Part shown: piece by piece, positions 1 through 64,000 of the stretch
How the letters are laid out: each line of letters opens with the position of its first letter
Position numbering within the stretch: the first letter of the stretch is position 1
Origin: Eledone cirrhosa
Taxonomy: Eukaryota
Direction of reading: 5' to 3'
DNA: 64,000 nucleotides
Assembly: GCA_964016885.1 (NCBI GenBank)
Contig: OZ024745.1
Span: forward strand, 36,084,001-36,148,000
Program-made: the position numbers and the translations under genes
Notes under the pieces: model-generated
Databases searched by the model: none
Told to the model about the DNA's origin: nothing
Seen by the model: the letters and a program-made list of their open reading frames with translations, nothing else

Positions 1-250
1 GTCCAAAGCTTGAAATCGAGATTTGAATAGAATGGTTCAATTTACAGAGATATGGCATGGGGGGGGGGGGGGTAGAGGTCACGGGGGGATTAAAGGATGG
101 GAATTCTTAGAAAAAACAAAATTTATTTAGAGATAGAAGTTTAGTAGCAGGTTGCAATTGTAATAAACACTATCTTATTCTATAGCACAATTTTGAACAA
201 AAGGTATATCAAATAGTTGATATAATCATCTGTGGAAATGGTAGGTTAGT
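1..250 (-). repeat. PLE 3' UTR fragment (same family as 1590-2745)
   Basis: About 60-133 is the reverse complement of about 2550-2625 (atctctaaataaattttg...cctttaatccc...tgacctct). Confidence 0.6.
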
Positions 251-255
251 ACTAG

Positions 256-703
256 GTCACAAGCACTCACGCCAACACACACGCGCCAACGCACACACAC
301 GCACACACACACACACATGCAGACGCACATAAATACATATATACACATACATATACCTATATACAGACACACATACAGACATACATACACATACATATAT
401 ATATACATCTATACATATATATATATATATACATACACACACATATATATACAAACATATACACACACACACGTACATATATATATATACATACACACAT
501 ATATATATACATACACACACATATACACACATATATCCATACACACATTCTTACACAAATACATATATATATATGAGTCACAAGCACTCACGCCAACACA
601 CACGCGCCCACGCGCACACACCCCCACACACACATGCAGACGCACATAAATACATATATACACATACATATACCTATATACAGACACACATACAGACATA
701 CAT

Positions 704-760
<57 letters not shown>
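256..760. repeat. Duplicated ~320-bp (CA)n/(TA)n-rich unit
   Basis: gtcacaagcactcacgccaacacacacgcgcc recurs at ~256 and ~577, each followed by the same compound microsatellite. Confidence 0.75.
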
Positions 761-1061
<301 letters not shown>

Positions 1062-1063
1062 CA

Positions 1064-1138
<75 letters not shown>

Positions 1139-1330
1139 ACGTAATGAATTCTCGATGGTTACATTGCGTAACTATCTTTATCCCATTACAGAAACTAATT
1201 AGTTGGAGTGAAAATTTTAGTAAGTAAGTTAATTTTTAATTTTTAAAATTTTCTTATTTTACGTCTTTCATATACATATATGTACATATATATATACACA
1301 TATATGTATATATATATACATATATATATA

Positions 1331-1410
<80 letters not shown>

Positions 1411-1417
1411 TACACAC

Positions 1418-1450
<33 letters not shown>

Positions 1451-1545
1451 TATATATACATACATATATATACATATACATGCACACACATACATACGCA
1501 CATATATATATACATACATACGTATACACACATACACACATACAC

Positions 1546-1586
<41 letters not shown>

Positions 1587-1589
1587 TAC

Positions 1590-2745
1590 AGATATAAACA
1601 CATATAAAAATACGCAAAGGGGAAAATTTAAGGAAACGATCAAGATATGAAAAACCATCAAATAACATGAATTAAAATTAAGTAACATAAGATACAAGTA
1701 GAGAAAAGTAAAGTATAAATTCTAAGTTTGAAAGTTAACAAAACGAAGGTAGGGTTGGGATGGGAGGGAGCGCGGTGGAGTTTGTTTAATGTTGATTCCG
1801 TTGTCTTATGGGATCATCGGTCAGGGGGAAGAACTGGTCTCTATGACTTGTAAGTGCATAGTTTTTGTGCATGCAATTCAAGCAGTGTTCTGAGAGTCTA
1901 TTGAGTAAGGGTCCTTTGGCGAATAGTATTTCGTAACTCTCGGAAATACAAAGGTCACAACAATTATGGCCTCCTGTGTAAGACTGCGCTCTCTGGAGTA
2001 GTTTCCATTTGAGCGTAAAAGGGATGGAGTTCCTTGTTAGGTCCCAGACATGGGCGGCGAGTGTTATTTCGTTGGACTTGTCCGGGCGTCGAAAAGAATG
2101 GGTGTGTGAGTACCAACGGGTCTTAAAGTTGTTGGAGGTCATCCCGATATACGTCTTTCTCTCTTCATCAGGGCCAGAGATGACATCATATTTGTATACA
2201 ATATCCTTTGTAAGACATTTATTGCTGAAGGGGCATGCACCCTTATCGTGGCAGTTGCACAGGACCTCAGTGATGGGTTTCGGAGGGAGTAGGATTATCT
2301 AACTTAGTAATATTAATATTGGCTAAGTTCCTAACTAGATTTGGTGTAGTGGAGTAAGAGAGTCTGGTTGTATTCTTATTAAAGATGGTGTAGCACCTAT
2401 GTTGGGTGGGGAAGTGTTTGTGAAATAGAGTAAAGAAATGTTTTGCTATAGGTGTAGATACCTCGCGGTTGAAGGTGGGGGGTATTGTACCAGCTAATTT
2501 GCCTCTTCCTATTTCTCCTGGGTGGGCGTGGGGCTATTCTGAGATAAGAGATCTCTAAATAAATTTTGTTTTTTCTAAGAATCCCCATCCTTTAATCCCA
2601 CCATGACCTCTTACCCCCCCCCCCCCATTACCCTTCCCTTATCATGGCAAAATGTATAAAGACCAAAAATCTACATTGACAGTCGGCTTCCTGATGATTG
2701 CCTCCGAATGAAACTGTTCTAGTTCTGTAGAAGCCATTTCTATAT
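1590..2745 (-). mobile_element. 5'-truncated Naiad-type PLE (linker + GIY-YIG endonuclease) with inverted pLTR at the 5' junction
   Basis: CNCHDKGACPFSNKCL (CxCx5Cx5C), GMTSNNFKTRWYSHTHSF, CDLCISE in and upstream of ORF 1786-2142. RQISWYN lies near 2490. 2549-2742 is an inverted UTR/pLTR. Confidence 0.85.
2685..2735 (+). ncRNA. Hammerhead ribozyme motif (partly degenerate)
   Basis: GGCTTC-CTGATGA...GAAAC...GTA-GAAGCC with a 6-bp stem I. Stems II and III carry mismatches. Confidence 0.6.
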
Positions 2746-2772
2746 ATATATATATATATATAATATAGATGA

Positions 2773-2821
2773 GATTCTACAGGACTAGAACTGTTTCATT
2801 CATTAGAAATCATCAGGAATC
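2773..2821 (-). ncRNA. Hammerhead ribozyme motif (mirror copy)
   Basis: Exact reverse complement of 2824-2872 within the palindrome 2761-2884. Confidence 0.75.
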
Positions 2822-2823
2822 AT

Positions 2824-2872
2824 GATTCCTGATGATTTCTAATGAATGAAACAGTTCTAGTCCTGTAGAATC
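2824..2872 (+). ncRNA. Type I hammerhead ribozyme motif in solo pLTR (2761-2958)
   Basis: GATTC-CTGATGA-T-TTCtaatGAA-T-GAAACAG-ttctagtc-CTGTA-GAATC. Stem I covaries with the copies at 889 and 2685. Confidence 0.8.
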
Positions 2873-2955
2873 TCATCTATATTAAAACTGTTATACTCTG
2901 CTATGTATTGAGTACCTTACTTACTGTGGTTACCTCCGATTCAACCCGGAATAAC

Positions 2956-3011
<56 letters not shown>

Positions 3012-3529
3012 TAAAGTGTTAAACAATATTCAATGAGTATGTCAAAGAATGAGTTTTATAGTATTTAATTTTTTTAAATATAATTACTGCACTTTAAAAT
3101 CTAAAATTTAAAACAGATTCAAACTGATTCAAATAAATGTGGATTTTTGCTGCGTTTTTTATCTCTTATTTATAATATAATGTATTAAAATATGTATGTA
3201 ATTATATATTATATTTTATATATTTTTAAATATACCTACCACATTTCTATATACATGATTCAAATATAGAGAAAATATCCAAGCTAAAAATTATTATAGA
3301 CATTATTTTGAACTCTGAATTATCCATGCACCTATTATTGTTTTTCTTATATATATATATATATGTATTTAAATGTAACACGTTGAATTCTATTTTATAA
3401 AATTATAACCGTTATCATTTACCTAAAGTACACTGCACCACTAATACCTAATATATATATATATATATATCTTCCTATACATAATTTTTAGTTTACTTCT
3501 AAATTTCTTGATTATGTACAGTCTGAACT

Positions 3530-3963
3530 AAGAATAATTAATGCATTTACACCCTGTTATATATGGGTGTATATTTAACCGTAACATGCCTCAATCTAAT
3601 ATTTTATTTTTATTTTCGTTATATTTACCTAAAATATACTGGCTCATTAATATATATCTATATACATAATCGTTATTTAAATATTTCTAACAATAAATAC
3701 TTCAGAAGCTTTACATACCTAATATGTTCGTATCTTCGTTAAAGAATAATTAATACATTTACACCTAGTTATATATAGGTTTATATTTAACCTTAACATG
3801 CCTCAATCTATTATTTTATTTTATTTTTATCTTCGTCGTTATTATTTACCTAAAATATACTGGCTCATTAATATATATCTATATACATAATCGTTATTTA
3901 AATATTTATGACAATAAATACTTCAAAAGCTTTACATACCTAATATCTTGGTATCTTTGTTAA
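3530..3963. repeat. Tandem duplication, ~212-222 bp unit
   Basis: aagaataattaat..catttacacc...ggctcattaatatatatc...ctttacatacctaat occurs twice, with a more diverged copy just upstream. Confidence 0.8.
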
Positions 3964-4576
3964 AGTTTAAATTTAGGAAAATAACCAACAGTATAATATT
4001 TCATTCTTGATGTGCCAGCTAAATCCTTTAAATGTTACCCTCATAAAACTCAGAAGCTTAGAAATGATAACACACTTATTGAATTTATAAAACTAATATA
4101 TAAATAACAGCAAAAAAACACCGAAATCTTGAGTCTTCACGCTAATATTATAAATTAAATATTTTCAAATTTAACCGTTTAACTTTGGGAAAATATCTCC
4201 TTCTGCATATTTATCTTTCCATCTTTATAAATCCCTTTCCAGTGGCTATCACTGCCTGTTATGATTCATGAGATGCTTTCCTAGATATATCATACATTTT
4301 AAAATCTCTATAACAGTTACATTAAGCAACGTTTTTCTTACTCACACATTCTCTAATGAATTTATTACGTTTTCGCATTTTCTCATAATTAGGGTATATA
4401 TGTTAAATTTTCTCTTAGGGTAATCACTACCTTGATTAAATCTTAACCATTTAACAGCTCAGGGTATGTCATGTATCATTATATTTTGTCTGATGAAGAC
4501 CTCATGTTGTACATCCGAAATATGTATAAAAAATGTAATTGATCAAAAGAACATCTATTTTATTATTATTTATATT

Positions 4577-4666
<90 letters not shown>

Positions 4667-4673
<7 letters not shown>

Positions 4674-4825
4674 TAACAGATTAAAGTTTAAGCGGCGATT
4701 ATTTGCTTAAACTTTAATCTGTTATTTTAATAAATATTTGCTCTACGGTTCTTATATATTTGATATATATTTATCCTTATCGAGCCCTCTTTGGATTTTA
4801 GTCTTCTAATTTATTATTATTACTA
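4667..4825 (+). repeat. Fold-back pLTR fragment of the Naiad family at 13975-17418
   Basis: Matches 17255-17378. Hairpin arms are 4667-4693 and 4705-4731. Confidence 0.75.
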
Positions 4826-4846
4826 TATATATATATATATATATAT

Positions 4847-5730
4847 GCGGACAGTTAACCAAAAGACACTCCACCAGACATGACAACTGCTGCAGGCTAG
4901 CCAACTGCCCCATCAACGACACAGACCTATGCCACTAGGCCTACGTCGTATACAGACTAGAGCGCGACAAATGCAGCAACTTCTACGTAGGTAGCACCAC
5001 CAGACCACTCCACATAAGAATAAAAGAACACCTCAATACTAACGCTTCCTCATTTAAGAAACACCGACAAAACCATAACAGTTAGGATAGAAACTGAGGA
5101 AAGAAACCTCGGCAATCTTAGAATTAAGGAAGCACTAATTATAGACAAAACACAACCACCAATCAATAATAGACGAGAACTCAACACCCAATTCATAAAT
5201 TGATATAGCATCTAGCCCCATATTTACACCCCCCTCCAAGACACACGCACACACACACACACACTTACACCACCACTTATTCTCTCTCACACACATATAC
5301 ACACACAAAGACCAGTTCTAACACGAGATAACATCTATCCCCCACATATACGTATAGACATATCTTCTCAGACTCACACACACACACACATACACATACT
5401 TACACCTCACACATTCTCCCACACACTTCAACACTGTACAAAAAACCTTTTAAAGGGAGACTACTCTTTATCCACCTAACCTTGACTCTTTGACATTAGA
5501 GATAGAACAGATACTCTATACCATTTCCTGTCAGTATGACTTGGCAAGCTATTTAGAACACTGGTTTAACCGCTTTACTTCCCTCCGAAGAAGAGATATT
5601 ATCTCGAAAATTAAGGACATTTAAATAAATCTAAGGTAAAAGACTAATTGTCAACAATATCTTTTGCATTTGCATTCTTTATTCTATGTCCATACCTGCA
5701 TTGTTTTAGCTTTATTATACATATACAAAC

Positions 5731-5735
<5 letters not shown>
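4847..5735 (+). mobile_element. PLE 3' fragment: GIY-YIG endonuclease pseudogene + UTR/pLTR
   Basis: Translates CRLANCPINDTDLCH*AYVVYRLERDKCSNFYVGSTTRPLHIRIKEH...LRIKEALII...PPINNR. Flanked by (TA)n. Confidence 0.8.
5582..5616 (+). ncRNA. Minimal hammerhead-like motif (U4>C)
   Basis: CCT-CCGAAGA-A-GAGATattATCTC-GAAAATTA-AGG. Confidence 0.5.
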
Positions 5736-5766
<31 letters not shown>

Positions 5767-7018
5767 ATATGGCATGGGGAATTAGCATACTGTGGCGATT
5801 GAACATTATGAAAATAGAATTATAAGCTTTCACCGTAAAATGACAATAGAAAATAGATTAATATTAGCCACCTAAAAGACAGTTGAACACTAGCGTGTGT
5901 GAGAATCGTACATTTATCTTTTTTCGCGATAAGTACGGAAACCGATTGCACCAGCAGGCCCACCCTATTTTTCCAATAGGGTGCATGAGTTGCTCTAATG
6001 GGTTGGAATACTTATTATGATAAGAAATGTGGGTTCGGTTATAACGCTCGCTAATTTCCACTTTTCCGTTACGGGTGTTCATTCCCATAGATTAGACTAT
6101 TTTCTACAGTCAATTTATGAGGAAATCTTTTAATTGTTCTTTCGAAATTTCGGAATTGTTAGTAGCAGAGCCAATATAACCAGGGTGAGAAGCAAGGGGT
6201 GTATTGGTGTTTTGAAATGGATATGTAGGTAGCTGTATGCAGTAAAAGAGAGGATATGAGAAAGGAGAGAACGGAGGAATAGAAATAGTAAAGAGAAATA
6301 AGAATTTGGATGAGGTGAAAAGCGATGGTGATCAATGGGTTGGGGAAGTGCTGAAAAAATGTTCAGATGTGGCGAGGAAAGGAAATAAGGAGGAAGGCAA
6401 ATAAAATGAGGTAATATAAAAGGGAGTGGGGGAAGGAACAAATAGAAAAAGACAATGTAAAAGGAACAAAAGAAGATAATAGGAAAAAGGAAAGTAAAAC
6501 AACAAAAGTAAGCGAGTGAAGTGGAAGAATAAATAAATAATGGTATTAAGCGATCATCATGTTAAATAAAAGATTGATAAACCAAATAAACAGAAAATAA
6601 AACAGGAGTGTACCCGTGTATATCACCTAATAGGAGTTAATAGCAAGCGCATTTCATCCAAATAGTTTTTTTTTTCAAACTGTACTTTTGAGAATTTGGG
6701 GAAAAGGGTAATATATGATTGTGGACAGCTGATAAACAGGATTTCACTGTTGTGTTTCAACACAAACGAAAGAGTAAAATATATTCCAACAATACATAGT
6801 AAATGGAAATAGGTCTTCTCTTTTTAGTTAAGCGCCAAATAATGTTTTACCAGTAATGTCTCCGAGGACAGTTAAATTGAGTATTCAGTTACTGATGAAA
6901 TATCAAAGCGTGCTTGACACCAATCACAAACACTTCACTATATTCTATAGGGTGGCATTGAAGGAGAAACCTAGCCCACCCACCCCCATATATATATATA
7001 TATTTGTGTGTGTGTGTG

Positions 7019-7161
<143 letters not shown>

Positions 7162-7203
7162 GTATGTGTGTGTGTATGTATATATATATTTATATATAAT
7201 ATT

Positions 7204-7392
7204 GGTGGATTGGCAGTATCGGTAAAGGTTCGGACGTCATGCTTTGACGCATAGAGTTACGGCCCTTGTCATTCTGAGTTCAAATCCCGCCGAGGTTGAC
7301 TTTGTCTTTCATCCTTACGGGGTCGATAAAATAAAGCACTAGTAATGTACTGGGTAATTGCTGGCCTTGTGCCTAAAGTAGAAATAATTATA
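7204..7392 (+). mobile_element. tRNA-derived SINE, full length
   Basis: A-box-like TGGCAGTATCGG, B-box GAGTTCAAATCCC, body gaggttgactttg.ctttcatccttacggggtcgataaaa and tail ggccttgtgcctaaagtagaaa.aatta. Many copies occur in the window. Confidence 0.9.
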
Positions 7393-7444
7393 TTATACTT
7401 ACAGTCTGTTTAGTTCTACATCTCAGGTGAACCTACAGTAACTG

Positions 7445-7488
<44 letters not shown>

Positions 7489-7536
7489 GATAAACATTGA
7501 TTTTTCTTGTCGAGACGAGGCGAAATTATATTAGAT

Positions 7537-7906
7537 CTCATAGGAAAATGAGAAAACTCAACGCTAGAAAAGCTGTTAAAACAGGTATATGCTGTCGAAT
7601 GCAGAAACTGCTTAAATTGCAGATACAGATATATGATCCCTGAAATACAGAAAAGATTATGAGAGGAGTCAGACAAGGAAAAAACCTATTGGCGCATAGA
7701 TGTGTGTATGCACTTGTCTTGTACATCGCCTCTCTTTATTTCCTACTTTCAGTCTCTTCTGAGCAACAATAAGCTTTTCCTTGCCCTACTATTCTCTCAA
7801 TCTTCTCTGTTTCATCTGCCTGGGGCTTTTTTGTATATCGCTGGGATTGACTGCATATAGTTGTGTTAACAGTTGCTCTAGAGTTGAGTTTTCTCATTCC
7901 ACTATG
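7537..7906. repeat. Diverged inverted repeat pair, family unknown
   Basis: atgagaaaactcaacgctaga..ctgttaa at ~7548 versus ttaacag..tctagagttgagttttctcat at ~7866-7898. Confidence 0.5.
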
Positions 7907-8324
7907 AATATATATATATATATATGTGTGTGTGTGTATGTGTGTGTGTTTGCGTGTATAAACTCCACTATGGTCAGTTAACCAGAGAGTGTACTAACTG
8001 CTTTACCTAGCAAATACGATATTCAATTTCTGTCCATCTTACTGCCCGTCTGTATCATGTATAAAATTCTCCCTCCGCCTCCTTAGATATTTTCACTAGC
8101 TACAAAGGAAACAGTCCTTTTTTCTGAGGTGTCTCTTGAAATCTGATTTACCTCACAACGATGGTCCATTTCTATGATGTAGCTGTTGTATATATGGAAA
8201 AGGAAACTGCAGTCGGGATTTGAAGAAAGATAGGCATATTTTTGTCTATTATTTCCTCTTATTTTGTAATTATATGTATATATATATATATATAAACACT
8301 TATTAGCAATACATACCCTTTTCA

Positions 8325-8980
8325 AAGACCTCCCTGTATAGATAAGAATATAGTGTACATAGGTGAGACGGCTCGTAGTATAAGTGAATGGTTAAATGAA
8401 CACTGGCGAGAACTTCAAGATAAAAAAGAATCATCAATACTCCACCAACATGATAAAATAGAACATAAGGGTAAATTAGAGAACATAGAAATAAAAATAG
8501 AATCTACACACAGAAAAGACGCAATTTTTAGACAAATCACAGAGGCAATAAACATAAATGAACTCCAACCAAAATTAAATAGAAAACATGAGTGGAACAG
8601 CAACATCACAACTTACAATTAAGGACAAAATGAAAACACACACGCATATAGAACAAACAACCAACCAGTAACATGTAAATAAACAAATAAATAAACGAAT
8701 ATAAACACACACAGACACCTGGATGTAACACATGCGCAAACTAAGCACACAACACAATATGGTGTAGGACAGAACAAAGGAGAGGCACAACAATAAAGGA
8801 AATAATCCCCAGTCCCTGAAGATGTCACAGAATGTGTGACGAAAGAACTTTGACAATATATAAACAATCATCTGATTGTGGAACCAACCAACTGGAAATT
8901 TATAAATTTATTATAATAAATTGAAGTGAAAGCAAATGGTGCGTGTGTTTCTTATTGGCAACATGACCCTCTCAAAGTAT

Positions 8981-8987
<7 letters not shown>
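8325..8987 (+). mobile_element. PLE 3' fragment: GIY-YIG endonuclease (8353-8622) + pLTR
   Basis: YIGETARSISEWLNEH...LHQH...RQITEAINI..LQPKLNRKHEW. The pLTR ends in (TA)n. Related pLTR pieces lie at 19823-20197, 21436, 22100-22195 and 30350. Confidence 0.85.
8812..8854 (+). ncRNA. Minimal hammerhead motif
   Basis: GTC(C)-CTGAAGA-T-GTCAC..GTGAC-GAAAG-AA-CTT-TGAC. A better-paired copy lies at 19976-20018 (-). Confidence 0.6.
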
Positions 8988-9048
<61 letters not shown>

Positions 9049-9187
9049 GGGTGTGTATGATTGTGTATAGAAGATTATATTAATAAGAGGAATTGTCTGA
9101 TTTACTCGCTTTATTTACAATCCTTTAAAATTTATAATGGTATTATAATGAAATAGTATGATAGAATATTAAATTCTAAGTGTTAAT

Positions 9188-9226
9188 TGAACAAGTACTT
9201 TCATGCTTTCGCAATCTTCAGGTTCA
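9188..9226 (-). ncRNA. Minimal hammerhead ribozyme motif
   Basis: TGAAC-CTGAAGA-T-TGCgaaaGCA-T-GAAAG-TA-CTT-GTTCA with palindromic AAGTACTT. An inverted copy lies at 12537-12575 (+). Confidence 0.75.
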
Positions 9227-9746
9227 TAATATGTGGTGACAGTCAAGTTTGCAATTTTCAACTGTAATAAGATGGGTAAATTTTCTACCTTTTATACATT
9301 TTATACAGGGAAAAGTGGCTCCAGAATCCTAAGTCTTGCAAACTGTATTTCGACCAATCAGTGTGTAGTTTCACTTAATTACTAAAGCTGATTGGTTTAA
9401 GCGTCACGGCTGGTTGAGCATGTCTAACGACCAATAATTAATCATATCCAAAGCATCAATTGTTTGGCTATTTTTAGAAATGATGAAAATAGCATTTTCT
9501 ATTAATCGTGATGATTAATAGAAAATGCTATTTCCATCATTTCTAAAAATAGCCAAACATTTGATGCTTTGGATATGATTAATTATTGGTCGTTAGACAT
9601 GCTCAACCAGCCGTGACGCTTAAACCAATCAACATCACTTTTATTATTATTATTATTGTTGTTGTTGTTGTTGTTGTTGTTTTTGGTGGTGTTGTTGTTA
9701 GTGGTCGTAGTCATAGTGATAGTAGAAATAATATCCCTAAGCGTTA

Positions 9747-12155
9747 TTATTGTTCATTTAGCTTGGGTTTGAATTTATCAATACAATTCTTTTCTTTGAT
9801 TTTTCTCATGATTTCACTTGGGCTGTGTAATTTGTAGAATGGGAATATTATAAATATTCCCTGACCACATGTTGCTAGATGGTTACTTAGGGGTATCTCA
9901 CGGACATTTGGGTCTCTGATTTGTTGACGGTGTACCCGTGCATGTTCCGATAGTGCATTTCCAGTTTGACCGACATATAGTTCTTCAGAATGCGGGCATT
10001 TAATGCAGTAAATTAGATTTCTGCTTTTGCAGTTCATATTTGCATTTTGGAATATTTTTCCAGTTTTTGTTTTCATATATTGACCGGCGTGTATGGATTG
10101 ACATGTGCCGCATCGACTATCATTGCATTTAGATACAGTGAATGATTGGTCTTTGTTGTTAAGGTCAAATTTGCTTTTGTTAGTAATTGCTTCAAATTTT
10201 TTGGCTGTCTTTTACTAAGAGTCAAAGATCGATCTGTGATTAAGCCTTTTAATACATTACTTTGAGCAATGATCGGTAGGTTTGCTTTGGCAGTGTTAAG
10301 ATATTCTGGTGACATGGGTTGTGTGTCATTATAAATGGTATGACCAGTTCTTGGTTTCTTCTTCCTTGGGTTGTCCTAAGTTGTTTTATAGGTATATTTA
10401 TAGCCCGCTGTATGCCATTTTCTATAAGTAGAGATGGGTATTTTTGTTTGAGCAAAAATTCTCTTAGTTCTGTTAGACGTCTGTACCTGGTATTCGTATC
10501 TTCTACAATGGTACAAATTCTTCTGGCTAGGCAGTATGGGATGTTGCGTTTTGTATGAGGTGGATGGCACGACTTAAAATTCAGATATTGATGGGTGTCT
10601 GTGTGTTTATAATATATATCCGTGGTAATGGTGGTGTCGTTTTTGATTATCATTATATCTAGGAATGGTAAGTTGGTCCTACTCATCTCTTTTGTGAATT
10701 GAAGAGATGGATGTAGGTTATTCAGGAGGATATTGAACTCATCCAGAGTATCTAGAGATTCTATCCAGATGATGAAACAGTCGTCAAGGTATATCTTCCA
10801 AGATTTTTCAATGTACTTTCTAAAGTCAGTACTATATTTTTCCTCTATTTCTTGGTAGAGTTGTTGTTCTAAGTATCCCATTACAGAGTTCGCGTAAACG
10901 GGAGAAAACTTCGTTCCCATCGCTGTGCCTCTAATTTGGATGTAATTCTTTCCATTGAAGAAGAAAGTGTTGTTTTCCAGAATAAGTTTAACTGCGCCTA
11001 ATATAAATGGCGCTGTGAATCTGATGGGAATCACTTCTCTATGTTTTTCCACCCAGTATTTAACCGCCTTTATTCCTAAATCATGTGTAATGTTGGTGTA
11101 AAGGCTTACCACATCAAAACTGAGTAGAAGTGAATTGGTTTCCGTGGTTTTGGGAAGATGGGACAGGAAGTCGATATCATCCCGGATGAAACTGGGTATG
11201 TGAATACATAGTGGTTTCAAAATAATTGTTTCTACTTTAGGCACAAGGCCAGCAATTACCCAGTGCATTACTGGTACTTTATTTTATCGACCCCGTAAGG
11301 ATGAAAAGCAAAGTCAACCTCGGCGGGATTTGAACTCAGATCGTAAAGGGACGTAACTATGCTGGAAAGCATGGCGTGCGACCCTCTACTGATACTGCCA
11401 ATCCACAAAATAATGTCAACAAAATTGCTTAGACGGTGGGTGGGGCATGTTGGACCAGCTATAATAGGTCTAAGTTTTAAGTCTTTTGGGTGTAATAATT
11501 TAATGTACTCACTGTTTTGTTCTCTTACTGCCAGTTGTATTTCTTTTGACTTATGAACTTTCCGTAGGCCATACAGGTTGCTGGGTTTCGGCTCAAAATT
11601 GGTGATGTAGTCTCTTTCCTTATCAGTAAGTGAGTTGTGGTATTTTGAAGCCAGGTTGTTGATCTTCTTCATAATGTTGTGGTCTATATTAGACGGTATT
11701 TAATGATAGAATGTTGTGTCTTTCAGTTGTTCCTCAACCAAATCCTTGTAGTATTCAGTATCAATTATAACAACTGCACCCCCTTTATCTGCTTGTTTAA
11801 TTATTATTGTTTTATCATTTTGTATACGTTTAAGTGCAGACATTTCTGATTTGTTAATGTTTGGCCTAACATTAGTATTATGTCTAAGAGGAAATTTAGA
11901 CAGGATGTCATTGTATTGGTCGAAATAGATATTTCTTCCTTTTGGCGGAGTGAAATTTGATTTATTCTTTACTAGTGATTCATCACTCTCATTACTTTTA
12001 TCAGCGAAGAATTCTACAAGACGTAATTTTCGACAGAATTCTTGGGTATCCTCCTTCAGTTCTTGGTGGTTGACTGTTGGAGTCGGTGCGAATTTCAGTC
12101 CTTTTGACAGAATTTGCATTTCATCATTGTCAAGATCTCTTTTAGATAAATTAAT
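9747..12155 (-). pseudogene. Neptune RT + GIY-YIG ORF, frameshifted and SINE-interrupted
   Basis: IINLS, KQADKGGAVV, LRPIIAGP, FDVVSLYTNI, GTAMGTKFSPVYAN, YLDD, RCGTC linker, LIYCIKC..LYVGQT. Confidence 0.93.
11227..11405 (-). mobile_element. SINE inserted in the Neptune RT
   Basis: Same SINE as 7204. CAAAATAAT is duplicated at 11218-11226 and 11406-11414. Removing the insert restores NFVDIILKPLC. Confidence 0.93.
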
Positions 12156-12689
12156 TATCACTATGACTACGACCACTAACAACAACAACAACAACAACAG
12201 CAACAACAACAACAACAACAATAATAATAATAATAAAAGTGATGTTGATGGTGATGATTAATAGAAAATGCTATTTTCATTATTTCTAAAAATAGCAAAA
12301 CAATTGATGCTTTGAATATGATTATTTATTGGTCGTTAGACATGCTCAACCAGCCGTGACGCTTAAACCAATCAGCTTTAGTAATTCAGTGAAACTACAC
12401 ACTGATTGGTCGAAATACAGTTTGCAAGACTTAGGATTCTGGAGCCACTTTTCCCTGTATAAAATGTATAAAAGGTAGACAATTTACCCATCTTATTACA
12501 GTTGAAAATTGCAAACTTGACTGTCACCACATATTATGAACCTGAAGATTGCGAAAGCATGAAAGTACTTCTTCAATTAACACTTAGAATTTAATATTCT
12601 ATCATACTATTTCATTATAATACCATTATAAATTTTAAAGGATTGTAAATAAAACGAGTAAATCAGACAAAGTTGGAATTCCTCTTATT

Positions 12690-12781
<92 letters not shown>

Positions 12782-13491
12782 GAGAGAAAGAAAGTGAAAT
12801 AGAGAGTGAGAGAGACAAAGAGAGAATGCGTGGGGAGAGAAAGAAAGAGTGATATTGATATAGATATACATGTATGTATATATATGCATGTATGTAACAG
12901 CATGATCAGTAGTTGATTAATTATTATATATTTAATTCAATGAAGACAAATATGTCGATAGAGATGAAAATATTTCACATACTTAATGTTAAACTTAATA
13001 TTAACTTCGAATCGGCACACTTATCTCTTGTTGTGTGGAATTATATTATAAAATGTAAATTCTCTTTGAAAGCCTTTCGTTTGCATGATATAAAGTATGT
13101 TCATGTTTAAAAATCTTTGGTCTCATGCAGATATGTTTGAAGTTAGCCATCGTAATTGATGTTTGAACATATGTCAGATAGTAATGTTATGATGTAGTTG
13201 TATTCACTCCAGTAAAAGGGATGAATGCAAATGAATGGAAAGGTTTGAAACGAAAATACACACATAAGCACGCTTTCCCACTGCAGCCTCATTACTTTAT
13301 CTCATCTCATTAACAGATGCACGGAAATTAATACATACACAGGCAGACAGACACCCACACACACGCGCACACACACAGGCAGACAGATATAGACACACAC
13401 GCACACACACACATACACTTACATCCACATAACCATGTATATATATACTTATACGTGTGAGTGTGTGAGCTAGTATGTAAATATATATACA

Positions 13492-13668
13492 TTTGGTACA
13501 AGGCCAACAATTATCTAAGTACAATAGTGTTACACTATTTTATTGACACCGTAAGGATGAAAGGCAAAGTTAACCTCGGTGGGATTTGAACTCAAGTCGT
13601 AAAGGGGCGTAACTCTATGTTGCAAAGCATGACGCTCGACCATCTACCGATTCTGCCAATCCACCGCC

Positions 13669-13669
<1 letters not shown>
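13492..13669 (-). mobile_element. SINE copy
   Basis: ggatgaaaggcaaagttaacctcgg..gggatttgaactc...tgccaatccaccgcc. Confidence 0.85.
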
Positions 13670-13760
<91 letters not shown>

Positions 13761-13761
13761 C

Positions 13762-13883
<122 letters not shown>

Positions 13884-13974
13884 ATATATATATATATTAA
13901 TATTAATATAATATTTTATACACAATCATACACACCCGTGTATATTTATCTATCTCTCTCTCTATATATATATA

Positions 13975-16900
13975 GAAGAAGTCGTAGACTAATATTCTAT
14001 TAGGTGGTTCATGGAGACGTTCTCTTGCAATGAATGGAAAAATGTAGATAATACGTCATATGTGGAACGAGGAGAAGAATTGCACGCAAAGACAAAACCA
14101 CGTAAATGGTATAACTGAATTCGTAGACTAAAATTCTAACTAGGAAACCGAATGATTCTCGGCTTCAGAGTTAAGAATAAAGTAAATAAAATACAGAGGT
14201 AATTGAAATAAATAAATACATACACGCATCCATATACGTACATACACAAGCATACGCGAAAACACTCGCCATAGGTATACAAATACAAGCACGTACACAA
14301 ACAAACCCGCACGCACATACAGAACCCACGCAACACCTGTACCCGCACACATACGAATGTATACACCAAATACACATAAAAATGTATATAAATATATATA
14401 TATATATGTGTGTGTTCGTATAATTAAATAAACGTATATAAATAAATAAATACGTATATAACGCGCGCGCACACATACCGTCATGTAAAACACATATGTT
14501 CGGAGACCTACGTCAACCAAAACACAAAGTACACATATACACACACCCTACATACGTACGAACCCGCATACTCACACAGACGCAAAACTCGCGTATACAC
14601 ATAACCAAATGCGTATGTACCAGAATATATAATATATACGCCATAACATATACAATCAAATACACGTACGAGAATGTTTACGTACCTTCACAAAACATAC
14701 AGGTAATATATACGTACCTATACAAATAAGTAATGTTATAAACATAACATATATTTAGCTATCACATCAATGCGTAAAATATCCGCTTATAGTTCGTACT
14801 ATCCGTTAGGGTATAATGTAGGGCTGTAATACAGGAGAGTTTTGTGTAATTTATGTTTACAAGCTGAAATTGCTTCAGACTTTTTGTTTAAGATGTGGTC
14901 TTTGGCGTAGAGTATATCCAGGGCCTCAGCGGCGGAGAGGTCACATTGTCTTTTATTTCCGTTATACGATCTAGCCTCAGCTAGGATCTCCCAGTGTAAC
15001 TTATATTGGGTGTGGTTTTCTTTTAGACTCCAGATATAAGCTGAAAGTGACGTCATATTCCTTCATAAAGGGTTAAGAAAAGAATGGGTATGCATGTAAA
15101 GATGCTGCTTGAATCTATTGGCAGTTAACCCTATAAAGGCCCTACGGGCCGTGGGTGTTTCTACTTTACATTTGTAGACAATGTTACTAGAGAGGCATTT
15201 CCCGGATAGGGGGCAGTCAACCCGATTCCTACAATTACAGTTAGTACTAGCTACAGGGTTGCACGTGTTCCTACGGCTAGGTAGTTTAGCTAAATTTGAA
15301 GCTGTGATATTATTTGCAAAGTTAGGAGTCGTAGAGTAAGAAATTTTAATGGTATTTCTATTAAAAATGTTACTATATTTATGTGCTGGGGGAAAATGCT
15401 TCACAATAAGGGAGAGAAAGATATTAGCTAAAGGTGTGGCCACCTCCTTATTATATGGTGGGTTATACCATATAATGCGTCGGGATCTATTTTTCTAGGT
15501 CTATTCTCGTACTCTGTATATGCTACCTTATCGACAAATACACTCCGAGAAAGAGCTTCATTGTAATATGTGGAATGGTCGTTGAAAATATGCTCGTTAG
15601 TAGATAGACGGGAAAGCCTCAAAGAAACGTTTCTTACCAGGTTCTTGGTTATGCTGGCAGGAGGGTTAGAATGCTTACTTATGTAAATAAGCGTATCACT
15701 CGGCTTTCTATACGGGTAGTGCAAGCCATTCGACAAATTGAGAGTAACATCGAGGTAATTAACAACCGAGAGGTTGGCCTCAACCTGTATGGAGAGGTTG
15801 AAGCCTTTAAAGAAGGCTGTGAGTTCTTTTCTGAACCTGTCGCAAGCACGTGGGCCGCACTTTGTCATGGTCAAAAGACCATCATCACGGTACAAACCAC
15901 CGCCCATGTTGGGGAATTCTTCCTTGATAGACAAAAGAAGGGAAAGGCCGATAAGATCAGTAACCTCCGCAAAATCGCTGGCGCCCATACTCAAGTCGAA
16001 TGGGGTACTATTATATTTTTTAATTCAAATAGAGTCGTCGAAATTAAACACCGACTTACGCGCATTGAAGATGACATCAACTTCGAAATCCTAACCACTG
16101 TGAATGTTTTAGCGAAATTGATAGCTCTAAGGAGAAGTGCTAAAGTGATGGAGGAGTAGTAATTATTGATGTCGAATTGGATAAAACGGCAATGTTCCTT
16201 GTTGCATATGCCGTTGAACCAATCAATCACCGCGAAAGAATTGTTACATGGTGCAAGAGCGACCAAACTTCTAATTTCATGTATAATTCTATCTAAAATC
16301 CTTTTATTAAGTCTACCTAAATCTCACTTCGTAGGGTTAATAAGCCGAATAGAAGGGCTGTTCGGGAAATTGGATTTGTGATCCTTCAGGGTAAAGTGGG
16401 GCGAAATAGGGTCCAGAGGTTCAGGCCAGGATGTTCAGATCAGAGGTGATTTTAAGCCCAGCATCGTTGATTTCATTAATGACGCTCCGATTAGTTTTAC
16501 GGTAATCCTTAGTTACAGCATTATGTAGCAGTTGATAGTAAGTACTGCGCTCCACTTGATATAGATTGCCAGTTTTGTCGGGATGGACGTGCACGGCATT
16601 AGAATCCTTAATAGAACGAATTCTATTCTTCGGGTCCTTGGAAGGAATTGCTCCTATTCCGAAATTTGATACTCCGTATGAGTTCCAAGAGATCATTTTC
16701 GAAGGGTAGAAATGCTGGGTTACTCGGAGGGTTATTATAGGTTTTAAACCCAAATTTATCCTGTTTCTTGTCTGCTTTTCCCTGATTATTGAAATAAAAG
16801 GCACGCCAACACAACCTTTTAATGAATGCGTCTGTTTTCTGAATCAGGAGTTTTAGGTATGTTTTCCTGCATGGTACGGGTATGTATTTTGTAGAAATAT

Positions 16901-17418
16901 TCAGATGTTGTTTCTGCATGATGAATATGAGTCAAAAGAATGCTCAAAAGAGTGCTCAACCGAGGGAGCCAAATAGTAATAATAATAAATTTGAAGACTA
17001 ACTTCCAAAGAGGGCTCGATAAGGATGAATATAAACGTGGTTTTGTCTTTGCGCGTAATTGTTTTTCAACGCTCCAAATAATGACGTATTATCTTAGTTT
17101 TATCCCGTTCTTTGCCAGGGAACCTTTCCACGAACCAAAGTATCATCTTCCTGTCGTCCTCCGGTTGCAACGTTTTTTTAAATATTTACTTCTGCGTTCA
17201 CAGATTGACTTTTTTAGTTTCAGAAGATTCCGTTAAGCGTCAAAGCAGCGATTCGTTGCTTAAACTTTAATCTGTTATTTTAATAAATATTTGCTCTACG
17301 GTTCTTATATATTTGATATATATTTATCCTTATCGAGCCCTCTTTGGATTTTAGTCTTCAAATTTTTTATTATTACTATTTGGCTCCTTCGAACCAGCAC
17401 TCTTTTGACTTATATTGG
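13975..17418 (-). mobile_element. Near full-length Naiad-type PLE with inverted 5' pLTR (17031-17418)
   Basis: ORF fragments span 14799-16919. The pLTR sequence is shared with 22797-23582 and 4667-4825. 16930-17030 mirrors ~17320-17418. Confidence 0.88.
14799..16919 (-). pseudogene. Naiad RT + GIY-YIG ORF (frameshifted)
   Basis: MQKQHLNISTKYIP, DKTGNLY, FIQFDINNYYSSI, SMGASDFAEVTDLIG, YRDDGL, CNCRNRVDCPLSGKC, FIGLTANRFKQ, SACKHK. Confidence 0.92.
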
Positions 17419-17594
17419 AATATAAAGTGGAATTATAAGCTGTTCCACAATATATATATGGACAACATGTCGTATTTTAAAGCTGTCGCAAAAACTCGTA
17501 CCTTAAGTTAATGGATAGCTAAGCGGGGGTAGTTGTGAATGAAATATTCATAAGTTGCTAAATAGATGCTTAATTTCCGCTTATTATTATTATG

Positions 17595-18268
<674 letters not shown>

Positions 18269-18296
18269 GTATGTATGTATATATATATATATATAT

Positions 18297-19330
18297 ATTG
18301 CAGTGTTTAGGCAACCACGTTACCTTTTTATACAACACTGACACAGGAGCGATGTACTAGTTTCAAGCTTATCAGCTATCGTCAGCATCGTATACCTTCC
18401 TGCCAGATGGTTGAACGTCTGAAAGTATATACTTTCCTTATGCATATTAACGGCTGAGCAGCCTAATTTGCATATCGAGTGAGTTCAGTCGGCCGGGCAC
18501 ACCGAAAACGATAAATGGAAAAAAATGAAACGAAATTTAATTTCTCACTCTTAGAACGGCACTTACTTACTTGTAAGTATTTATGTATGTATACGTACAT
18601 ATATATATGTATATAGACGTTCGCCTCAGCATGGCCTCAGCCGGATGGCTGAAACAGGTAAAAGAGGGTAAAAGAGAATATATACATGCACACATATATA
18701 TATGCATGTATCGGTTTACCGAAAATTCATTATAATGCTCGGTTTGTTTGTTTGTAAAGAAACAAACAGCCCGAATTACGCCACGTCACCATTTTATTCA
18801 ACACTGACACAGGAACGATGTACTAGTTTCAAGCTTATTAGCTATCGTCAGCATCGTATACCTTCCTGTCAGATGGTTGAACGTCTGAAAGTATATACTT
18901 TCCTTATGCATATTAACGGCTGAGCAGCCTAATTTGCATATCGAGTGAGTTCAGTCAGCCGGGCACACCGAAAACGATAAATGGAATAAAATGAAACGAA
19001 ATTTCATTTCTCACTCTTAATACGGCACTTACTTACTTGTAAGTATGTATGTATGTATACGTACATACATATATGTATATAGACGTAGAGTAGTATGTAT
19101 ATATATATACATGCACACATATATATATATGCACGTATCAGTTTACCGAACATTTATTATAATGCTCGGTTTGTTCGTTTGTAAACAAACAAAGAGCCCG
19201 AATTACGCCGTACAGTGTTTAGGCAACAACGTCACCTTTTTGTTCAACACTGGCACAGGAACGCTGTACTAGTTTCAAGCTTATTAGCTATCGTCAGCAT
19301 CGTATACCTTCCTGCCAGATGGTTGAATGT
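18297..19330 (-). repeat. ORF-less tandem array (~446-466 bp unit) with 3 hammerheads
   Basis: HHRs at 18350-18390, 18816-18856 and 19262-19302: CGATG-CTGACGA-T-AGCT....AGCT-T-GAAAC-TA-GTA-CATCG. Confidence 0.85.
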
Positions 19331-19391
19331 ATTTATATATATATATAAATATATATATGTAAATATATATATATAAATATAGATATATAGA

Positions 19392-19540
<149 letters not shown>

Positions 19541-19589
19541 ATATATGTATATATATATATATATATCCTAACTCGTGTGCTTCCTCTTC

Positions 19590-19735
19590 AGAAGTTTACG
19601 ATCTGAGTTCAAATCCGGCCGAGGTTAACTCTGCCTTTCATCCTTTCGGGGGTCGATAAAAAAAGAACCAGTAATGTACTAGGTAATTGCTGGCCTTGTG
19701 CCTAAAATAGAAACAATTATTATTATTCTTATTAT
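19590..19735 (+). mobile_element. SINE copy, 5'-truncated
   Basis: ctgagttcaaatcc.gccgagg...ggccttgtgcctaaaatagaaacaattattatt. Confidence 0.85.
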
Positions 19736-19822
19736 TATAATATATATGTATATATATATATATATGCATATATACATATATATATATGTATATATACATA
19801 TATATATATGTATATATACATA

Positions 19823-20197
19823 TTATTATACTTTGGGAGTGTCATGTTGCCAATAAGAAACACACGCACCAGTCACTTTCACTCCAATTTATTATAAATT
19901 AAATTTATAAATTTAAGAATTTATAAATTTCGGGTTGGTTGGTAGGTTCCACAACCGGACGGTTGTTCATATATTGTCAAAGTTCTTTCGTCACACATTG
20001 TGTGACCTCTTCAGTGACCGGGGATACTTTTCTTTGTTTTGTGCCTCTCCTTTGTTCTGAATTACGCCAAGAAAATACAAGATGGTGTTGGATAGAACAA
20101 AGGAGAGGCACAACACAAAGAAAAGAATCCCCAGTCGCTGAATAGGTCACATAATGTGTGACGAAAGAACTTTGACAATATATGAACAACCGTCCGG
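19823..20197. mobile_element. Fold-back solo pLTR (family of 8325-8987) with HHR 19976-20018 (-)
   Basis: Diverged inverted arms 19955-20058 and 20093-20197. GTCA-CTGAAGA-G-GTCACACaatGTGTGAC-GAAAG-AA-CTT-TGAC. Confidence 0.8.
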
Positions 20198-20464
20198 CAT
20201 TTTTATGCAGTATCAAATGGTAGTGATATGTATTGGTGTACAATTGTGATGTTCCACATGTTAAAAGTAATGGTGCAGCAAGAATAATGTTATTCACAAA
20301 CAAGGTTTATGAAATGAAAATAAAAAAGAAAAAAAGAGACGTAATATGGAGCATAAAAAGTCAATGTGAAAGAAAAAATAATTTTATGTACAGGCATAGT
20401 TCTTGAAGTTAAACAGATCAAAATGTGTTAATATAGCAAGGGTGCTTAGTTGATCCATGATTCC

Positions 20465-20529
<65 letters not shown>

Positions 20530-20534
<5 letters not shown>

Positions 20535-21165
20535 AATGATGGTTGGCAAATCCCTGATGAGGGACTAATTTTATACTATGTAATCCATGTGAAACCATGC
20601 AGTATTCTTCTCCCCTTGTTTTTCATATATATTTACCTAAACTGCGATTATCTGTTTCTCTCTTTCTCTCTTACTGCTCCCCCGTTCTCTCTGTTTCCCT
20701 TACTCTCTTTCACCCCCTCTGTCAGTTAACACTTTCTCTCGACTGACCTCTTCCTCGCACTTCCACTCACTCACACTCTGTTTCTCCCCTTCTCACTTCC
20801 TCCCGTTCGCTAGTAGTGGTGTTCCTTCTTTCTCACACCGCATTCAAGGCGTACGGTCTGCTTCTCTGACCGCTCATGAAATTCACCCAGCTTATGCTGA
20901 TCGGATAACTATCATGTTGCTTGCTGTTTTCCCAAACTTCGGTTTGCTTTTCCTTCTGTTGTTTACTTGTCTCACTCGTTTTACGCGTTTCACTTGTCCC
21001 AATAGCTTATTTTAGTTATTTCTCGCACCAACCTGAGGTATCTGATTTTTAATGCGATGGAATACCAATGATGGTTGGCAAATCACTGATGAGGGACTAA
21101 TTTTATAATATGTAATCCATGTGCAACCATGCAGTATTCTTCTCTCCTTGTTTTTCATATATATA
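20530..21165 (+). repeat. Partial tandem pLTR-like unit (532-bp spacing) with HHR-like core
   Basis: A ~100-bp direct repeat at 20530 and 21062 carries CTGATGA...GAAACcatgcaGTA. Bounded by (TA)n. Confidence 0.6.
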
Positions 21166-21370
21166 CAAATATAAATTAGCGAGAATCGTATTTCGGCTTT
21201 GGAAATTAGCGAAAAACAACTTCCGAGATGTGTGGCAAGAGTTCAATAATTCTAACGAACCAGAGCTACAACATACATTAAAAGGCCAAACACACTGAGA
21301 CGATGGTTAAACAATTATCCGCACAGCCATAGAAACGACCATGTAATTCGGATCAAACAAATAAAAAAAA

Positions 21371-21421
<51 letters not shown>

Positions 21422-22019
21422 CATATATATATATACATGACCCTCCGAAAGTATAACAATATCGGTTTCAACACACGTTTTCAGATAAAGAATCTTGCTA
21501 AACAAATTCAATGTATTTGACTGCTATTTCTTGTAAATAAACATTCACTTTCATCCTGACGTCACTAGCCCCGTTTTTCCTCATGTGCTTTTTCATAATA
21601 ACATAGTTAGAATTCCCTTTTTCGGATTATAATACTGTGAGAGCCCTGGTTTTTGTTGAGCTCTGCTGACGATTGAAATCCAACCGTGACCATCTCCACT
21701 GAAGGTTTTCATGAAATAGTCTTTTAAGACTATACAGAGCATTTGATGTTATTCCAAATTGAAGGATAAGTATTTTAAACTTTATTTTATCATGAGTTAA
21801 AGGTCTATTGATTTTTCCCTGGATTTCACTAAATTCTGTGGATGAATTTGTATCCTGATTCTCTTTTGAGATGAGTTTGAATTATTTTTCCTAAATCTTA
21901 CGTTAACTACTTTTCCCATCTTGACGTTATAGTCGCATACATGTTATAGAATACTATTAGCTTTTCGCTAAAACAATCTCTATACCTCTCATTTATATAT
22001 ATATATATATATATATATA

Positions 22020-22081
<62 letters not shown>

Positions 22082-22237
22082 TATACATATATATATCGTT
22101 TTTGAATGTGTTTAGCAAGATTCTCTATCTGAAAACGTGTGTTGAAACCGATATTGTTATACTTTGGGAGGGTCATGTTGTCAATAAGGAACACACATAT
22201 ATATGTATATATATGTATATAAAAAAATTATTATTAT

Positions 22238-22267
<30 letters not shown>

Positions 22268-22274
<7 letters not shown>

Positions 22275-22638
22275 AAAATTGAACAGGAACAAAACAGAGA
22301 GGCAGTACGAACAAAGGTTTATTAATTTCACGCTCTTGAGAGTGGGGTGGTGGTGGCGTTTTGGGCATAAGCCCTTCTTCAGGTGAAAAGTGTGTGGGAA
22401 AAGAGTTCAAAGGGTGTATAGGGGAGTGGTGGAGAGACATATTGCAAAAAGGGGTTGAGAGAAAACGGTGCAAATGAAATTAAAAATAAAGGCATGATCA
22501 AAATAAAATTAAAATGGGGCAAAACAGGTGGTGGAAGGGTGTGGGGCGTGTAGGGGTGGTGCAGGGTGGAGTGGGGATAGGGAAACGGGTTGTCCGAGCG
22601 GGGAGGGCTGAAGGTGGTGTGTGTGTCTAGGTGTACGT

Positions 22639-22677
<39 letters not shown>

Positions 22678-22795
22678 AAAGCAAGTGTTGGGGGAAGAGC
22701 GGTGTTGCATGTTCAGGAAGAGGTGTGTGTGGGGTGGGGTGTAGGTCGGAGTGTGGGTAGAGCGGTGGGGGGAGAGGATTCCGGAGGCTGAATGT
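22268..22795 (-). repeat. Solo pLTR family with HHR-like core (also 55996-56110 + and 63860-64000 -)
   Basis: CTGA(A/T)GA-A-GGGCttatGCCC-(G/A)AAAC is shared by three copies. The cleavage triplet is not resolved. Confidence 0.65.
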
Positions 22796-22796
22796 G

Positions 22797-23582
22797 TAAA
22801 TATTAAAATAACAGATTAAAGTTCAAGCAAAGTATCGCTGCTTATCTGGATCTTCTGAAACTAAAAAAGTCAATCTGTGAATGCAGAAGTAAATATTTCA
22901 AAAAACGTTGCAACCAGAGTAAGACAGGAATACGATACTTTGGTTTGTGGAAACGTTCCCTGGCAAAGAACGGGAAAAAACAAATATAATACGACACTAT
23001 TTGGATGGGTGAAAAACAATTACGCGCAAAGACAAAATCACGTTTATGGTATAAAAGAAGTCGTAGACTAATATTCTATTGGGTGGTTCATGGAGACTCT
23101 CTCTGGCAATGAACGGAAAAAACGAAGATAATCCGTCATATGTGGAGCGGGGAGAACAATTGCATACAAAGACAAAATCACGTAAATTGCGTGCAATTGT
23201 TCTCCCTGCTCGACATATGACGTATTATCTTCGTTTTTTCAGGTTCTGTGCCAGGGAACGTTTCCACGAACCAAAATATCGTCTTCCTGTCTTCCTCCGG
23301 TTGCAACGTTTTTTGAAATATTTATTTCTGCGTTCACAGATTGACTTTTTTAGTTTCAGAAGATCCCGTTAAGCGCCAAACAGCGATTCTTTGCTTAAAC
23401 TTTAATCTGTTATTTTAATAAATATTTACTCTACGGTTCTTATATATTTGATATATATTCATCCTTATCGAGCCCTCCTTGGATTTTAGTCTTCAAATTT
23501 ATTAATATTACTATTTGGGTCCCTCGGTTGAGCACTCTTTTGACTTATATTCATCATGCAGAAACAACATCTGAATATTTCT
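22797..23582. mobile_element. Fold-back Naiad pLTR pair including the first codons of the ORF
   Basis: 22797-23188 (-) and 23189-23582 (+) match 17031-17418. ATGCAGAAACAACATCTGAATATT at 23556 equals the ORF start at 16919. Confidence 0.8.
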
Positions 23583-23854
23583 GAATATCATAATATTGAT
23601 CTTGTCACTTTTATTAAAACATCTCTATTCCAATGTGACTGCCGAACATGGTCTTTCGTATCTTGAGCTGAACTATTACGAAACGTTCATTTAAATATGT
23701 ATAATATGCTAAATATATATTTCATCCCCGTTTGCCTATTTTCAATACTCTGCATATTACAGCTACCAATGAGTTATAACGATACGTAGTTTGATCTACA
23801 TAATAGCATAATAGCATCGAGTGCTCAAATTGGCAATCCATCAGTAACTTAACG

Positions 23855-23898
<44 letters not shown>

Positions 23899-23916
23899 TA
23901 TTAATTTAACAATGAA

Positions 23917-24101
23917 AATAATTGTTTCTACTTTTGGCACACGGTCAGCTATTACCCCAGTGCATTACTGGTATTTTATTTTATCGACCCTGTAAGGATG
24001 AAACGCAAAGTAAATCTCGGCGGGATTTGAACTTAGAACGTAAAGGGTCATGTCACTCAGCTGCAAGGCATGTTAGTCTGACCCTCTACCGATACGGCCA
24101 A
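23917..24101 (-). mobile_element. SINE copy
   Basis: ataattgtttctacttt.ggcac...ttatcgaccc...cggcgggatttgaact...accctctaccgatac. Confidence 0.85.
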
Positions 24102-24680
24102 ATGAAAATAATAACAACAAAGTTGTATTGTTATAATTTTCAATGTTAAATTAATACCTAATATCTGACTCTGTACCTAAGGAATTAACTCAGCGGAACA
24201 CGATACCTTTCTATGGATTTCATTGGATTACTCGCCATCGGATTGCATTAAGTTTTATCTACGGTATGGTTCCTACCACCAAGGGTAGACCACATTGAAA
24301 AAAAAAATATATATATCATATGAGAGAGAGAGAGAGAGAGGGGGGGGGGGGGGGGATAATAACAATTGCACGATTGCAACTTTTTGCGGAACTTTATTTC
24401 ATATTAGAATTGATTATATATCTGTCAGCACGGGTTTAAACATGCGATTAGATCCCTCTCTTAATCGACACTTCTACATATATCATCGATATAGAAACAA
24501 TTGTATGAAATAAAGTTTCACAAAAAGTTTCAATTCTTATTGTCACTCAATATATACACTCTGGAAACTACAGCCGCCTAAAACGTGGAGCTTAAGCCAA
24601 CGAGAGACGGGCCTAGTAACAGTATAGTATGCTTCGAACAGCGTCGCCACTAGAAAGCACATGTTACTCACATAGTAAGC

Positions 24681-24731
<51 letters not shown>

Positions 24732-24823
24732 GTATATACATATATATATGTATATACATATATATATGTATATATATGTATATACATATATATACATATA
24801 TATATATATATCCATATATTTAT

Positions 24824-24879
<56 letters not shown>

Positions 24880-25021
24880 GTGAGGTTTTTTTTACAAATT
24901 GAAAAATAACCGAGGTGTCCTACACGAGTGAAAGTATAAAGAAAAAGAGATGAAATCGAAAATGCAACTGGAGTCTTATTTATTTATTTATTTTTTTAAA
25001 ATATATATATTTATTTGGTTC

Positions 25022-25057
25022 CTTTACCGGTTTCGCAGTTCTTCTGCTTTTCAAAAG
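25022..25057 (-). ncRNA. Minimal hammerhead, U3-A8 core variant (second copy 30016-30051)
   Basis: CTT-TTGAAAA-GCAGaagaaCTGC-GAAAC-CG-GTA-AAG with palindromic ACCGGT. Confidence 0.65.
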
Positions 25058-25566
25058 TAGAGTTGAGATGGAGGGTTTGTGGTTTTTCTCACATCTGGTT
25101 GGTCTCTGAATGTTACTTGTTTTATATGGAAAAAGTGGCTCGAAATGATAGGTTTTTCAAGAAGTAATTTGATTGGTTGGTCATTAATTATAATAAATTT
25201 CGCGTTACAATGGTTCTTCAAATAAGAGGAGGGGGGGGGGGGTCATAGGTTTTTTTTTCATATACGAGTGTTTGAATTTCTTTTTACTTGAAAAAAAGGG
25301 GCTCACGAAGGCTTTTTTGGGGGGTGGTTATAAATGAAATTATGACTGCCACGTGAACAAGTTTTCATTAAATTTTCGCGCCGTTATTTGGAAATCCATT
25401 CTGTAACCGTTTTAGAGAATTTTATGATAAGTGAAAGATAATGGTCAAGAGAAATGGGATGGGAGAATTGTTCTGGTTCAGTGAATATGGTTAGTTCGCT
25501 GGGGTGTCAGAATTCAGATTTTCTATTGAATAAAGAAAGTAAAGATATGTATGTTTATTTGTGTGC

Positions 25567-25651
<85 letters not shown>

Positions 25652-25916
25652 GTGTGTGTGTGTTTGAATTTCTTTACTTAAAAAAGGTGGGTCACGAAGG
25701 CTTTTTTTTAATAAACGTGATTTGATTGGTTATAAATGAAATTTGTCAGTCTCTTGAACAAGTTTTCATTACATTTTCGCGCCCTTATTTGGAAATCTAT
25801 TCCGTAGCCTTTATAGAGAATGTAGCCTTTATAGAGAATGTAGCCTTTATAGTTCTCTGGGGTGTCAGAGTTCAGATTTTCTATTGAAGTAAAGATATGT
25901 ATGTTTATGTGTGTGC

Positions 25917-25964
<48 letters not shown>

Positions 25965-26434
25965 ATTGGAAGATGATTCTATTAGTAGAAATGGGGGAGG
26001 GAGTTGTGTGTGTGTGTATATGGGTGTTAAGTGTGTATGTGCGAGTATGTTAAGATGGAGAGAACATATATTTTGTGTGTGTGTATATATGTGTGTAGGA
26101 AAGTGGTTCCATTAGTAGAAATGGGGGAGGGAGTTGTAGGTGTGGGGGTTGTTATGTGTGTGTATGGGTGTTATGTGTGTGGGAGTATGGTTAGCATGTT
26201 AAGATGAAGAGAATATATATATATATATATTGTGTGTGTGTGTGTGTGTGTGTAGGAAAATGATTCCTTTAGTAGGAATATTTTTGAATGAACATATTTT
26301 CCTTACTTATTCGTATTTGTCCTGTTGTATTGTCAGTGCAAACGTATGTTAAGGTTTATTTAGTTCGGGTTTTTATTTTCTGAAGTAGATGTTATGTGTG
26401 TGTATGTCATATTATGGTGTTGACATAATGTATA

Positions 26435-28755
26435 TTAAACCATATTTAATGCTGGTCTATATTTTTGAATAAACATATTTTCCTTATTTATTCGTATTTG
26501 TTCTGTTGTATTGTTAGCGCAAAGGTAAAATGGGAAGACTTGGAATTTGGGTGTCTTATTACTTGCGCAAATGTCTAGATGTGCACTTAGTGGTATCTGT
26601 CTCGTGGTTGGATCTCGTAATTGTTGGCGATGAACTGTCATTCTGTTTCTGAGTGTGAGTTTAGTTTGTCCTATATAATCTTCATTGCATCCTTTACATT
26701 TAATGGCATAAATTAGATTTTTTGATGAGCAAGTGAAGTAATTTTTTACAGTAAAATGTACACGTGTTGCCTTCAATGAGGTGAGTGCAGGTTCCACAAT
26801 TAGAACGACCACATTTTTTGATACTTGGTTGTGGGTTTGTGGTAGGTAATTTGGCATTGGTGAGTAATGTTTTCAGTGATTTTGGTTGTCTTTTGCTTTT
26901 GATTATTTGTGTGTTTCAAGGGCTTTTTTCATTCTTGGGTTTTGTTTTATTAGTGGGATGTTCTTGTGAATAGTGTTGTAAGCTTCCGCATTTCTTGGGT
27001 TGTGTGTTGAGATATATGATAGAATATTGGACGTACCTTGAATTTGTTTCTGTTTCCGTAATTCATCAATGCCTATTGCTTTAGCCTTTTCTATTCCATT
27101 ATTTATTAGTAATAGTGGGTACTCTCTCTCGAGTAGAATTTCCTTTAATTCTTGAAGTCTTTTATTTCGCGTTTCATAATTGGAGACAATTGTGCAAATT
27201 CTTCTTGCTAGGTTAAAAGGAATGTTCGTCTTCGTGTGCTTTGGATGGTTGGAGGTGAATAGCAGATATTGTTTGGAATCTGTTGGTTTGTAGTGTATGT
27301 CAGTTTCGATATTTGTGTCTTTTTTTAAGATTAAGATGTCCAGAAACGGGAGTTGATCTTGGCTGTATTCCATTGTGAAATGGATGTGGTTATTGATGCC
27401 GTTTATTAAGTTTTTGAAATCCTTCAGTTGGTCGAGTGTGTGGGACCAAAGAATGAGACAATCATCCAAGTAGCGTTTCCAATTCTCTGATAAATATTTG
27501 TGGAAGTTCAATCCTTATTTTGATTTGGACTGTTCATATATCTGGACTTTTAAGTATGCCATAACTAAGTTGGCATAAGTTGGAGCGGCTTTTGTACCCA
27601 TCGCAGTCCCCGATATTTGCTTGTAAGTATTGCCATCGAAATCAAAAAAGTTGTTCTGTAAGATGAATTTTAATCCCTCGGTCATGAAGCTTTTTTCTAT
27701 TCTGTCAGGTATCTCATTGGGATATTTCTCTAGCCAGAATCCTATTGCTTCTAGTCCGTATTGGTGTGGGATCGTTGTGAAGAGATTCACTACATCGAAA
27801 GACACAATAATAGTGTCGTTGTTGACATGTTTGGGGAGGTGGTTTAAGAGGTCCAGATCGTCTCTTACAAGGCTTGGTATGTGTTTGAGAATTGGTTTCA
27901 ATAGTATGTCTATAAAGTTGCTCAGTCTGTGTGTTTCACATTGTGGGCCCGCTACAATTGGTCTTAATTTAAGGTCTGTGGGGTATTGTGTGTTCACGCA
28001 GGCTGAGGTGGATTGTTTAAAGGCATCGTTGATTATTTTACACTTGTGGATCTTCGAAAGTCCGTAAAGGTTGCTGGTTTTGTATTCAACATTTGTTAAA
28101 TAATCGCGTTCCTTTTTAGTTAGGTCTTCCTGGTATCGATAAATCAGTGTGTTTAATCTGGTCATTATTTTTGATTGCTGGTAGTTTGTTTTACTCTTTC
28201 ATAGTAATTAGTATTTTGTAAGAGAGAGAACATAGAATTTTTATATTTTTCAGCCTCCATAATGACAACAGTACTTCCCTTGTCCGCTTCCTTAATTATA
28301 ATGTCCGTATTGTTTTTTAGTTCATGGATAATCTCCCATTCCCTTCGACTCGTTTTGGGATTGGGTTTAGGTTTCGGTAGTTCATGGTATGGGAAGGTAG
28401 CTATGTGGTCACAAAGTTTGTCCAGAACTCTGTTTCTACCTTTTGTTGGGTTGTAGCTGCTTTTATTCCGTACAATTGATTCGTCGTTATTCTCCTTGTC
28501 AAAGAATTCCTCTGTGAGACGTAATTTTCTACAGAAGTGTGAGATATCGTCATTTATCTCATTGGGGTTAGAGTATTGTGGTGTTGGTGTGAATTTCAGT
28601 CCTTTGGAGAGAATTTTTACTTGTTGGGCTGAGAGGTTTGTATTTGAAAGGTTGATTATTTTCGGTTTTTCAAAATCGGTTTGTGCCACCGGGTGTCGTG
28701 AGTCCTGTAGCCTTGGTCTAACAAATGATTTTTCTGGAATGATTTTTCGATGGGA
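26435..28755 (-). pseudogene. Neptune RT + GIY-YIG ORF (stops/frameshifts)
   Basis: KIINLS, KEADKGSTVV, LRPIVAGP, FDVVNLFTTIP, GTAMGTKAAPTYAN, RYLDD, LIYAIKCKGCNEDYIGQT. Confidence 0.94.
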
Positions 28756-29850
28756 TTATTATATCTAATGCTATTTACCCTGTTGTTGTGTGGTCTTGTA
28801 TAGAAGTTTCGGACGTATTGAGGTTCGGTTTGTTGATAGTCCGGGTTGTAGATTGTGTTCCTTTGTGTGGGTTGGGATCTACGGTTTCGGAACAGGCTCT
28901 ATGTGGGCATGGGGTCTACGGTTTTGGAATAGGTTTTGTGTGGGTTGTGATCTGCGGATCAGGTCCTGCCTTGTGTTCGGGGATCTTTGGTTTTTGTTAG
29001 TAGGGTTATAGTTTTGTCTATGGTTTCTGGGATTATCGTTATAGTTTTGCTGTTGGACGTTTTGTTACCTTTTTTGTTATCTGTTGTGCATGTGGTGTGT
29101 GAGTTTTAGTTTGTTTTAAAAATGGGTTACGTGTATGTTGTTCATTTTTGAAGTCCATTTCGTAGTTGTTGAACCAGGTGGCGTTTTTTCCCATCGCTGG
29201 AGGGATGTTAGTTCTTCATCCGCACAGTTTTCTTTCCAAAGTTTTAGGGGTTTTTTGTAGAGTAGGCCTTTAGAGTGCTTTGAGATTTCTGTGTCCATCT
29301 GTTGGTCGAGTGACTTGAATTTTTCTTCGTTGGAGTTGGCTCTCAATCGCAACAGTTCTATTTCTGTTTTAAATTTTTCCAACGCCATCTTTTCCCTAAG
29401 TCTTTTTTGGTTTTCTGGTTCATTCGGGATGGGTTTTATTTGGAGTTTTTTGGGGAGGATGATTGGGGTAGAGTTTAGCCACTTTTCATATATGTCTGCC
29501 TTGCCATTATTTTTTAGGAGATTCCAAAGGGCGAATTTGCGGGCTGTGAGCTTTTGAGTCCATATGTTGATTAGGGTGTTTTTCACTGAGTGGACATCTG
29601 GTAGATTGGGTTCTAACGGTTGTTCCAGCTTTTGGAGCATTGCTGTTTCAATGGTTTCGATTAGCTTAGTTAATACTGGAGTAATATTCGTCTCTTGGGT
29701 ATTTTCTGTTTCTTCGTGGGGTCCTTTTTTATAGATGTGTATTTGGTCCACTTTGTTGGTCAAAATTGAGAGCTTAGAGGAAATCTCTTTGAGTTCATTT
29801 AAGATGTCCTGGTTCAGTGAGTTGTTGTTTTGTTGAGACTTTGGTGGCAT
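28656..29850 (-). pseudogene. Upstream ORF1-like region of the Neptune PLE (helical/coiled-coil domain + N/Q/R-rich tail)
   Basis: ATG at 29850 lies just inside the 5' pLTR boundary, followed by a 244-aa open segment. A frameshifted continuation ends ...NHLLDQGYRTHDTRWHKPILKNRK* at 28656. Confidence 0.7.
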
Positions 29851-30378
29851 TTTCGGTCTTCGTGTGGTGGGTATATATTAGAAAATGTGGGTTTTTTTAC
29901 AAATTTAAAAATAACCGAGGTGTCCTACAAGAGTGAAAGTATAAAGAAAAAGAGATGAAATCGAAAATGCAACTGGAGTCTTATTTTTTTTTAAATATAT
30001 ATATTTATTTGGTTTCTTTACCGGTTTCGCAGTTCTTCTTCTTTTCAAAAGTAGAGTTGAGATGGAGGGTCTGTGGTTTTTCTCACATCTGGTTGGTCTC
30101 TGAATGTTACTTGTTTTATATGTAAAAAGTGACTCGAAATGCTAGGTTTTTCGAGAAGTAATTTGATTGGTTGGTCAATAATTATAATAAATTTCGCGCC
30201 AGTTCGCGTTACAATAGTTCTTCAAATAAGAGGGGGGTGTCACAGGTTGTTTTTTTCACATATGAGTGTTTGAATTTCTTTTTACTTGAATATATATATA
30301 TATATATTTCGTTTCTGAATTTCGTTTCTGAATTTGTTTACCAAGATTCTCATTGGCAACATCACACTCCCAAAGCAT

Positions 30379-31915
<1,537 letters not shown>

Positions 31916-33407
31916 TATATATATATAAAGTCGATATCTACAGTCGAGACCAATCTATACACACATCTCTCCTTTCGTTAATATTACTATTTTACATTAA
32001 AATATTATCACGAATCTTTACTATCGAATCCAGTATTTTCTGCAACTTCTGAACTTCTATTCCCGCCGAGGTTTTTCCTATAGTCACTATAAGCAAAACA
32101 TCAATAGTATCAAACCTACAGTAATTGTGGTCCTGAAAAAATCATGTTTTTTATATCATATACATTCTCCAATTCTTAAAAAAAAAACATTCTCACATTT
32201 GTGTATTACTAGTGTTAGAATTTACATATTTGTGTAGGTATAATTCATTTGACATTTTACTCGTTGCCTTTATTTATTTTTTTTGTTTTTGTTTTTGTTT
32301 TTGTTTTTGTTTTTGTTTTTCTTTTTCTTTTTTGGGGGAGTTTTGGGACTGCTTTCGATAATATATAGATTTCCTGTATCTCTGTTAAGGAAAACCATAC
32401 AAAACTTATTTCTTGCTTTTCCGTGTGTCTAAAAAGTGGTATAACCTTTATATTGTGGAAAAAATATCTCTTTACGTCACCATGGCTAATTTTATCATTA
32501 ATCTTTCAATTACCGCAAAGCATTTTGTACCGAAACTTAATGTTTTACGCAATGTTTTTATTAGAATCCGTCTATCTTAATAGTTTTTGTATGTTTTCTA
32601 TAAATATTGACTTTCAAATAGAGTGAAATTATTTGAAATTTAAAGAAGATATCACTTCTAAGAGTGTATGTTCTAATACCCTAGCGACTGTATTTGTTTG
32701 AATACAATTCTTAGTTATATTATCATATGCTACGTTTTATCCATTCAGAAGTGTGTACGTTCTTCGTAAGGAAGATATCGCTTTATTCAAATTAACCATA
32801 TGCAACTTAGCGCTAATGGAATGTATTTCTATGTAGCAACACAAGTAATTAGAAATATAATGAAAATGACGTATCTAGTATTATTTTACAATATCTCACA
32901 CCTGCTCCTATAATAATATTGAATACAGAGCCTATTAAAATATAACATACGATACCAGTGAGATTAGTTTAGTTCCACAAGAGAACAGGACAGCTGGAAT
33001 TGGCTGAGAAATCTGAAATAAAAATATAGGGCTTTCTCCTAGTAGTTTAGGAAGAGGAATGAGTTACATAAGGTACTGATTCTCTGGAAGTTATTTTGAA
33101 GTATGTTGAGAATGATATAGAACATTTTTACAGAAACAATATTTTACGTAAAGTTTTCGTTGGAATCCGTTTATGATAATAGATTTAGTACATGGGAATG
33201 CATGTTTTTTCTGATGAATAGAGGAATGTGTAACATTGTCCTTGGTATTCTTATGCCATTATGGATGCAGAAATACAAAATTTGTTTGGAAATATATATA
33301 ACTATGATTTATGAAGTTCCATTTAAAAGTTTTCTTCAAAAACTAGATAGTAAAATCGGAAATATAGTGTATCAACTGTATGTTTTATACAAACTGAATT
33401 CATCCTG

Positions 33408-33451
<44 letters not shown>

Positions 33452-33545
33452 GTGGAAGACTGGAAGGTAATATCCGTAGTGGTAGAGCACTCAGTCCAAG
33501 GGACGAGTTAGGTAGAAGTGGTTACACAACAGTCAATTCACCATA

Positions 33546-33585
33546 CCGAGAACAATTGTTTCACCTTCGCGGATCTTCAGTTCGG
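33546..33585 (-). ncRNA. Minimal hammerhead motif
   Basis: CCGAA-CTGAAGA-T-CCgcgaaGG-T-GAAAC-AATT-GTT-CTCGG with palindromic AACAATTGTT. A related copy lies at 38416-38456. Confidence 0.7.
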
Positions 33586-33749
33586 AATGTGTATGGTTAT
33601 ACGAACAGGAAGCACAACCGTACGAACGCGCATGCGCAGAAACTCAGTCACTTCACACAGGCACTACTAGACTGCGTGCGGGATGTGTAAGGGAGACAAG
33701 TGCGGAAAGTTTTTAGGTTGAAAATAAAATAAAAAAATGAAAAATAAAA

Positions 33750-35850
33750 TTACAAAGAATCAGTCCGGAGCCTTGTAGTTATGCAATAGATGTTTGGTGA
33801 CGTGTGGGCATCGTGTGAAAAATTCACTCTTGTGTTTAGGCAATCACTATTGCGTAATCTCTTTAGGATATTTATTCGTTCGTCAATACATAAGCTACAC
33901 GTCGGATTTCCCCTTGCGTATGGCTTGGACTTACTGATGGATTTCCATTGAATGGAGTAGCCTATAATTGAGTCCTTGAGGGACCATATGTGGCTCGCGA
34001 GTTTCGTGGATGAACGTCTGTCCGGGTATCTGAAGGTAGACTGGTGGTTCAGGAAACGCTCCTTGAATCGGCCCTCCGCCATGCCCACATAGGATTTGAC
34101 CTCCTGTGGTTCGTTTGGTCGGTTGGAAGTGACCACAGCTTCATAGATTACAGCTAGTGTGTTGCATTGCTGTTGAAGGGGGCAAGCTTCAGGCCTACGG
34201 GAAGAGCACCCTGGTGGGGTGTTGCTCCTAGGGCTGCTGGTGATGTGGGCCTTCATGTTCTTAGCGCAGGAGTATCCTAGTTTAACTTTGTGTCGGCTAA
34301 AGATGGAGCGGTATTTATGACATATGGGGAAGTGTCTATCTAAGAGGGCTAGACATGTTTTCCTACATTGGTTTTAACGTTGAGTGAGAATGGAGGAGAG
34401 AACCAGATAGTTTGTCTATTGATACACTTACTTTTCTTAATGGTGTTGTTGCTAGTGGGAGAGTAGGTGATAGGTTGTGAGAAGCCGCTGTTAGCCAATG
34501 CCATGTTATAGTAGGGTGCCGCCCTGTCAAACATAGCCTTATTAGAGGAGAGGTTTGAGATTCTAGTACTGATATTCTTAACGAAGTTCTAAAAGCAGTG
34601 GGAGGGTGGCATGAGTCCTTGTGAATGTAATTAAGTTTCTTGTTTAGCTTATGAAAGGGTCTGTGGGTGTGTGTGCGAAGGTCTAAATTAATGTCTAAGA
34701 AATCTACGCTAGAGAGTTTGGTGGCTACTGTTATCCTAAGGCCTAACTCATTGAAGCTAGAAGCTAAGTCTTTTTTAAACCGGTCGAGGTCGTGACCACT
34801 TTTATGGCTCGAAAAAGTCAGTCCATTGTCACGGTATATTCCCGTGTGGAAGGGCGGGAATCTAATACGTAATATGTCTAAGATAAACAGGCCAACCAAG
34901 TCGCATACGTCAGCACTGTCAAACGATCCCATGGAGACGTCGAACACGTCTGAAGATGTAGACTTCTTTGCCCAGGCTACTCCGTCGTTGAAGAGGATGG
35001 TTTTCCCTGTCTAAACCATCGACGGTGGTATAAGTGGTAGCGAAGTCCAACGCTTTGTTTAACACGGTCTCTGAGATCGACGGGTAAAAATCGACAATGT
35101 CAAACTGTGTGAACTTCGCTTTTTTGGAGTTTACGGAGTTAAACCACTTAATTACAGAGTCGTTGTTCTCCCACTGGGGCAGGTTGGACTTGGTCCTAAT
35201 GGTCTTAACTATGTTTCTAAGTATGGCCTTACTGACTAGTCCCATATCTGTGCGTACCGCGTTTATTAGTCTACATGTGGGGTTAGAAGTAAAGTCTACC
35301 TTGTGATCTTTCATGGTGAGGAACGCCTTCCGCTTAGCTAGAGATTGTAGCTTCCTATCTACCTTAAGGTCGGTGGCGAGTTCCTTGGCTTCTGTATTAA
35401 TGTCGTGGTAGGCCATAGTGTTAACCTTCTTATATTTATAAGTAATAGCGTTATGGGCCAGGTGGTGGAAAGTGGTGTTGTCGACTTCGTAAATATTATT
35501 AGTTTTCTCGGAAAGGACGAAGGTTTTATTAGAAGACCTAAATTTCTTAATATCGTTTCTGAGTTTCGTTTGAAAGGTGTTAGTGTGTTTGCGAAAGGAA
35601 ATGTTAGCGACTAAGTCAAGAAGGTCCGTCTCGAAAGGAGCAAGTTCGGTTACCTTAGGAGGGTAGGCTCTCGATTTCAGGTTGAAGGTGTTGTTTGTGC
35701 CTGTAATTTTGTCGTCGAAAGCTAGGGCTCGCCATATTAAGCGTCTGGCGACATCTTCCTCTTTTTGTAGGAGGAGCTTTTGGTAAACATGGTTGGAGGG
35801 AGTTGGAATGTTCTTCAGGGAGTAATTCAGTTCGTATAAATCCATACTGA
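33750..35850 (-). pseudogene. Naiad RT + GIY-YIG ORF (frameshifted, catalytic DD>DN)
   Basis: LNYSLKNIP, FTQFDIVDFYPSI, FDVSMGSFDSADVCDLVG, YRDNGL, YVGMAEGRFKERFLNH, CSLCIDE. Confidence 0.92.
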
Positions 35851-36240
35851 CGTTGATGAGACGCAAAATTGTGTAGGACAAGTGGATATATAGAGCGCTC
35901 TCAGGGTAGTAAGCCAAACTCGCATGTCGTGAAGAATCTGCTAAAAGCCAAACTTCTACGTAGTGAGGAGAATCTGCTGACCGGTGCTGGAGACTGGCGA
36001 GTCCTAGCTTTCGACGGCAAAATTACAGGCACAAACAACACCTTCAACCTGAAATCGAGAGCCTACCCTCCTAAGGTAACCGAACTTGCTCCTTTCGAGA
36101 CGGACCTTCTTTACTTAAAGAGGCTGCTTTCATAATTGCAAACGAATCGATTATTATCATTAATATTCAAAAAAATACATTTATTGTATTCAGCCATACA
36201 GAGCGATAACTTTTTGTTAATATTATATATATTTATATAG

Positions 36241-36430
36241 GGCAGGGAATTGGAAGTATCGGTAGAGAGTCGGACGCCATGCTTTCTAGCATAGTTACGT
36301 CCCTTTACAGTCTGAGTTCAAATCCAGCCGAGGTTGACTTTGCCTTTCATCCTTCCTGGGTCGATAAAACAAAGTACCAGTAATCTACTGGCTAATTGCT
36401 GGCCTTGTGCCTAAAGTAGAAACAATTATA
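36241..36430 (+). mobile_element. SINE copy
   Basis: Full head, B-box, body and tail of the 7204 family. Confidence 0.9.
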
Positions 36431-36679
36431 TATATTTATATATATTCTAATACACACCAAAGCGTGCACCCTAAAATTGTACTAAATATGTTAATATAAG
36501 TATATTAGCATATACTCGTATGAGGTTAAACACTTTAACCACATCTCGTTACCTATGTCAATAAATCATTGCCAAGTAACTGAGATTAATTTATCAAGAT
36601 ACAAATGAGAGATACTGATTTGGAAATAATGAATATTTAGTGATATATTTATAATTATAATTTATTTAATAATACTATC

Positions 36680-36960
36680 TAACCACTATAATTTAGAGAG
36701 TAACTAACGGGAAAATTTGTCTTCTTATGAAATAATTATTCTCTGATAAATCTTTGCAGACAAGATAGAGTAAATAAAGTTTGGATATACAAGTCAAACT
36801 CTTCTGTTGTGTCCCAGTTTTTGATGAATTGTTATAAAAGATGATGGAAAAAACATTCGAATGGATCCAGAGTTGTTACAGCATAGGATTGAATACCGGG
36901 GTATTTTCTACAGCTCATTTCAAATTCCACCGAGGAAAAACGTTGCCTTTCATTCAATTG
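36680..36960 (-). mobile_element. Possible decayed Tc1/mariner transposase C-terminus
   Basis: Weak resemblance only: ...LDPFECFFHHLL*QFIKNWDTTEEFDLYIQTLF...YQRII versus the mariner LAPSD-LF..L.NFL...EE...FF...FY.GI pattern. Confidence 0.25.
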
Positions 36961-37417
36961 GGGCCGAATAATATAATATCAATTCAGGTAAGTGTATATG
37001 GTGGAATTGGTAAAATGCGGAATGGCAGTTGGCAGTACATGCTCTGACTTTCTGCTTTATGAGTTTAGATCACTCCTACCTTTTCCCTGACATTGACCGG
37101 GAGATAGCATCTATATAAATTCAATGTGATCATAGTTTATTTTGTCTTCCTTTAGCTTTAGATCGTAAAACATATATGGTTGCAAAATTGCCACCAACAT
37201 TATTTTTGGAAAGCTTTATACTGTCAAGTAAGATGACATTAAGGTACTAATAGAAATAAAGAGTTATCTCCATGACTGAATGAATGCCCTTTTATATACA
37301 ATGTATCGGCGTCACGGACCGCTTAATAAAAGAAAGTTTTCAGAACTCTCTTACGAAATGGTTAAAAGACTGAAAGTAAAGACTTTGCTCATGTTTACGG
37401 TATAATGACACCATATT

Positions 37418-37528
37418 TATAGCCAAACTTGGACAATCCCCGATACGACATAGCTATAGCCAAACTTGGACAATCCCCGATAAGACACAGGTGTAGCCAA
37501 ATTTGAACGAATCCCTGATACAACAAAC
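37418..37528. repeat. 37-bp minisatellite, 3 copies
   Basis: tatagccaaacttggacaatccccgata... repeated head to tail, with the third copy diverged. Confidence 0.8.
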
Positions 37529-38190
37529 ATACCAAGACGATAATAAATTAGTTCAGCAACATTAGAATAGTACTGGGAAGGAAATGACGGAGGATATGAA
37601 GGCGGCTATATGGCGGAAAGTATCAGGTGTGGGCGGTGAATATCTTGCTTTCGTTAGCTTAATTCATGTTCAATAAATCAGAATCCTTGTATAGATTTTG
37701 GGATATGATAGATCGAATAATTGAATGTAGATTGGGTTATCCGAAACATAAAACTAGTCAGAACGTACTGCATGATAACCAGTTTTTACGATTCATTACT
37801 CATACAAAATGCTAAAATTATTGACAGCCATTTGTATGGTTTTAACTTCATATGGGATTTTTTCGAATCAGCAGAATTACTCGTTAGTTCATTTGTACTT
37901 ATATGATGTGCATTGTATTGTTTGTGTAAACAGGTTTGAGATTTATTGATACAAAACTATTGGTTAGTTCCGAGAGTTACGTTTATGACTAAGCATTGTT
38001 ATGGTGGACTTTACTATGTTTTCTCTAATTATTGGTTTTAACATAATTTATTGGCTTAACATTAATTCCAATGAGGTTTAGCCAGTACAAATTCAATATG
38101 AACAAAGGTATATTGATTTCAACGTATATAAAATTGGTGGATTGATTTATCATACCACGTAGCGAGTATTTCTGCCCTATCTGTGAACAC

Positions 38191-38221
<31 letters not shown>

Positions 38222-38229
38222 TATATATA

Positions 38230-38310
<81 letters not shown>

Positions 38311-38313
<3 letters not shown>

Positions 38314-38560
38314 TATAATAGTAGAACAGTCTTGGGTTATATCCGGAGTAGTAGAGCACTCAGTCAGTGGGGCGAGTTTGGTAGAAGTAGTTTCATAACA
38401 GTTAATTCGCCATTTCCCAGAACAATTATTTCACCTTGGTCGGATCATCAGCTCGGTTTGTACGGAAAATCTCATGCAATTCCGTACAGTCTCATTTAAG
38501 CCGAGCTGATAATCCGACTAACCTAAAACAATTGGTGAATTAACTGTTGTGGAACTACAT
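38311..38560 (-). repeat. Solo pLTR (family of 33447) with HHR 38416-38456 and short inverted copy
   Basis: gtagagcactcagtc..gg.cgagtt.ggtagaagt is shared with 33480-33520. CCGAG-CTGATGA-T-CC..GG-T-GAAAT-AATT-GTT. Confidence 0.7.
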
Positions 38561-38595
38561 CAATCTATAAATCTATTTATCTATCTATCTATCTA

Positions 38596-41500
38596 TGAGG
38601 CCTCATCATCGTCACCCAGTGACGATGAGGGAGAGCCTTTCCGACCAGTAAAAAGAAAAAAGAAAAGACATAACACAAACAAAAATGCAACAGACACACA
38701 AACACCAATACAAGCGACGCAAACAGCACAAACAAAAACACCCCCTCCTGAAAACAAAACACCTACTACAAAACGTAAACACACACAAGAACCACAGAAA
38801 AAAAGCAACACAACGCAACAAAAATGTTACACCTACATAAATACTAACAATAAAACTTTAACAGACACCATATATAAAATCCCTTCGGTGGAGACCGAAG
38901 GGAAAACTTTTACACACTCTGCGTAGAATCCTAATCTTAAAATGATTAGGATCTCCATGGACACACATAAACAGTTAAAAGAAAAATTTCCTAACGACGT
39001 AGGTAACCCCTGCGTCAAACCCTATAACCGCGTCCTTTTGAAATGCCCCCCCCCCCCCCACAACCCCTCCAACACCCCCATGGAAATTGTGCAGCCTGGT
39101 CCCCAGGAGACGAAGAGGTGAGTGATTCTTTTTCCTCTTCTTTTAACTTTTCGGCACCAACATGGCCAATATAAGAGTTCGATGTGTGAATGTACGCGGC
39201 CTGGGGATGCCCTGGAAACAGGGCAAACTCTTAAACGACCGCAGGTCGCACAGTATGGATGTAGTAGCCATTTGCGAAGCCAAGATCCACAGCGAGCGAC
39301 AACTGGCCCCATCTTCGACGACTTTGAGATCTACGCATCTCTCTGTCAGCCGGGTGGTTGGGGTGGGGTTGCCACTTTGCTGCGGAAACACCTGGACCTC
39401 GTAACACAGACGGTACATCTAGACCCAGAGGGTCGACTGGTGGTTCTAGACGTTGACGGTAGTGAAGGTGGAGCCTTCAGGCTGGTGGCCGCATATGCCC
39501 CATACGGGATACCGCGGCCAGACTTCTTCAAACGTCTAGAGACTTTTCTGGAAACGTCTCGCTCCCTGCTATTAGTGGGGGACTGGAATGGAATCCTAGA
39601 TGCACGTTTGGAGTATGTGGGAGCATGTACGGATAGAGGGGGAGCGGGTGTAACCGCCTCAAACAGTTAATCGGCCGATTTGACCTGGCCGATAGATATC
39701 GACTAGATTTTCCGACTGTGCCACTGTGGACGTAAACTAATCGTCGCGGAACATCTAGATCGTACCTAGATATGGTTCTATTTAGAAAGAAGGATAGGGA
39801 CATGTTAAGCTGTCCACAAATGTTCATGGTTGCCTATTCAGATCACAAATTAGTGACCTGCTCAGTCAACCTGGTCAAAACCCATAGACAGGGACCCGGC
39901 TACTGGAAGCTGAACTTGTCGTTACCGACATGCAAAGCCTACAGTAGACCGATTAGCACTTTAGTTAAGCACCACTTGACGGGGGCCGTTGTCAATAACA
40001 GATGGTGGTACTCTCTCAAGAGGGCAGTTAGATTAGACTCGATAGGTTTTAGTAAATAATTAGTGTTAGATAAAAAAAGACCGAAAAAGAACTGGTAGAT
40101 TAAGTAGAAGAGGCACTTAGGAGTGGCAACATAGCCAGCTTGCGAGCGACAAGAACGGCCTTGGACCAGTTCTTCGACGCAAAGCATGAAGGCTGCGTTG
40201 TCAGAAGCAAAATACGTGCTCTGGGAAACGAGGGAGCCAAAGCTGTTAGCTGGGCCCGAGTGAGGGAGGCTAAAAGTGGCAACAAGTCCACGATTCGCTC
40301 TTTGAAGGACCAAGACGGACGCGTGATACGTGAGCCGGAGCAGATGTGCGCGGCCTTTCAGTGGCACTTTGCTCAACTGCTCGAGCAGGGCGGCGCGCTG
40401 AGCGGGAGGGTGCTATGGATTTCGGTCCATACCTCGACGGCCTACCGCGACTCTCGGACAGCGAGGCGAAGTTCTGCGAAAGGCCGATTTCGGCCGCTGA
40501 GATAGGGGACGCGCTGAGCCTATGCGGCAAAAGCAAGTCTCCAGGTCTTGACGGTCTACCCTACGAATTTTACGTAGCAATGCCGGACTTGTTCTCCGGT
40601 CTCCTGGAAGCGGTCTACTGCAATTGGCAGCAGAACGGGAGAATTCCCAGTTCTGTGACCAAGGGCGTAATCACGTTAGTCAGGAAGGACGAGAACAAGG
40701 GGGATGACATAGGCAACTTCCGGCCCATAACTCTGCTCAACACAGAGTTACAGATTTTGGCCAAGGTGTTGGCAAAGAGGCTGGCGCTTGTCGTCGAAAA
40801 CCTGGTGGGAGAAGCGCAGACAAGCGCAATCCCGACCAGGTCCATACACGACAACCTCCACCTCATGCGATACATCATAGAGAGGGTAGGGTGTAAACCC
40901 AGCTTCGGTGGGGCCCTGATCAACTTGGATCAGTCTAAGGCTTTCGATAGGGTTGACCATCGTTACCTGGATGCGGTGCTCGAGGCGGCAGGCTTCGGTC
41001 CCGTGTTCATGGGCTGGATTGCTTCAATGCAGAACAGCAACATCTGCTCAAGGGTCAAGATGAACGGCTACCTCTCGGAGCCGTTCCATATCACGCGTTC
41101 CATCCGATAGGGATGCCCTCTCTCCTCCCTTCTGTACGTACTGACTCTCGAGCCACTACTGCGGAAGTTGGAGCTATTGCAGGGCATCCATTTGGAACCG
41201 GGACTGCGAAAATCGGCGTCGGCCTACGCCGATGACGTGACAGTAATGGTGTGGAGCACCTCGCAAATCGGGGAGTTCGGCACGTTACTGGAGGAATACG
41301 AAAGGTTCACAGGACCGAAGCTGAACGCGGACAAATCCGTCGGTTTGCAACTCGGAACGTAGAGAGGCAAACCGATGCCTTCCGATGACGTCGTCGGACG
41401 CTGGACGGAAGGACCCGTAAAGCTGTTCGGGGTCTGGTTTGGTCCTGACCTCCAGGTGGAGAAGAACTGGAACGAGGTGAAGGCCAAGGTGTTTGCGCTC

Positions 41501-42852
41501 ACCCAGAAGTGGGCCGACTGCAAACTATGCTTGAAAGGTCGAGCGGAGGTGGCGAACACTTTTATAGCGTCCGTCATCTACTACCACTTGACCGTTGTGC
41601 CTTGTCCAGCCAAAACGTTCACCAAAATGGAGCGCGCGCTCCTCCAATTCCTTTGGAAGAAACGGGCTTCTTTGGTGAGAAGATCCATCTGCTGCCAACA
41701 CCTATCAAACGGAGGGCTGGGGATGCCGTGGCTGACGATGCCGTGGCTGACGATGCGCAAACACGCGCTCAGTCTGCGGCACATCCACGTATTCTTCCTC
41801 AGACAACCGGTGTGGGCCCCATTCGTGAGGCGAGCCTTCCCACGATCGTCTCGCTGACCGAGCTGCAGTCCTGGGTCAAGCAATGTCCGAGGAAAATGGG
41901 CGACTGGCACTTCGAATGTGCTCAGGCGCTCTCAGTCCTCTGGCAAACGGATCCGGCGATCAGTGGAGACTCCACTTCGACATTCTATAGAGGGTTGGTC
42001 CGCAGCAAGTGCGACGACACGCTCGGAGAAACTCAAGGCGTAGAGGAGGACGAACTGGCCAGTCTGTTCGGTAGGACCTTCCGCCCGGGACTAATGGACA
42101 ACTTCCAAATGTCCCTGGCCTGGCAGTACTACCGCGGAGCTCTACCAGTTCGAGACAAGCTCTACAGACACGGGCGCCCGGGTGGGGACCCTTCGAAAAA
42201 GATCTGTCCGAGATGCGTGCGCGACAAGAAAACCGTCGCACACGCATTTGTACACGGCCCGGGCGTTACCGACCTGTGGAGCTATGTAGAAGTACTATTG
42301 TCGCGGGTGGGACCAATCCAGTTGCCCACCGAGTCCATTGTCATGATCAGACCGCCACCCTCCTTCAAAAACGAGGGAGAGGCGGTTTTCCTATGTGTTA
42401 TGGCTATGGTGAAAGAGGTTATATGGTGGACGAGGTTAAAAGGGCTGAGGTCAGAGACCTTTCTCTCCGGCAAGCAACTAATTCGTTTTTTCAAATATCA
42501 TTTTGGAAGAAGAATCAGGATGGAGAGAGAGGTGCTGTACCTCAGCAAATTTTATAAAAGGTGGGTGAATGTGGCATAGATGGCCCGAGTGGTTGGGGCT
42601 TCTCTCTATATAAGCCTGTAGGTTGAGAAAAAAGAGGAAAAGAGGAAGGGAGTACGCACTCTTGGTGCTCCTGAAGATGAGGGTTGTACATTTTTTCGGG
42701 GTGTGTACAACCCCTGTGTAACACCTCCCCCCTATTGGGAATTTCAATTGTTATTTGTTATTGTATTAATAGTTTTATTTTCATATACCTGTATGTAAAC
42801 TCCCCATTTGTATTTGTCCCCTTCTTTTGTGCCTTTGTGGCTAATAAAAATG
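38596..42852 (+). mobile_element. Tx1/L1-clade non-LTR retrotransposon, ORF1 mostly missing
   Basis: GC-rich block with AATAAA at 42843-42848, flanked on both sides by TCTA repeats. Confidence 0.88.
39162..42621 (+). pseudogene. ORF2: AP endonuclease + reverse transcriptase + C-terminal zinc knuckle
   Basis: NVRGL, YAP, GDWN, SDH, GYWKLN, KSPGLDGLPYEFY, FRPITLLN, KAFDRVDH, R*GCPLSPLLY, YADDVT, GGLG, CPRC..TVAH. Several stops and frameshifts. Confidence 0.95.
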
Positions 42853-42926
42853 TATCTATCTATATATATAAATATATTATAAAATAACAGGAGGCTGGAC
42901 TGGTGTAATTCCTTGAAAGGTTTATT

Positions 42927-42984
42927 ATACTATGATAATTTCAATGACCGTGTTCAGTATGGATCCGGTGACATCATCAGGTAT
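42927..42984 (-). ncRNA. Hammerhead-like motif in solo pLTR (~42875-43130)
   Basis: ATAC-CTGATGA-[irregular stem II with ACCG/CGGT]-GAAAT-tatc-ATA-GTAT. Confidence 0.5.
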
Positions 42985-43574
42985 TTGAGATATAACAAAG
43001 GAATATAATAGACAAAATCCATGGGGCTGAAAATCAGAAACATGAGGGCGACCGAACATTTAGCAGCATCTACCCCGGTCGACCGACCTCAAGTGGTGAT
43101 TATTAAGCCTACTTATGTTCAAATATATAATACAATATAGAGAGGTAAAACACAAGAGAGTGATATATATATATATACAGAGTGAGAGAGAGAGAGAGAG
43201 TGAAAGAGAAAATGACTTGGTGAATTGGTGATGGTGTTACTATGCATAGACAATGTATATATTATGGTAATACACAATATAATTTCGTTTACATGTATTT
43301 ATGTTTTTATTGAGTATTGATCTTTTACGCACGTTTCACAGATGTTTGCCTTAAGAGAACATATGGAAGCTTTGGTCCCGATTCCAACATCAGACTGGTA
43401 ATTCAACAAGAAATAACGTGTTTGTGATGATCGTTAAAGTGTTGGGCATACATGAATATCGGCCCTATGTTCGTGGTCCGTGCCTATGTAGGTGGTGAAT
43501 ATTCTAAGAACCACTGGGCTCCAATAGACATGCATTTATTTCCTGAAGAAAAATGTAGTGTTATATTCATGGTT

Positions 43575-43760
43575 AGAAGCATTTATTCCGGCTCTTTACG
43601 TTCTGAGTTTGAATCCCATCGTGATTAACATTACCTTCCATCCTTCGGAGATAATGAGAATATAGTATCAATGAAGAACAGGTTGACATAACATAATCTA
43701 CTTGCCCTTCCCTTAACAATTGCTGGCCTGGTACCAAAATTAGAAAGTAATATTCATAGT
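43575..43760 (+). mobile_element. Old diverged SINE
   Basis: tttacgttctgagtttgaatccc...ccttccatccttcgg...aattgctggcctggtaccaaaattagaaa. Confidence 0.7.
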
Positions 43761-44874
43761 CTATACATTGTCTCAATATTGGTATTGCAGGCTTGAATAT
43801 AAGTAAGCTTCTAATTATAACTATGTACGTATTAATTCTTAAGTTTTATAACCTATCAATAATTGATTCAATTCTACATATTTGGTGTATAATCTGTATT
43901 CTATAGTGACACCTCGAATGCCTTATAAAGCAAGCACAAACGAAGCAAATTATCCAAATATTAATTTCTGACATTCCGCTATTTATCTTTTCACAAATAT
44001 ACCAGACACATTTGTGCTTTTGTGAATTAATATCAGCTACAGACGTTACCAAATTAAATTACGCCCTGACTGATTTGACATACAAATTTAATATTTTTGC
44101 AATTAGCATCACAAGATTAACAAACGTTGCGCTGCGTCGTACATATGTATTGATATCTTTCCTTGTCGTACATATGTACATATGTATTTATATTTTTCCT
44201 TGTGGTACATATGTATTGGACTTTTACAAGCACCGCGTAAATATTATGAAACTGTTTCATTAAAGAGCTGTATAACAAGCAAAATATTAATCACCCCCAT
44301 ACCCTTTCAAACAAGGATTTTTTAGGGGCGCTGACGTCCTTAGACTTTAATGTTTTGTGTTACCTAAGGCAAGCCTGATTTAGCATTCTTAATCAGTTCT
44401 GTTCTGAACCTCACTAGATACTCTTTTCTATACCTGGGATAACATTGTCTAAGGTATATTTATGGTAGGGTATAGTTTGAGAAAGATATCTTGCCAGTGA
44501 ACTAATCATATACAAGCCCCGTTGCGGTTGATCCAAATTTGTCAATTGTTTTAAATAATTGATTGAAACATACTATCATATCTAATTATTATAAGGAAAA
44601 TTGGAACACAGATAACTGCTTGTGAATAATATAATATCACAACAATTGATATTACCGAAATATATATGTATTTTCTAATATAGTTTTCTTTCTCCATAAT
44701 TTTACGAGTGGTCTCCAAATAGTGCCGAGAGCAATATTGCTTTTCATCTTTGCTGACTCAATAAAATATCTACTATATAAATAATGATTCACGTTAATCC
44801 AATATATACTTTCAACCAATACTTTCTCATTGAGGGCCACTATTATTTATTAAACAATCAAAAGAATTAATTAT

Positions 44875-44955
44875 TTTTGCCTTTCATCCTTACGGGGTCG
44901 ATAAAATAAAGTACCAGTAATTGCTGGCCTTGTGTCAAAAGTAGAAACAATTATT
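44875..44955 (+). mobile_element. SINE 3' half
   Basis: gcctttcatccttacggggtcgataaaataaagtaccagtaattgctggccttgtg..aaaagtagaaacaattatt. Confidence 0.85.
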
Positions 44956-46584
44956 AAGATTAATCCTCAGAGGATAGAAATTATTATCTAATGCCATGTT
45001 CCGAATGTCTATGTATTTCGCTCGTTTTTGTTGTTGGTAGACTGCTGTCTTCTGACGTTTGGTATTGCGATGGAGCAACGTTGTTTTGTGCTTATACAGA
45101 GCAGAGGACTGGCCAAATTTAGAATGGAAATCCAGCATTTGACCATGCTGAAATACTCCGCTCTCCACACCAAAACTGTTATCCGAAAAAAGAGTAAAGC
45201 CGATAGACGTTTTCACCGATAATTCCACATAAGTTGCCCTAATGAAATGGAATTCAACCTCAGACCAAGTTAAGGATTCCAGCTCCCGATTTAGTTCCAA
45301 AACATTTACTATGTTTGATTAAGGCTGAAAGGCATCTGAAATTTGAAATCACTTACATCTCTTAACCCTCCCGAGTCTGACGAGGTTCCTTTACGGCATG
45401 TTAAAAAAAAATTATAAGTAAATAACGTTGATAACCAATTTACTAAACGTTTGCTGTGAGATGGTAGACCCCCAGCAGGCAGTTTGTATTGCGATAATGT
45501 TTCTGAAACATACAAAAATGTAATTGGAAACCATTAATTTTCACGATTTCTCGCGTCCAGAGTGACACGTGCACGTCTAACATAATGTGCCTAAAATGTT
45601 AAATTCTTTTCATTAATATACAAAAATATATCATTACTCAAATAAAGTCTCGAATTAAAAGGAGCGCAAATTAATTAAACATAGATAGACAATAAATTAC
45701 CGGACTTTATTAATTGTCCTACTACCAAGTATTTCATCTCCCAATTCGAATAAGTCATATCATAATTCAACGAGATGTTTCTTTTTTTTATTTTGGGGGT
45801 AATTTTGATTTATAGTTTTAATTTTGTAGATAAGCCTGCAAACTTTAGGCAAAGATTTGAAATTGTAAATTAACACCAATAGAAATCATCAACGTGCAGT
45901 ATATTATTATATTGACTCAAGACTTTAGGTATCAGTCATTAGTAGACGTTTTTCTCTTGATAGATCACACCTATTTATGGTACTGACATATATTCCTTCT
46001 GTTCAGCTATTTAGCCACTGTGAGATGTTGGCTTCATTCCATATCAGCAATAAAGAGTTGCCGAGACAGAAAGTATGTTTGGCGGAGTAAAAGTAAAACA
46101 CAAAAGAAAACACAAAAACATGGGAAACTATAATTGTTATCTAGTCATTAAAAAAGGTCTGTGTTTTAATATATATATATGACCACATGGCATTGTTCGT
46201 TTACTAAAGAAATTATGTGATATTGCATACTATGAAAACTTCATACCTATAAATTATCCAAAGTTCGATGTCTTTGCAAATTCAAAAATAGAAATACGAA
46301 AATGTTTTACTTATATGGATGACGTGTAATGTTAAATGTACTGAAATTAAACAATGTAGCTTTCGTGGCATGAAGTGGCATCCATATTCTGCGTTCGCTA
46401 CGGTAGTTGTGCCTGCAATTATTGTAAGAAAAAATGTGGTGGTTTTCTAAATAATTTTGTAATAAATTTGGCTCAATTTGTTCAGTCATAGACCAAATCA
46501 TGACCGAGGTGGTAGCCAGGTTGCCAGTACAGAATTATAATTATATCATATTCATTTTATGGAACTCTACAGTAAAGTATATAC

Positions 46585-46687
<103 letters not shown>

Positions 46688-46725
46688 AAGAAAGATCACC
46701 TATAACGATAACTTGTTATCCCATA

Positions 46726-46774
<49 letters not shown>

Positions 46775-46862
46775 TGCGTATGTAAGTGTGTATATTTATA
46801 TATGCGTATATATCATATATATAAACATATATATACATATATACACATGCACATGTATATAA

Positions 46863-46919
<57 letters not shown>

Positions 46920-47329
46920 TATCACTGCATGTAAATATACTGTTATTATACGAACCATTGTTTTTGGTTCAATGCCTTCGCAAATAGGAGACGTACTCCA
47001 TACTTTGTAACTTGACGTCCTGAATTAAAATGACTACTGTAAGTGCTAACATTCAACCGGTTATTGATTTAGAAGCATGTTATTTACATCATCTATTTCA
47101 TAGTATTGCGAAGGTCACAAATGAAGTAGTAAGAGAAGAAAAGAAAAAAAAAAGGTGATATTCGATGAATATATTCGTATCTAGCGTTTATATCCGTTTT
47201 GGTATTTCTGCCATTGTTGTATTTTTTCATTTCCTTTTTAATTTTTGTTATCGCTTTAGTATTTTACTTTTTACACGTCTTTCTGTAGATATCTCAGAAA
47301 TCTTCTCATGCTATATATATGTAAATGTT

Positions 47330-47362
<33 letters not shown>

Positions 47363-47372
47363 TTACAAACAA

Positions 47373-47457
<85 letters not shown>

Positions 47458-47483
47458 AAATATATACATGATACATACATACA

Positions 47484-47518
<35 letters not shown>

Positions 47519-48131
47519 TGGGTGAACTATGTATCTCCAAAATTCCATACCGAATATTAGAGAACAGACATTGAAGTATTATGGATGATATTAAAGTATG
47601 GAATGTAAAGATATTCTAGTAAATAAATAATGGTGTTTTGCAATGATAAAAGAGCGTTAAAGTTCAATAACAATTATATTAATTGGATGGGAGTCAATTA
47701 TCGCTTGTAGCATTGAACCGCCCGTTGTTTACGTTTGCTGATGCTCTTTGATTATATCTTACTATCTCGCCCTGATTGAATCATTCAAATTAATAGCCAC
47801 CGATTCTGTGGATTTATTATTTTGCTTATTTTTATTTCATCTGCAGTGAACAAGCGTTTTGTTCATTTTCTGTCGAGAGAACAAAAGATTTACATATGTG
47901 GTTATATGAGAATATGTAATTTTTATTCCAGAAAGATACATTGCACATGTCATTTAATTATATAATATTTCAGTATGTAATTATTTTGTTATTTTTTATG
48001 TTATTTTATTATGCTAAAATATGTTTTTCTTTTCTGGCGCTCTCAACTCCTCGTGGTATTGTACGAGCATTATGTTTCCCTAACCTAGAACAAGAAACAA
48101 CAGATATCATCTAATACAACAGGGACGATAA

Positions 48132-48201
<70 letters not shown>

Positions 48202-48556
48202 GTGTGTGTGTGTGTGTGTATGTCTGTCTCTCTGTGTATGTGGGTGCATATATATATATATTTATATATGTGTGTGAGTGTATGTATGTATGCATGTATA
48301 TATGTATATGTATGTATCGTGGAAATGGTGTACCGGAAAGAGTTGTAGCTAGGCTGCTTGGTATACATCGAGTTATTCAGCCTGATTATACTTACAGAAC
48401 TATTACGCTTGAAACGTGGTGCGAATGAGGAGACCGCATGAGTTGCTACAGATTCTTAGCAAGGTACCAAATGAATTGACCGATCGAATTGACCGATCTT
48501 TCAAGGAGCTAGAACCTGCAATGTGTGATGCATGATGGCAGTATATATACACACAT

Positions 48557-48650
<94 letters not shown>

Positions 48651-48654
<4 letters not shown>

Positions 48655-48730
48655 AATCCGGCGCTCGAGTGTATATAATTATTACATAATTATGGGAAAA
48701 CTCAAAACACGGACGAAACCATGGTAGAGG
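48651..48730 (+). ncRNA. 5'-clipped hammerhead at the start of a pLTR fragment
   Basis: (TA)n|GATGA-a-TCCG...CGGA-c-GAAAC-CATG-GTA with palindromic ACCATGGT. The CT of the core and the 5' strand of stem I are missing. Confidence 0.55.
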
Positions 48731-49154
48731 TATTTAAATGTATTCTATTTTCTCCTAGTTTATTTGAAACCTAATTCTGTTTAGTTGACTATATCTCGGC
48801 GATTATGCTGTCGAAATATTCGATAAATATTCCTCTACGGCCAACGCGAATGGCTAGTTTCGGTTATTTGTCGGAGATTCCTTCATAGAAGCCTCATTCT
48901 TATAGCCTGGTCTATTCGATTTTTTTATATAGTTAATTAAGCTAATTGGGAGAAGAAATAGTATATATTTTATCTTGTGATTCTATAGACATGTTTTATG
49001 ATATATAGCTCTGATTGTTTAATTTATTAATTTTTCATTAAGCCACAAAATGACCAGTTGCAAAACACGTATATGTATATGTATGTATATATATATATGT
49101 AAACTTTTATATATATATAAGCCAACAGTATTTCATAATATATATATATATATA

Positions 49155-49339
49155 TAACGAAGGAAATGTGGTAAGGAACCAGGTGGACCATAACGCACCA
49201 AAGTACTCAATACTTAGGGTAGTAGAGTGGGTAATAGGAACAAGTAAGACCCCGACGGCTGAGCTCAAGCCGTTTCGACGGCTAATTCAGAATTAGCCGA
49301 CGAAACGGCTTGAGCTCAGCCGTCGGGGTCTTACTTGTT

Positions 49340-49344
<5 letters not shown>
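49155..49344. repeat. Fold-back pLTR fragment (family of 30484)
   Basis: Near-identical to 30484-30617. Inverted arms are 49234-49288 and 49290-49344. Confidence 0.85.
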
Positions 49345-49376
<32 letters not shown>

Positions 49377-49422
49377 TATGAAATACTGTTGGCTTCACGC
49401 TCACAATTATTTATATACTTTC

Positions 49423-49510
<88 letters not shown>

Positions 49511-51348
49511 GTAGAAGTTATATTTAATTTCTTTTTTCCCTATTCCAACGGCTTGATTTAAATGTACGGGATTTAAACCTCTCCGACACTAATTTGCATA
49601 ATAGACCAATAATAAAATTAGTAACCCCACTATCCGGGAGCTTCCAACCGACATGGTCGCATTCTTTAAGGGTATGTCAATATTTGTTTATAAAACTGAT
49701 CTATATTATATTTTATGTGATGAAAGCGCACCATAATTTGCTTTGGTGTCCTTGAAATATGTATAATGAAATAAATATGCTTTTATAAATATAGTTTCCA
49801 TTTGTTAATATATTGTATATATATATACATATATGTGTGTGTTTGTGTGTGTGTCTGTGTTTTTGCATGAGTGTGCTTGTGTGTGCGTTTGTATAGGAGA
49901 CAGAGAGAGAGAGAGAGAGAGGCAGAAATATATAGATTCACAGAGAAAGAAAGCGAGAGATTGTCTGTATGTTTGTGGACGCGCTGCGTATTTTAATTCT
50001 ATTTAGCTACGCGTCGTTTGAGTTTGAAATGTCTGTCCTTTTGTAATGTGACTCCACATGGAACATTCCCTGCGTCAAACCGGTGTGCACCAAGAGACAA
50101 GTGGCAAAATGAATGCTTGTGTATTCGAATTTGTATACGTGGAATATCAATTACTAAAACTGCGATAATATTACTTTATTTCTATACTCTGAAGAGGAAG
50201 TTCTTGACAAATGCTTTAAAAGCAATGGATTGAATTTCACATATACAAAAAGGGGCGAATTGTTTATATTGAAAATCAAATAACTTTGTGTGACTTATAG
50301 AGGAATAAGTAAAACTATTCCACAACGATAACGCCATTTTCAATTACTTAAGCTATATATTTGTATTGACCAGTTAACGCAGCAAGCACTCTACATAGGT
50401 TGTATGAGAATAGATAACTAAATTGAATGTAATATATGTCGTTTTAAAGTATTTGCTATAAAACAGCACTTGATTTGTAAATTTACTTGCTTTTTATGAA
50501 CTTTAATCTACCCCCTAACAATTTGTTATGGTTGTTAATCTTATATATCTATAAGATGTCACTTAAGGAACATTGTGAACGATTGCAGTATTTATTTCGC
50601 ATAAATATTTTAAAGGAATATTGGATATTATATATTTAGGCAACACTTACAGAAGCTTAAGTAACCTTACCGGATAATAAATTTTAATTCAAGTCAAAGA
50701 ATTATAATCTAGCTCTGGTTTAGCAATTTCTGTTCCGAATAATTGATTATATTCAACCAAGTCTCCAAGCAAATGGTGTGGAACATCGTTTTCAATTACA
50801 AATAACATAAATTTTGTTTAACATTTGAAATTATAAACGCACAGGTAGAAAATATTTCAGCTAATTCTTTGTAACATTTAATTGAATCATATAAATTTCT
50901 TAAGTATGACGATACAAATTATTTCTGAAATACCGGCACAACCATAACTCCGGAGTTCAAGGTTTATCGTATTTCTTCTCATTCTATGGGTAATATGTCT
51001 TCTATAACATTATTCTCATATACATGAATAAAGTAACTCAAATCCAATGTTATCCAAATACGTAACCCAACCTTACCTGTCCTTACGTCTATCACATTAG
51101 GTATGAAGTAAAGAACATAAAGACATGTATTTCGTCTTTCAGAACTATAACTGGAAACACACTGCCATTCATTAAAAAAACCTTTACTAATTACAGGTAT
51201 ACAATATATAGTTTATACCAATATATACATTTATTTTATTATTATACCAAAAATACACATATATATATATATGTATATGTATTTACGCATGTGTGTACTT
51301 ATGTATGTACATTTGTACGCGCAAATTTGTGGAGCTACATATGTGACA

Positions 51349-51406
<58 letters not shown>

Positions 51407-51736
51407 GTATGTGTATATATGTGTCTGACGGAGAGTGTGAGAGAGACAGAGGGCGGATGTGTGTACGCTTGTGTGTGTTGCAATATTTTGTTAATGTTTT
51501 CAACTAACTATGATCATAGTGAAATTTTCCCTATTCAAAGTACATATTTGATCTTGCGCTATTGAGCTTAGAATAATAATTCTTATAGTATTTCCCTTTC
51601 GAGACAGTTCCAAACGAATACTATAGGAATGTTAGTGTTAACCCATATTGGAACAATGATGCTATTAACAGCAACTCGTATTCAGAAATGTATGTAAAAA
51701 CATTCCCAAGATTAGTTTTGATATAGCATGAATATG

Positions 51737-51806
<70 letters not shown>

Positions 51807-51873
51807 TCTCTCCCTCACTCTCTCTCCCTCTCTCCCTCACACACTCTCTCTCTCTATCTCTCTCTCTCTCTAC

Positions 51874-51932
<59 letters not shown>

Positions 51933-52409
51933 TGTGTGTGTGTGTGTATATGTATGTGTGGGGGGTGAGAACATGTGTGTGTGTGTGTGTGTGTGTGAGA
52001 ACATGTGTGTGTATGGATATATTTCTTAATAGCAAAACGCTAGATGGATATTGTCATTTGTTTATTGTAGTGAGTACATTGCCAATTTAACATCTATAGA
52101 AATATATTGTAAAGCATTGTGTTAGAATAGAACGATGCAACAGTGGAGATAGCAGAGTTTTGTATGAGGTTGGAAAATATAATCTCCGGCATTTAATCTT
52201 GTCTTTTAAAATTTCATGTTCAATTCCAAGTGAGATCCATTTCCGCCTCTATCATTTGGAGGTCGATAATACAAGCATTAAGCATTTAATGAATATAGAT
52301 ATAAACTGACTACTGTAAGTCTACTGTAAGTCTACTGTAAGACTACTGTAATAATGATATTTATATTGATCAAATGATCAATATAAATATCGTTATTATT
52401 ATTTGTGAG

Positions 52410-52870
52410 TGGTGGATTGGCAGTATCAGTAGAGGGTCGGACACCATGCTTTGCAGCATAGAGTTACGCCCCTTTATGATCCGAGTTCAAATCCCACAGA
52501 GGTTACCTTTACCTTTCATCTTTAAGGGGTCGATTATATTATGTACCAGAGCGGTGGATTGGCAGTATCGGTAGAGGGTCGGACGCCATGCTTTGACGCA
52601 TAGAGTTACGGCCCTTGCCATTCTGAGTTCAAATCCCGCCGAGGTTTACTTTGCCTTACATCCTTACGGGATCGATAAAATAAAGTACCAGTAATACACT
52701 CGGTATTTGCTGGCCTTGTTCCAAAAGTAGAAACAATTATTATTTATATTTGTTATAAAGGATGTTGATTGGGAGAATCGTTAGAGCGTCGGGAAATTAT
52801 ACGACTTTACGTTCTGAGTTTAAATCTCGCCGAGGTCAACATTGCCGTAAATCCTTCCTAGGTCAGCGAT
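52410..52870 (+). mobile_element. SINE cluster: head-to-tail pair (52410-52548, 52551-52745) plus a diverged copy
   Basis: Two ggtggattggcagtatc heads and three B-box-like motifs. Confidence 0.85.
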
Positions 52871-53299
52871 ATAATGTCTGGAACTAAAATTATATTATTA
52901 TCGATGGAATTAACTTGATGTTTGATCACAGGCTATCATGCTTTGCTGCATTTGTCCGTTTGCTTTACCTTCTGGACTGAAATTTCACTGATATCAATTT
53001 AAGCTTTTATACAGGAATCGATAAAATAAATTAACAGTCATGTATTGGAGATGATTTAATCGACTCTGTACTTCCTTTGAAATTGATGTCCTTGTGCCAA
53101 GTGCAGTATTTTTTAAAGGAAATCTATATTCTAATTTCAAATGACGCTGTGTCGATAACATGATGTACCAGTAATACTCTAAGGATGATTTGATCGAATT
53201 TCCGATCACTTCAAACTGCTGACCATGTACGAGGACGAGGTAAGACGTATGGCTGTCAACTCCCCCCCCCCCCACCACCACCACCACCACCACCACCAC

Positions 53300-53485
53300 A
53301 CACGCACAGAAATGGGCTATACCTGACAGGTTATATTTGGGAATGCATACATCGCGCCCGTCATCTACAACTGCCAGATCAGCGTGGCTTGCCGGTTCAT
53401 GTTTGACTGCCCAGGAGCATCTGCCTTTCACCTTTTGTGGAAGGGACATGTTCCCCTGTTTAGAGAGTCCATTTGCTGCCAGTGG
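53300..53485 (+). mobile_element. Decayed Tx1-type ORF2 fragment
   Basis: QKWA...NAYIAPVIYNCQISVAC...FHLLWKGHVPLFRESICCQ parallels 41500-41700. Confidence 0.7.
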
Positions 53486-55926
53486 GTAGTGGGATCGTTG
53501 GGAATTCTAGAGTGTTAGAAGCGGGTAAATTCAACAACGTTTTTGAGGTGACTTTGGGCACCGATGAAAAAAGCTAGCCTCAGTTTTCTGGGTCACGGAT
53601 AAGTTTTCAGAAAATTTCTATCCGATACAGGGGAACATTACCAGCTCTGTAGTTACGAGATGTGCGTTGTGCGATTCCAATCTGAAGATCATCTCGTTGC
53701 TTTCTTTTAAATGGGAATCGCAGGCTTTTTTTCTCTGCCAGATAACCCTGGTGAAAGAAGTTATGTGTTAAACACGTTTGAAAGAGCTGAAACTCCATCC
53801 TCTTCGGCAAATTTGATTAAAGTTTTGAAGTTTCCCTTGAAATGAAAAATCAGATTCGAGAAGGAGGAACTGCCTTCTAACCAGTGTTATAACTGGCGAG
53901 CATAATCCGAGCGAACTTGCCTGCTCAAAGTATGCGCCCATAAATTAGAGGAGAACAACTGGGAGGGGCAATTTTCCTAGCGTTCATGGTAACAGTGGCT
54001 TATTGAAAGCTTTCTCCGTGTGTGACTGATGGATGCTTTTCCACTTATTGGTGAATTTTAATTTGTTTAATTTGTTAATGTTTATTGTTTTCTTTCATCA
54101 GTTGTTACACAAGATGTAGTATTGGTTGTTTCACTGGAATGCAGAATGTGTACACAATGTGGAGTTTTAAATGCGTTTTGTAGAATGATATCGATCGTTT
54201 AAGGTGTCAGTAATTTACTGGGGTCGCTAAAAGTGTTGATCTCTGAATCCCCTAATATTCATATTATCTTTCATTCTAATAGCAACACTAAACGTAAGTA
54301 ATGCATTGATGAGTTTGAATTACTTCACCCATCCATGAATGTGATCAGAAATATCCTGACAACTTTATATATATATATACATACTTTGTTGTTATTTTTA
54401 TTGTTTATTGTTTATTCAGAGGTACTTTTGGTAAATGTTCATTTATGGTGGTGCATCCTAAACGCAAATATATATTTGTGGTCACAGTATAGGTTATAGT
54501 TTTATGAGATATAAGATTCCAATACAAAAAGGGGGGATATGAATAATTGAGTAAATAATTTAGAGACAGAATCTAGATGAAAACGATAATTAAATTATTG
54601 TTAACGAATTTATAACGCAGAAAGACTGATTATCTTAACTGGAAAGAAATCTAGAGGGAGAAAACTAATATTATTTTTTTATGCGACTAGTTTCTTCAAT
54701 CAATACATCAGCAAATATTATTAGTTCTATGTTTCGCGGACAGGATCAAATTAGTAGACGAAACATGCGCTGAGATGTCTCCCATAAATGAAAAAATAAT
54801 TTAACTATTTTCCAATGATTAATATAAAACTTCCGTCTTAGAATTATTAGTTATAGCTAGTCATTTCTTTTTGTTACCTTTTTTTAAATATTCTCTCTAT
54901 AATATAACATTATACTTTATACAACTATAATTATTCTATCGTAACAAGAGAATCTCTACGTGAAACAACAGCCAAGTCGATCACATAGGTTGTTTAATTT
55001 TGATAAGTACAAAAGTTTATATATTTCTGTCGCATTTATTTCGTGGGATTAAATTATTTCTGATGGTATTATAGATTTGTTGCTTCCATTATTTCCCCGC
55101 TTATAGAGACAATCTATACTTTTGTTTAGACGTTATATCATGCTACTGTGTCATGGATACATTTTACAATAATGCAGTTAATTAGCTCTAAAGAAAATGC
55201 GTTTCATTATATTATTTCGCATTGTCAATAAAAACACTATAGTTCATATTGATGAGCCTGTCGTTTGATCGCCCTGTTCTGTAGGCACTTCTTTCTTCGA
55301 GCTACAGTTAGATCAATATCTGATTGAAATAAATCTCAACCAGTGAACACCAAACTTTATTGCCAAATACAACTGTCTAGATTCATATGAAACAGTGGTA
55401 ACCGTAATCAATGAATAAAGAAATCATTCAATTTTCTCAGTATATACACAATATATGTATCCTTATCTGCGAGTAACCGTTAGGCTGTTCTAAGTAGCAC
55501 AGTGTGAAAGCTCCAAAAGTTCTTAATATATTCTGATTGACTGGAAAACTCGCAATTAAAGTGTCATAGGGTAACAGCTTACAGCCATAGAGAAAATGCC
55601 TGTTTTTGTTTTCACAAATATTAAGCTAATTTGCATATTAGTATTTCTTGGAGTTATGAAATATAGATGTGTAATTAGGGGTGCAGTATATTATATACGT
55701 ATAAGCTTCTTGATACAGTATGATACGCATGAGATTACTTTCGTGAATTTCGGTTACAAAATAGTTCTTCTTCTTCCCCGCAAAGATTTATCTGGTGATC
55801 CTGTGAATGCATAGCCCAGACTCCTAAGTAACATGACATATGACTTAGCACGTTTGCCATGATAAAACTATTATCCGACTCTACTTCGGTATTGGATATT
55901 CATTCTCGTGTCCATCAACATCACAT

Positions 55927-55996
<70 letters not shown>

Positions 55997-56122
55997 TGAT
56001 GAAGGGCTTATGCCCGAAACGTCGGTCCCACACAGCCCCTCTCTCACTAAGCGTGAACCTAATACCTTTTGTATCTTGTACTCCTGTGTTGTTGTTTTTT
56101 TTACTTTCCTATATATATATAT

Positions 56123-56938
56123 ATATATATGTGAAGACAAACATAGAATATTCGAAAATATTCTGTATGTTTATAATAAACATTTTGAAGACCTAATCGC
56201 TATAGAATAGAATACGTCACGTATTACAATTTGAGATTCTCTATAAAAGTAAGGGAAGTAATCTACGCGTTTCATTCTTGTTAGAAATCTTCAGGATTAC
56301 ATATCCAATACTTTTATCGAGAACGACACAGCTAGAGACTTATAGAATACTTAGCTGTGTACAGGAACTGGTTTGATAGAGCGGTAGCCGGTCCGGCAGA
56401 AATTAGAATTTGGATTTAATGCTCTGAAATAGCGATATATATGTGAAGACAAACATAGAATATTCGAAAATATTCTGTATGTTTATAATAAACATTTTGA
56501 AGACCTAATCGCTATAGAATAGAATACGTCACGTATTACAATTTGAGATTCTCGATAAAAGTAAGGGAAGTAATCTACGCGTTTCATTCTTGTTAGAAAT
56601 CTTCAGGATTACATATCCAATACTTTTATCGAGAACGACACAGCTAGAGACTTATAGAATACTTAGCTGTGTACAGGAACTGGTTTGATAGAGCGGTAGC
56701 CGGTCCGGCAGAAATTAGAATTTGGATTTAATGCTCTGAAATAGCGATATATATGTGAAGACAAACATAGAATATTCGAAAATATTCTGTATGTTTATAA
56801 TAAACATTTTGAAGACCTAATCGCTATAGAATAGAATACGTCACGTATTACAATTTGAGATTCTCGATAAAAGAATATTTTCGAATATTCTATGTTTGTC
56901 TTCACATATATATCGCTATTTCAGAGCATTAAATCCAA
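56123..56938 (-). repeat. ORF-less 312-bp tandem array (2.4 units) with hammerheads and terminal inversion
   Basis: Units start at 56131, 56443 and 56755. HHRs at 56258-56300 and 56570-56612: GTAATC-CTGAAGA-T-TTCTaacaAGAA-T-GAAAC-GC-GTA-GATTAC. 56873-56938 is inverted. Confidence 0.9.
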
Positions 56939-57004
<66 letters not shown>

Positions 57005-57444
57005 GTATATATATACAGAAACACCCCCTATATATATATAGGGGGGGGGGTTCTTAACGCTTTGATATATATATATATAGGTTATGCAAGAAACGCTTAG
57101 GGTTATCCGGAATGCAGTAATGGTTAATTACTACACTAGATAGAGTTGACGTACGGTGAGAGGTTACACAACGAGTTATGGAAGAATAGTCGGAAAAATT
57201 CAGTTTCAGATCCTTCTGTATTCCGGAGTGCATCTCTCTCTCGCCCTCGGTCTACCATACTCCCTCTCCACATCTATGAACCTGCTCTCTGTGGCAACAA
57301 ATAATCCCAATCTTGACCACATCAACACAATGCCTAAAGGGCTGTCACCTTGAGAATAAACAGTAAAATAAAACCTTTTGAAAAACATTTTGATGAAGCT
57401 ATCTGTATTCTTCAAACCACTCTCTCCCACTTCTCCAACCCCTA

Positions 57445-57538
<94 letters not shown>

Positions 57539-57688
57539 CTTCTTTCTATCTTCCTTTCTACTCTATCTTTTCCAATAACTTCCTTTAAGAAATACAATGG
57601 TATTTACATTTTAACCATTCTGCTCTGAGGAAATGGTAGTCGCAGCATTTGAAAATTGAGTTTCTGCAATCAAATAATTATTAATTAA

Positions 57689-57737
57689 TGCACTGGGTAA
57701 TTGCTGGCTTTGTGCCTAAAGTAGAAACAATTATTAA
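57689..57737 (+). mobile_element. SINE tail fragment
   Basis: gcactgggtaattgctggctttgtgcctaaagtagaaacaattatt. Confidence 0.75.
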
Positions 57738-57839
57738 TTATCAATTGCACATAGCATGACTAGGCTGTATAACTACTGTTGAAACATTTGTAAGCACTCG
57801 GAATAAATTACCTTTTTATGATGTCTACCTGTTATTATT

Positions 57840-58000
<161 letters not shown>

Positions 58001-58021
58001 TACGTGTATATATATATATAT

Positions 58022-58136
58022 AGATTGAAATAAAATGAAAACGAAATTTCATTTCTCACTCTTAGTATGGCACTTACTTAAATGTAAGTATGCATGTATA
58101 CGTACATACATATATGTATACAGACGTACAGTAGCA

Positions 58137-58182
<46 letters not shown>

Positions 58183-58634
58183 ACATATACACATATATGC
58201 ATACAGGTACACATACATATATGCACGTATCAGTTTACGGACGCTTAATATAACGCCGCTTTGTTCGTTTGTAAACAAACTGAACAGCCTGAATTTATGC
58301 CATACGGTGTTAAGGCAACCACGTCACCTTTTTGTTCAACACTGACACAGGAACGATGTACTAGTTTCAAGCTTGTTAGCTATCATCAGCACCGTTTACC
58401 CATCTGCCAGATAGTTGAACGTTCGAAAGTATATACTTTCCTTATGAAAATTAACGGCTGAGCAGCCTAATTTGCATATTGAGTGAGTTAAATCGGTCAG
58501 GCATACCGAAAACGATAAATTGAAATAAAATGAAAACGAAATTTCATTTCTCACTCTTAGTATGGCACTTACTTAAATGTAAGTATGCATGTATACGTAC
58601 ATACATATATGTATACAGACGTACAGTAGCATGC

Positions 58635-58667
<33 letters not shown>

Positions 58668-59208
58668 CACATATATGCATACAGGTACACATACATATAT
58701 GCACGTATCAGTTTACGGACGCTTATTATAACGCCGCTTTGTTCGTTTGTAAACAAACTGAACAGCCTGAATTTATGCCATACGGTGTTAAGGCAACCAC
58801 GTCACCTTTTTGTTCAACACTGACACAGGAACGATGTACTAGTTTCAAGCTTGTTAGCTATCATCAGCACCGTTTACCCATCTGCCAGATAGTTGAACGT
58901 TCGAAAGTATATACTTTCCTTATGAAAATTAACGGCTGAGCAGCCTAATTTGCATATTGAGTGAGTTACATCGGTCAGGCATACCGAAAACGATAAATTG
59001 AAATAAAATGAAAACGAAATTTCATTTCTCATTCTTAGTATGGCAAAAAAAAAAAAAAAAAAAAAAAAAAGGTGACGTGGTTGCCTTAATACCGTATGGC
59101 ATAAATTCAGGCTGTTCAGTTTGTTTACAAACGAACAAGCGGCGTTATAATAAGCGTCCGTAAACTGATACGTGCATATATGTATGTGTACCTGTATGCA
59201 TATATGTG

Positions 59209-59256
<48 letters not shown>

Positions 59257-59305
59257 TGCTACTGTACGTCTGTATACATATATGTATGTACGTATACATG
59301 CATAA
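58022..59305 (-). repeat. ORF-less tandem array (478-bp spacing) with 2 hammerheads + inverted partial unit; same family as 18297-19330
   Basis: HHRs at 58352-58396 and 58830-58874: AACGGTG-CTGATGA-T-AGCTaacaAGCT-T-GAAAC-TA-GTA-CATCGTT. An A-run at 59045-59070 is followed by an inverted copy. Confidence 0.88.
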
Positions 59306-59306
59306 T

Positions 59307-59380
<74 letters not shown>

Positions 59381-59739
59381 CATACATACATGTATGTATA
59401 TATATATGTGTGTGTGTATATGCGTGTGTGCACGCGTGGGTGCATTTCTGAGTTGCTGTATAAACATTCAATAATATTATATAAACGAAAAGTATCACAT
59501 AATACCATGATTATCAAAATGGCAAGTCCAGAAGGTGTAATACTTTATTTAAAAGCGATACTTCAGGGTTAGTTATGTTTTCTGCAGAAAACCGGAGTAG
59601 TAACGTAAAAGTCACGATAAATGACTTATATACTCGAACCTGTCTACAAGGTTAATCAAAATAGTATTTGCAGCAAAAACAGAAACAATCTAATTTGAAG
59701 GTAGCTATTACACACTCAAGATAGAGTGAATAAATTAAT

Positions 59740-60200
59740 AAACTTGATATCACCATGCGCTCTAATGACTCAACCGAATCAATTGATCTCGTTGGCATGT
59801 ATCCAAAGTAGAATTTGAAACAGCAATTCCCGGACCTCTAGGGGTGTTTATCTAGAAATCAGACGTCCTATTAATTGCCCCAAACTTCAACGAACAACAT
59901 CCAGAAATCAGACGTAAAGCAACAAGTTTCTTCTTTTTAAAAGATTAGTCTAAAACTGTCATTCGAGCATAACTGTAATATAGCCAACGTCCTCGATATA
60001 ACCCTTGATCTAATTTCTGGAACATTCAAACCGTACCACTAAATAAGTGAAAACCTCTCATACCTTAATAAAGATTTAACCGCTGACATTCTGTAATCAA
60101 GTCAATTGTAAAGGGTGCGTCTTTAAGATTTACCCGACTCTCAGCAACCGAAGCTATATTCAATGAGTGTGCGGTCAATTAAAACATGGCATACAAGACA
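59740..60200 (+). pseudogene. Highly decayed Naiad-type RT fragment
   Basis: LDITMRSNDSTESIDLVGMY and NVLDITLDLISGTFKPYH align with Naiad FDVSMGSFDSADVCDLVG and FLDINLDL...HRPFH. Confidence 0.7.
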
Positions 60201-61659
60201 TGCGTTAGTCACTCAATTATACATCACAGGGAAAGATATTTAAACTTAGAATACGCTCCGATTCACGGACATGCAATACAATACAACAAATTCACCAACA
60301 ATAAAAATGCGATGAAAACGAGTGAGGTTAAATGTAGTGCCCCAACATAAACACATCTGAAAACAAATAGTACCATCCTACAGAAATAAATCAACTCTAC
60401 GATAGTGTCCTTCTTTAAGTAGTTTATATTCGGTTTAGATTTACCTCAACAGCTATGTCCAGCCGGTAACATCTGATTTCGTCCATTAGTTCCTGGTCCT
60501 TAGAGACAGAGAAATATTGTGAAGGGAGAGTGAGGGAGAGAGAGTGGGGTCCGGATGAAACGCGAATGAGAAAGAGTGTTGGGAATATGAATTCATGTGT
60601 ACGTTTAAGTATTTACATGCAAATTCAAAACAAAATTTATACTTCTCTTCATATTTTAAGTCATGTCTGAAAAATTGATGCATGTGTGTTGTTTTTTTTT
60701 AAGCACTATTCCTTATGTAATGTTTAATTAGTAATAAACAAAGTATCTATAACCAGTGTGTACTTGGGTGTATGAGCTTTCGGAGTACAGCGTAATTTGT
60801 TTCAATTTTACAATGAACTCTTCTTCATGGACTGTTCGTTATAGTTTTATTGACATTATATTTCATATTATACTGTATTCTATGGTTTATTCAAATACAT
60901 TATATTCCATGAAATCTGGAACCTTACTTTTATTGCACCTTTGTCGTTTATCATTTCTGATACATTAAAAAGCTTCAAAGATTTTACTTTACATGTTTAT
61001 CGTATCACATGACAATCTAGCTTCATATCCAATAGTTTAAATAAATATGACTTCACCTTCGAAAAGTGTTCAACTTATCTAATGGATTCGGCTTACATTC
61101 AACATTGTTATTATAAAACAGTTTCGAATGTACAACATTGTTCCTGAGTAATCTAACTTTATTTTTATTTCATATTTAGTGTTTAGTATTGAATTTAATT
61201 GAATACGAAAAGAGGTCCAGTAACATGAGGTGCTGAGACTAATTTCTATTAGAACAAGCGTCTGTGGTGAAAAACAATATGAGCACCGGCGAAATATTAT
61301 ATGATCTAAGAAATATAAAACCACGTGTCATACACAAAAATATCATTCACACAGATGTCACCATTATGACCAAGACTCAAAAGGGAAACAGACATATAAA
61401 GAATAACACTTCCTTTGATCCAGACACTGAAATCGGGAAAAAATAAATACCGTTGTCTAATCAATGGATTAGATCAAGAAGCAGAACACGACTTCGATTG
61501 TAATAAACCTGACATTGATAGAGGTTAAACAGAGAAGAAATTCATCAATACCACAATCAGGAATTCTTGCAGGTGGAGACTATCTAGGACCTGATGGCTA
61601 CGTCCCGTAAAAAGAAACCAAACTAATCATACTGCTATCAATAGACACCATATCAATCA

Positions 61660-61868
61660 TAATGGTTTCAAAGGCCAGCAATTTGGGGGAGAGGGAAAAG
61701 TCGACGAAATTGATCCCAGTGCGTGACTGGTACTTTATTTTATCGACCCTATAAGGATGAAAGGCAAAGTTAACCTCGGCTGGATTTGAGCTCAGATCAT
61801 AAAGAGCCGTAACTTTATGCTGCAAAGCATGGCGTCCGACCCTCTACCGATACTGCCAATCCACCGCC
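61660..61868 (-). mobile_element. SINE copy, longer-tail subfamily
   Basis: Same head and body as 7204, plus an extra aatttcgtcgacttttccctctccccc segment before aaattgctggcct. Confidence 0.88.
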
Positions 61869-62699
61869 CTCACTATATCAATCATAATATAGCTTCATAT
61901 GCGCCTGCGAAAAACACAAATGTTCACATTCACGAGAAACCTTCACGAGAAACATGATAAAACCAACTGATATGAACAAAGCTAGCATAAAATTTACTAA
62001 ATAACAAACTAAGCCGCTCACTTTTACTGTGAATTGATAAATTGAAAGGTCTGAATTAAGATCTTTGGGAATAACTCTGAATTCGGCACTATAACTCCGA
62101 AGCCAGGAAAATGATTTAAAAAAACCACGATTTTCCTATACAATTTACATTAAAATCCCATCACAGAAACTGTTCATTTATTTGTATTACTTTATCGAAA
62201 TAATCTATACATATTACAAGCGACACAATGTCTACATTATCAGTCAATATTACATTGTTTTGGTTAGGACTTTACTACAGATGTTTGGTAAATAAAGGTG
62301 AAAATATATTACATGCTTGGCAGTGATTCTGTTAAACATGTAAACTATTTATAATGGTTGTTTGGATTAGAAAATGTATGAAATGTTTCTGAAGAAACAT
62401 ATTTATTGATTATAGTATTTATCAAGGGTCGTTCAGTGAATAACTGAATCAACAATTCTATTAATTCAAACATATTTCACGTTTTATTTGAACAAACATA
62501 AACAAAAATGGTGTACATTTTTCATTAGAAATGTGCGAGACATGGTAAGTTTAACAAACTTCCATTGTGTAAGAAACAACAGATATAATTTTGCGGCGAT
62601 TTAATGATAACCAATAACGTAATTATAGATATGTGTACAGAGAAAGTAAAGGAGGGAGGGTAAAGAACATCTATCGAAGTCACTGTCTGTCACCTTTCT

Positions 62700-63802
62700 C
62701 TTTTTACCTTTCTGTCTCTCGTATATAGAAACAATCAAAATACTGGGAGATTAAGGGTTTCTGTATAACTCCCGTTATATAGGGAAAATGATAATAATAA
62801 AGATTTGAAAAAAGCGCCTATACATGCATACGTGTAGAGTACACAAAGAAAGATAATTCACATCAATAGGGATTACATTTGTATTTAATCCGTTTCGCTT
62901 ATACAGCTTTTAAAAAGTTATTTCATGTCTAATTTTGCACGATTCCATTTGTAATGTTATTTACTCTTACGTTTTTCGTAAAACACAGCAGGCTTCTGGT
63001 TGTATCTTTGCCACTTATGTCAAGAAAACTCAATCCTTTACAAGGGAGGTATATTTGGACTGACCAGGTATTAAATATTATGTGTATGAAGAGTTTTGAA
63101 AATTGAACCTTCTTTGAAGTGGAATTCGTGGCCTTCTAATATATAGTTGCACACCTCGCAGTTAGGTCGGTTGTTTCTTTTCATTTCGGATTCTTTAATT
63201 CCAGTTTGCAACTTTGCATTTGTAAGTAAGTTTTCTATATAGTATTCTTTACATTTTATAAGTGGTTATTTTTGTTAAAAGGCTTTTCATTTATTTATCC
63301 TTTGGTAGAATATGTACGTTTAGGTTGTATGTGTTTGTAGATTTCTGTGTTATTTGGGTTAAAAGTTTAAATATATATTATGAGCTTTTGTTCTTTTTTT
63401 TTTAATTTTGTTTTCGGAGTACGTGGATATTAAACTGTCTTGCTTTTTTAATCTTATTATTGATAATATTTTGAGGCCATTTTCTTTTGCTGAGTGTGTG
63501 ATCTATCTTTCTTGGTTTTGAGATTAATATGCAAATTCGCTTAGCTAAGTTAAGTGGAATATTGATACGTATGTGTATTTGGATGAGAACGTGAAACAGA
63601 GATATTGTTGTGAAATGGTAGATTTGAAATATATTTCAGTCTCTACATCTATTTTTTGTTTTGTTAATGGTATGTCTAAAACAGAAATTTTCATTTTCTG
63701 ATATCCAAAGTGAAATGGATGTTAGGTTTCATATTATTGATGAGTGTTTGAAATATCTTTAGTTCATCAAGATTTTTCGTGTGGGAGTATATGCATATAT
63801 AC

Positions 63803-63810
<8 letters not shown>
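62700..63810 (-). pseudogene. Decayed Neptune-type RT thumb/EN fragment
   Basis: KNLDELKIFQTLINNMKPNIHFTLD and NIPLNLAKRIC parallel the 26903-27511 ORF. Confidence 0.75.
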
Positions 63811-63852
<42 letters not shown>

Positions 63853-64000
63853 TATATAATAAGAAATTGAACAGGGACAGAACAGAGAGGCAGTACGACA
63901 AATGTTTATTATATTCACGCTCAGGAGAGTGGGGGGTAGGTGGAGGACGACGTTTCGGGCATAAGCCCTTCTTCAGGTAAGAGTTCAAAAGGTGTGTAGG

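Follow-up and report, generated by a model that had tools for sequence, protein, structure and literature searches.

Can an endonuclease-bearing Penelope-like element (PLE) carry two overlapping genes that are joined by a -1 ribosomal frameshift? The question is raised by a locus in a window of 64,000 nucleotides of Eledone cirrhosa DNA (the whole stretch analysed; contig OZ024745.1, positions 36,084,001 to 36,148,000), where such an element runs on the minus strand from about 30290 to 24700. Endonuclease-bearing PLEs are relatives of the telomerase reverse transcriptase (RT). Read in its own direction, the element starts with the 5′ part of a pseudo-LTR (29872..30290), which ends about 20 nt upstream of the ORF1 ATG and is an 89% identical direct repeat of 24867-25292; intact copies are arranged alike. 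ORF1 (28656..29850) is about 400 aa long in intact copies and is broken here. It is followed by a frame coding for RT, a Zn-finger-like linker and a GIY-YIG endonuclease (RT-EN, 26435..28725), also broken here and set in the -1 frame. RT-EN matched the Pfam models RVT_1 (E 9.5e-7) and GIY-YIG (PF01541, E 1.7e-7), the endonuclease domain with its CCHH motif occupying 26453..26719. The 3′ repeat region, including the pseudo-LTR at 24867-25292, covers 24681..25657 and is followed by (TA)n; all these features are on the minus strand. Among named proteins, those most like the RT come from octopods and are 62-75% identical. The copy itself is dead. As the initial annotation had cautioned, it has other decay frameshifts, namely six further indels within its ORFs (29189, 29052 and 28910 in ORF1; 28189, 26908 and 26757 in RT-EN), to which a stop codon near 27515 is added. 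It differs from an intact copy by 2.7% substitutions.

A six-frame reading of the minus strand bore out what had been described at the junction, apart from the size of the overlap. A stop codon interrupts the RT frame at 28758-28756, and IINLS is preceded by no ATG in that frame. The frame rich in N, Q, R and Y runs across the overlap to a stop at 28658-28656; relative to it, RT is read in -1. Positions 28725-28719 read T TTG TTA, one base off the slippery heptamer T TTT TTA, which is the family state (28719..28725, minus strand). The overlap does exist, but its size had been overestimated: it measures 91 nt in the family, not about 103. In most copies of the family the nearest RT-frame stop lies 7 codons upstream of the heptamer (window 28749-28747), where the window copy has CGA. 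The ORF1 stop, a TAA at 28656..28658, comes 20 sense codons past the heptamer and falls within the Lys-Ile codons that open the N-terminal motif of RT.

The family of the window copy, hereafter family A, was sampled by a DNA search of the genome, which gave 1472 candidates, 40 of them scored and 30 fetched. In the alignment, the overlap was free of indels in 30 copies of 30, meaning that the -1 offset is the family state. T TTT TTA was present in 29, and the exception was the window copy, which alone has T TTG TTA. The exact heptamer was found in 48 of 53 distinct family A loci, and among the 189 exact matches genome-wide to the 26 bases behind the site, 172 had an intact heptamer followed by G. 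The conjecture that offset and TTTTTTA belong to the family therefore stands. Open frames were also recovered: 5 of the 30 copies had a 409-410 codon ORF1 frame together with an RT frame in which no stop occurred before the locus ended, and three full-length copies combined a 409-codon ORF1 with an RT-EN of 771-775 codons, stop to stop. The first RT-frame ATG in family A is 465 nt past the heptamer (codon 155), behind the INLS and GLKF motifs and most of the DKG motif. Compared with family B (see below), the region ahead of this ATG is as conserved as the remaining RT. Its translation is accordingly required, and cannot come from an ATG start, which the initial annotation had named as an outcome that would refute its reading.

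Further families were sought within the same genome; one search gave family A in its top places and another gave a new family, C. Family B is represented in the window by a 5′-truncated copy (9628..12158, minus strand), cut at IINLS as had been noted, its start being at 12158. Full copies elsewhere have two ORFs, the -1 offset and T TTT TTA. Families B and C, with RT 43-53% identical, are laid out like family A. Of 30 family B loci, 27 carry the heptamer, an ORF1 of 449 aa and RT-EN at -1; the other three were the truncated window copy, one copy cut at the heptamer and one with a substitution. Against family A, its ORF1 is 28% identical and its RT-EN 49%. Family C has the same layout, the heptamer being present at 37 of its 40 distinct loci, and an RT-frame ATG lies inside the overlap. 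As read from their genomic copies, families A, B and C thus share the arrangement of two ORFs, -1 offset and heptamer. Some family C copies had long fused frames (4 of 14 fetched, these 14 being partly chosen for long frames), and 7 of 8 expansions of a C-run were +1 mod 3. These fused copies were examined as possible support and dropped, because the C-run is unstable and its changes in length favour none of the three frames: 52 non-standard lengths in the first 100 of 172 genome-wide matches were divided 13/18/21 (p 0.39). A single continuous ORF was absent as a family state, the only fused copies being accidental ones in family C.

Elements outside this genome were collected by scanning three collections for the RT motif KGLKFTPTP, blind to the heptamer. 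Among the 26 loci obtained, 17 were judged to be PLEs and 9 were dropped as chance matches (L097, L102, L103, L105, L108, L109, L116, L120 and L122; in L105 the RT score was weak, 28.6, and INLS was missing). Sixteen of the 17 PLEs had T TTT TTA (10) or T TTT TTG (6) in ORF1 phase, 102-258 nt upstream of KGLKFTPTP; the remaining one, L104, has neither heptamer nor ORF1 and was left out of the test below. An ORF1 profile scored in the heptamer-phase frame in 11 of these 16 loci, and never in the third frame. The RT N-termini of the outside elements are mostly 30-50% identical to one another. Given codon use, the heptamer spelling has a probability of 0.073 per locus, and T6 runs occur elsewhere in RT at 0.069 per 300 nt; on both counts the heptamer would be rare, so that the constraint acts on the nucleotides. 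Families A, B and C and the 16 loci make up 19 cases, which are not fully independent (L110 and L115 are related, as are L111, L112 and L117). An RT-frame stop lies in the 10 codons ahead of the heptamer in 14 of these 19, and in the 10 codons past it in 1 (Fisher p 3e-5). Third-frame stops in the same windows numbered 3 upstream and 7 downstream. The RT-frame stop touches the heptamer in 6 of the 16 outside loci, and in L106 the ORF1 stop is one codon past it, leaving about 12 nt for a change of frame. In 3 of the 16, an RT-frame stop lies between heptamer and KGLKF, which we read as decay. We conclude that the heptamer and the offset are family-wide and deeply conserved, and due neither to chance nor to decay.

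By its motifs, linker, endonuclease and pseudo-LTRs, the window element classifies as a variant of the Neptune-type PLEs. It has in common with the Neptune clade, in what PMC8557442 says of it, an RT with GxKF and DKG, the spacing of the Cys-rich linker, a C-terminal GIY-YIG domain with CCHH, pseudo-LTRs and (TA)n flanks. In intact copies the CCHH motif has two Cys between GIY and YIG, in agreement with the Neptune rows in the supplement of that paper; the linker, C-x4-CxxC with about 25 aa to the next Cys, has by eye the long spacer of Neptune and not the short one of Nematis. The pseudo-LTRs of family A are in direct arrangement. No hammerhead ribozyme was found in the repeats of family A: Rfam gave hits only in the DNA that flanks the element, and no core motif was seen in L093, a search that may miss minimal forms. 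The difference lies in gene number. Canonical endonuclease-bearing PLEs are called single-ORF (PMC8557442, for the Neptune clade as there described; also PMC6515669) and are contrasted with two-ORF, endonuclease-less PLEs in PMC6431247, whereas two ORFs were found in families A, B and C and in the outside loci, with an ORF1 of 400-450 aa that overlaps RT-EN in the -1 frame, the slippery site having a fixed place there.

The lack of an endonuclease that marks Athena/Terminon does not apply here, as a GIY-YIG domain is present. A legend on frameshifts and pseudoknots in PLEs is said to mean Athena alone. As worded (Fig. 1 of PMC8557442), this legend has the ORF1 of PLEs as possibly frameshift-separated, with a pseudoknot, and names no clade. 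The two-ORF PLEs, so far as the accounts in PMC8557442 and PMC6431247 go, resemble our elements by a coiled-coil-like helical ORF1 upstream of RT and a join by frameshift; they reportedly have a pseudoknot and no endonuclease, whereas here we have an endonuclease, a spread over many contigs, and no pseudoknot found. Other Neptunes have an extra ORF or domain beside RT-EN. The killifish Neptune repeat.CL27 has a short upstream ORF1 of 419 nt, reported as non-overlapping, and the word 'frameshift' does not occur in PMC12602865, which describes it. Neptune-like PLEs that carry an esterase are mentioned for fish and molluscs in PMC5408684; the present ORF1 differs in having no esterase match. In the article text searched, no description of a slippery site in an endonuclease-bearing PLE was found; part of the finding may be known to specialists.

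What does ORF1 encode? The protein has a helical N-terminal part of 240 aa, followed by an N/Q/R/Y-rich tail. The head was modelled as five long helices and nothing else (mean pLDDT 74), to be compared with the coiled-coil ORF1 of Athena by description only, and Foldseek against the PDB gave no fold match at E 0.001. No Pfam match was obtained for ORF1, esterase included, nor any PDB sequence match for RT-EN. A profile search yielded 922 clusters of ORF1 homologues at E 0.001 (clustered at 50% identity). In the best 150 of these 922 matches, no protein exceeds 706 aa, so none of them is a fused polyprotein. A separate search for longer, fused ORF1 proteins found none either, which is weak evidence. 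Phe-Leu, the product expected of the heptamer in ORF1 phase, was counted in the 82 full-length homologues (330-500 aa) among 155 hits, the other 73 being outside that length: in 71 of the 82 it falls within the 45 C-terminal aa, and in 2 within the 45 aa preceding these. Taking all 155 hits of any length, 90 have the motif. From its position, its modelled helices and its basic low-complexity tail, we infer that ORF1 may be a gag-like RNA-packaging protein.

The heptamer has the X XXY YYZ form, in zero-frame phase inside the overlap, and the -1 frame is open from it and closed before it, as judged by the distribution of stops given above. Programmed -1 ribosomal frameshifting is the likely mechanism by which RT-EN is reached, with a probability that we put at roughly 85% from these sequence comparisons. 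Ribosomes would slip back one base on U UUU UUA in the overlap, so that ORF1 would be made abundantly in free form and, to a minor extent, as an ORF1-RT-endonuclease fusion. Such slippage would account for the phase and spelling of the heptamer, for the opening of the frame at that point, and for the lack of an ATG. The two-gene layout with a -1 offset at the heptamer, as set out in the initial annotation, is supported; that the slippage occurs, and that the fusion is the working enzyme, we infer. The HIV-1 gag-pol -1 frameshift uses the heptamer U UUU UUA. The PLEs would share with it the heptamer, its phase, and the logic of a structural gene followed by an enzyme gene; they differ in having no stable stem-loop behind the site, and in being neither LTR elements nor viruses.

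Some features sit uneasily with frameshifting, among them the weak or missing 3′ fold, an RT-frame ATG in family C and L117, and an AG after the U-run. The best rival is a synthesis of RT-EN alone, by re-initiation or leaky scanning at an AUG or GUG in the overlap, as sole or perhaps as second route; we hold it to be unlikely. It draws on a conserved Trp in the ORF1 frame, which in the window belongs to Asp-Thr-Arg-Trp (28686..28697) and is the 11th codon past the slippery Leu. The RT-frame codon under this Trp is GTG in the window copy and family A, and ATG in family C and L117; it is ATA in 3 of the 4 outside loci whose ORF1 stops ten codons past the site. The five closest RT homologues (P0009-P0013) are also called with a start 8-10 aa before INLS, but since an M in such predictions can equally stand for a GTG or TTG start, these protein starts are weak evidence. 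Moreover no ATG is found between heptamer and INLS in family A, in family B or in 14 of the 16 outside loci, and the RT frame is open from the heptamer onward, not from the codon in register with Trp. Between families A and C, Asp-Thr-Arg-Trp is kept through synonymous changes in the ORF1 frame while all four RT-frame residues differ, and the NTG may therefore be a by-product.

The U-run followed by AG could instead be a 3′ splice site joining an upstream exon to the RT frame, which we consider very unlikely. U UUU UUA G is indeed also a good splice acceptor, the G is present after the run in families A and C and at 9 of the 10 outside loci spelled TTA, and PLEs can hold introns (PMC3846280). 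However, 8 of the 19 (family B, L098 and the six TTG loci) have the same run and phase without AG. The spliced form was also looked for in the genome: no copy had a non-T at two positions of the run before the 26-mer, to be set against its 189 matches, in a test that covers part of the possible junctions, such elements often keeping introns in their DNA copies. No GT..AG joint appeared among the 15 matches listed from four contig runs (kind unrecorded) against an intact copy, which weighs neither for nor against splicing. Slippage of RNA polymerase or RT on T6, adding a base that fuses the ORFs in RNA or DNA, has scarcely any likelihood: six Ts are the invariant part of the site and a seventh is present in 2 of 53 family A loci, yet such slippage needs no codon phase, while 19 runs of 19 are in the single phase suited to tRNA slippage, and the base after T6 is always A or G, which keeps Leu. 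As for a decay of one long ORF, suggested by the six other indels of the window copy and by the fused copies of family C, it can practically be set aside, since the offset is fixed in all 30 copies and across distant families, and the family C fusions reflect an unstable C-run.

Turning to what would stimulate the frameshift, the downstream hairpin or pseudoknot that the initial annotation expected gained no support: no fold beyond chance was found behind the site in family A or B, and z was below -2 at 1 of the 18 sites folded. Families A and C have weak hairpins and B none past the heptamer. That of the window copy (28685..28711, minus strand) starts 7 nt past the heptamer, and its role is doubtful; in family A the hairpin has about -8 kcal/mol, with z of -0.1 to -0.8 against shuffles. 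A pseudoknot was discarded after a crude H-type search, in which 174 and 122 of 300 shuffles did as well. The stimulator is then apparently not a conserved RNA fold, and the leading candidates are the slipperiness of the U-run itself and a paused or terminating ribosome about 10 codons on.

The second candidate comes from the ORF1 stop, which lies exactly 10 sense codons past the site in 21 of the 71 proteins and 4 of the 16 outside loci. In these four loci the distance from the stop to the RT motif varies from 65 to 221 nt, meaning that the ten-codon spacing follows the heptamer. On a quick tree the spacing is clustered (6 changes, 18.3 when shuffled), which points to mostly one inherited trait kept over long branches and led us to reject independent origins. 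A strict minimum of 10 codons, which the 71 proteins suggested, was also rejected as not general: shorter spacings of 1, 3, 3 and 4 codons occur in outside loci, and of 5 and 6 in the protein set of all lengths. Family A has 20 codons and family B 23. In the same quick tree the family A clade falls inside the ten-codon lineage, grouping with three ten-codon rows at support 96. Families A and C and 8 protein hits carry Asp-[Thr/Val]-x-Trp, its Trp being codon 11. Of the 61 longer tails, 9 have Trp at this codon, and no other position has it in more than 4. Within the family A clade the spacing from Leu to Trp is constant, and that from Trp to the stop ranges from 8 to 15.

A structure-free -1 frameshift driven by ribosome queueing, with a pause at a stop or Trp ten codons on, is thus a possible reading of these spacings, one that we regard as tentative. 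In one large lineage, a terminating ribosome would be parked one ribosome length (10 codons) past the slippery site; in the family A clade, an Asp-Thr-x-Trp pause would have taken the place of the stop, at exactly that distance. The ratio of ORF1 to enzyme would then be set by ribosome load and not by RNA folding. The spacing differs in many families, values of 1-4 codons among them, and the Trp may be a peptide motif of ORF1 or reflect a start codon in the RT frame. A stop-stalled ribosome raises -1 slippage of its follower in E. coli reporters, with a peak at a 9-codon spacer (PMC6815119); the likeness is a stall downstream of a slippery site, at 9 codons there and 10 here. That system is engineered and bacterial, whereas ours would be a natural eukaryotic spacing with a putative function. 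The A sites of mouse disomes are 30-33 nt apart (PMC7397865), and SARS-CoV-2 frameshifting is tuned by stop position, for which PMC8168617 proposes another route. The residues named for pausing in the portions of the literature cited are Asp, Ile and Gly.

Taken at the level of the sequences, a large group of endonuclease-bearing animal PLEs usually called single-ORF keeps two overlapping genes with a slippery site at their junction. If this holds for a broad branch, as the 922 ORF1 clusters may indicate, the catalogued proteins would be 400 residues short at the N-terminus, a family of structural proteins that has no name yet would have been overlooked, and the enzyme as it occurs in nature may behave otherwise than the bare RT-EN studied in biochemistry. 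Eukaryotes would also offer natural -1 sites by the hundreds that have no stimulatory fold and differ in their stop spacings, a panel on which frameshifting programmed by ribosome collision could be tested.

Among the 19 loci compared (families A, B and C, together with 16 outside loci of Penelope-like elements, PLEs), the slippery heptamer T TTT TTA/G of the ORF1/RT-EN overlap was followed by a G at 11 of the 13 sites ending in UUA, and by a U or a G at the six sites ending in UUG. UUU or UUC as second codon of the heptamer was found at none of the sites in this set. A second class of spacing was present in four of the outside loci (L106, L110, L113 and L115), where the ORF1 stop lies just 1 to 4 codons past the slippery site; spacings of 5 to 9 codons were absent from all outside loci examined.

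In family C, the third PLE family of this genome (copies L153-L196), the run of C directly 3′ of the Trp codon of the overlap is an unstable poly-C tract. Its length was non-standard in 52 of the first 100 copies among the matches listed, with changes ranging from -1 to +21. About one third have ORF1 and RT-EN fused into a single frame of 1140-1180 codons, and most copies with an expanded run have also lost the Trp codon.

The window holds other retroelement remnants. A decayed PLE-type RT (33750-36022 and 15428-16024, both on the minus strand) carries an RW-like motif, EKT instead of DKG, the motif MGSFD and GIY-YIG at its C-terminal end, and is similar to the Hydra clade as PMC8557442 describes it. 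A further decayed Neptune-type RT-EN fragment lies at 63085-63727 (minus strand), and a decayed non-LTR retrotransposon, matched by RVT_1 and zf-RVT, at 40334-42579 (plus strand). Bacterial genome bins and records of symbionts also contained animal PLE sequences (locus L121; proteins P0020, P0021, P0051, P0065 and P0088), a sign of host DNA carry-over into those assemblies.

Hammerhead-core motifs occur within short tandem repeats at 55996 (plus strand), 58389 and 58867 (minus strand) and 2691-2829. Tandem repeats of ∼470 nt span 18168-19379 and 58172-59096, and the ∼470-nt repeats with hammerhead cores are likely ribozyme-bearing, non-autonomous repeats. Similar Rfam hammerhead matches, scoring below the gathering score, flank the element locus L091. 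Finally, in contig runs of unrecorded kind aligned to an intact copy, the pseudo-LTR, the terminal repeat of the element, was covered over its final 300 nt (L093:2200-2520) at far greater depth than ORF1, which suggests that this part exists in many solo or non-autonomous copies.
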